This document shows, piece by piece, positions 1 through 64,000 of a DNA stretch of 64,000 nucleotides (position 1 is its first letter; each line of letters starts with the position of its first letter). The notes beneath the pieces are model-generated. The model saw only the letters and a program-made list of their open reading frames with translations, was not told the DNA's origin and ran no database searches. Origin of the DNA: Oikopleura dioica (Eukaryota; Animalia; Chordata); contig OU015568.1 of NCBI GenBank assembly GCA_907165135.1, forward strand, positions 11,222,001 through 11,286,000, read 5' to 3'. Position numbers and translations under genes: made by a program.

Positions 1-1305
1 GCGATGTGGCTACGCTAGAGATCACAAATGCTTGGAAATCGAAAGGAAAAGGGTTGAACACGGACTTATTGTTGGTTGCTTTCTCAAAATCAGCGAAATT
101 AACCCTGAAAAGTGCGACGGTTGAACAAACGCGCCGCAGATTTGCACGGCGAGTACAAATATTTCACTGGCTTTGCGGGGACACTAACAATTCCCGAAGA
201 GGTTGTCCAACACGAAGGCGGTTTCTCGATCCTGCTCAGCTTCGATAGGTGAGACTTCACACGATAAGATAAATAGAGCCCGGGCGCTGGAATTTTGAAC
301 AAGATATAAAATATCAACTAAGTTAGATGTTGTTTTAGCTCTTATTTGGTTTTTTATGAACGCTCCTTTAACCACCCGCTCTCGAAGGAAAATTGCCGTT
401 CTTGTGTTTACTTTCAATTAGTGAGAAACGATTAAACGTGGCCCTGAGCCTTGAAAATCCGCTTGATAAGGCTAGATCTCCAGCCGGAGTGAGGTACTCA
501 ACGAATAAGCTTAGTCCCGATCAAAATAATTGGTTAGATAATTGGCGTTCCCAAGCGTTTTCCTCGTTTTTCCGCTGTCTATGCCGCATACAATTCGGCC
601 AAGAAAGTTCTATAAGCAATATTTGCGGCTGTACACCACTCAAGTATCGGATCTTCTGGGTTCTATCAAGCTAATCCTGCACCCAAATTATCTAGCTCCA
701 CGATCACATACGTGCTTATCCCATCTCCGCGCGCTACTTTCGTATTTTCGTACACGTTTTCATTAGCACGTAAACGCTAATCCCCAATTTGAAATTCGTT
801 AAAAATTCGTTTATCTGCTTAAAAATATTCTTTTCTAGCTCCATGTTTGACTCTGCCTCGCTGACTTTTGAAAGTTTTAATTTGGCGATTTGGGATTTGG
901 TATTTGACGAGCAGGGAAGATCGGGAGTGCTCCTGCGGCCTAAGAGCGACTTGGATATGATCCGCGATGAGCTGCAGATCAATTCGAATCAATTCCAGAT
1001 CATTGTCGACAGGTTAAACGAAGATGCGGGATTTCGTAAGTTCTCTATTATCCGTCTCTTTTTACCAGGCGTTTAGCAAAAGTGTACCTTTGGGCACAAA
1101 CTGATGTTGATTCTTCATGCATCGGAAACTCAACTAGACCTGACATGGACGAGATCATGGTTGATAAACACGGCCGAGAGCTCGAAACTGACCAGATTCG
1201 AAAGGTAAAACTTATATTTCTTCCGAACTTCACTATTTTCTCTTAGATTTCTTGGTCAGAGGACTCGATTACGAGGCTGAAACGACTCTAAACGCCTGAA
1301 ACTGT
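1..1305 (+). CDS. 3' part of an uncharacterised multi-exon gene (truncated by window start)
   Basis: Open stretches such as SMFDSASLTFES...DRLNEDAGF (838-1035) and RLAKVYLWAQTDV...DQIRK are flanked by GT..AG short introns (gtaag 1036, gtaaaa 1205); AATAAA at 1483. No family recognised. Confidence 0.35.
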
Positions 1306-1549
1306 ACAAACTGTCAACTCAACTGACCGTTTCTGAGAAGAAATGCTCTTTGTAAATATTTTGAATTGAGCCTCCTCTGCCTGTAAACCTGTAAAATAGC
1401 TATTTTTCATACACGATGCGGCTAACACTACCTGCTGTGAAATTAACCTGTGCTCTTGAAAAGAATTCCAGAGCTTGCCTCAAATAAATTCCTTCTTACT
1501 GACAGAACAAATTTAGATCGATTAATTCAGAATAGGTCAATAGTATATT

Positions 1550-3161
1550 TTATATATCATGAACTTTTTTGGGTGAAAATAGCAGCTTTTTAGAAGTTTC
1601 AGAAAAGGAAGAAGAAGCAGTGTTTGCATCGGCGATCCAATTTTTCAAAATTGTAATGTACTCAGTTCGAGTAGCGGTCACTTCTTCAGGATCAGCTGGG
1701 TTGTCTGCTCGAAGGTCCAAGTGGTGAGCGCCTTTGGAAAGAATAAACACGTAATTTCTGGGGCCAGCTTCTTCTGCAGCGAGAACTCCTCCAGAAGACC
1801 ACGGATCTAAAGAGTTTTAACAGGTTTAGTCATACAAGCCTACCGAGTAATCCATTCGAGAAGATTATGCCACCGATGGTTTTCATTGTCTCAACAGAGA
1901 AGAACATCTCTGCCCAGTGCTCACGAGGGGTTGTTCCAAAGGTCGATTCGCAGTTTGCAGAGTATGTTGGGAAGTCGTAAGTGTGGACTCGGAACATGTC
2001 TTCTTTGCCGTCCGAGCAGAAAGGAAAAACGAATTCGGTGCATGTCTTCATGGCGATAAGTTTATTTTCAACAACTCAGGTTTACCTGGAAGTACCAATT
2101 GTCGTATCCAAGATCTCCACCTTCATCGCCAAGATCGAGACATTCTAGCTGCCCGGTATAATTGTAATAGACGGAAGCAGCATCTCTCAAAGGCTCGAGA
2201 AGTTCTTCCTGGTTGATGTCATGATCCAAATGGCTACAGGCGACGTTTACGGGCCAGCCAGGAACATCACCGACAAAGTTAGTAGGATAAGGATAGTCCA
2301 TCATCGCAAGAGTTCCCCAAACATCTTCCAAAAAGTCTAGAAGTGGTTCAACGTCCGTGATCGGTTTGCATGTACGGAAGGTTTCCGATAGAGTGCGTTT
2401 TCCGACCATGTGGCTGCCGATAAGCTTGATTGTTTCCCAAGACTTTCGGATATTATCAGAGCAGAAGTGGCCTGCTGGAGTGTTGGAAAAGGTCCTCGTG
2501 GTGACCTGGTAGAAGCCTCGACAGTCAAAGAGACCTGGGAGGAATTTGACTGGTGCAGAGCCAGCAATGGCACCAGTAACGAGATTTGGGTACTTGATTC
2601 GGAAATAAGCTGCAAGCATGCCACCGTAGCTACCGCCCATAGCGATGACGGGTCCAGTCACACCTAAAGATTAAAATTATTAAACAAATTGTCCTTTCGT
2701 GGCCCGAACCTGAAGATTTAAGATGGACAAGATACTGAGCGTAATCGGCCAACGCTTGCTCAGCAGATAAGTACAAATTCTTGTCATCGGGGATACTTTT
2801 TCCGTAGTAGCGATGTTCCATGAAGACAAGCTTCGCGTTGAGTTCCTTACCCGCCTTTCGCATAAATCCGGTATTTTCGCAGAAAAGTTGAATATCACCT
2901 AAAGGACTATTAACGGTAATCAAAATCTCTTTTAGTACCTTCATTTCCAGTATAAAAGAGCACCGGTCCTCCAGCTTGATAGAACCTATCATCAGTAATC
3001 ACTCGAATCTCAATTTTCTGGGTATTTCTCGTAGAAAAATGGTCATATTCTGCTTCGAATGTAGAAATCTGCGAGCAGAAGTCACTGTAACTATCCAAAC
3101 TCGAGTATTTCAGTGGCTTCAGCGCCACAGTGAGGCCCAAAATGAGCGCAAAAACCTTCAT
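1550..3161 (-). CDS. PRCP: Lysosomal Pro-X carboxypeptidase (peptidase S28), multi-exon
   Basis: Signal peptide MKVFALILGL; GPVLFYTGNEG, EHRYYGKS, EQALADYA, catalytic GGSYGG, FSNGLLDPWS, GAHHLDLR. Confidence 0.93.
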
Positions 3162-3354
3162 TTTCTCTTTTTCGAAAAATGATGTTTCTGGTTTCAATTG
3201 CCCGCCAAGACGGAGTTTTGTGCTACAGCTGCAATTTTTCACACGACCTCCAATCTGATGAACAACAGTCTTTTAACAAACACACAACAGTTTTTTGCGT
3301 TTCATTAACAAAAATTTATAATAGGCTAGGAGTCGGGAATAAGTACAGAAAGAG

Positions 3355-3738
3355 TTAGAGGCCCATTTGACGGCCAAGTTCCATTTGTTGCATCTGTAGC
3401 GCTTGAAGTTGTGCGGGTTCTTGAAGTTCGCGCATATGAATCTGCATTTCAACCTGGAAGTCAAGATATTTTCTTACGCAGTTATCTTGAATCATTTAAA
3501 AGAAAATTTTGCCCACTGAAATTTACCTATGCAAACGGCCTCAACTCTGGACAATCCTCTGATTTCATTTTCTGTCATGACGCACTTGCTAAATAAGATG
3601 TCAGTCTTCCTTGATTCCATAGGGAGCTTACTGTTCACATGAATTTTGCATCCTCACAAACTGATCTTGCATGGCCTTAATTTGCATCTGTTGCATTTCT
3701 TGCTGCATTTTGAGCATTTCCATTTGTTGCTCATCCAT
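3355..3738 (-). CDS. TIMM10: Small Tim chaperone, TIM10-like (3 exons; missed by ORF track)
   Basis: Spliced product MDEQQMEMLKMQQEMQQMQIKAMQDQFVRMQNSCEHKCVMTENEIRGLSRVEAVCIDNCVRKYLDF... with twin CX3C motif; LSRVEAVCIDNCVRKYLD resembles TIM10 LSKGESVCLDRCVSKYLD. Confidence 0.8.
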
Positions 3739-3819
3739 TTTTACTTATTTTTTGACGCAATATTCTCTAAATTTAAGTTCTTATTGATTTATATATTTTA
3801 ACGAAAGAGAGAAATAGAA

Positions 3820-4335
3820 TCAGTAGACAGATACAGCGTGGTATTCAAGCCAAAGCTTGAAAGCAGGGTAAAGAGTGCGCATGTTGTTCTTGTGGAGCTG
3901 GTTGTTTTCGAATCGACAGAGAGATGTTTGAGACGTTTTTCGGCCAGTTATTGATGTCATCTCTTTTGCTGCTTGAGCTTGAGTGAGTCCAAGTTTTACT
4001 CGAAGTCGTCGAATCGCAAGCCGCATGCTGTCAATGGCATCATCTGTGATCAGTTCCGTGTCTGGTGAGGTAGGAGCTTGATACGGAGAAATCGGCGACA
4101 CTGGTGAAGATCGGGAAGCTCGAGTAGTTTTCATTTTGAACGACTTCGAAGGACTTGGCGATCGGGAAGCAACAGGGGATGTTACTTGGGCCGGGAATGG
4201 TTGCATGAACTTCGAGTATTCAAAGATCATTTGGTCGAAGAAGTGGGCGGACTCGGTGATGTTGTTAAATTCAAATCCGTTAAGGATGGAAAAGACTTCT
4301 TCGCCGTTGAGTTCTGGAAGTTGATAAGTAGCCAT
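3820..4335 (-). CDS. Intronless protein with a POU-specific domain but no homeodomain
   Basis: RLRVKLGLTQAQAAKEMTSITGRKTSQTSLCRFENNQLHKNNMRTLYPAFKLWLE matches the POU-S consensus RRIKLGFTQ..SQTTICRFE.LQLS.KNM.KL.P.L.KWLE; stop 7 codons later. Confidence 0.85.
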   Translation of the reverse strand: MATYQLPELNGEEVFSILNGFEFNNITESAHFFDQMIFEYSKFMQPFPAQVTSPVASRSPSPSKSFKMKTTRASRSSPVSPISPYQAPTSPDTELITDDAIDSMRLAIRRLRVKLGLTQAQAAKEMTSITGRKTSQTSLCRFENNQLHKNNMRTLYPAFKLWLEYHAVSVY

Positions 4336-4677
4336 GATTGTTTTTTTTTTGAGTTTTGATTTGATGAGTAGACGATCATGCTTCGAGATATTTATTGCAA
4401 CTTTCGCTTCCGACGGCGCTGAGGAGTGATAAGGTCTTCCGCGAAGGAATAGTTGAGAAAATGAGGCTCGCAGATGGGAGGAAACAGATGGGACACAGCG
4501 ATCTCAGATTAGGGATGAGATTGCGCTGATGCATATCTGTTCGTTGCTAATGAAAATAACGACTCAGCTACTTTTAAATAATTTTTATTGAATAATGAAT
4601 TGGGCGAAGAATGAGGTAGAGCAGAAATCTGAAAGCATGATATTGAAAAATTAGGACAGTAAAAAGTTCAGTAGAAA

Positions 4678-6210
4678 TTACTGAATACACAGTGATCCAG
4701 AGATTTTAAAAATTTAAGATGGCAAGAGTTGTCGTTACCCCGAAAATCCAAACACCAGTGATGATCAAAATTGAACCAATTGATACTTGAAGTATTTTCA
4801 TAAAGCTAGAATGAAGAGTTTCAGATTTAAATTACTTCCGACTTTTCTACCTTTTATGCCATCCAACATGGTCAACGGCTAGGTCGACCATAATCAACCC
4901 GGGGAATATCATAATAAAGAAAGCAGCTAAAGATCCAATTACTGAAATGACATCAGCAATATTTGGAACAGAAATCGCAAGTGCAAGAGCCGCTGTAAAC
5001 CACACAATTGTCGGGACGATCCTGCGCCATTTTTCCTTGCGAATTTTTTCTTCTTCAGGAATTTCATCATAGAAGGTATCCAATCCGGATATTGAGAGAA
5101 AAGCGGAACGTCCACAAAATGCCAGAATCGGATAGCTAGAGAATTATGTTAATGAAGGTGCGCTATTATTGAGTCGCACCTGGTAATCATTACAACGGCG
5201 ATAAGGGCTCTAGCGACGATAACCAGTGGGTCATTAGCTGGATAGGATTTCAGTATATCGGGGTTTACATCAAGTCCAAAGGAAAGGTAGCCGAATGTTC
5301 CAGCCAATGTGTAAACGAAACAACAAGAGATCAAGGCCAGACCAGCAACTAAGAATCGGTAGTAAGTCAAATTAGTCCAGAAACTCTCTACCTAACAACC
5401 AGGATTTTGGAGACTTATCGGCCATACTGGAGTAGATTGGCACCGAACTGACATGGCATTGATATGCGAAAAAGAGACTGGGCAAGGCCGACATAAATGA
5501 AGAAATAGAATAAGGCCATTCTGGAACTACCGAAGGACGCGGGTCTTGATCAGGCGTTGGATCGGCGTACCGAGTGACGATCACAAATACGACGAAGATG
5601 CAACTGAGAAACCCGAGGAGAGATGCATGGCGAAGAAAACCAATATCTTATGAGTTTGTTATAAAACGGAGTGATGACGAAGAATTACCTTTGGGAATAC
5701 AGAGAGGGAGAATAGAAACAAAACCAATGACAGTTATCGTGAATCGCCTATCCAGATACCAAACGTTGGTGTTTGAAAATATCTGTTCAAAAACCAAATC
5801 AAGCTGATCGCCCAGCACGATTTGGAAAGTAATGCAGCACCCGAAAGTATACAACATGATGAAGGTCATTGACATGACGCCAAATCTGACGCCAACGACT
5901 TCCCGGACAGTATCTTGGTAATTTGAGACGTTCTTCTCCTTGGCGGCTTTGGCTAGGAAATGAAGCCCGACGATAGAAAGAGCGAGGACGATGATTTGCA
6001 TGATCAGACTGATGCGCCATCCTCCGGCGAGCGCGTAAGCATAGGGGAAATTTAGTAGACCGGCTCCTAGCGCAGCATTACAAACAATAAAGATGGCTCC
6101 AAATTTGGAGACTCCCTCCTAGAAGAATTTATAAAGGTACTTGACAGAAACCAAATTACCGAGCTAGTTACACTCTCCCTTGGAACAAGTTGTTCAGTTG
6201 ATGAGTCCAT
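4678..6210 (-). CDS. SLC38A7: Sodium-coupled neutral amino acid transporter SLC38A7/8-like, multi-exon
   Basis: GAIFIVCNAALGAGLLNFPYAY, FAYQCHVSSVPIYSSM, AGTFGYLSFG, SYPILAFCGR, IGSLAAFFIMIFPGL; many TM segments. Confidence 0.85.
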
Positions 6211-6271
6211 ATCCCGATTCAATTATTCTAAAAATTTTTATGTAAATTTGAAAGTCTAATATAACAATATA

Positions 6272-8791
6272 TTAGTTTTGCAGTTGTTTAAGAGCAAGGG
6301 CCTCAAGATCTGCCGTTTCCATGTCTTCATCTGATTCGTCCTCATAATCGAAATCTTCTGTTTCTTTTGAAAGTTTTTGTCGCTTAGAGTAACTTTCGAA
6401 ATCATCATCACTAAAACGGTATAAGGGCGTCATTCTTAATCGGGCGTGTTACCTGTGTATCGATCCATCCGAGTCACCTCCGCCAAATGTCAGGTTATTC
6501 AAGAAATTATTCGTATCTTCATTCATTTTCTCTTCATCTGAGTGCGCCTCCTGCTCCTCCATGTTCTTGTTCAGTACATCAAGCTTCATTTGCTTCTTGC
6601 TCTTCATCTTGGCCTCGAGTTTCTTCCTCCTCTTCATCTCTTTCTCAGCCACTCGATCGTCCACATCTGCCTCCCTAAAATAAGTATTAGTTTTTCCTTC
6701 AATTTTATCAATAAAAACCTGAGTCTCGAATGAGCCTCAGCGGGATTGAAGTCGACCTCGTCTTCCGATTCTTCTCTTTCCTCATCTGACTCGCCGATCT
6801 TCTTCACCGTACCTTCCACTTCCCCTCTCAACAGTTTGCTCTGCAATCTCTTTTTCTGTCGTTTGGAAAGTCCTTCTTTAACCTTTTTCTCCGGCAGGTT
6901 CGCCAGCTGTTCTTCGTCAACTGTCACCGCCTTCTTTTCGAACATATCCTCAGCTTCATCTTCATTATCCGAATCATCACTATCAAGTGCATTTGGTTCC
7001 TCTTTAATCTCCTCTTTCTTTGCTTTTTCTTCTAGTATCGAGGATTTCTGCGTTTTCAAAAATCTCAATCGAGGGGTTTTGGCTAAACCTAATGAAGAAG
7101 CGATTTTGTCCAGATCAAGAGTGTCTAGCTTGAAGAGTTTTTTGTTCTTCGCCATATGCACACTAAAATTAAACTCAAAAACGAGAATAATAAGTCTACC
7201 TCTTGCAGTAGGCTGTGAATGCTCTGCTTCCGTATCCCTTTATTTCTTCTCTTTCCGCGCATAAAGATCTGAGCTTCGGGCTGATATCGACTATCATCTC
7301 TTTGTTATAAATCCACTCTGTAACATTCACCGGCGGCTTTCTCGACCTCAACTCTTTGATCATCTTCTTCTCTGACGGATTCAAAACCAAGACCGAGTTC
7401 CCAGCTTGATCCGATCTGGCGGTTCTTCCTGCTCGATGAATATATTCATCTACGCTTTCTGGACAGTCAAGTTGAACGACCCAGTCGACATTTGGAAAGT
7501 CCATCCCTCGAGCAACAAGGTCTGTGGCGAGAAGAAGAGCTCGATCTTTCTTGCAGAACTCATCGTACGTAGCCATTCTCTGATGCTGCCCCATTTTGCC
7601 ATGAAGACGCATCAGTGGAACACCAGGGGTCATTTTAAAGAAAACTTCTTTCGCATGCATTACTTGCTAATAGCGTTCATTATTGAAAAGAAATCTCGGA
7701 GAACACACCTTGCAAGTAGCAAAAAAGACGACAGTTTTTGTGGTTCCTTTGATCGCAACATTTTTCATGAAAGAAAATAGAAAGTTGAGCTTGTCTTCTT
7801 GATTTACGATACAGTAAGTTTGGTTGAGATTCTTTGGTGTCGCACTCTTTGAACCAGAGGTAATGTTCACAAATTTTGGATCCTTTAAACTCAGCCGAGA
7901 GAGCTTCGACGTCTGCGCGCTGAGGGTTGCTGAGAACAGCATCGTCTGTCTTCGAAGAGATCAGGTAAATACAAAGAGTTTCATTGTAATTTACCTTGTA
8001 GAAGGCAGAAACGAGATAATCTGATCTACTTGAGCTTGGAAGCCCATATCCAGCATTCTATCAGCTTCGTCAATGACAAAAGCTTTCACATTGTCAAGCG
8101 TGAATCCATGGGTCTGATCAAGATGTTGGCAGAGTCGACCAGGCGTCGCTAAAATGATTTACGAAACGTCGATTCTGAGCAACCAGACCTATGATAATGT
8201 TTGTTTTGGAGATGACTTTTGCTTCTTCCTCAACTGATTTTCCGCCGGTGACAAGGCCGGCAGAAAAGTCATGCTTTAGACCAATTTTTCGCAGAACATC
8301 GTAGATCTGCATCGAAAGCTCGCGCGTTGGTGAGAGGACTAGTCCACCTACTCCGTCGATTTGTGTCCATCTATTGCTCCATAAAATCTCTAATAGCGGG
8401 ATGAGGAAGCCAAGAGTTTTACCACTGCCTGTTTTCGCTGCTGCAAGGATATCTGAATCCGCATAAGATATTGAAGATTAAATTCTGCCAAACCATTTCC
8501 TTGGAGAGCGAGCATAAGGGTTTGCTGTTGAATTGGAGTAGGCTTGCAATCTTCCGGTAGATATCTCCTTAGTCCTCTCTGAGTCTGTGGTGACAGAGGA
8601 TAGCCAGCAAATGGAACATCCGAATCAAATTTTTCATTGTATCTGTCGACTTTTTCTTGTATCACTTGATCTTCTTTTTCCCACTTTTTTAACTTTGGCT
8701 TTTTGTTGAAATTTCCTTTTCTTTTATTGCCGCGAAATCGATTCTCTTTCTCCGGGGCCACTGCCGCCAACCAAGGCGTAACTTTGCCCAT
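6272..8791 (-). CDS. DDX10: DEAD-box RNA helicase DDX10/Dbp4, multi-exon
   Basis: [58 protein letters not shown]; C-terminal DLEALAL tail typical of DDX10. Confidence 0.9.
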
Positions 8792-8921
8792 TCTTAATTT
8801 TTCAGAATGATGACTGTAAATAAATAATTGTTATTGAAGGCACGCAGTTATTTGTAAGGTAACATCAGGCAAATTTAGTAAGAAGTTTTTCATGCGGAAG
8901 CAATCTGGGCGAGAAGAGGTC

Positions 8922-9330
8922 CTAAATGTTGTTCGTTTCGTTGCTTTTTGATATAGAACTACCTCTGACTGTATCGATAAGCATTTTCAAAGCCATCTTG
9001 AGCACTTCTTTCAAAAGTGTGTACATGGCAGTCTCTGCAGGTTTCTTTTTTCCTGGCTTTTCAAAGTGCTGGCTAGCTAAATGAGCGAGGATAATAATTT
9101 TTACAGTGCTTAAACTCACCAGAAGCAATAAGAACATCATCATCCCGAATAAGGTCAAAGTCAATGATCTCACATCCATGGGGGTTGAATAAAAAGTTAA
9201 CTCGATTCATTCTCAGCTCATCGGCGATATCATTTTTGAGTTCGGTCAAAGACGACTGATTGAAAGGTATCACAACTCCTTGACGAGTTGCGTTCTTGAT
9301 TACATGCAGACGTCTCAATCTTTCGGTCAT
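8922..9330 (-). CDS. Small stand-alone KHA-domain protein (KCTD9 N-terminus-like), 2 exons
   Basis: LRRLHVIKNA..GVVIP...FLFNPHGCEIIDFDLIRDDDVLIASG resembles KCTD9 KHA (RRVTLFLNG..GKVVAV...GGLIDDIALIRDDDVLFV). Confidence 0.6.
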
Positions 9331-9473
9331 TCTTCAAGGGACAATAAAATATCTTTATCTAATATTTTTTTTGAAATCAAGGAAGACGAAATTTCTGAAC
9401 AATATATCTTTATTTGAAATAGTATAAATGCTACTAGAAGAGAACATGAACAGTGATATATGTGGCTTTCAAC

Positions 9474-9961
9474 TTAGATAATGGCGCTGAGCTTCTGGGC
9501 AAGCATGAGATTTCCCTTGATCTTCAACTTTCCAGCGAAAAAGGCGCTCTGCGCATTCAACTCGCCAGCTGCCAGCTTGCAGAGAACTTCATCAGACAAA
9601 ACGATGGTACAGTCAGGCTAGAGAAGACTTAAAAATCTTCACAAGATAAAAACTATCTTACTCGAACACCTTCGCCTTCAACAAGAGATCCCTCGCCATT
9701 CTTCAGATCAGCGGTCCAGGATTTGACGATCTTCCTTTTACCTTCGACAATATCGAATCGGAAAACTCCCTGGACTTTTCCAACTGTTTCTTCGTTGATT
9801 CGCTCACCCATCTTTGCAAAAACTTTGTCTGATTCCAAGAGATTTCGGACGGATACGGTCAGAGGTCGAACCTGAATGGCTCGGAGAACAGGTCGAGCTG
9901 AATTTTTCAAGTTCTATTGATTCTATTCGGACCTACCGATGAGATTGAATCGGAAAACCAT
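9474..9961 (-). CDS. SCP2 sterol-binding-domain protein with probable mitochondrial presequence
   Basis: [49 protein letters not shown]; Arg-rich acid-free N-terminus. Confidence 0.85.
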
Positions 9962-9976
9962 GCTTTGTTGAATTCG

Positions 9977-10950
9977 TCACGATTCTATCTGAAGATGACT
10001 CAGGTAATTTCTATCAGAGGGAATATATCTGTTTGCCATAGCTCTTATAATTGTATCAAAAGCCTCTAATGACGAGCATTTTTCTTGTACAGAGTCTATG
10101 TAAGCGATGTCGTGAGGCGAGAGAAAACGAGGCGTTGCTCTTTCGCCATACTTGGCACGCAGCACGTAATATGTACAGTAGTCGCTCATCACGAACTCTT
10201 TATTCTGGGTTCAACTTCTGCCCTAGTTAATATCAGGGAAGAACCGTTCTAGAAGAAATCGTTAAACCCATTCCTGGATTAGTCCTTTTTGCTGTGGCAA
10301 CTTGAAGAATTCTTCGCTTTATAATTTTGTCATCAGAAGTAAACGATATCAACGAAATCGTCATTTGAAGAAGAAAAAAGCTGAACGCAAAGAAAAGCAG
10401 GATACTTTTACGCTTCTCCCGTTCCCAGTTTGCTTTTCTTTCTGCTTCATAAATGTCATATTTCATTTTCTGAGATAGTTTTTAAAATAGTATTTATGGG
10501 ATAAAGCAAACCTTGTATCTAATATAATTTTCATATCCATCATCTTCTTGTTTACGCTCTGAAGGATTATACTTCGAATGAGTTCTATTTCTGTATGAAA
10601 ACGGTGTTCCAGTACTGTAAGAACTTCCAGTTTTCGCGCGAGTAGCTCGGACTTTTTGATAGTTTTCTAAAACGTCTTTTGCTTTTGTCAACTTTTTAAA
10701 CTTCTCAGCATCTCCTCCATCCTACTAGACATTTATTAAATGCTCATCCTTCTCTATTCACCTGATTATCAGGATGGTAAAGCTTCGCCTTTTTTAGAAA
10801 CGCAGCTTTGATTTCTTTATTATCGGCGTTTTCACCCACGCCCAATAATTTTGCCGATTCCGGAACTGTCAGTTTTCGTAAGAGCAAAACCCTCGAGTAC
10901 TTATTTACACCACACTGGCGTAACATCCTTGCATTACTACAAGAAACCAT
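9977..10950 (-). CDS. J-domain (DnaJ class C) protein with TM segment, probably mitochondrial
   Basis: LLGVGENADNKEIKAAFLKKAKLYHPD..GGDAEKFKKLTKAKDVL; hydrophobic SILLFFAFSFFLLQMTISLISF. Confidence 0.75.
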
Positions 10951-11056
10951 TGATTAACCTTTTTGAACGTTTTTATTATTTTTTTCGAAAATTAAAAATA
11001 ACAAGTGGTTGAAGTTTGATGCTGCTTTAAAGTTGCAATACTAGCAAAATTGAAAC

Positions 11057-11196
11057 TACCGATGAAAGCAGGCCTTTACCCTGGATAAAAAGATTGTCGC
11101 CACCCCCTGGCGACAATCTTTTGGCACTAGCCAATCACAAGTTTCGAGACTTGTAGTGGCGGCGTAACCCCGGATTTGAGTCTGCTTTCATCGGTA
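11057..11196. mobile_element. 140-bp MITE-like element with 15-bp terminal inverted repeats (TA-flanked)
   Basis: TACCGATGAAAGCAG (11057-11071) and CTGCTTTCATCGGTA (11182-11196); internal perfect hairpin AAAAGATTGTCGCCA...TGGCGACAATCTTTT. Confidence 0.7.
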
Positions 11197-11338
11197 TTTA
11201 CTAGATAGTATTAAGGTTTTGTTTTGTGAGGGTATAAGTTTCAATAAACGAGTGAAAGTAAATGAGTGAAGCTGGCTACAATTTCGTTAAAATAGTTATA
11301 AAAAGACACACATGTGATACACAGTGGGAACGAATTTT

Positions 11339-12233
11339 TCAGGGAATGTGAGATCGAAGTTCTCGCTCGACGAAAGGTGATCGAGATAGTTGAGTCTCGA
11401 GCTTCTCCAAAGAACGGGAGAATGAGTGCTTCTTCTTCTGGGCTTTGTCTGGTTGCACGTCTAAAATTAAGAAGTAAATCTGATATTCAACATTCCCTGT
11501 AAGCTTACTCATGAGATAGATTGCCGCTTCATCTACAGTCCCGCACTCGATAAGAGCCATGTCAATTACGGCCTTGGAGTGTTCGGGAAAGAGATTCGCC
11601 AGCTGCTCATCGGGAGTTATTCTGATGGGAGCACGTTTCACTGGCTTATTCTTGCGTCTTGTTACTTCAGTCCAAGGGCCGGCTTCGGCTTCGGTCAAGA
11701 TCTTCTCTTGGAGCTCTTCTTTGTCGAAAATGTCTTTGTTAAGAGCTTGGTGGAAGTTTTGCGCGACCTCGTCATCGCTTGGTCGGGATGCAAAATCGAT
11801 TGACGGTTCTGGCTCTTCAAATGCATCCACGGTGACTCTCGCCGGAACGTTGAAGTTATCAACAAACTCGTCGAAATCATTGATCAGAACAGCGTCTTGA
11901 AAATCTTGGAACCGAATCAATTTTATGAAATTCAATGGTAATCTTACCAACGAGTCGCTGACGGAGCTTCTTTCGCTGGGACGAGAGCGCACTTGACCAG
12001 GATTCGAGCAGTTCTAAGGAAGATTCGATAGCGTCATCTGGGTCGTATCTATTATCCCCAAATGCTCTTACGATCTCGTTGGAAATGTCTATCAGCTCTG
12101 TGAGGCGGTTATTCGGAAGTACCAGATCATCTGAATAAGTGAATATTCACGAGAGCATGTAGATTTTCTACTTACACTTTTCGCAGAAGAGTTCGAGCAT
12201 CCTTATGAAGTATCTGGCGCCTTGACGTTCCAT
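11339..12233 (-). CDS. CUE-domain ubiquitin-binding protein, multi-exon
   Basis: DEQLANLFPEHSKAVIDMALIECGTVDEAAIYLM fits the CUE consensus (L..MFP......I...L....G.V..A...LL). Confidence 0.6.
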
Positions 12234-12447
12234 ACTAACAGATAAGTAAGCCGATTCTCTCTGTGACCCGTTTCTCGCCTCAACAAATCTACGAAAATTT
12301 TTTTTTAAATAAGCTGTTATCTTTCTCGAAATACTGCGCCGCTGGGACTATTTATGTTTCATCGAGAAGAATCTCACCGGCTGACGCAATGAGAGAATAA
12401 CAAGTTGATACAGAAAATAAAAGTCGGAAAAAGGAATTGATAAGGAT

Positions 12448-13959
12448 CTACTCAGAAGTGCACGAAGAAAAGTGAGCTGCGGCAACAGATGACCAATGAT
12501 CCTCCCATGAAATTCGCTCCTTCGCTAAATTCGAACGGTACTCACTGAATGGATGTCTGTTAGACTGAGAACTCTTAAAGCGTATATTGAAGGCTACATA
12601 AAGTAATTCTTACTCGATTCTAGAGGATTTGACTAAATGTTCACGGATGAGTTCTGCAAGTTCGTCTGACGAGTTGAAGATCTTTCCATTTTCGCCGTCT
12701 TTCACGAGCTCTGTTATAGCTTGAAAGTTGAGAGCAAAAGCTGGGCAGCCGGCGCCAAACATGTCGACAACTTTCATTGGAAGATCGCACCCAGACGATG
12801 AGGTGTGCAAAGAAACTCCTAAGTTATGTTCAGAAACAAAACCCTTCATTTTCATACCGAGCGTGGCCGAACCAAGAAGCTTTGGGTAATCTTCTACTTC
12901 AAGCCAAGGGGTCACAATTTCGATATTTTTCATTGCCAGTTTTTCAATCTTTTTCTTGTAAAAATTCTTTTGGGGCCCTTTGCCAGTTATAGCGACAATC
13001 AAAGAAATATTCTGGCTGTTGCAGATTTTTAGCGCTTCCAATAAAATTCCAAAATCTTCGTCTTCTGTCCAAGAAGTTGAGCTAACAATGAGTGGTTTTG
13101 TCAGCGCTGCTTTCAACTCTGGAATACTTTTTGAAATTCGCTGCAAAAATGCGATCCGTTCGTTTTCTTCTAATTTTTGGAATCTCGGATGCGGCTTGTC
13201 ATACAAAACTGAGATATACTGCGCTCCATGTGTTTCTAGCTCTCTTTTCATCGCCTGCGTAACGGTAAAATTTGAATCGGATAACCGCATCATCAGTTTT
13301 TCGTAAAACTCCGCGATTTTCACAAGCAGTCGATTAGCTTTCTGCACTTCCATTATTGAATACCCATAATTGTGCCAATCAATGACGAATTTCACATCAA
13401 ACAGCTGGCAGTAAACATAAACCACGAAAAGAGCAGGTATTGATGGCGGATTTTGAACGAGAAAATGAGCCGGTGAAGTCCCAGATTTTATGGAAGAAAT
13501 GACAAGACTGCAAGAAATTGCGATTGTTTGAAGGAAAGTTTTGATGATGTAGCGTAGAAGGTTGTTTTTGATGAATGCGCAGCGAAATGACGATAAAGAA
13601 CAGACATTCAAAGATCCTTGTTTTATGTATCCTTTCTTTCGGTTTAAAAAGTATTCGATTCTAAATAACGACATTTCGTATTTACTATATTTTCAACTTC
13701 CTTTACTACACGGCGGCAAAGACGACTCCACAAAACCAAATAATACTACCTTCTTCCCAGCTTTAATCAAACTAGCACACTGATTATACGTTCTTGGCGA
13801 GTGTCCTACATCCCCAAGGACCAAAACATAAACCAAACCTTCGTCCTGCTTCCTCGGATAAAACCAAATAAAACCAACGAGGAGAATTGCTTTGAAAATC
13901 AATGGAACCGGCGTTACAAGGCAAAGAATGCTTACGATTACGATGGACGAGATACTCAT
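12448..13959 (-). CDS. ALG1: Chitobiosyldiphosphodolichol beta-1,4-mannosyltransferase
   Basis: VLVLGDVGHSPR, VQNPPSIP, IDWHNYGYS, VSSTSWTEDEDF, ITGKGP, SLHTSSSGCDLPMKVVDMFG. Confidence 0.95.
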
Positions 13960-14747
13960 CTCTAAATGCGCATTTTTGCAACAAATGAAACGAGAACGGA
14001 TATTTTCAACTGTGAGTTTTTTCCAATAAGGCAGTGAGAAAAAATGATAAAATGTGTCCTAAGCAGGGGTGGATATTTTGATATCAAATCATTATTTCAA
14101 CCGTTTTTGATTTGAAATTTCAAAAGATAATCCTTTTTTCAACTCATTTTCGCAATTGCAAATTCATTTCAAATGATAATGACGCCGAGCCTTTTTTGAA
14201 ATTTTCAACTGTTTCATTTTGCATTTTGCGAAAGGTTTTCAAATCTGGACAGATTTTTCAATCTTTTTTCATTTTTCAAATCAATTTCAAATTGCTGAGC
14301 CTTGGAGGACACTGGAAGATACAATTGCGTTCAAGTTGATACCTCTTTAATGAAGAGGTATAAAAAGTGAAGTTAGACTCATAAATTATAGAAAAAAGGA
14401 AAATTTTCTTCAAAAGTACCAATTTTTGGTCGACTTCCCGAACTTTGTACCACCTCCGAGACCTTCCGGGACAAGGAATTCTTGCGCTCAAAATTACCGT
14501 CATAGACTGAGCTACACACTGGGACATGTGGGGCCACAGTTGCAAATTTGCGTAGCGGAGATAGCGAAGCTGACGGCTCCGCTACGGAAAAAAAAGTTTT
14601 TGCTCAGCTACAGTGAAGAAAATTCTGACCAGCTCCGCTACGGCCAAATAAATTTTCGCCAGCTTCGCTACGCTTAGCTAAACTTTCCTCTCAGCTCCGC
14701 TATCTAAGCTCAGCTACTGCTTTTTAAAAAGATAAGGCCCTTATATG

Positions 14748-15229
14748 CAGAGTTGCAAATTTTGCTTTATTTTTGCTGAGCTGAGCTAAGCTGACCCGAG
14801 TAAAAAGTTCTCTGAGCTGAGCGGAGCTGGCCTATTTCCAAGGTAACTGAGCTGAGCTGGCCTTCTTCAGAGGTCATTGAGCTGAGCTGAGCAGACTTTT
14901 TTTAAGGTAGTTTAGCTGACCTGAGCTGAGCGGACCCTAATTAGAGCTGAGCTGAGCTGTTTTTACTGTGTTTTAACCTTACCCCGCCAAATCGTCATTT
15001 TATCCTTACCCGCCAAAAACAACTCAGGAGGTGCATCCGTCATTCTAGCCATGCACCTCAGGAGGTGCATGCATTAATTCTCAAAATACGCCGATTTCCA
15101 AACCCTAACCCTAACCGAGAGTGCTAAAAGGATAACCAGGAGAAAGCTTATCGATAAAGAGGTCTACAGAGCTGAGCTGAGCATTTTCAAAAATCACTGA
15201 GTTGAGCTGATCTCCGTTTGCCCAACTTG
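14748..15229. repeat. (GCTGA)n repeat modules inside the hAT element
   Basis: Many GCTGAGCTGA runs, bounded by CAGAGTTGC.../...ACCCTA and ...CCCAACTTG ends. Confidence 0.8.
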
Positions 15230-15410
15230 GGGAAACAGCGACTTGGGCAAACAAAGACCAATCGAGAAATACCGAAAATTCGGTGGTATGCGGCCACCTG
15301 GGTTTACAAACCAAGGTTCTCAAAATGTCTAACCTGCCAGGGTTTACCAGTCCCAGGTCGTCGAATTCTGTAACCTGGATTTAGAAAATAATAGGTAGGC
15401 GACTTCTGAG

Positions 15411-15549
15411 CAGAGTTCCAAAACACGCGTGCGTCTGTGCGCACGCACTCGCACGCAGATTTTGAAAATTGGTGCGCACGCACACGCACGCGCACGCAAA
15501 GATTGAGATTGCGCACGCGTGCGTGATCGTGCGGGTGCTCGAAATCCTA
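15411..15549. repeat. GCGCAC/GTGCGC repeat module inside the hAT element
   Basis: CAGAGTTCC... then GCGCACGCAC repeats, ending ...CGAAATCCTA. Confidence 0.75.
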
Positions 15550-15873
15550 GAAAATTTGGCGTATTTAGGTGATTTATGCCGAAAAAATTCTTGAGTCAAT
15601 TAAATTGCATAAATTTACTTATGACACACGAATGCATTGAAGTGTGTCATATATGACACATTGTCGTCTGTAGGATTTTTTTCCGCCGGGGAAGAAATTG
15701 AATTTTCGGGTTGTGGGTCGGGTTTGGGTATCTGACTAGGTCTAAGTTCGGTCTTAGATTCTGCTTTGGGCACGAGCTTGTATTTAGCCCGGAGTTCGGC
15801 CTATAAAATGGCCCATATATGACACATTGTCGTCGGTTCGGGAAATTCTCGTTTGTCGTCGAAAGGTTAAGGA

Positions 15874-16311
15874 ATGAGCGGCCCGTCAGCTCGCTCAGCA
15901 CTACCGTCATTTCTAAAGACCGCTCAGCCGCTCGCTCAACTTGAGATCAGTGAGCGGTTGAGCGGTAAGTCAACACTTTCTTTAGTGTTTTTTGGAGAGT
16001 TAATGAAGAAAATAATAAAAGAAATTATTAGAATAATTGGTCAAAACAATTCTTACAGATTTTTTACACTCTTCAGCCGCATTTGGGAAATTTATGTCGG
16101 ACACTAGTCGACACTCAAAATAAAAACTGAAAAAATATTTTTTGAGGAGAAAAATACACTGCTTACAGTCCTCTTGCTCAAAGTCTGCTCGTTCAGCTCA
16201 CGGCTGTTTTTGTCAAAAGCTCAACCGCTCGCTCCGCTCAAAAATTTTAAGCGGTCGACCGCTCAACCGTTCGCTCAGCTCAACATTCTTTCGACGAAAG
16301 TTGGAACCCTA
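15874..16311. repeat. CCGCTC/GCTCA repeat module inside the hAT element
   Basis: Repeated GCTCAACCGCTCGCTC-type motifs, ending ...GTTGGAACCCTA. Confidence 0.7.
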
Positions 16312-16317
16312 ATTTCT

Positions 16318-16640
16318 TCAATCCTAGCTTCACCGACTTCAATCATAGCTTATCTAATGTCAATCCCAGGTTCTTCGACGTCAATCCCGGCTTCATTAGT
16401 TTCAATCTAGGTTTTACCAACGTCAATCTAATCTTGGAGAAGCCATGATCGACATTCAAGAAACAAATATAGAGAACTGAGAAGCCGGGACTGGCATCTG
16501 AGAAGCTAGTATTGAAGAAAGTGACGCCCGAATTGTTGTTTGAGTCACCAGGATTGACGTATGTATAGCGAGGATCGAAGTTATTGAAGCCGGGATGAAA
16601 TTTGGTGAAGCCGGGATTGGCTGTGGAGAAGCCAAGAAAA
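16318..16640. repeat. Degenerate 21-bp minisatellite in two inverted blocks
   Basis: TCAATC-units at 16318, 16339, 16360, 16381, 16402, 16423; reverse-complement GAAGCCGGGATTGA-type units at 16439-16628 with a 21-nt period. Confidence 0.85.
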
Positions 16641-17194
16641 TAAAGTTATATGATCAATCAATGAAAATTTGGTAAAGCAACTAACTCAAAAGAAAAAAAA
16701 AATCTCGCATTTCCCATCATCTTGAATCGGCAGAATCCTAAATTGGCGATTTGAGAAATACGGGATTTCAGAAATTTAAGATTTAAAAAATACGGGATTT
16801 TCGGAAATGCGGGAGTCAAAAAGGGATGGCAGGCGCGCTGAGTTTTTCCTTTGGCGCCTTCTTCAAATTTGAAACGATTCATTTTTTCAATTTCATTTTT
16901 CAAATTCCTTTCAAGTCGCTAAACAAGAAAAACTGATTGAAATGTCAATTATTGCAGTTTCAAATTCATTTCAAAACTCCGCACGAAGCTTTATCTTTTG
17001 AAAACGCTTTTTTTTCATTTTCAATGGATTTCAGTCATTGCATCGGCTTTTTCCTGCAATTTCAATTGAAATTTCAAATTTTGAAACGATGAAATAAATG
17101 ATTCGACAGTTTTGAAAAACTGGTTTGATATCAAAATATCCACCCCTGGTCCTAAGTGTAAGAGGTGAACATGTGACTGTCTTTGCGACTTTTC

Positions 17195-19086
17195 TTATCG
17201 CCATCGTTTTTGCTGTGGAATTTTCGAAGTGCCATTGAAGCTGGTAGTGCGCTGCTCAGCCCCGTAGCTCGCTCGGTGAATGATTCGCTTTGGCGAGTTT
17301 TGATGAATCTTTTGATAAAATGTCATGTTTGAAAACTTTTGATAGCTCTGAAAGGGAAGATTCGTAAGATTCAGGGGCATTTTTATTGATGAAACTTTAC
17401 CTTGTTGAGGGAGCTAAAAGTTGGCTGAGTAAGACGACTTTGTTGTCTCTGCTCCTCAGCTGAATCTTCCTCATCTTCGCTGTCAGTTATGTCATTGAAG
17501 AGCTCTTCAGAGTCTTTCGCAAGATGATCTCCTGTGTCCATGAAGTTGATCAGCTAAAAAATACGGTTAAAACCATCAAAAACCCAGTGAACTACCTTCG
17601 ATTGCGTATCCTTACTCAACTTGGATAGAACTTTCCAAGGATTTGGCGAATTTTGGATACTCTCTTTTAGCGCTTCAATCGCGTTATTCGTCTCTTTCTC
17701 GCCTTGCTCCTCATATTCAGCCATCGTGAGAAACTTCTTCTCTGGCGTTGTGTTTTCCTCACTGTTGCGCATAAATCCAAATCGCATGGGCAGTTTTCGA
17801 AGATTAGCGATGGGCGAAAAGAAATTTGGAGTTAGTGGCGTACTCGGCATGGATTTTGTAGCATTGAACTTTGGCGTGGAAGGTGGTGACTGTGAAAACT
17901 GGGTAGTGTTGAGACGTGATTTGACGTGAGAAGGTGATTTGTTGTAGGCAACGTTTTGAGTAAAAGTTCCATGTCTACGACCGTATTTCATCAATTCTCT
18001 GACAAGAACAACGGTGCCGATAAGAATATTGAGCTTGATGTTCCAAGAGGATATCACAATGAGCATCACTCCAATAAATTGCAGAAACCAACATGAAAGT
18101 TTCTTAATAAAAAATAAGAACTGGTCATTTTCTTTTCGTTAATTACCTGATATCTCGGATGTCTCAAACTATCTTCATACCAATAACAAGCTGCGAATGA
18201 CAACGATGCTGCGATGATTACGTATGCCATGACAACAATGGGATACGTCTCAATCAGCTCATACGCCTGGAGAAATTTCGTTAGTTGCATACGAGATTCA
18301 TTTGTTCTGGCTTACCTGCACGTAGAATTTGGACATAAAGTAAGTGACAAAAGTCGATCCGCCAAGAAAGATTCCCCAAAAAGAAACCATCCCTCGCTTG
18401 GGAATCATGATTTTTGTAACCACAAATAGAAGACCTAAAAGTGATGAGAATAATCAACTGTGAGTTCCTTACCGATTGCGAACATGACAACTCCCATCGA
18501 GATTCCACTGGCATAGTGGAACGCGATCTGTTCAGTGACCGAACGCGCTTTGAAGAAGATCCCCAATCCGATGATCAACGGAGCAACTCGCCAAAAAGAT
18601 AATAGCGAGAAGCCTGCTTTGTAGCACAGTTGCTCATTTGTTTGAAACAAGTTCTTCATTTTTTGGACGGAGAAATAGTGCTATAATCAATTTTTAAATT
18701 TTTAAATATTGAAGGTGTTCGACTGTCGAACTTCCACTTACATCATTAGTCGGATCAATCTCAAGGCTAATCTCAGTTTGCGGATCTGAGAAGAGCGCTT
18801 CCCAAAAGCTTCTCATTAGTCCAGGTCTATTCTGTTTCAGCTCTTGTGGCGAGTTGCCATGTGTTATTCGAAGCGGAGTCTTTTTTGACTTTGTGTGGAA
18901 TTTCACATAAGTAGCACCTGAATAATCGATGATATGAAATTTCTTGAACAAGTGCCTACCAAATGCGGTAAATCCAAGTCCACCTTTCGCCCGGGAAATA
19001 GTCACAATGTCCCATTCTCCATTTTCAAGCGGATTGACGCATTTGTCCAGTGCATAACTGGCACTTACCAGGAGCGCCAAAAGCAT
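17195..19086 (-). CDS. NEMP1: Nuclear envelope integral membrane protein (NEMP/TMEM194 family), multi-exon
   Basis: Signal peptide; FHYASGISMGV, YVIIAASLSFAACYWY, KFLTMAEYEEQGEKETNNAIEALKE..NPWKVLSKL. Confidence 0.85.
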
Positions 19087-19198
19087 CCCTGGGACTTTTT
19101 CCAATTATTCTGAAAACGCAGCTTTTTATATGGGAAAATCACATGAGAGAATGTTGCTATTCAGTTGGCAGTAACTGTACAGTTCATCACAGTAAACA

Positions 19199-20597
19199 TC
19201 AATCGTCGTGTCGAGATCGTTTCGCGTATCGGTCTGCTTTATCCGAATCGCGCATCATTTTTCTAAAGTCATTCTCAATCATGACTTCTCCTTGATTTCT
19301 TACCTCTTTCGTGCGCCTCCTTCTTCAACGCGCTTTCCGTAACCACCACGGCCAGGGTCGTAGTCAGTTCGGTACTCATCTCGCACTTGGCCACCAGTCT
19401 TTCCTCGGCCATACTGACGGCCCTCTGAATTACAGTTAAGTTTACTTCTAGAATAACTATGTTTTCGGGGAATAACTTTCTTTGGTATTTTTAGTTTTGG
19501 ATGGATGCCCCAGAAATGGATGTAGAATTCTTGTAAAATTGGATCATTTCTAAGAAAAATTTTGCTATCAATTTTGCATCCCTCGAATTAGATTTCAAAG
19601 TCTCCGTCGAACAGGCGTCATTGACGTCTGTTGAGAAGGAGAGTACCTACGAATCAACAAGAGAAATCAATCTTCAAACAGTAAGTCGGCCGAAAAATCA
19701 GATTTATCAAATTGAGCATGAGTACGAACTGAAGCCTCTTAGCAGCTTCACGAAAGATTTGAATATTGAATCTGGTAGAAGGGGTAACTTTGGGCGAAAA
19801 GATTGGCTTAACGATGAGGAATACGAAAAGGAAGAAGTCAGAAGAACAACAAGACTCTTCCGAGATTTCGACGGAAAACCTCTCGCGCAACATATCAGAT
19901 ATGCATGCTGTGGAAACGCCGAGTAAGTTTACCATGAATTAGCGTTCAGAAATTGTTAATTAAGGGTCCCCTGGTTCTGGATCATTTCAGGAATAATAAT
20001 TGTTGCTATTGTTGGTACTTTGGTCACGCTTTCAATCGTGTTCAAAAAAGATTGATTTCAACTGTTTTGAATCCAATAAAATATATATTTAAATTTTAAC
20101 GCCGGTATTTACCTACGAATCCAGCATCCCAATCAGTACGAATGATTCGATCATCAAGTCGGGTTCCGTTAACCCATCGCAAGCAGTTTTCCGCCGATTT
20201 CCGATTGTAGTACTCAGCGAAGCAGAAGCCACACGGTGTCTATAAAATCATTAGATCTAGCCAAGTGAGAAAGGAACTTACTCGTTTGACCTTGTCCAAT
20301 CCCATGATCACGCGCTTCAGGTCGCCGCATTTACCAAAGAGCTCGGTAAGCTGCTCTTCGGTGGTGTAGAAACTCAAGTTTCCAACATACAGAGTCGACG
20401 AGGTGTTGAGCAGACGATCTTGTTCTTTGCGCGTTCCCTATTATGAGATAGACTGGTATGAAGCTAAAAAGCTTTACCTTGAACTGGTTGTCTCTGTAGG
20501 CAGACACTTCGATAGAGGGGTCAGCCTTGAGCGGGCGAAGGAGCCGTCGGCCCTTGCCAATTCGACTCTCGAGGGTGATCTGCCCAAACTCTGTCAT
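19199..20597 (-). CDS. NCBP2: Nuclear cap-binding protein subunit 2 (CBP20), multi-exon
   Basis: [70 protein letters not shown]. Confidence 0.96.
19501..20055 (+). CDS. Putative tail-anchored membrane protein nested antisense in an NCBP2 intron
   Basis: TTTTTAG acceptor before ATG 19501; GT-AG introns 19522-19554 and ~19923-19964; ends [29 protein letters not shown]; AATAAA at 20075. Confidence 0.6.
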
Positions 20598-20701
20598 CTG
20601 AAGTATTTCGAGTTAATCTCCAGCGAGTTCTTATTAAATGAGGTTATCGTTTGAGTAGAGTCAGCAGTTGAAAGCAGCGTAAAAATCGAGAACTGGAGAT
20701 A

Positions 20702-21874
20702 CTAGTTTTTCTTTCGATAAAACTGCTTCTCCCAGATTGGGGCTTTTTCTTCGTCAGATGAAATTGAGATGGTCTGCACTCTGCCTCTCACATCATCTCC
20801 GACTTGAGACTTTTTCGAAGCGACCTTTTTATGGGGAGTATTGTATCCGTTCTGATGGAGAACTCGATTGAAATTCTCGAGCTTCTCAATGTTTTCATCC
20901 TTTGCTTGTAACTCTTTCATGTGCTTCTCTCGATCTGCCGCTAGTTTAGCTATTTGACTGTCGATTTCAGCAACAGTTTTGATGATCTTGTCTAAAAGAT
21001 CAGGTTTAAAATCTTATTCTTCACGCTTTCCTACCTTTCTCGTCTTTAAGAGTCTGAAGCCTTGAACGATTTCTTTCGAGCTGTTCTTTCTTCTTGGATT
21101 CCCTTTCTCGGAGAACTTCTGATCTTGACTGTTGAACAGTATTACTTTGGTTCATCGGCTCTCCTTTAACAGGTCGGTTTGAAGAATTGTCAACATCCAT
21201 GGGGCTAGAGACACCTGGACTTTTCTTGCCTTTACTCTTCTTTCTTGATTTCTCGCTATTCTTTCGATCTCGTCTTTTTTCTCTTTCAATATTTTCGAAT
21301 TCCTTTTTCAGTCCTAAATCAACGACTCGGACACCAGGATTTCCAGAATCTGCTGCATCATCTTTAATTTTAATTACGCTTTCGGAGTTCTTCTTCTTGC
21401 GCCTCTTCGATCTTCTTCCTGAAGCTTCATCGTCGGACGAATCCCTCTTTTCGGTTTTCAGAGTGTTCGCTGATACAGACATCTTAACCGTAGGTTTCTG
21501 TTTTGGTCGGTGTAGCACTTGCAAAAAACCGTCATCAGAGCTGTCTGAGTCTGCAAAATCTTTCTTCTTTTTCTTTTCAACTTTGAAAAACATCAGTAAA
21601 AATAGAATAAAGGATTTTTCTTACGATTTTCAAGCTCAATTCTGTTCTGCCTCCGACGACTCTTCGCGATTAATTGATTTGCCCTCATGTCATATTTGTG
21701 ACTGGAGCCAAGGGCATCTGATGCATATTTTTGCGTTTTCTTGATGAAAATCTCCTCGCCCTTCTACTCTTATTTCTGTCAAAAACTCAAGGTTAAAGTG
21801 AGAGACATTACCTTTTCGCTCTCAATCGCGGCTGTAAGAGGCTCATCATCTGAGTCTGATGGCATGCAGTGCAT
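20702..21874 (-). CDS. Uncharacterised Lys/Ser/Asp-rich coiled-coil protein, multi-exon
   Basis: Exons MPSDSDDEPLTAAIESEK, 21021-21593 and 20702-20990 joined by short GT-AG introns; NLS-like basic runs. Confidence 0.6.
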
Positions 21875-21977
21875 ATTTCTCTGTTTTTGATTTCTAAATA
21901 GGGATAAAATGAGGCGCTTCTTTATTTATTTCGTATGAATTTTATTCAATAAATAGCAGACAAGTCAGAATTTGAAT

Positions 21978-22805
21978 CTAGGAATATTTGATTTCGGTTC
22001 CAGGAGCAGGTGCATTGTATGGCAAAGGAACATCGTACGAGGGCTTGTGCGCTCTTCCTTCGCTATCAGTCCAGCCGGGCATGCCATAGTCGCCAAAGTT
22101 GATGTTCAGTCGGGGCTGGCCGTTCTTTGAGTTTTGCATGTATCTTTTGATCATTTCCATATTTGAAAAACGATGAGGTTGATTTACCTGTCGACTTTGT
22201 TTTCGAGCATCATCTTCTGGTTTCCAGGAGAGAAAAATCGCTTCATGTAAAGATCAGTTCGTTTATCGGTCCAAGGAGCGCCATGAGTGACTCCATCTTC
22301 CTCACTAGAAAAAGTTATAATGAAGGGCCACACAGAGAATGAAGGCTTACCGGAAGACCTGGTGGTACATATTTCTGTTTCCATGCATGTTTGTGATGAC
22401 TTTGGAAAGCTCAGTGTGATGGTAGTAAGCTGAGTTGCACATCATTGGGTTATCAAGGTAGGGATCTTGGACGAGGTAAGTAAACTCGGGGTGGACTTGG
22501 GCAACGTAGTACTTGTGCCACATGAAGAAGAGACCAACGTAGAGGAAGATCAAACCGTAGGCGATTTCTGGCATTCTTGTGAAGTATCTCTAGAAGTCAA
22601 GATCAAAATCAGTCGGTGAAAAGCGAACTCGACTTACAGCAATTCGAGTACCCCACTGGTCGGGCATAACAGCGCGGTTGTCAGCCCATTTTGGTCGGTA
22701 GACAACGAAGGATCGTCTTGGAGCCGCCAAAAACGGTCTCACGGCACCTTGAGAACGGCTTCCGACGTTCACAGGTCTCGACAAAACCGCTCTTGCGAGA
22801 GACAT
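21978..22805 (-). CDS. Mitochondrial single-TM protein, possibly a divergent complex I subunit NDUFB5
   Basis: Presequence MSLARAVLSRP...APRRSFVV; TM IAYGLIFLYVGLFFMW; only weak resemblance to NDUFB5. Confidence 0.5.
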
Positions 22806-22896
22806 TCTGATTTGTAAATTTGAGTATTTTATTTGCGACAGATATCCTTTTATAAGTGAGCTGAATGAGAATAACGGAAATGAACAAACACACAGT

Positions 22897-23541
22897 TCAG
22901 ATTTCTTCAGAAACAGTAATAGCAACTTTGCAGCCCAATTTAATCGCGCTGGTTAAAAGTTTATACGCAGGTGCTTGCTCTGCGCCTTCGTCGAGGCCGA
23001 TATCGTGGTGTTCTTGCTCCTCGTCGCGAAACTTCGAAAGAAGCTTGATCATTTCTGCGTGTTGTTGAGGATCGCGTTTGAGCAATTCTCGAATCTGGTC
23101 GTTGTAGTGGCCGATTATCGTGTCTTCTACGGCTACGGTGCATGCCATGGCGGCTTCTTTCCCCATCATGGCTGTTCCAGCGCCAACAGCGTATCCTTCA
23201 AATGATAAAATGGTAATTGAAAATATATTTATCTTACCTAAAACGTCCCAAAGAGGCAACAAAACAGTAGGAGCCGTTCGATGAGTCACCAAAAGCTTCT
23301 CAAAAGCCGCAAGGTGCTCCTTCTCTTGGTCCCACATTTCCTTGATTTTAGGCCCAGCATCCGTGTTTTTTAAAACATCGTATTGGCCGTTGTAAATAAC
23401 GTCGGCACCTCTTTCACCAGCGTGATCAACGCGGATGATCTTTTTGTAGAGCTCACGAGTTTCAGGATCTAAGTCGCGGTAAGCGGGCTTTGTCGGAATT
23501 GCCACGGCGCGGACGGAACGGGAACACACTGTTCTGAGCAT
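22897..23541 (-). CDS. COQ7: 5-demethoxyubiquinone hydroxylase (CLK-1)
   Basis: IRVDHAGERGADVIYNGQ, WDQEKEH, AMACTVAVE..IGHYNDQ, FRDEEQEHHD; 42-nt intron 23196-23237. Confidence 0.96.
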   Translation of the reverse strand: MLRTVCSRSVRAVAIPTKPAYRDLDPETRELYKKIIRVDHAGERGADVIYNGQYDVLKNTDAGPKIKEMWDQEKEHLAAFEKLLVTHRTAPTVLLPLWDVLGKINIFSITILSFEGYAVGAGTAMMGKEAAMACTVAVEDTIIGHYNDQIRELLKRDPQQHAEMIKLLSKFRDEEQEHHDIGLDEGAEQAPAYKLLTSAIKLGCKVAITVSEEI

Positions 23542-23568
23542 TCTGAAATAAATCGTCATTTATTTGAG

Positions 23569-25154
23569 TCAATTGAAGGCAGGCTTTATTAGTTGAACGA
23601 CAGCAGGGCCCATTTTTTACAGATCGTTGCGTATACATAATTTTATATCATCAAGTACGATTCCCGCCTTGTCTCTCAATGACTCGTCGATCTCCGTCTT
23701 GTGATTGGCCAGGGTGCGCGCGAGTTCTTCATCCCTCAGCGCTAGAAGACTCAAGAAGAGGAAAAGCAGGATTGTAGCTTCTGTGCCCGGTCGAATAGCT
23801 ACAAGTTCACCGGAGAGCTTCATTTTATTCATGAGAAACTTCATTTCTTTTTTGATTTTTTCAAATATCATTTGGTTGATGAGGAGTTTCTCCGAATGGA
23901 AGGCGCTTTTGAACTTTTGAATAAGTACTTTCAACAGGAAATAGAAATTTTTTATTAGAAATGAAGATCTTCTTGCTTATTTCAATGCTAAATGCTTTTA
24001 TATCTAGCTATTATCCTCTCCTAAAATCTGCTCTTGCTTTACATCGACATTCGGCTTTATCGCTGCCGCCCCGGCGACTTTCTCCGACTCCAATATTCTC
24101 GGATTCAGGTATTCATGAATTCTGAGCCGGTTTATTTCATCCGAGAGCTCCGCAAAGGAGGGAATCTGTTTCTTTTCCTTGATAATTTCTTTCCGGTTTG
24201 ACTTTGGAACAAACTTTTTCATTTCTTCTGGAAGTTCCTCGTCGTCAGAGTCAAGCTCTTCTTCGGCGGATCCACTTCCTACAAAAGTTTGAGTCTGTTT
24301 TTTGTAGAAAAAATAACCTAGATAAGTCGACAACTCAAAAGTTCTGACAGATTTGAGCCATTTGCTTATGAACTTCAAATAGATGCTTCTCAAATCTACA
24401 TTTTCCTCTGTTCCCGCTTTCTTTTCTTCGATTTTGACAGGCTGTTTCTCCGGCACTCCGGATATGATTTGCAAATCTTCCATAACATTCGCTAATAAAT
24501 CGTCAGTGTTTTGCGGCCCTCCAGTATCGCTGCCAAAGACATGCTCTGCGCACTCGATATTTTCGAAGACTATTTCAGTTCCAGGAAGCCCAATGTCGTC
24601 CCAGAGCAGCTCAATTTCGTTCTTCCCGTTCGCTTTCTTCTCGTCGCGGAGCCAGAGAGGAGATTCGTCGAGCTGGAACGCGACGAAAGTAGAGCGGCGG
24701 TAACAAACATCAGAACAATACTTGTTCCGCTCGTCCACTTCGAAGACTTTGTTGAAGCTGCATGAGATGCGGTATTTGCCGGAATGAGCGTTCACTCTTT
24801 CTCCGCTAGAATATTCTATCATCTTCAGTTTTCAAAGTCTCAATAATTTCCTAAGAAAACTAACCACAAAGCATAACCGCATACATTATTGCCACTTCTC
24901 TCTTCGACAATGTCTTGATAAAAAGTCGGATCAATCCACCTTAAATCATCTAGAAACTCCTCCACTTCAAACTTGTCCTCTGAATATTTCTCCACCAAAT
25001 TCATCGTCTTTCTGTACGCTTCCTTATGTTTCAGAAGCTCTTGACGGAATTTCTCCCTTTGAGCGGCGATTTTCTTGAGCTCTTCGGGAGTTTTCTTTGG
25101 TTTTTCGACTTTCTTCGTTGTTTTAGAAGAGTTTTTCGCCATTTTCGACGTCAT
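23569..25154 (-). CDS. RPAP2: RNA polymerase II CTD phosphatase RPAP2/Rtr1, multi-exon
   Basis: YQDIVEERS.NNVCGYALC, KYRISCSFNKVFEVDERNKYCSDVCYRRS, QLDESPLWLR (Rtr1 zinc finger). Confidence 0.9.
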
Positions 25155-25477
25155 TTTTCAATCTAAGAAGTACCTTCTATCAGATTTTTAGAGCAATTTA
25201 TGGCTGAGAAAAAATTAAAGTTTGATATTCTTTGAAAATAGGGGCAATTAGGCAAATCAGCTGTTGATATCTTTCGGTTATTGCTAATCTGATCGATGCG
25301 ATAAGAGGCATTCTGGCCATAATGAGTCCTCGAAGGCCTATCTCCGGGATCATCACGTGGCCTGGCCATCTGCTCCAAGAACATCTTGACCGTTCTTGAA
25401 GTTATAAAACGCAAATCCAATCGAACTTGAAACGTCATTCAGCTTTTGGAACAAAAAAAGTCAAAAAAAAACTTGAA

Positions 25478-26349
25478 ATGTTGAAAAAACTTAAAAACTC
25501 GTTGAAATTGGGACACAAGGAATACGACCTCGAGAAGCGAGAAAAAGAAGTTTTCAAAAGCTCATCCCAAGAAAATGAAGTGAATCGAACATTCGAGCGA
25601 TTTACAGTGACGAATTTCTCGGTGAAATACAGAACAAGTGTGCCGGCGGTGAGCGGAATGAGAAAATTCAGAGCTTCGCAGAAATTGAAGAGACAAGCGA
25701 TCAGGAAAAAGGCAATTTACTGTACTCAAGAATCTGTTACCGCACTGTAATAAGCTGAAGTAAAACTTGAAAATAAAATTCTAGATCAAGTGGAAATCAT
25801 TCTAGATGCCCCAATTTACTAGCATGGCTTTATCGTAAATTATCAAAAAATAACCCCCTATTTGAAATTTGAAAATGGGACTCGGACAATCAACCCCTCA
25901 AAGCCAAATTGATGATTACGAGAGAATGAAAATGTACAAAAACGTAAGTACGAAAAAGAGAAACAGGAAGTAAAGTCTATTTTTCGCAAAGAAAGATGAG
26001 GAGGAAAGAATTGTTAAATAAAATCTCTGTAATCGAAGAGAGAGAACTCGAGAACGAGAAAATCATTCAAAGATTGAACAGAATTGTAAGCTTGTATTTC
26101 TGGAAGATTTTCAAGAAACGGTTACTTTCTCGAATCTTTTATTTCGGCCCCAAATCGAGATTCGAGATTTCTCAAAAACGCATTTTTCAAAACTTTGAAT
26201 TCTTTCATCACTATTGACCAAAAATGGCAGCTTCGCTCAAACGAAAAGGGGATGATTTCGAGCTCCCAGAAGCGAAAAAGAGATTGGACGAAAATTTAAA
26301 CAAAGAGATTTCCGAACTGACAGTAAGACGGCTTTCACTTCTCAAATAA
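25478..26349 (+). CDS. Possible uncharacterised basic/coiled-coil protein (exon structure uncertain)
   Basis: Several K/E-rich open segments (25478-25747, 25996-26086, 26224-26349) with candidate GT..AG introns; no recognisable domain. Confidence 0.3.
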
Positions 26350-26948
26350 TAAAAAAATCATGCCAAAAAAAATCCAAGAAATCAAATATTATTTCATCTT
26401 CGCGTAATTTTCATCTCTTGAACATAAAAAATAACCGCAATTTAAAACGTAAAATTAAAATGAAAGGCACATCATTTCGGATAAATAGGCCAGAGGTAAA
26501 GATCGAGAAAAAATCGCGTCATTTTTTTCGAAAATTCTCGACCAGAATAGAAAAGGCGCGTGGGCGGGGAAGGAAGAAATCGCCAATAATGCGCGTCGAT
26601 TCTTGTAGAAGGGATGCTCCGAGGAGCATTTTCATCAATAGAGAATTTCGGACAAATCAGTTGAGATAATTTCAATTAAGAGTCTCTTGGTTTGAGGATG
26701 AGTTATCAATTTTCTGTTGTATAAATCAATTAATAATTTTATTCCATTTTAATTTCTGCATCTGAAAATGAGACATTGAAATTCAAATATTTGCGAGTAT
26801 TCGAGCATCGAGCTGTAGATTCGAGGCAGTGGCCATTTCAACATTTTCCAGTTGTTTCTATTCAAACACGCGAGCGCCCCTATTCTCATTTTATAACTTT
26901 CGGACGAGCTTGACTCTCACTCCTTCTTTTCAGATTTTAGAGAAAGAC

Positions 26949-27703
26949 ATGTCCGCCGGAGAAGCCAAGATCGGAAAGCCCGCCCCTGCCTTCAAGACCA
27001 ATGCTTTGGTCAACGGCGAATTCAAGGAAGTCTCTCTCAGGTAAGCACAAATTCAAAACCAATATTTTGCTGCCACGCCTTCTTGGACCTCGCTGACCTT
27101 TGTTAAAATGAACCTAGCGACTACAAGGGCAAGTACGTCGTCCTCTTCTTCTACCCCCTTGACTTCACTTTCGTCTGCCCAACCGAAATCATCGCCTTTT
27201 CCGAAGCTGCTGCTGCTTTTGAGAAGAACAACTGCGCCGTCATCGCCGCCTCCACCGGTTAGCCAAGTTCTCTGCGCCTTTTTTCATTCATTATTTTTTA
27301 GATTCTGTCTTCTCTCACTTGGCCTGGACCGAGCGATCGCGAAAGCAGGGCGGTCTTGGCGAGATGAAGATCCCCATCCTTGCCGACACCACTCACGCCG
27401 TCGCCAAGGCTTACGGCTGCCTCAAGGAAGACGAAGGCATTGCTTTCCGAGGCCTTTACATCATCGACGCTAAAGGTAATGCTTGATCCTCCTTACGCCC
27501 TCAACATTTGCCTAGGCATCCTTCGACAGATCACCATCAACGACCTTCCAGTCGGCCGATCCGTCGACGAGACCCTCCGACTCGTCCAGGCCTTCCAGTT
27601 CACCGATGAGCACGGCGAAGTCTGCCCCGCCGGCTGGAAGCCAGGCAGCTCCACGATGAAGCCCGACCCCAAGGGATCTCTTGATTACTTCAACAAAGAG
27701 TAA
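26949..27703 (+). CDS. PRDX1: Typical 2-Cys peroxiredoxin (Prx1/2 class), 4 exons
   Basis: [41 protein letters not shown]-terminal YF; strong codon bias. Confidence 0.95.
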
Positions 27704-28050
27704 ATCCTGCTGAAGTTCAATTCTAGCGCAAATTCATGCTCAATTACAAAATTACGTTCCCCCTTTCAAATTTCCGAGTTACGGAAATGCTTAAAATTAT
27801 TATTAACACTGTCAAATCTTCTTACAAGATTAAAATTTGATCCTATGAATATCCGCAATTGAATAAATTTAGTTGCTGAATTATTATGTTGTCATATTGG
27901 TGTCAGACAAGAACAAGGCAAGATCAATTATTCTCAGGCTCTTTATCCAGTCTTTTGTGTTAAATAATGGTCCTCTACAACCAAGGACCTCTTACCTCCT
28001 CTTCTGACGCTTACCACACTATTGTCAAGCAGTCAATTTTCGTCAGGGGC

Positions 28051-30422
28051 TCAGAAAGTACTCCGTTGTTTCTGAATGAAGACACAAGAACTCTTCTAGT
28101 AGGGATTTATTAAAAAGTTAGACTTTGGGTCCTTTTGGTCCAGGTTCGTTGTAAAGAACTCGGCCGCTTCCGTTTCGAACGCAGCGAGTGATTGCAAGGA
28201 CAAGGCACAGAATAACGATAACAGAAATGATAGCAACAAGGATCCAGACCCATGCAGGAATCTTGATGTTGCCCATCGATGCGATAGAAACTTCGGGCTC
28301 GTCATCGTTTTGAGCTCCGTCGGCTTTTCGTGCGTCGGACACTTCGCCGTGATTCTTAAAATCATTAGCATTTTGAAACTCTCCAAAATTACCTGGACAA
28401 TTGGTTTTTGGGTGTTTGCTGGAAGGTGCTTTTTCTCGGGCTTGAAAGGTTATATAAATGTGCTTATAATAAAAGTATGGGTATTTACCTGAGATGGAGA
28501 AGTAGGAACATGGACTGGCTTTGGTTCGCTTGTTGGCATTGGAGATTTACGGTCTTCAGACTCAAACTCATCCTCAATTTCTTCAGCTTCCTCTTCACGG
28601 ATCTCTTCTTCGACCAGCTCGACGGCTTCTTCCGAGCTCAAATTGCCCTCGTCAATCTCGGGATCGTCCGATTGAGAATCCCGGTCGAATTCTTCATTTG
28701 TGTTCATGTAAGTCGTATCGTACTCGTCGCGGGGGAACTCTTCAGCTTCATCCAACACGTCAGGGGAAGCTTCAGTTTTGATTGGATTATCGTCAGCGAT
28801 GGGCTCGTGCGGGTTGAGGATATTGTTGATCTCGACCTTGCTCCATTCGTTGTTTTCAGCGGCTTCCTTGATAGCTTCTTCCGAATCGAAAGGACTAGGA
28901 TTACGTTAGTGCTAGTTATAGCTCGCAAAAAAAATAATTTTATAGTTTATGGTTAATTAAATAAGATAGCTTATTTACAATTTTTAAATAGAAAATTATA
29001 CATAATTCCAGATAAATAATAGTAAAACTTTTCAGAGTTGATCGCAGCGACGATTCCATTTGGTTTTGCACCCAAGTCCTCATCATCATTTTCCTCGGCC
29101 CCATCGCTAAAGAAGTATTAAGAAGTTGACTTAGGAGGATTATATTGTCAGTAATTCACGACAAGATTAATGTTTTACGTACCCAGAGAAAGACTCAAAA
29201 GTAGAATTGGCGATCATGCTTGACACGTCAGCATTGTCAGTTCGGCTAAAGAAAAACCATTACCGACAAGACTCTCCCGTTAGCAGATGAATTCACAAGC
29301 AAAAGATTTTGATTTTGAGAGGTTCATGATACAAGTACCTTGGGAATTCATCCTCTTCTTCAACTTCATCACAGATTTGTCCGCCACCCTCGAGCATTCT
29401 GCAGTTTGCTCCGTCGTTGCTGCTACTGTCACCATCTTCAGCTAGAGATCAAGTTATTTGGCAGTTCATAAACGAGAGTTATACAATCATCTCCAGTTTT
29501 CGAGCCTGACATGCTCGCTGGGTCAACAGTTGTGGTCTCCGCAACTGTTGTAGTAGTGGTTGACGTAGTAGTTGTAGTCGTTGTTGTTTCAGGAAGAGTT
29601 GTGGTAATAAGGACTGTAGTTGGGGGCGCTGGTGGGGATGGAGGGGAGGAAGGGTGCTTGACGCATCACCACGTCCATTGGGGTAGACAAAATGGGAGAT
29701 ACTTGGGTGCGCTTCGCAGGCTTCCAACCACTGTCGGCAGCCATTGCAGGTGTTCTCGATGTTATTCTAAATTTAATAATTTTAAAATGATCAATGTGGA
29801 ATTTGCACCTCAAATTGCCTCATACAATCAGCTGGGATGCCCTCACAAATATGTTTTGGCTTCATCTTTGGCTTATCAGGAAGAGTACAATCAGGCTGCT
29901 CAGTCTCGGGGTTGATCGGGCATTTACCCTTGCACTGCATCACGACGTCGTGTTCTTCAGTGCACATGCAGGGAAGTTCTTCAGCACCATTGTACTTGCA
30001 TTCCATCAAACCGCTTTCTTCGCCGTTGCAGACAAAGTCAGAGTAGTGAATCTTTCGACCTGTCTCGATCATCAAGTTTCCGATGTTTCCCTTGGAGATC
30101 TTGAAATAATTCGAAACCCATCCAGCTGACCGGAAACCCAAGCTCCTGCACGCAACCTCCGCCGCTTTTCTGTCGAAGCCACTTTCACAAATGGTTCCCC
30201 ATCTTCCACCGCTTACCATCTTATTATCAAGTTTTAACATGAATTCATGTATTTTTCTACCTCAAGACGACCATACTTTGAGTTACGGAATTTCTCTTGA
30301 CCTGGGTCGTTCGCATTCAATCTTATGCTCCCTACAATTTTTTAATATCTGTTTTTGTCTCATCTGATACCTTCAGGATCTGCATTTGCAAGGGCCAAAA
30401 GCCCGATACTGGCGAGCTTCAT
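28051..30422 (-). CDS. Type I membrane protein: signal peptide, SRCR domain, Thr/Pro mucin-like and acidic stalk, TM
   Basis: MKLASIGLLALANA; GRLE..GRWGTICESGFDRKAAEVACRSLGF..CNGEESGLMEC..CTEEHDVVMQC; TTTTT runs; TM WVWILVAIISVIVILCLVLAI. Confidence 0.85.
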
Positions 30423-30919
30423 CCTCGACCAATTTCTCTCTCCTTCTCAACGAACAAGGCCAACAAGCTTGGGTAGAAGAAAATTATCTTCTTTGGCAAG
30501 AGAATCCGCGCAAAGCCCTCTCTAATCCATTTTCGACGAGACGACCTTGCCACCCAACTCTCTGTCAAATTCCTGTTTTTCTTGATGTTACAATTATCCT
30601 TGATAAAATCTTCATCAAAATTAAATCCTCTTGAAATAAAAGAGTCTTGTCTTTTTCAATTGAATTAATGCTCCCTGCTGGGTAAACCTACTTCTGTGAT
30701 TTTATCGAGCTTGAAAAAATTCTCTCGCTGAACGCTTTATTCTTGAAAGAACTCTGTTTGCTGCTGCTTTTGGATTTGAAGAATTTATTGCATTGGGGAT
30801 GTTCAGATTAATCAAGGATCTACACCTCTTCAATTGGATTTATAATCCAAATTTATTGATCAAGGACATAGAAAAGATAAAAGATTTCAATGGCGAGTGT
30901 TGATGTGACAGACACATGT

Positions 30920-33218
30920 TTACAGAGCAAGGTTTTCTGTCGAAGTATTGAGCGAAACATACTCACGGATTATTTCCGGGATTTCTGTATTTTTCTCGAA
31001 CGCTTGAATTTCTTCGCAGGATTTCAAAATAGCTGATAAGAGTTTTTGTTGATGATTCTAAAAGTTGATGAAAAAAGAGAAACTCTTTCTTGTTTGCATC
31101 GAAATTGCAGATTTCCTCGATTTCCAAACCACAATTTAACATAAGTCATCCCCTTGTTACCAGGATAAACGTTGGCGAAAATCTGAATTTAGCAGGATAA
31201 ACCCCTAGCAAACTTGCCCCCACGTTAGCAGGATAAACTTTGGCAAAAGGGCTCATTGTTAGCAGGGTAAACTTTGGCACTCAATTAACAGGGTAGCGTG
31301 AATCATCCGCGCTCGCCCGGAGCGTTACGTAACTGTTAGCCCGAGGAGGACCCAACCTGTTGGAAGAAAATGCGAAAAATGAAGAATATGAGAAAATGAA
31401 AATTTTCACTTAAAATTTCCATGAATTGCAAGTAAACAATTTTATCATTATTATTTAATCTCTTTCTAATATCATAAAAACTGCTAAATAACTCTTCCTA
31501 ATGAATAAATAACCGCTTCTATTAGTTAGTAAAAATTTTGGTCTTTAAGACCAAAAGAGAAAGACGGTATTTTTACGATTCTTTTCAAAAGAAAAAGCTG
31601 CTTTATGTATAGTGTTGAAAGAATTCACTGCAAAAAATTATCTTTTTTAATATTCATAATAAATATACTGTATTTTGAAATATCAAAGAAGGCAGATTCT
31701 ATCAAATATTTATCCAAACATAAATTTGTAAAAATATCGTCTTTCTCTTTCGGTCTTAGTAGCGGTTATTTATTCGTTAGAAAAAGTTATTTAGCAGTTT
31801 TATGATATTTGAAAGAGATTAAATAATAATGATAAAATTGTTTACTTGCAATTCATGGAAATTTTAAGTGAAAATTTTCATTTTCTCATATTCTTCATTT
31901 TTCGCATTTTCTTCAAACAGGTTGGGTCCTCCTCGGGCTAACAGTTACGTAACGCTCCGGGCGAGCGCGGATGATTCACGCTACCCTGTTAATTGAGTGC
32001 CAAAGTTTACCCTGCTAACAATGAGCCCTTTTGCCAAAGTTTATCCTGCTAACGTGGGGGCAAGTTTGCCAGGGGGTTATCCTGCTAAATTCAGATTTTC
32101 GCCAACGTTTATCCTGGTAACAAGGGGATGACCTATGTTAATTAATTTAGCAACTGAGACGCCAACTTCAGTTTTCCATATTTTCGTTTCCTCGGAGAAT
32201 CTTAGAAAGTCGAGGACCTCTTGGCAATCTACATTCTCTGAGATATTCAGGGGTAGTTTGAGAAAAAGCTCCAGGATTCTAAGGTATTTTGCAGCAAGAT
32301 TTTCCATTGTTTGAGACTCTTTTTGAAGCAAGTAATTGATGATTGAAAATAATCCTATCATGGATTTATTCGAAGTAATGCTTTAAAATAAACCCGAAAT
32401 AAAGCCAATTCCTGTGAGCGCATTTTGTTCAGAAGTCGAAAAATAGATCTCCATCTTGTCAATCTTGAATCTGTTGCGGCTTTGAAAGTAAGCACTTTCT
32501 TTGACCATCAGCTCAATATCTTCAAATCTGAGTGGCATCGATGAGCCACCTCCAAGAGGACATGTTCGAATAGCTGATGAGTAGTTTTCGATGCGGAAGT
32601 TCGTATTTATTATTCGAATAGGTTGTTTCTTCAGAATAATTAAAGTTCCATTTTCGGCTAGATTCTTGTTTCCTTCTATCGATAGTTTTTTTGGAATCGT
32701 GCGGACTTCTGAAAAGGTACCGAATACGTCAAAGAAGAGCTTGGCTAGCTCTGGGTCAGCAGATTGAACTACCATCTTGAACCAGTCAGATAAGTTTTCA
32801 ACGAAGGAAGCGTGAAGAGACTTGTTGTTCTGGCTTGAGTAGATCAGATAATCAAAAATTTTCGGTTCCCTACGATAATTAATTTAAGAACTAAAAAAAA
32901 TCATGCTCAGACTACTGACCTGTATTCAATCGAACATTTGATGATACTTTCCCAGTCAATAGTTTTATGGTACGAGGTCAAAAGGCCAAAGCAGCTGGCA
33001 TTCACTTTGAACATCCAAGGAGCCCCTCCTTTTATACACCTCAAAAGCTCATTTGTCGGATTCCATTTCTCTTCGATTTTTCCAGTTATATTTTTGTTCT
33101 TTCTCTCTTGTGCAGCGACGAAACCAACAACAATAAAAGTCGCAATCCATGATTGAAAGTAGATCGAAATAAATGCAATTATTGCGGGAGGTAAAAATCT
33201 GTAAACTTTATCTTGCAT
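30920..33218 (-). pseudogene. Divergent TLDc-like domain gene with N-terminal TM, interrupted in an exon by a transposon (possibly a null allele)
   Basis: LIYSSQNNKSLHASFVENL..VVQSAD..DVFGTFS..LGGG..RFKIDKMEIY follows the TLDc motif order; the frame VAKLIKLWFGNR is restored if 31140-32137 plus one TTAA is removed. Confidence 0.5.
31140..32137. mobile_element. 998-bp foldback/MITE with TTAA target duplication (piggyBac-like)
   Basis: TTAA at 31136-31139 and 32138-32141; near-perfect inverted arms of about 430 bp beginning CATA(A/G)GTCATCCCC; tandem AGCAGGATAAAC motifs in the arms; AT-rich spacer; no ORF. Confidence 0.92.
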
Positions 33219-33277
33219 TTTAATTCTTTTAACTGAGGCTTTCCTTTGTCTTCTGAAGCGTTAAAAAGCGAGTTGAA

Positions 33278-33961
33278 TTATGTTTGCCAGATCGGCGCAT
33301 AGTCATCGCCCCTGCGGATCTGCTCGGGAGCCGTCGGATGCCCTCGGGAGAGAATCAAAACAACGAAAGGAGCTTCAATATTTTCAAGCGCCTGAAGAAT
33401 TTAATTTTGAGCAGTAATTTTATTCAGAGAAGCATGCATAGTTGGAAGACCAGACCAAAGCTCGATGTAGGGTTCAGAAACTTCGAAACCAGGTAAAGGA
33501 GAATTCTTGAGCGCGAAGCAGAGCGATGTTATTGCCTGACAACCTTCTGGTCCGATTCCGTGAAAGACTGAATTGCTTCCTTATAATAAGTCTCGAATGC
33601 GTAACAAACCTCTGAAAGGATCCTTGGAATTCTTATTTTCACTATCCTTTCTTTGTCTGCCAGTCTGGTTGTTTTCTGCTTTCGACAGGTTTTGTAAGTT
33701 TTCCAAAATACTTTTCAGCTCATCAGGGTGCAAAATGTACCGATCACATTTTCTACGAGGCGCGTTTGGCGGTAAATCCATTCTTCAAAAATATATTTGC
33801 AATCATTTTTTTGAACTGTATTCTTTTTATTTCGAGGTAGGGTCAAAGCGATTAATATAAGAATCGAGAAGTGATGGATTATCAAGAACTCTTGTTGCTC
33901 TGTCTGGATGATGATGACAGAGCACGCCAATTTTTAAGATATCTCTGTCTTCAAGTAGCAT
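33278..33961 (-). CDS. Uncharacterised protein, multi-exon (probably includes GA-AG introns)
   Basis: MLLEDRDILKIGVLCHHHPDRA..., MDLPPNAPRRKCDRYILHP..., AITSLCFALKNSPLPGFEVSEPYIELW, ALENIEAPFVVL...IWQT*. Confidence 0.45.
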
Positions 33962-34077
33962 CGCTTTATGCTTATTTCTAATATAATTTCGATATTGGAC
34001 AACGAGTTGTTTTATTGAAAAGTTATATTTTCTTCTTGTCTTTTACGGGGTATTCAGAAGCTCAGAAAAACTTCAAT

Positions 34078-34674
34078 TTAGTAAGTTTGTGTACCCTTCT
34101 TGATCTCTATAAGAATTTTTGTGAGTTCTTCTTCAAACGGAACTGCAGGTGTTGCATCTAAGGGTTCTAGTCTCACTGTCTCTTCTTTAGCTTTATCCTT
34201 CACATAGCCGATAAATCGGAACAAGCCAAAAACCAGCAGACAGGGAATAATCACATATCCACCGACATTATAGCCAAATTTATGCTCCCCGTCTTTTCTT
34301 CTCTCGTAAGCAGTATGTTGATCTTTTTGGTACGCTTTTTCGTATTTTGAATCGGGATTGTACTTTCGCTGCTGAAAGTTGCCAGGTTCGCGGACTATTT
34401 CTGCTTTTGCTGGATTTTCCAAAATCTCTGCGGCCTTTTTTAAATCCCTGAATTTCCCCGCACTTCCAGTTTGTTGATTGTCCGGGTGGTATTTTTTCGC
34501 CTTTTCAAGGTATGCCTTCTTGATTTCTTTCTGCGAGCTCTGCTTTGGAATGCCTAAGAGACGCTCTGCCTAAATTTCCTGACGCTACAAATTTGAAAGA
34601 ATGACGCTTACTTCTGGAACTGAAAGTTGCCTGCGAGAAAGCACGGTTGCGGAAGGAACTTTTACGAAACGCAT
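34078..34674 (-). CDS. J-domain (DnaJ class C) protein with TM segment, probably mitochondrial
   Basis: MRFVKVPSATVLSRRQLSVPE|AERLLGIPKQSSQKEIKKAYLEKAKKYHPDNQ; TM VGGYVIIPCLLVFGLF. Confidence 0.8.
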
Positions 34675-34788
34675 ATCGAGCCGATTTCGTTCAATCTCAA
34701 TAATACTTGATTTTTTTTATTTTATCCGAATTCGTTTTTTTACAGAAATGGAATCAAAAGGAACTGTGATGAGATAGAATACAAGTTT

Positions 34789-36226
34789 TTACATTACGAG
34801 GTCAAAATATTCGCCAAGATCGTCCATCGTTGCCCCTTCAAAAAGCCTGCCAAAGCACTGCGAATTGTTCGAGTTAAAATGAGAGTATGGATTTGCTCGA
34901 TCAACGATGCGACCGCACAAGTAGCAAAAGTAGGTCTAAAAGGAATTAGAAGTGATCCGATGCGGGAAAGTTTTTAACATACCCCGCAAGTGCCGCAAAC
35001 CATCTTGTTGCAGCCATCAGACTTGATGATTGCCTGATTACATTTTGGACACGGGACGGAATTTTCGCGGATAAAAGCCATGCTCTACAAATTTCAATAC
35101 TCACCAGGAAAAATGGATTGGTCTTACCTTGTGTTGTTCAACAATTGTCGAAATATTCCTCCCGTATCTATCCATCAATGCTTTGACCTTCTTTTTATCT
35201 CCCGATTTTTCAGCTTCTTCGTATTCCGCAATTATCTTTTTCGCTTCTTTCGAATTGACGGGGCAGGGCGCAGGAAAATGCGAGGAGCGGAAGCAAAGAT
35301 TGCAAAACGCATACTGGCAAACAGAACACATGCAGATTCGATCTTCCTTCGAGAGAATAATACTTGGCATTCTACAGCTCGGTCTTGGACAGTAAGCGAT
35401 GTCGTCCATTCCATCGAGGCCCTTCTGAAACATCAACTGCTCGAATCGATCAAACAGCTCTTTCGAGACACAATCTTTGAGGATACTGTAGGCGACTGCT
35501 TCTCCACAATGAGGACACTTGAGCGCTAGAACCGTGCCTTCCGTAATCATCACTTTGAAGAACTCGCCAAGACACTCTCTGCAGAAAATGTGCCCACAGG
35601 AAAGGAGCTCGCATTTTGATCCTTGTTTTGAAGTTAAGCAGATTTCGCAGTCGGCGTATTTTGAATTGAACTCTTGCTTCTTCGTATTTGAATTGTAATC
35701 GATCAAGTTAGCGAACATTGACGCGCCGTCTCTGTATTCTGATCGAAGAATGTTTCCAGATTCGAGCTTTTTAACCGTGTTCTTTTGAATTCTTTCGATT
35801 ACCACGCCTTCTGACAGCTCAAGGGCTTCGTAAAGCTCATCTTGAATCAAATTAATCCAGAGGAAAAGTACTTCTGTATCTTCTTCGAATGCGTCCAGAA
35901 GAAGATCATGAAGCTTCTCGAGCTTGTCGGTCCCTAGCCAGGAGCAGGAAAGAGTAAGAAGAGGCGGCAGAGTCTCTGGATATTCTTTTCGCAAGTTGAC
36001 TTTGAGCGATATCGGGGGCAAATGAGACACTTTGATTTCAGATTCTTCGAATCGCACTGTCACATCTTCTTCGAGAACAGTTTTTATCGAGATTATTCCT
36101 GTTCCTCGCTCCTCATTCATGTAAAAATGGTCGTAAATTGACTGAAAGTAAAGTTAAATAATTATCCAAGAAGGCAACTGTTACCTCAAGTGCGAGTATT
36201 TCATCCCTTTGCCGCTCCGATGCCAT
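34789..36226 (-). CDS. RNF14: RBR E3 ubiquitin ligase RNF14/ARA54 (RWD-RING1-IBR-RING2)
   Basis: RQRDEILALESIY, HLPPISL..EYPETLPP..LSCSWL, CEICLT..CGHIFCRECL, YCPRPSC, KSDGCNKMVC, NPYSHF..CFGRLF. Confidence 0.92.
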
Positions 36227-36290
36227 TCTGAAAATTGAGCATATCAACTTTGAATCGACGAGTGGCGGAATTTTAGACTTTCTATTTTGG

Positions 36291-36551
36291 CTACTCTTCC
36301 GATTCCACCGATTCCTTCTTTCGTTTCTTGTCCGCTGGAGCGTCTGGATTTTCTTTTTCTGCCGCCTTTTCTATCTCGCAATATTGTGTCATTTTCGCAT
36401 TGATTACTTCGCGTAGCTTATCCATCGCTTCCGATAAGAGGCCTTCTTTAGACACCTAGAAATTAAGTTGATCTTGGTCAAGTTGCTGAAAAATCTCGTT
36501 TACCTCGAATTTATCTTCGCCGTGCTTGGATTTGATACTTGCTTTTAGCAT
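36291..36551 (-). CDS. About 70-aa protein, candidate KEOPS subunit GON7 (2 exons; missed by ORF track)
   Basis: MLKASIKSKHGEDKFE|VSKEGLLSEAMDKLREVINAKMTQYCEIEKAAEKENPDAPADKKRKKESVESEE*; GT-AG intron; TTTAG before ATG. Confidence 0.55.
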
Positions 36552-36702
36552 TCTAAAACGATGGAATGATCAATAAAGAAATGCGTCTTCTTGAGTAGTA
36601 GATTGCAATAAAGAGAACCTAGTGAACATTTCTTGAGTTGGACATAAACTGAACTAAAGCGATCAAAACGATCCGGGCAGGAAAGATGAATCATCTTCAA
36701 TC

Positions 36703-37476
36703 TCACATAAAATCGTCGGAATCATTGTCGGAGTCGTTGTTCGTCGTCGCGGGCGGATCATCTTCAAAGAGTCTATCGTATGACTTTTCGTATCTTTCCT
36801 TCTCGCATTGCAGCTTGAAGGCCTTTTCTTTCTCAGCTGCGTCTTTCGCCTTGGCTTTTGCTCGGCGAGGACTTCAGCGTCCCGGGCGAGTCGTTCCGCC
36901 TGCAGATCTGGCTTCATGTCCTCTGAGCGCGTCTTTTCGATCTTTTTCACGATGTCGTTGTTTTTCTTCACGGTGATGTACTGAAGAAACAAATAATCAC
37001 AAGATTACTTTTGAAAATATATACTTTGCAGCGCTTGTGATTATGATAGCCAATTTGACCGACGACCATGTCCGCAGTCTTCTTCAAATTCTCCCAAGGT
37101 GTATAGACGATTTTCGTTTCAGACATTTTGCAGCCCTAGGATTTAGTTATCGATTAACCTTTCTGTTTTTATCGGACCTTGATTGAGTTGGCCTTGACCA
37201 AAGATGCGCATTCCTCGACCACTTCTTGTGGAACGCTCTCAAAGGTCTCACCTCTTGGAAGGCGGAGATAAACGTGAGCAGACGATAAATCTAAGACGAA
37301 GGGAAATAATTCTAGTGGTGGAAAGGAAGCAAAAGAGTACCGTCAACGTGAAACCACAAATCTTCGGGCCATCCGTTGTGAATCAGCGCCTCGTTCTCAA
37401 ACTTATCTCGCCCCATGTAAATAATATATTTCTGCGCCAAGTCCGGCCTCGATTGACATGTGAAATAAAAAACCAT
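36703..37476 (-). CDS. CCDC25: Coiled-coil domain-containing protein 25 (apparent 1-nt frameshift near 36858)
   Basis: [59 protein letters not shown]; conserved DDFM* terminus lies in a shifted frame. Confidence 0.92.
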
Positions 37477-38130
37477 ACTACAAAGAATAAACAAGCTCAA
37501 CATTTGAAGATTCTGTATTTATTGCTTTTTGAAAAACATTTGATAAGAAAATATTGACTGAAAATTGCAACTTGCAACTGTAATTGAAAGAAATTCGGAT
37601 AAAATGAATAAATACGATACTATTCCTCGAAACGAGTAAAGTGTTTTTTCTTGATAAATGTTGTAATTTTTGTAGCAGTCTTTGGTTGTTGAAGACAAAA
37701 CAGTGGAAAAAGAATGCAGTTGAAAATAGAACAGTCCAGATGAACGAAATTTGAAATGTGCCATTTCAAATGGCTCATTTTTCGGCGTAGTTTTTTATAA
37801 AAAGCGTTATGTTCTGCAGAAAATCTTGTACTCAGTACTGTATACATTCAGTCGGATAAGTTTATAGAAAATGTAATAAAATGGCAAAAGGTAATCCCTA
37901 CACGCTAATTGAATACAGTAAAAACCAAGAAACGGGTGCTTTTTAGTCCCGGAATCGCGCAAAAAGCGACCGAAATTTGGATTTTGAAGTTGTAGCGCGA
38001 AACCAAAAAAAAATGGGCCTTCAAGCTGAATAAAAAAAAGTATTAAAAAATAAGGCACGGGTACGAAAGTGTATGAAACGGAGATTTTGATTTTGAGGGT
38101 TGATTTTTTCTTTCGATGCCGGGATTTTTC

Positions 38131-40064
38131 TTACGAGCGACTTGTTGGGCCGACTTTGTTCCAGTCGAAGACGAAATCGGTTTTGTAGCCGGCAGTCGTG
38201 AAGATATTTTTAAACAGGCACCTTTGAACGGGGATTATAATTGAAGAAGATGAAAAAATAAACCTTAGATGGGTGTAATCCGGACGCTCTTCAAACTTGA
38301 GCGTTCTGCAGATTTTTAGGTATTGAACAAACGCGTGCATCCAATGTGCCTCTTCTGAATTCTTCGCGCCGCATAATACCTTTTTGTAAAAATGAATTGC
38401 TTTCAAATTTCGAGAAAGTTACCTCAGGGGGTGTGCCCAGTTTCTTCTCTTTGATTTTATCGTATTTTTGTTTCTTGGTGACAGCTCTAAGCCCCTAAAT
38501 CAGCAGATCTCGCGACCGAATAACCCTGATGATTTTTTACCTGCCACGGAAGATGGCCTTTGATAAAATAAACCAAAACGTATCCAAGTGATTCTAAATC
38601 GTCTCGCCTACTTTGCTCGCATCCTAAATGCGTGTTCAGCGAGGCGTATCTACAAAAATGATTATTTTCGTTTTCAGAGAAAAGAAATTACCTGGCAGTT
38701 CCGGTCAAGCTCTTGTGCTCTTTGTATGAAATGTGAAAGTTGGTTGTTGGATCGCGGTAGCTAGAATACATCAATTAGCCTCAAATCGGAAAGTTGTTAT
38801 GAGAACTTACCGTTTGGCTAGACCAAAATCGATGATGTAAACCATGTTGCCTTTTTTCCTCAATCCCATGAGGAAATTATCTGGCTTGATGTCTCGGTGG
38901 ATGAAGTTTTTACTGAAGCAGTCGTTTAGTTCTCGATTTTAATTGCATCATTACGTAATTATCTGAAAATCGAGGAAGGGTCGTTGAAGAGTTATTGAGA
39001 GTGAATTTTGGAAAGAAATTTTGGACTTGGATCGATGAAAAGGCGGATAAAAGCGCGTTTGAAATCGAAAAAAGATACCGTTGATGGGACTCGAACCCAC
39101 AATCCTTGGCTTAGGAGGCCAATGCCTTATCCATTAGGCCACAACGGCTTGTCGTCACCGGCACAGAGTACAGTTATAAATACAACACTGTGCTCGAGAG
39201 AAAAAAATTATCGATTTCGTGGAATCTTATAGCCTCATGAGATCTTTTAAAATGTTTTATTTTTAGTTATACATAGAGCTAATCGATCTCAGATTTCGAT
39301 GAAAATTGAGGCTGGTAAAACCCTGCTGGGTTTGGTTGAACTGTTGTCGGAATTAAAATCGTCTTCATATAACGTAAGGTAAGGAAGTTTGTATACTCAC
39401 TTGCCGAAGCATAGTTGGGAAGTCAGTAAGTTTTTGTAATCATAGACTAAATCTTTGACCTCAAGAAAAAATCCCATATCCTCAAGGAAAGATCACCTTT
39501 ATGGCTTTCGCATTCTTCCCCAAGCGACTTACCTGTGGACGTATTCAATCCTGCAGATCATCTGATCAGCGAGCATGAGAACAGTCTTCATCGAAAACTT
39601 TCTGTTGCAGAAGTTGAACAAATCTTCCAGCGACGGCCCCAGAAGCTCCAAGATCTAGGGCAAAAAAATAAACCTCAAATTAAAAAAATATCTCTTACCA
39701 AAACATTATAGTCTCCTTCTGACCCCGACCATTTTATTTGTGGAATTCCGATGCCACCAGCCATTGCTCTGAAGAGAAATTAAGAATGGCTGCAGAAAGA
39801 AATATTAATTGTTTGATTTCTGTATATTAAACTTTGTAAAAGTTTACTTGTAAATTCTCGATTCGATATTGAGTTGCGGATGTCTGGTTTTGGTTGATTC
39901 AAGTTTGATGGCAACATCTTCGTTATTGTAGATATTCGATCCAAGGTAGATATCTCCAAACGATCCAGAGCCAATCTTCCGTCCCAGCCTGATTAATAAT
40001 CAACAAATGACCAAAAATAAAAGACGCACCGGAATTTGTTTCCAACTCTAAGTTCCTGCGCCAT
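38131..40064 (-). CDS. Casein kinase 1 (delta/epsilon/alpha group), multi-exon, very short C-tail
   Basis: [80 protein letters not shown]. Confidence 0.93.
39076..39148 (-). tRNA. tRNA-Arg (anticodon CCT) inside a CK1 intron
   Basis: GCCGTTGTGGCCTAATGGATAAGGCATTGGCCTCCTAAGCCAAGGATTGTGGGTTCGAGTCCCATCAACGGTA; cloverleaf, A and B boxes, T-run terminator directly downstream. Confidence 0.96.
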
Positions 40065-40814
40065 TTGCTCTACAGATTCATGAAGAACGATTTCGCCGTG
40101 TTGATTTCTGTCGAAGAGTCCCGAGCTGAAAAGTTCACTGCTCATTATTTATTCTCTCGGGTTAAGTCTTGTCTGGTCTGATTTGCTCGTGATTTGGAAT
40201 AAACGATTTGAAAAATTGAAATAGAATGAAGGTGCAAGGCGCCGCTTAGGATCTGTCAGCAGTTAAAAAGAGGGCCAAAGGTTAGTTTACTCGTGTGATC
40301 TTTATTTTTTATCCAGATTAGAGCCATTTTGAGAATTAGGCCAAAATCGTTAAAATATAAGGCAAAAGAGAAAATTCGGCAAAAGAAAATTTTGAAACAA
40401 AAAAAATATTCAGTATTTTTTAGAATAAATCATTCTTCCCAGGTTTTTCTTTATGAAAGCAATAGTTAAATTGAAGCTTTATGAAAGAACCACTTTTAGA
40501 CTGTAATTATTCTTTTACGAAACAAAGAGCCCCCTTTTGAGATATACAGAGTCTTACAGACTGACTGTCGTAAAATATCATTTATGCGTTTTGCTATAAA
40601 TAACTGTAGCCTACGTCTATTTCAATAATCACTTGTCCTCGTTAACGTGAACTTTGAACTACAGGGAGACTTACAGCAATGACGCGACGCTTCCAGCTGA
40701 CTGTATATATTTTCTAGAGACGCTTCTCTAGTCTTTTCTTTTGTTTCTGAAATTTGGTCTTTCGTTCGCTTTTGAAGTGGGAGCGAATTTGTCAAATCCG
40801 GAATCTGAAAATGA

Positions 40815-40900
40815 ATCTGGCGGGAGCGATGGCGCCAAGCCAATGAGCGGCGGATTTCCAAGCGCGACCAATCAGCGACAAGCTGAAGATTCTGAGCGCG
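40815..40900. promoter_or_regulatory. GC-rich promoter-like segment with two CCAAT boxes between divergent CK1 and NCS-1
   Basis: AGCCAATGAGCG (~40838) and GACCAATCAGCG (~40866) match the NF-Y consensus, about 29 nt apart. Confidence 0.4.
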
Positions 40901-42271
40901 ATCTGAGAATTTGACAAAGCCTGAAATAGATCGTTTCCTTCGAATTACAATCAACCGGCAGCCCCATTAACCGCTCAACCGTGGGAATATTGTCCGGCGA
41001 ATTGTGATGATGATTATTGTAACACATCGTATTTCATTTTGGACTGTAGAAATTCTATCATTCGTGTTTTAAAACTGACACCTCCGTCAATCTGATGGAT
41101 CGCCTGGCTGAAACAGGTTCAGTGCACTCATAACTTAAATACCAGGCGGTAAAGAAGCGTCATCACCTACACTTTAAGTTGAAAGATCAGAGTCAACCTT
41201 CTGCGGCTACAGCAGATGCAGGAAGATGTAAAAGTTTAACTGATTTTTATTTTGATATTAGCGTGTTTATCGTGTATTTCGTTGTCTTGCTGTGATGGAT
41301 ACAACTCAAGACGACTGTAACCCTGGTCAGTTTTCTTCTTTTATGATAGAATCAGATAATATGGCTCATAGTATAATATGGCAAATTTCTGGATACTTGG
41401 GCGATTTGAGGAACACTATTATCTTCTGTAGAAGGTTTTTCCATCACTGGCGTACCTGGAATGAACTGTGAGCTCATCAGTAAGCGAGGGAAAGAGCGAC
41501 ACTATTTGAACAGATTGATTCGCCTTTTCCATAACGATGATGAGAAAGTTCAGTAAGAGTCGACTGAAGAAGCGCAAATTGCAGTTGGCCCATCTGATGG
41601 ATGAAAAGCTACAAAGGTGCTTACAAGCATTTGCATTCAATAAAATAACTTTAATTTAACTTTTTTTCTAATCAAGCTAATCGGCAAACCCGGCGCTCCG
41701 CAGATTTCACTCGCCGACTCGCTCACTTTTCGTTTTTGCAATAAAGAGTTTTTTTCAAAGAAGTCGTTTTAAGAAAAGTTTAAAAAATTTGGAAGACAAA
41801 TGTAAGTTCTTACTTTTTCTATTATCAATTTCGTGCTGGCAGTTTTTACCTGGGCTCGACAACCTGTGTAGAATACCTGAGTCAGGGTCTGAAAGATCAT
41901 TTATGAGGTTGCCGACCCCAGGCTTATACAGTACTCCGTATTGAGGTTAAAAGTGAACACGAGTAATCTACCCCACTCGTTATTTTCGGAAAACACACAA
42001 AGAGACCTTTCAAAAAATCCCAGGATAAGAAGATAACTCCCTGACATTCTCGATTTGAACCAAGAGTAGTAAAAGTATCCCTCCACTCGTAGTAGTCTAC
42101 AATTAGCATTTTGGACGAGCTATTAGATTGAACGTGATTTATTTTCGACGTCTTACGTTTACTTGTAGCAGCGGAGAATTAAAAGTGGTTATTACTTCCG
42201 AGACGTTTGCAGACGTTATCTCAGAGGCGAGCCGCTAAACGAGCAAAAACGTAAAAAGTAGCGAGAGAAAA

Positions 42272-43114
42272 ATGGGAGCTAAGCAGGCCAAGCTTACAAA
42301 GAAGGAGCTTGCCGATCTCAGCGACAAAACTAAATGTAAGTAGCAGCCGCTTTTCTCTCTGAAATGACAACGATCCAAGTTTCGCCGAAAGAGATCAAAC
42401 ACTGGCATCATGGTTTCATGAAGGACTGTCCAACCGGAAAGTTGTCCAAGGGCGAGTTTTCAAAAATCTACAATCAGTTCTTTCCAAAGGGAGATCCCAC
42501 TGCTTTCTCACAGTTAGATCAGTACATTTTTACTTTTCTTTAACTTTCTTTAAGATTTGTTTTCAACGTTTTTGACGATAACGGCGACGGTTCCATTGAG
42601 TTTGAAGAGTTTCTTCAGGTACTACTCCTCCACTTTTAATTGTTGTTTTCAAAATTCTAGGCGCTATCCGTGACATCACGAGGAAAACTCGAAGAAAAAC
42701 TGGAATGGGCTTTCCGACTTTACGATTTGGACAATGATGGAACAATCACAAGAAAAGAAATGACGGCGATCGTAGAGGCGATTTTCTCAATGGTTGGCGA
42801 GAACGAAAAGAAAGGTACTCTTCCTTGATTTCGTTTTGCCTCTACCCTATGTTTTAGAGAACTGTACTCCAAAGGAACGAGTTGACAAGATTTTTGATAA
42901 GATGGACAAGGTAAAATCAGTGTCGGGAAAAGAGCTTATAAAGGACGTTTGTAGGATGGAAATGGAAGCCTTTCAAAGGAAGAATTCATGGAAGTTGCAA
43001 AAACAGACAAATCAATCGTTCAAGGAAGGGCTCAAAGAAAGATTCAGTAGATTGCTGATTTGAGCAATTCTTGAGCCCAGAAAAGCCCTTTCTCTCTACG
43101 ACGGTATTGTCTAG
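42272..43114 (+). CDS. NCS1: Neuronal calcium sensor 1 / frequenin, 7 exons
   Basis: MG N-terminus, [75 protein letters not shown]. Confidence 0.93.
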
Positions 43115-43341
43115 TAGACTTCTCTAATTCTGACTTTATTTCTTGCGATCAAAATTAACCCACTAACTGCTGAGACAAAACTGAACAAAACCCAAATTAG
43201 TTGAATATTTTAAATTTAATAAATACATTTGATGATTCATGTATAAAATATACAGCGTATAAAATATTTGCAATAGTAAGAAATTTGTTTTCAAGTTTGC
43301 GTTGAAGGAAGTGGTTTTTTTAGTGAAAAATAGTTTTCGTT

Positions 43342-46300
43342 TTAGTCTGAAGAATTTTGCATGACGGAGAGATGACGGAGAAGCGCTGGGTGAAAGCCGG
43401 AAAGGAGTGGCAACTGAGGCTGAACGGTAAAATTAGAACAGAGATTAGTTTTCTTTGCTCACCTGAGATTCGACTGGAGAAGGAAAGTGAGGGAATCGCA
43501 TGAAGAGATTGGAGGAAAGAGCGGACTGTTGAGTTCGAGCAGATTCAATAGCCTTCAGGCGTTCGAGAAGAAGGGACTGGTCGAGTAGGGCTTGGTCGCG
43601 TTCTCTAGCCATTTGTTCGAATTTCTCCTGAACATGATTTTTAAACAATTTGTCTTTTTAAAATCATCAGAATTAGTACTGTATTATGGATTAATTTCAA
43701 TTGATCGAGTCCATCTGTTAAGAGAATATTTGCGTAAAATCACTCGCTAGGCGACGAGTATACATTAATGATTACTATCTGGCTCTGTGGCTTTTGATAA
43801 TGTACTATGTGGTAGTAGAGTACGTGCCATTATATGTGAAATTATAAGATATTAAATGAGGTTGAATATTGGTTTTCTTACCTTTTGCTCGGTGGCTTGG
43901 CTTTCATCTAGAGCTGCGGTCGTTTCTTTCGCACTCGAATGACTAAACACCGTATTAAAATGATGATTGTATATTTTGCAGTGTTAATATTAAATTGATC
44001 ACTGCCAAAAAACTCTCAATATTGCATTTGACACTTGCTAAAATCCCTCCGTAAAATGGCTATTTTGAAAAGTTTAAAAAAGAACAGGTCCAGTAGATTC
44101 TGAACAGAAGTTCATAAAAACTACCGTCAAATATTTTCACGCCTTTTTTCAAAAAAGAATTTTAAATTTATATATAAATTATATAAAGGTGAGATTAGCC
44201 AATCTGTCGGGCGTTGGCACCGTCTCAAGTGCTGCTCGAACAAGTGGCTGATCCCTTTCTTTTTGATGATTCGCTCATTAACTACCGCGAAAAGGTGCCT
44301 TCTACTTTGCAGGTTGATCCGCAGGTCAACTCTCGCGCTACATCTGGTCGCGTGAAATCCACCGCGGCTTATCAAGCAAAGAACATTCAAGCTCAAGTCT
44401 TGTATGTATCGACTTTTATACAGTAGTTAATAAAAGCGAAAAAGTCTGTATTGGATTGAACAAGCGCGAAATTGACAGTGTGTTTGATCGATTTGGAGGT
44501 CAAAAATACAGGTGTATTTTTTGTACTTGTCAATTTTATTTCGAAAAGTTTTTAAGAATCTTTCGATCTATAGAAACCATGCTACATACCCAATTTTCAG
44601 ACCAGACGAAGATCCAGACGTCTGCAACTCCTCCTTGTCTTCATTCGAGCTCGCTGAAATGTATTGTGATGATTTCGTTCGATGACGATAAATGCACCGA
44701 AAAGTGCAAATGCGACTCGTTGTTTGATCAGTTTCGCACTTGGCTTGCTCGGCGGTTGAAATTGATTTGTGTGATTGAGTTGAGCTAGCTTGAGCTAATT
44801 AAAGTTCAGCACTGTTCACATTTAATTTCAACACCACTCGATCACTTTTATCCGCAGAAGCAAGTCAACCTTAGTACAAGCGGATCATCCATTTCTCGTC
44901 TCCTTCTTTTCATTTTCAAATAATTAATCATCCCTTCGCGAAGATGCAGTAGCGATGCATGCTTCAAGATGAAAGATTTGTAAACTCAAGCAAGGATAAG
45001 AATAATATAAATTTGCTAATTCGGCGAATGCACATGTCAACTTGCCCCGGCTTATCGCAAAAGATCACCGCGAATAGTGACAGTAAGATTCAAGCTGAGA
45101 AAAGCTTTCGTATTTGTTAATAATTAACAAAAATACTGTCAATAATCTCAATTCATCCGTTTGGCTCTAACGTTTGGCAGAGTTTATCCATTTTTAACGA
45201 GAAAGTGATACTAAGTAGTCAGCTTCTTTCATCCCTTTTTACGCGTATTGCCAAGTCCAATCGCTGAGAAAATCACTTTTCGAGCGAAATTAAACTTTTA
45301 CAGGATGTACGCAGGTTCTAACCCAAGGACAAAAAATCAGCCAAAACTCACCATTGAGCGCGGAATCAGTAACTTCTGCCCTCGTTGGACTTGTGGAAAC
45401 ATCCGGCGATCGCGTGGTAGCTGTCGTCAGATCAAGAGGCGATGTCACGCTGTCTGATTTTGGCGTCGTTTTTATAGATGAGATCGAGTTGAGCTTCTTG
45501 GGGGTCTCGACGCTTGGCGGGGTCTGGCTCTGGCGGAAATTGTTCAAGTGAGGAGGGGTAGTTTGAGCCTGGGCTGCTTTTTGAGCGAGCTCGATCTTCT
45601 GGGCCATCATTTGGCTGAGCAAAGCTGGATTGGGAAAGAGCGAGCTGGGAAAGAGCGATGGCATCTGACCAGGAAGAGGAGGGAGTCGCTGACCAGGAGC
45701 AAGTCGCTATAATTTCTCGTTAGATTTCAAGAAGGACCAGCCCAAAGATCAAATACAGACTATTCGAGTATTTCGGAAATGTTACCGGAGGTGGAAAAGA
45801 AAAGAAAGTGCTTGCCTCGCCCCGAATCGTAAACACTTGACTTACGTTATGTGGTGAAAAGTGGCCAAGAGCGGCGGCTCCTTCTGGGAAGGGCAATTCT
45901 GGACGACGCTGCGGACTCAGGCGAACACCATGGTCGGTGTTTGGCTTTGGAAGGGAAGAGGGAAGTTGAAGAGGCGATTTTACGATGTTTTGGGGAGGCG
46001 ACATATGTCCTGTAGGAAAATGTTAATTTATAGAAAACTGACATTATTTTTACCTAGTGGCGACTTGCGGTTGTCTTTGTCTTGAGATGGTGGGATTCCA
46101 TTAGGGAATTTGCCGAGGAGATGTCGATTCTTCGCGGCAAAAGGGCATCCAGAAAGTGATCGGTGACTGTGGCGGTTTCCATTCACGTGACCTTTTCCAG
46201 TACAACCAGGAGTTGGACATTTGACTGTGTTTTCGTGCATCGCGAGGACTAAAAATTAATAATTATTGCTTGCTGTTCTATGATAAGACTTCGACATGGA

Positions 46301-49288
46301 ACGATTTAGGATAGTTACTTCAATTATTCAATGAGTTCTGATAAATAACGCAAGCGAGGTCACGTGAGGCGTACTGGAGGGATAAAATTGAAACTATCGG
46401 CGCTTTGTGATTCGCCGAAAGTTCAACGGGATCATCCGGGAAGTTGGGTGGCGCTGTTCAACTTTGAAAAAAGTTGGCTGAAGTTGAACAGCGCCGCAAA
46501 TTGGCTATTCTCTGAGGTGGCTAATCAGCATTATATTCAAAGGGCTACTTTATTATCGAAAATTTTGTGATAAAAAGTGAAAAATGATTTTTTGAAGCGG
46601 AAACTTACGTTCTTTTGGAATTCTATCGCGATGCGGGCAGCCGGAAATTGATCGATGGTGGCTAATTGTCGGATCACCAAATTGAATTTTAGATTTTCGA
46701 AACAGTGACTCTTAAAAGTCGATCGAGTAAAGTCGATACAAATCAAGAATCGTAATCCGATGCCTGTAAAGTCCAGTTATGTGGCCAGTGCCGTCGCAGC
46801 CCGGTGTGGGGCATTTTGAGTCTTTTGAGTAGTTGTTTTGGTAGGCCATCAAGGACTGCATGTATGCATCTAAAAATTGTTAGATGTGATTGAGAGTAAG
46901 TATTTTAGTACCATTGGGAGGGAAATGACGAAGAGCGTCAAATCGAGGCAGTCCAAGTGGCATTGAAGGAACTCGCGGGTCACCCATCATTCGCTGGTTA
47001 TTCATTCGATGGAGATGAGCCATGAGGGGATGAGTTGGTGGCAGAGGTGGAACAAGTCCTGATGCAGATGAAACTGGTGGAAGTGGAGTACCACTCGCCG
47101 CGCTGTTAAGACCATTCAGAAGAGCAGGATTGAGTCGAGGGAAGAATGGATTTGCCATCATTGACGGAATCGAGTGAGGAATGTGTGGACGATTCTCGCC
47201 TTCAGTACTTGATGGTCGGATTTCTTCGACATCGTTGTCTGATTTGCTTTCGTTAAGCTGTTCGTTCTCAGCCTCGGCCTCATCCTGCTCAATTTTTGGC
47301 TGCTTGATCGTGTGTTCGGCTAGGATGAGAGTTAGCGACCATGTAATCATAGCTTTGTTCAGCTTCCGCCAAAATTAGTATTCAGAAAGCGTTACTGCTG
47401 ACGCACAAGTGGACGGAAAAATTCAAATTTCTCAAGCTGAGCTACACTATCTGCGACTCAATATCAAAAAATTCTGGACTCAAAAATCGATCAGAGCCCA
47501 TGAGACTGAAGAACCAATTTCCAAATTAACATATCACTGTCTGGCTAGAACACAATTGCTAAAACTTGAATTCGCGATGAAAAAAAATCAATCAAGCATT
47601 AGTATAAACAGCACTAGTCCCGTATTAAAGAGCGACTTCAATACTTTTTTGAAGCCTTTTGTAAGGGACGCACTCGTAAGTTTCACTTCACTAGCCGTTG
47701 GACATTTGGCATTTGGGCCGTAAAACACACAAAAGAGACCTGCTTTTTACAGCTGGAGATACACTAGTAGTGCATCTACTCTTAGGCACACGCGCGCGTT
47801 TACGAGCGGCACCGAAGTTTGAGCTTCACACTATAAAACAGTACACGGCCCAACTTATATTTGAATCATACTTTTTCGCTCACTCATTGTTCCTTTTGCT
47901 GTATCTTTCAAAAACAACCCCTCTTCCAATACAATGACAATTCAAAAACGTATGAGAATTCAAACCGCATAAAATTTACCGCCATCTGAGAGATTTATGA
48001 TATCTACGTAAAAAGTTGGAGCAATAACAATTTGTGTGCCCGAATCAGGTGGCGCTTCAACTTGACCTTTTTGGGCACACGCGCTGCTTCCTTTTTGGGC
48101 TCAATTATTGAAGTGGTTGCAGTGAGTCCAGCAACTAGCGTGTGTAAATTCCAAAAGTGCTAAAATTTACGCCCCGGACAGGAAGTATCCCATACGTTTA
48201 AACGCTTTGGGCACACATGAAAATTACAAAAGTAACGCTCCGGGCACGCAGGTCAGCTTACCGCACACTCAACCATATCACTCATCTATCGGACGAGAAG
48301 CCGCTATACTCGAGGGCCTTACTTCTGATCTTGCTAGTGGGACTGGCGCCTCGAGGCAGGTTTCACTTTGTGGGCGAGATAAACTTTGGGCACACGAAGA
48401 CTGTGGTATTCTCACGATAAAACTTTTTCTGACGGCTAATTCGATGGCTCGCCGTAAATTGTTTCAAAATCAAACCACAGCCTCCCACGAAATTTCGCCA
48501 GCCAAAGTGATCACTTTGAAAAGCGCATATTCTTGTGCGTAAAAATCACTACTGATAGCGTTCTATTTTGGACGTATTTATGCCCCAGCTTCTGATGGCT
48601 TTTTGAGAGCGAAGTGCCACTTTTGCGAGTGCGCTAAATCTTTCAATTATCGGGCTGACACGCGCCCGCGGCATTTTCTTACTTTTCTGACATTATTACG
48701 ACCTCGCGCTTTTGAGAATTAAATAGTTTAAGTGTTTAGTGTAACACGAGAAAAAGTGAAGGCACTAATAAAGGGCGGTGGAAATTGGAGCACGCGCTGA
48801 TTTACGAGGAGCAGGAGGTCGCAAGCCTCCTGAATGTGTGTGTGCCTAAAATTATTGTGGGAGTGTGCTGCACTAGTGCTGCCAAAAGTTCACTTCCGCT
48901 AGAATGATTGCGTCCTTTCCGCAGTTCCCAGAGTACAATCATTTTACTGTAGCGTTTCTCATAGTTAGAAAGTTTAGTAATAGTTTTAACAAAATACGAA
49001 TGGCCAAAAGCGTGAGTACTTTTAAATTCAAATTCAGCTAAGTCCTTTGAACTTGCCCGGCAAAGATTGACATCCTGTCATTTTTCCGATTGATTTTCTA
49101 GCCCCGGAACCGCTGAACCTAGCCCATGACCTACCTTTTGGGTCGATCTCTTCCATGTCTTCATTCTCCTCCAGCTTGCGCTTTCGGGTTAACTCTGGGC
49201 TCTGGATTGCATCCGGCCTTAAAAATGCTATATTTCTTGGCTGATTAGAGTTTTTAACTTACAGTTCGTTCGCAACAGCCGCAGACAT
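43342..49288 (-). CDS. MYT1: MYT1/ST18-family CCHHC zinc-finger transcription factor, long introns
   Basis: [27 protein letters not shown] (46145-46222); Pro-rich regions, PLDLT motif, C-terminal coiled coil; first exon MSAAVANEL. Confidence 0.8.
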
Positions 49289-49399
49289 TTTTTGAGAGTC
49301 TCTCTTGATCTCTATCTTTGTTGATTTCTGTGAAGGTTTGAAAAACTATTTCTTATTTTTGAGTTTCTGATGAAACTGTTAGTGGTAAAGGAATGAGTT

Positions 49400-52300
49400 G
49401 ACTTTGTCGGACTTCATGTATGTTCTATCGCCGTTTATGCGTTGCGGCGCTAGAGGACGCGCTGATTCGCGTTGAGCGCATATTGCCCCGGAGCGCGCTC
49501 GGGCGCCGCCTTTCTTTGGGGATGGATTGCCAAAGCAAGAAAGAAATAATGAAAGCAGTCATCCGACTAGGAAGATCAGCCGCCAAAGACTTGATTGACT
49601 TGGGCCCATAATATCATTTTGCATTGATTTCTCCAGTCCTTTACTTCTACCTTTTATTTTACCTTTTCTCTTAGTAGAAAGTTCTTATCGTAGAAAGCTG
49701 AGAAGTTATTTAAATTCTTCTCACAAAGTTGACACGCGTATCTAGTGATTAGTTGTCTGTTCTTGTTTGTATTGAATGAATTTAATCAGTGGTTATGAGA
49801 ATTGAAGATCGGTGAAATAGTTGCTTCGATAATGAGATTTCATAAGTTCTTCGCGGCGCATGCTCAGATAAAATGGCTAAAGTGCCGCGATGGCGCCGTG
49901 AAACTATGCTGATAGAGACTCAACGATTTAGCCCACCCGGTACTGAGGCATTCATGATTACAGAGCTTCACTTAGGGGCTTAGACACTCTGTGAAGGACA
50001 AAAACGTCATCAAAGTTGTTGGGGTCAAAAGTGGGGAGAGAAGAATATCAGTCCAAGATGAGAGTTAACCTTGTGTTTTCTATCGTCTTGTGATAACAAA
50101 GGAGCACGGCAGACGGATCACTTATCCGACATATGCCACTTGGCTCCAAGTTGTGTGTTGCCACTCGACTTGGAGCTCACTACTTTTGTATACCTAAGTC
50201 AACTTTACTTCATTTTCAAGATCTCCACCAAATGTCTCCTTTTATTCGAGCTCGATTGATCTACTCAAGATTTCATTTCCAGTCTATTTCTGTAGGCACT
50301 TTTTTAACTGTCAGACAAGTTCTGTTAGGCTAGAAAAGGGCGTTAACTCTTTTGATAATTGCCACCCTGTGTCAAAGTAAAACCAAGTGGTTCTTTAGGT
50401 ACTTTGCCAAGTTCCACCACAATCAAAGCTACTCACCGACAACAACATTGATCCCATTCGGATCGATCATTTCCGCCCCAACCGAACTTGCCGAAAGGTC
50501 AGCCATGTGCGCCGCAAATTAAAATTAAAAGACATAAACCTGATTTTAACAATTTTCGCCAATGGAAGGCGATAAATAAAATGTGAAGGGGCGTTAAATA
50601 TAGCTGGAAATCAACACTTCCGTTCCAAAAAATTTTTGGGGCCATATTTTCAAGAAATATTTTTTATGAAAAAAACTCGAGTACGAGTAAATGAGAGATA
50701 ACTTTTGAAAATTTTAATTTGACAGTTATCAGTGTCTGAATTTAGGCCTGGGAGCGTTTCTCCTAGTTTCATAAATTGTCAAGTGCCTAACGAGGCCAAA
50801 TCTGAAGAAGATTCTCACTATTATCTACTTATAAAAGACCTGTCTTTTATTGACTTCTCAGTCCGATACCACTGTCGGGCTTCAGTTACAGTAAGCGCCA
50901 CTGACATTCATTAAAAAGTACTCGCGGCAATCCGAGCAGTAAAAATCGACTTCTGAGAGGTGTAAAAAGTTAACAAGTCCATTGATCAATAGAGTCACAC
51001 TTCTGCCAGTTCGGTTTTGACAAACTAAAGTATAAAAAGTCTTTCTAGCTAAATAGATTAAATTTAAATGACCGATAAAAGTTCATTTGCCCCCATGTAG
51101 GAAGTTGCTTAATCACTCGCCTCCGGGCAGTCCATTGTAAGGAGCCCAATGTTTGGGCAAGTTTAGGGCGTGATGATTTTTTTTCTCACATGAAACAGAA
51201 AAAATCGGAAACAGTGTTGTATTATGTTTAAATATGTGTTTTTGATTTTTACTACTGAGAAGGTGCTTGAGTGACTCGCATCAGGCGCTTTCCGGAACTT
51301 TGATTAAAATTTTTCGTGCCGCTCCTCAAAGAGCCCTTCTTTTTGGAGATCATATTATAACATTTAATTTGGACAGAAATCATAAATCATAAATAGGCGC
51401 TTTGATCCGAGGCGCTGAGCACCGGAAGATGAATTCTGATCGATTGACGCCCGACGGGAATTTTCTTGTCAAACATAATTATGCTCCTAATTAGCCTCCT
51501 GATTTCTACGCCAAATATGAAGAAAATCAAGTGCGAACTATAGATGTACTGTCGAAAGAAACTCCCTACAATCAACAAGAAATGCATAATCTAACACTTG
51601 AGTTTATTATCTGCATGAAACGAAGGCGGCCTTTCTTTGATGATTGTGCTGTTACGAAAGAAAATTTACGATAAACCCTCTTGAGCTCAGAAACATGAAT
51701 CAGGAACGGAAAGCGATTAGAACTTGCGGATGTTGGAAGAGGACTAGAAACGCCGCTATCGCGCCCAGAGTTTCATTTTTTCCAATAAAGATCTGAGCTG
51801 CGCGCAGAGTTTTCACAGAGACGATACGCTTCCGCAGCTGGAAACGGGAATCCTATGATCTGAAGGTCAAATTACCAAGTAGAATTTTTTGTGCTTCCTC
51901 AGTTCATTTTTACCTGAGAACTTTCGCAAGAAATGCAAATAAATTTTATCATTAGCATCGTCTTATAATGAGTTTTCTGCGTAAATCCAACTCACTATAT
52001 TCACTACAGTTGTCAGCCTGTCTAAGAGATTTTGATTTATCACAAATGAGAAGTGTTTTTTTACAACGCATGCTTAATTGCTTAATTAGTATGTGTGTAA
52101 TATAACTACTGTGGAGCTAGTGCAAATTATCGACGAGCTAGCGAAGATCGAATTCATCAAAGTAGACACGCTTTTTCACCCTTCAATTCTTCACGCTTTG
52201 ACAGCTTATTTCTCAATAAAAAAGAACAAACAAGGACTTTTTTCGGCGACGAAGAGTCCCAATGATTACGCCAGTTAACTTGGTTGTTTATCAGCAGTCG

Positions 52301-55300
52301 CACTGGCGCGTTACAGTTGTTAGATGTGGCTTAAGTTTACTGTCGGAGCACTTCCCAGGTGACTTCCTTTTGTGGTGTCGTTTCCGCTCGCCACTTCAGT
52401 TTACAGTTCCGAGGCGGAGTAGTTTCATCAAGCTCGCCGGAAGTTAAACTTTCATTATACTCATCCATCAAGTAGTGTGCTCTCATTCTCGTAGACAATT
52501 TTATTGAAGACGAATATGCAGGGAGGAGCTTTTTCGTTTCAAGCTAAACTTTGACGAGAAAGTAGGAACGGGCAGAAGGGACAGAATCAGATGATCCGAC
52601 AGTTCGGATGAGACAGGCGTAATCCGCCAAACGCTCAACTCGGAGTAATTGAAAGTTAAAGCTGACCAAAGCCACAGCTCAGCGCGAAACACGCAATTCA
52701 TTGAGCTACGAGTCATAATGTTCAACAAGAAGCGTTTCTCTTCAATTTAATTTTTCTATTAGCAACAGCGAGCAGGGATGAGCTGCTTCTCGAATTCCTA
52801 TCTAGTACCTGCGAGCAGCACTCTCTGTCAATTATAATTTCGGGATGATCCCTTTTCAACGAAGCGCCAAAAAGCAACTAATCTAATTTCCCCGACAGCG
52901 AGCTCAGACTCGGCTCAACCTGCTCGCTCTTGTTGATTTCATGATCCATGGGCTGATCCGTCAATCCTCGTCTCCAGAATTTCTCAACAAATGTATCAAC
53001 AACAAATTGCGAATATGGATAATGCCACGGAAGATTAGGCACGCGCTGGCGGTTCTGTTTGATCCCTAGACTCGCGTTTTGGCGGTATGCCGAACCCTTT
53101 TTTTTGGTGTTGCCACCTGTGGCTCTTCTTTGATCCGCTCTTGAACTTGGACTAGAACATCGATTACAGTATGTAACAGTACTCAGCGCCGTGGGGAGTC
53201 TCAAATGGGAATTATCCTCGCCCTGGGTGAAAACTGGACAGTAGTTCTACTGATCTATTACTGTAATATTTCGAAATATTGAAAAAAGAAGAGTTTACTC
53301 CATCGAAGGAAAAGTATTCAGTTACGTATCCGTTTCCTCGCACTGCGGATAATCCGGAATAAAGTTCAAGCCATCGGGAGTTTCCGAAGTTCGTTTCCCC
53401 GCGAAGAACTCTTCTTCCGCCGCTCTACGTCTGTCGCTCGCCCCCGCGGCGGGAGGACTTCTCGCCTCTGCCCCGCGAAGAATATATTTTGTTAATAAAT
53501 CAATAAGCACTAAATACGGCAACGGAATCAATTACAGTTACTTGGAAGGGCGACCAACTGTACCATTTCACGCCTTGGGCACACACAAAGCGGCGCCGAT
53601 GATGGATGAGGGTCGAACGTACTTTTACGAAAATTTATTTTCGGATCAAAGTCGCATCATCGGAGAATTAGCCCAATCGACAATTATTTTTAGGAAAGAG
53701 TGATTTATTGTTTTCGCGAAGTTATTTGGATATTGCGGATTTTGGCGGCTCATTTACGGATGTGAATTGACCATTATCTTGTATTCCAAAGGATCATGTG
53801 ATTGCTAATCTGTCTACTGAAAATTTTAAGTGAAAATTAATTGCAAGAAGAGCTAAAGGGGATCTTTATAAAATGATCATTCCCTTGTCATTAGTAATTG
53901 ACTAATTATAAAAGTTTGAAAGAGAAGTTGTGCTGTGCTTCGGAAAGAAGGTCATTGAAAAGTCAGGTGTCACAAGTGTGGAAGTGCAGAAAGCGCGTTT
54001 GCGGTTTGAAAATTGATGAACGATTCCTCGCGCAAACAATGCCAATACTTGCATTATAGACAACTATTGTCCAAAGACTACAGAAAAGGCGCTTTTCTCG
54101 CTTCTGCATTTTTAAAACTTGCTTCCATTCTTGTGAAACTCGAGGAAAATATTGTTCTTCGCTCAAGTCGCCTTTCGGTAGAATACAGCAACAGAGCTAT
54201 CAATAATTTTGTTTGCTCGTCTGACGATATGCCCCACAAAAAAGTTCTGAACATTCTCAGCCGAGTTGACAGGCAGCTTTTAATGCCCTCGAGTCGTGGA
54301 GATAAAAAGTTATGGGCACACAGATGTGAGAACTTCCTCCGTAAAGTGTTCCAAATGTCATGTGAAACTATTACCACAACTACAAGGGTCTCCGCAAACA
54401 GAAACGCAACTCAGAAACATCACTTTTTCGTGTTACGCAGCTTCCGATCTACATTCTTCGTCCCACAGACTGTAATTTCATCGAAGGCCATTAGAATTTC
54501 AAAGCGTTAAACCATAAAACTTATGCGGTTACGCGGGTGTTGTAATTTACGGAATAGTGACGTCCGAACAAGTTCGCTCGCGCCTTACTTGTGTGGTTGA
54601 TCATCATCGTCCGTCGCGATTTTATCGCTAGCCTCATAATTCAGCTCAACTCAAGCACCGACGAGATGCAACTCAATATGGCCGCTTCGTTGTTTGGGAA
54701 CACTTGTACTTGTTTCGTCATTTCTTAGTCATCAATACAGGAACTCAAATACTATGCCAACATAAAGTTACTCCTCAGAAAGATAGCTGGTTGGTGAGAT
54801 AACTTGAAATCAACGAAGAGAATCTTTCATAATCGCATAAATCTCGCCAGTGTGATTCGTAAAACGAACGTTCGCGTGTAATAATTTTCTTGTGAATATC
54901 CGGTGTACAGTGAGAACCAAGCTGAGCCGTGTTTGATCCCGCTTCCGTTATTTTCTTTCTCCGGTTTTGTCAAGTGAGTGACCCCGCCTGTGCGCGGCGT
55001 ATTTACTGGCGCATTATGACGGCCGTACTTATACATTTGTTAAGTGTTAGTTTCTTTCCTTTGTTGAGCAGGAATTTGCATATTTGCGCAAATCATTGAC
55101 AAGCCCAAGCCTCGAATTATGCTTCGTAATACTCGAACAATTTGTAAATGATGCTGTTTGGGCTGAGGCCAAAGCTGGGGTACCGGAAATTTAGATTTAA
55201 AAAAGTGCCAATATTGGCCCACCTAAAATCCTCTTTCACTTTTATTTAGCCTCCCCTTGTTGGCAAAGATTTACGCATCTTCTCTGACATCCAGGTTGAG

Positions 55301-57200
55301 CCAGAGTGTTAGTTTGATGTATGATCTGTGTACCGAGGACTAGTGCAAACAAAATAAAAAGCTTAGTAGGCAACCATTTGGGCAGTATTTGAATGGATCT
55401 TGCGTTCACTACTGTTTTCAAATTTGCTTACTTCGACGGCGAAAATTCGTAAATGAGGCATTTTAATTGCCCCTGCGCTTTCCATCAAGTTTATCAGTAA
55501 TCATTTATCGCTCTCTATAAGTGCCCAGATTCGCCTGTGATCTCCCGCTTGGATTTGCCTCTGGCGTGTGCCCAACTTCCTCCCATTGATCGGCGCTCGT
55601 TATTAGCTACTATCACCTTACGGAGCTCATTAACTATCATAAACGAGCGAAAAGCTATCAACCGCCTGATAAGCGCTCAATTTCGCGCCACATCAGAAGA
55701 TCCAAGCGACCCCAACGATTACGAAGCATAATTTACTACTGTCCAAACAGGTTAAAAAATCTTCTCGCAGCGAAAACAGTATATTTGGAGAAGCGCCAGT
55801 AATTCCTTAAAATCGCGAGTGATAGTTAAATATAATTAACACATTAAAATTCTTGAGCAGCGCAGGTGCTTGAGTGTAAGTTATGGTTTCTTGGCAAAAG
55901 AATCACATGGCGAATCACTGCTATTTCCTACGAAAGCCAGATTTTCGAGGGCCCTTCAGCTAATCTAATCATCATAACGTTACTGTATATCTCCTGCGGA
56001 TTAGAATTGCAGATTCGGTCGAGTCTTCCTTGTCTTCCAGGAGCAATTCAATTTGTTTACAAACAAATCTGACCTTCCGTGACCTCGTTTTGGTTTGATC
56101 TGATGCACTTTCTCAACGATTCTCCGCCCACATTCTAGATTCTTATCACGGTTGGCGATTAACGCCTTGCAAAACAATCCGTTTGCACACGGAAAGGTGC
56201 AGTTCAATAATCAGACGAAAAATTTTTTTCAGAAGAAATTTTTTTAAACTTCATACTTTGAGAGAAGCGGTAAACCATCCTAGGCTAAGGTAGGTTCCTA
56301 ATCTACCGATAAGAGTTTCGTGCCAAAGAGAATCTAAGTAATGTGTCCTCTCGCCGTTATAAATCTGATAACCTCACCGATTTCGAGGACTTTGAAGTGT
56401 CTAATTGACACGATGGCCTAAGGGCCTGGAATGCAACGGGTACTGATATTGCATAAGCTCAAGGTTCGGTACTGGCGCACGTTTTTCACAGCTGCTAATG
56501 TCAAGTCTGATTCAATTTAGCTTACAAGCATATTTGGCTGATAGAAGTTCAACCGTTGAACTTCAACGTAATAAACGAATTGTTGTCGCACTCATTTTCT
56601 GCGTCAAATACAGCGAATAAGCATATGAAATGATTGAAAGAACAATGCATATTAATACATAATATACTGAGAATAGAGCAATAAAGTATGATAATTATTT
56701 GATAAATTCAATATCAAAGAAGCTATCGTCAAATTATAAAAACAAATAATTTTCCAAAGGTTTCAGATGGTTATCGAACTATAATTGACACATTATCAGC
56801 GTTGAAGCCGTTAGATACCTGAATTAGGACTTGAGGCTGTGTTTGGAGAAGTGTTCTATCAGCGGGCGGCGGAGGAGTAGCCCGCATTAGTATTCGGCTG
56901 CTCGAAATAAGGGCCGGGTGTTGCCCCCCGGGCAGCAGGGCGGTAAAAGTTCTATTCGTTGCAGCAAACGCGAAATCTGAGTGAACCAACCCTTTTTCCC
57001 CAACTATTTACTTACAAACGTACTAGAGTCTACCCTTCTCAAATCAGCCCTACATGTTCCACTTAATTGAGACACAGCCATAATTAGACATGTAAATTTT
57101 TATTAAGCTTGTTCAAAGAGAGTTACGTTATTTCCCCCTTTGAAAATAAGCAGAGGAAATAAAACTAAAACAAAATTTTAAGAGAATCGAATGTGTTAGA
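49400..57200. promoter_or_regulatory. About 8-kb non-coding interval, probable cis-regulatory domain of the MYT1-like gene and/or the receptor
   Basis: No credible ORFs; much longer than any other intergenic gap in the window; lies between two divergent genes. Confidence 0.5.
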
Positions 57201-57285
57201 GAAAAAAAATAACGATCGAAATCAACGAAGAGAACCTCTGAGAAATTAGAATTTAGAAGAAGAGTCACAGAATCCTCCAAAAACA

Positions 57286-62005
<4,720 letters not shown>

Positions 62006-62977
62006 AAATATTGTCCTCGCATTTTCCTTCTATCTCCACCACTTCTCGCTTTTTCTCAAGGCGTCTCGTGGAAAAAACTCAACAAAAAACTGCTTTCGAT
62101 CTCTTATACAATCACCTGATCTGTGTTTCTGCCCAGCTGACCTTTCTTCTACTTCTGCTACGTGCCTTTCCTACACAGCAGTGCAATATTATCTTAATCG
62201 ATAACAAATTCTATAGTTTACCTTGTGAATAGGTTTTTAATCTATTTAAATATGCAAAAATATTTATTTCTCCTTGTAAAGTACTCCTTTCGAGGAAACC
62301 TTTTATCTGCCAAAAAACGGAAATCTCGTTTTTGAGGATGAGCCATTTTCAATTCATCTTCGGGAAGGATATTTTCAGCCGTATTTTTCTTTTCGGGTCT
62401 TACACTACCTGGTACACACTTGAGAGTATAGTATTTCATACTGTGCTATTTATATTACCTATGTATTTGCTCCTATTCTGCTATTCTAAACGGTAGTAAT
62501 TATAATTTTTAAGAAATTTACATATTCAAATTTTCGAATTTTAACTAGACCAATATTGGTGTTTTGACGGATAGAATCATAATAAAATAAAGCAAAAAAA
62601 TATTTGAAATATTGTCGATTCATCAGGAGCCCTACAAGCACCTGCCTGTGAGCTCGAGAAAGTTGCGCTCATTGACACCGTGTCTCGGCATTAGCATGGC
62701 TTTGGTCATCATTTGAAACAGGAGCATAGGCGGGGATTTTCCTCCATGATTTCAAAAGCGAAATAAAATTATGGCGCGTGGCTGAATGTGTGCCTTACAG
62801 TTCCCTCTCCAGGAAAATACAGTAGAACGGATCTGAAGGAATCTTAGAGAATATATTGAAAAAATGATGAGCCAGAATTCGGCTTTTCTCTGAATAATTC
62901 TCGTTGTGCCCTCCGCTCTACTGAAATATTGATCGATTCGGCTGTTTATCTCGAGTTCTAGTGCGCGCAGAAAGGAA

Positions 62978-64000
62978 TCACAAAAAGTTCAAAATGACGG
63001 TAGAATCGAGAATAATGAGAAACAAACACTTACCCGGAAAAATACTGAGCAGAAGAGCGAGCTTGCAGAGGATTCCCGTAATAAGTCCCTTGATGAGGCG
63101 GCAATCCTCCGCAGCGTTGTTACTAAGGATGCGTTTCGAAATGAAAAAAAGCTGCACCATTATCCAAAAAATCGAATACAATTTATCGAGGATAAAATAC
63201 AATAGAATATTACCAAATTATGAATAATTATTTGCGAGCGCACTCAGAACAACCAGAACGGACAGACTGAAAATTTACTTACCATTTTGCGTCATGATGA
63301 TTGAATGGGTGGTTTTTTGTGCCTTCGTCCTATACGAGCGGATTCGAAAAGGAAGCATCAGATTATGATTATCCTGACCTTTACTTTTTGACAGCTTTCT
63401 TGAGAAAATTTCAAATCCGAAGAAGCTTATGACGCTCATTCCAACTCACAAGAGGATAGTCGAAACTTTCAAATGACAATTTCTGTGCACAGATTAATAA
63501 ACAACATAAATCGATGGTCTTTTATTCAAATATTACAGATGAAGAGAAAAGTGTCATAAACCATGAACTCTTGCAAATCTTTTGAAATTGGATCAAATCG
63601 AGTCAATCCTCATAAATATTTCAGGATTTGCCTAAGTGTTCGATCTTTTCATTCTAATAGGGTCTTCCCAGTAACTTTCCATCGCACATAGAATATCATC
63701 CTCACAGTTACCTGAAATGAATAAAAAAGATAAAACAATTTCACAACTTAATGAAATGGAACTATGGGAGGGTAAGATTAGCCGACTTGAGCTGTTGTAT
63801 AATTTGAATTGTAAAAAGATAATTTCTCTTCCAGAAAGGGTAACTTTTTCCTATATACTTATTTCTCAAAAGTATCTTGCGCTAAGAGCCCTCATCAAAA
63901 GTTGCTTACCTCTGCGATAACGTAGAATCCGATCATGAGCATAATAAGATAAACATAATGCCACATTTGAAGTCCTTCACTCGACGTCTAGGCGGATTTT
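62978..64000 (-). CDS. Possible fragment of a multi-pass membrane protein gene (truncated by window end)
   Basis: Hydrophobic stretch MWHYVYLIMLMIGFYVIAE followed by gtaag donor; further hydrophobic segments and gtaagt donor near 63280; frame could not be resolved. Confidence 0.25.

Follow-up and report, generated by a model that had tools for sequence, protein, structure and literature searches.

A gene for a POU-specific domain without a homeodomain in the larvacean Oikopleura dioica, and its family of relatives

POU-class transcription factors carry a homeodomain C-terminal to a POU-specific domain (POU-S), and according to one review the POU-specific domain had not been found without a homeodomain (PMC4901127). 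A stretch of 64,000 nucleotides from Oikopleura dioica (assembly GCA_907165135.1, contig OU015568.1, positions 11,222,001 to 11,286,000; hereafter the window) raises the question of whether this rule holds. A first-pass annotation of its sequence proposed a POU factor with no homeodomain, and it must be asked whether such a gene is real and complete, where it came from and how it might act on DNA. The features that bear on the first of these points are as follows.

3820..4335, minus strand: POU-S-only gene (P0001), intronless, 171 aa, no homeodomain (ORF, Pfam, dN/dS and orthologue RNA)
4201..4335, minus strand: N-terminal segment, acidic and aromatic, aa 1-45, with two predicted helices and a conserved LPxLxxxEV motif
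4051..4200, minus strand: Ser/Pro-rich linker, aa 46-95, predicted disordered, seven SP/TP sites, variable within the family
3841..4044, minus strand: POU-specific domain, aa 98-165, four helices (Pfam, alignment and predicted structure)
within 3841..4044, minus strand: domain positions Q44/T45/R49 as Q136/T137/R141, positions 53/57 as N145/K149, and basic R132-K133 before the recognition helix
3739..3819, minus strand: AT-rich spacer of 81 nt; in related locus L003 the TIM10-like gene has its trans-splice acceptor within the orthologous spacer, ~50 nt past the stop
3355..3738, minus strand: TIM10-like gene with two short introns, trans-spliced in a related lineage (Pfam and RNA)

The 171-aa ORF runs uninterrupted on the minus strand from its ATG at 4335 to the end of its TGA at 3820, as first annotated. 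Pfam Pou matches residues 108-164 with 53.1 bits (E 3.2e-14; cut-off 27), and matches to Homeodomain and HNF-1_N (both up to E 1) and to CUT are absent, which agrees with the proposal of a POU factor without a homeodomain. The domain is complete and ends in WLE, after which seven residues (YHAVSVY) precede the stop, the number of codons given before. AlphaFold2 predicts residues 101-160 at a pLDDT of ~95 and two N-terminal helices at ~70, with a disordered linker. The predicted domain lies within an rmsd of 1.4 Å of Oct4 and Oct6 POU-S, a fold search against 48,161 representatives ranks POU-S chains first (Z 11.9), and the closest solved relatives by sequence are Brn2 (7xrc, E 9.5e-09) and Oct6 (2xsd). 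POU-like domains of HNF1/HMBOX1 and CUT domains have a related helical fold (Z 6.1-7.8 for CUT domains) and normally accompany a homeodomain, but the present protein matches Pfam Pou instead and lacks the HNF-class pairing of a POU-like domain with an atypical homeodomain. The acidic and aromatic character ascribed to the N-terminus is borne out by seven D/E, one K/R and nine aromatic residues among residues 1-45, and the many SP sites ascribed to the Ser/Pro linker by seven SP/TP sites in residues 46-95. Residues 1-45 may serve in activation or in partner binding. A possible eh1 repressor motif at FSILNG was dropped as unconserved. An Atlas search with the whole protein gave only leads below 0.9 (Pou and CUT clusters, 0.83), and one with residues 1-50 found nothing. 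A bacterial XRE-type helix-turn-helix contaminant was also considered and rejected: HTH_3 scores 15.5 bits, below its cut-off of 23, and the gene is syntenic with spliced and trans-spliced animal genes.

An ordinary POU gene could look like this if the ORF were only its first coding exon, with the homeobox further on or unusually spliced. GT dinucleotides at 3834 and 3828 lie shortly before the stop, and some gene calls in a related subfamily (FETN, below) end at an intron after helix 4 (P0063, P0067 and P0073 versus P0247, P0250 and P0252). Even the longer FETN proteins, however, finish 14 residues past the last Trp. A six-frame search of the window and seven related loci with a homeodomain profile, made from 87 such stretches in POU proteins, returned nothing better than E 0.63 (controls 62-95 bits); the same profile scores decayed homeodomains at 62 and 72 bits, and a homeobox split by several introns could score lower. 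Loose WFxNR-like pattern matches in the window and in locus L004 were discarded, having no homeodomain score with this profile. The seven loci, confirmed among 74 stretches from a metagenome scan and with 0.13 to ~5.4 kb of downstream DNA visible, all have a frame that stops at most nine residues past the last Trp, just after helix 4. AATAAA follows the stop by 26, 7, 85 and 26 nt in L004-L007, of which L004 and L007 are apparently the same gene. In the window, the stop and the ATG of the TIM10-like gene at 3738 are 81 nt apart, close to the ~80 nt first reported, and in a related lineage that next gene is trans-spliced ~50 nt after the stop, which upholds the earlier view that there is no room for a homeobox. 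In the related locus L001, the final intron of the upstream gene and the two introns of TIM10 are missing, and the POU-S ORF is retained with its stop. We infer from the absence of these three introns that L001 is an RNA-derived contig, although a contig that crosses several genes does not prove one transcript. Neither this spliced contig nor the RNA reads reveal splicing to a downstream homeobox exon, at a read depth low enough to leave room for a minor splice form. Among 7990 candidates of 329-2000 aa, the search for longer family members scored one hit, a canonical POU protein with its homeodomain, which is weak evidence. Two longer forms (P0016 and P0017) have W at the stop position and are read-through gene calls, not fusions. 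A hidden homeobox is hardly credible on this balance, and that the gene is real and homeodomain-free can be stated with high confidence.

Same-strand neighbours are an amino-acid transporter gene upstream and, downstream, the TIM10-like gene followed by an S28 peptidase gene. The TIM10-like identity is given by Pfam zf-Tim10_DDP (45.7 bits, scored on the L001 orthologue); the protein at 3355-3738 has Gln/Met-rich arms flanking its Cys motifs on both sides, and its L001 and L003 orthologues differ at 1 of 99 residues. Four RNA runs mapped on the window leave the ORF almost wholly uncovered because the reads come from another lineage, under 90% alike. The locus L003 aligns colinearly, with 70-80% identity, to the window's first 10 kb; on it the same runs reach mean depths of 2.3, 2.3, 0 and 0.7 over the ORF (an estimated ~8, 8, 0 and 4 reads) and 23, 29, 41 and 11 over the TIM10 exons. 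The orthologue is thus transcribed at a low level in a related lineage. Joints or loose ends are absent inside the L003 ORF in a listing that needs three reads. A loose end at L003 position 6552 (11 and 7 reads) corresponds to the 3' portion of the O. dioica spliced leader, whose sequence is printed in PMC6883708; the TIM10-like gene of L003 takes this leader ~50 nt after the POU-S stop, which fits an operon in a species with operons and trans-splicing (PMC6389100). Upstream in L003, none of the four runs has reads in the bin at 5761-5820, an argument against genomic DNA as the source of the reads. Single reads at 5821-6000 lie upstream of a TATA-like element, so that part of the ORF signal may be unprocessed polycistronic RNA. 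Single-cell reads at 6241-6480 share the orientation of the TIM10 reads and, as far as ~4 reads can indicate, seem to sit where a 3' end near the stop would place them. The intron-free stretch L001:1-1529 (window 3300-4960) covers the 3' end of the transporter gene, the POU gene and TIM10, which suggests either read-through or an operon longer than the POU-TIM10 pair.

Selection was estimated by the Nei-Gojobori method for pairs among the window, L001 and L003. Whole-ORF dN/dS is 0.06 for window and L001 (dS 1.69), 0.04 for window and L003 (dS 3.1, near saturation) and 0.06 for L001 and L003 (dS 0.55, unsaturated). In the last pair, dN/dS is 0.012 for the POU-S domain and 0.010 for TIM10. The gene is under purifying selection and is not decaying. 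This dN/dS comparison had been suggested at the outset, together with the expectation that a spurious ORF would be broken in other haplotypes; across the three lineages the ratio stays at 0.04-0.06 and the ORF is intact.

The gene also belongs to a multi-gene family, with relatives whose homeodomains are decayed, which the first-pass annotation missed. An initial search of 55 candidates found 12 relatives, which are 149-187 aa long and show 37-62% or 72-99% identity; all of them are Pou-only, and SQTSLCRFEN is invariant. Among 30 Pfam-scanned proteins of 150 listed representatives (186 found), 23 have Pou without a homeodomain and seven have a homeodomain. A profile search of 5354 candidates hit 47 proteins; by precomputed annotation each of them is Pou-only, and the 25 new ones have no homeodomain score. 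In an alignment (A4) of 49 proteins chosen by hand from the hits, near-copies included, Pou matches 49 of 49 and Homeodomain 0 of 49. These protein searches yield at least 47 distinct homeodomain-less POU-S domains. Residues after the helix divide them into three subfamilies, FENN (which includes the gene at 3820..4335), FETN and FEGK. A profile of the FENN N-terminus next picks, weakly (best E 0.001), the N-termini of eight FEGK rows and no canonical POU among 81 rows, which lends partly independent support to the clade; the FETN subfamily lacks the N-terminal motif.

Two trees, both of 72 columns and with long-branch warnings, place the family among POU genes. In an LG+G4 tree of 81 domains, which leaves out eight multi-domain proteins and near-duplicates, 47 homeodomain-less rows join (100/97), with an O. 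dioica POU protein that has a weak homeodomain (P0055) as their sister (100/88). Four proteins with no scored homeodomain (P0071, P0143, P0157 and P0179) fall outside this clade and may be fragments. A mixture-model tree of 40 of these rows joins 22 homeodomain-less rows (100/99) within three rows with decayed homeodomains (96/99). Class labels in the trees were presumed from class motifs, and a grouping with 'POU5-like' rows in the 40-row tree was set aside as long-branch attraction. The homeodomains of P0055, P0062 and P0069 are decayed (Pfam 29.3 bits, 22.5 bits and no match), with the usual WFxNRR absent, and these proteins are candidate intermediates of homeodomain loss. The nesting of the clade among homeodomain-bearing POUs, subject to the long-branch warnings, points to descent from a POU-class gene, most likely of the POU3 family. 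The family likely arose in larvacean tunicates by decay and then loss of the homeodomain, and marine sources and kinship suggest that it is larvacean-wide.

The residues of the domain bear on its possible function. Scoring covered 68 of the 81 rows (13 were skipped by the anchor pattern), with 45 homeodomain-less rows set against 20 canonical ones, and because the rows are kin the counts are not independent. R20, Q27, Q44, T45, R49, E51 and N59 are present in all 45 homeodomain-less domains. POU-S recognizes ATGC, and its Q44, T45 and R49 read the major groove (PMC11564870, available text); in the window protein these three are kept as Q136, T137 and R141. The recognition helix had been described as divergent, which is correct for positions 46, 47, 52 and 53 but overstated in that these base-reading residues are intact. 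All 45 homeodomain-less domains have a basic residue at position 40, and 41 of them also have one at position 41; at these two places most of the 20 canonical rows have N/T and D/V. The median net charge, with related rows counted, is +6 (3 to 8) in the homeodomain-less domains and +3 (1 to 6) in the canonical ones. L53 occurs in 0 of 45 homeodomain-less and 16 of 20 canonical domains and F57 is kept in two of 45, with polar or basic residues in their place (N145 and K149 in the window protein). In MORE dimers, a patch of L53, F57 and M60 receives a homeodomain residue (PMC9943670, available text); the window protein does not have this patch. Position 21, a Sox2 contact (PMC4465831, available text), is I, V or L in 36 of 45 homeodomain-less domains. 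Such a pattern is what a domain selected for DNA binding without a homeodomain would show. The protein thus resembles POU-class factors (Brn2/Oct6 of POU3, Pit-1, Oct1 and Oct4) in POU-S sequence, predicted fold and base-reading residues, and differs from them in lacking the POU linker, the homeodomain and the L53/F57 patch and in having basic residues at positions 40-41 and its own N-terminal motif. Binding of the octamer ATGCAAAT by both domains cannot hold as stated without a homeodomain.

Upstream of the ORF, the following elements were found.

4389..4394, minus strand: TATA-like TAAATA lying 59 nt upstream of the ATG, conserved in L001 and L003
4438..4445, minus strand: TTCGCGGA, which we take to be E2F-like, also upstream of a partial first gene copy in L004
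4471..4490, minus strand: two CATCTG elements, presumably of E-box type, one of them also upstream of both L004 copies
4529..4536, plus strand: ATGCATAT, a POU-type half site (first 8 of 12 MORE letters) ~200 nt upstream, also before the distant L004 relative; motif picked post hoc

The TATA-like element had been noted before. The order ATGCAT, CATCTG, TTCGCGGA and TATA-like element is the same in the window, L001 and L003. In L004, where protein identity is 36%, ATGCATAT and CATCTG precede both copies and TTCGCGGA precedes one; the first two motifs, chosen after being seen, occur together in 3 of 5000 shuffles of the L004 region, and the two ATGCATAT copies there are duplicates of each other. 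The 118 nt of upstream sequence in L006 contain none of these motifs, and ATGCATAT is not enriched in the window (four found against 1.51 expected; 8 of 100 shuffles reach four). POU-type input or feedback on this promoter is at most a lead. In L004 (594-944 and 2017-2514) the gene has a 5' partial tandem duplicate with its promoter. This first copy breaks off early in the domain and lies 1.4 kb ahead of the intact one.

Taken as a whole, these features make it rather probable that the protein is a transcription factor that reads ATGC half sites by POU-S alone, with the aid of a DNA-bound partner. In its origin, a fast-evolving POU gene, probably from POU3, would have been duplicated, and one copy would have lost first the quality of its homeodomain and then the whole homeodomain. 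Retention of Q27, Q44, T45, R49, E51 and N59 would let the domain still read ATGC, and two new basic residues before the recognition helix, together with a higher net charge, could offset some of the lost affinity. The rest of the affinity and specificity might be supplied by a DNA-bound partner such as a Sox or bHLH factor, for which Sox2 stabilising Oct4 POU-S on nucleosomes is the model, and the acidic-aromatic N-terminal helices may recruit a co-regulator, tuned by phosphorylation of linker SP sites. Against a stand-alone factor it must be said that isolated canonical POU-S binds weakly or not at all and that a four-base site gives little specificity. As described in the available text of PMC9943670, the octamer is not bound by isolated Brn2 POU-S, presumably because this domain is negatively charged, and Oct1 POU-S binds at high concentration only; on nucleosomes, Oct4 POU-S binds with Sox2 help and the homeodomain is unseen.

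Both functions first suggested for the gene, a stand-alone DNA-binding factor and a dominant-negative partner of POU proteins, can be compared on these residues. The former would fit better than a dominant-negative docked on POU proteins, because the DNA-reading residues are invariant and the homeodomain-receiving patch is lost. A related possibility is a competitor of full-length POU factors that occupies ATGC half sites or soaks up Sox or OCA-type co-factors and so damps targets, like homeodomain-less isoforms of other families. Intact DNA-reading residues, low expression and a POU-type site upstream of the gene in two distant lineages, as in a feedback target, agree with such a role, but docking on a full POU protein is unlikely given that L53 (0/45) and F57 (2/45) are replaced by polar or basic residues, half a domain pair would compete poorly with a two-domain protein, and the existence of three subfamilies, each with fixed residues of its own, suggests distinct roles; we consider a competitor unlikely. 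Self-dimerization through the N-terminal helices on palindromic ATGC pairs, in the manner of a phage repressor and with no other partner, is less probable again. The two-helix segment is conserved and the fold is of the XRE repressor type, yet its motif, short and with an acidic and aromatic make-up, looks more like an activation segment and is missing from FETN, and published models have two ATGC-bound POU-S domains clash on an 8-bp palindrome (PMC9943670, available text), which leaves only some spacings workable. Loss of DNA binding, with the domain turned into a protein-interaction module, is very improbable. Isolated POU-S is a poor DNA binder and can detach from DNA, free for co-factors (PMC9943670, available text), but the invariant residues face DNA, the known protein-docking patch is lost and positive charge has risen.

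Homeodomain loss has parallels in other two-domain homeobox classes. Pax1/9, Poxm, Poxn and nematode NPAX likewise lost the homeodomain and kept their other DNA-binding domain. The PAIRED domain has two subdomains and binds well alone, whereas POU-S is one small helix-turn-helix unit of weak affinity. Homeodomain-less splice forms of mammalian POU genes are isoforms and not dedicated genes. The PAX losses, together with half-decayed forms such as Pax2/5/8, are described in PMC4901127. Human HDX, also a POU-related gene with one of the two domains, is the mirror case, with a homeodomain and no POU-specific domain (PMC2211742, available text). In O. dioica, CAG5077206.1 (P0050) is a homeodomain-less paralogue from another subfamily, 44% identical over 72 aa, and CAG5098920.1 (P0055) is the clade sister with the weak homeodomain (Pfam 29.3 bits); both are annotated but unnamed gene models whose records are silent on architecture. 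The available text of PMC4245813 does not mention Oikopleura, and a homeodomain-free POU gene family is apparently undescribed in the openly available papers searched. Duplicated homeobox factors pattern the house-making epithelium of this animal, for which CRISPR lines and single-cell data exist (bioRxiv 2023.07.18.549157, available text).

A conserved, transcribed gene and dozens of relatives break the rule that POU-S always occurs with a homeodomain, and an apparent gradation leads from full POU proteins, by way of decayed homeodomains, to no homeodomain at all. Surveys based on the homeobox would miss such genes. It is quite possible, although we hold this tentatively, that larvaceans evolved the first dedicated family of homeodomain-free POU factors, in which POU-S was re-engineered, by gain of a basic patch and loss of the homeodomain dock, into a self-sufficient and possibly nucleosome-reading unit with three subfamilies, decayed-homeodomain intermediates being still alive in the same genomes. 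If true, this would offer a natural way to test whether POU-S by itself can match the action of Oct4 POU-S on nucleosomes, a question close to Oct4-nucleosome engagement and posed in an experimentally accessible animal. Because isolated canonical POU-S barely binds DNA, the family provides natural variants for asking what makes POU-S sufficient alone. Other POU architectures were met in the same searches. Five proteins (P0042, P0047, P0054, P0060 and P0071) are tandem arrays of two to four POU-specific domains with no homeodomain match, possibly a second, independent homeodomain loss, although some may be fragments. In P0045 and P0059 two POU-S domains precede one homeodomain, and P0064 is a doubled unit of POU-S plus homeodomain.
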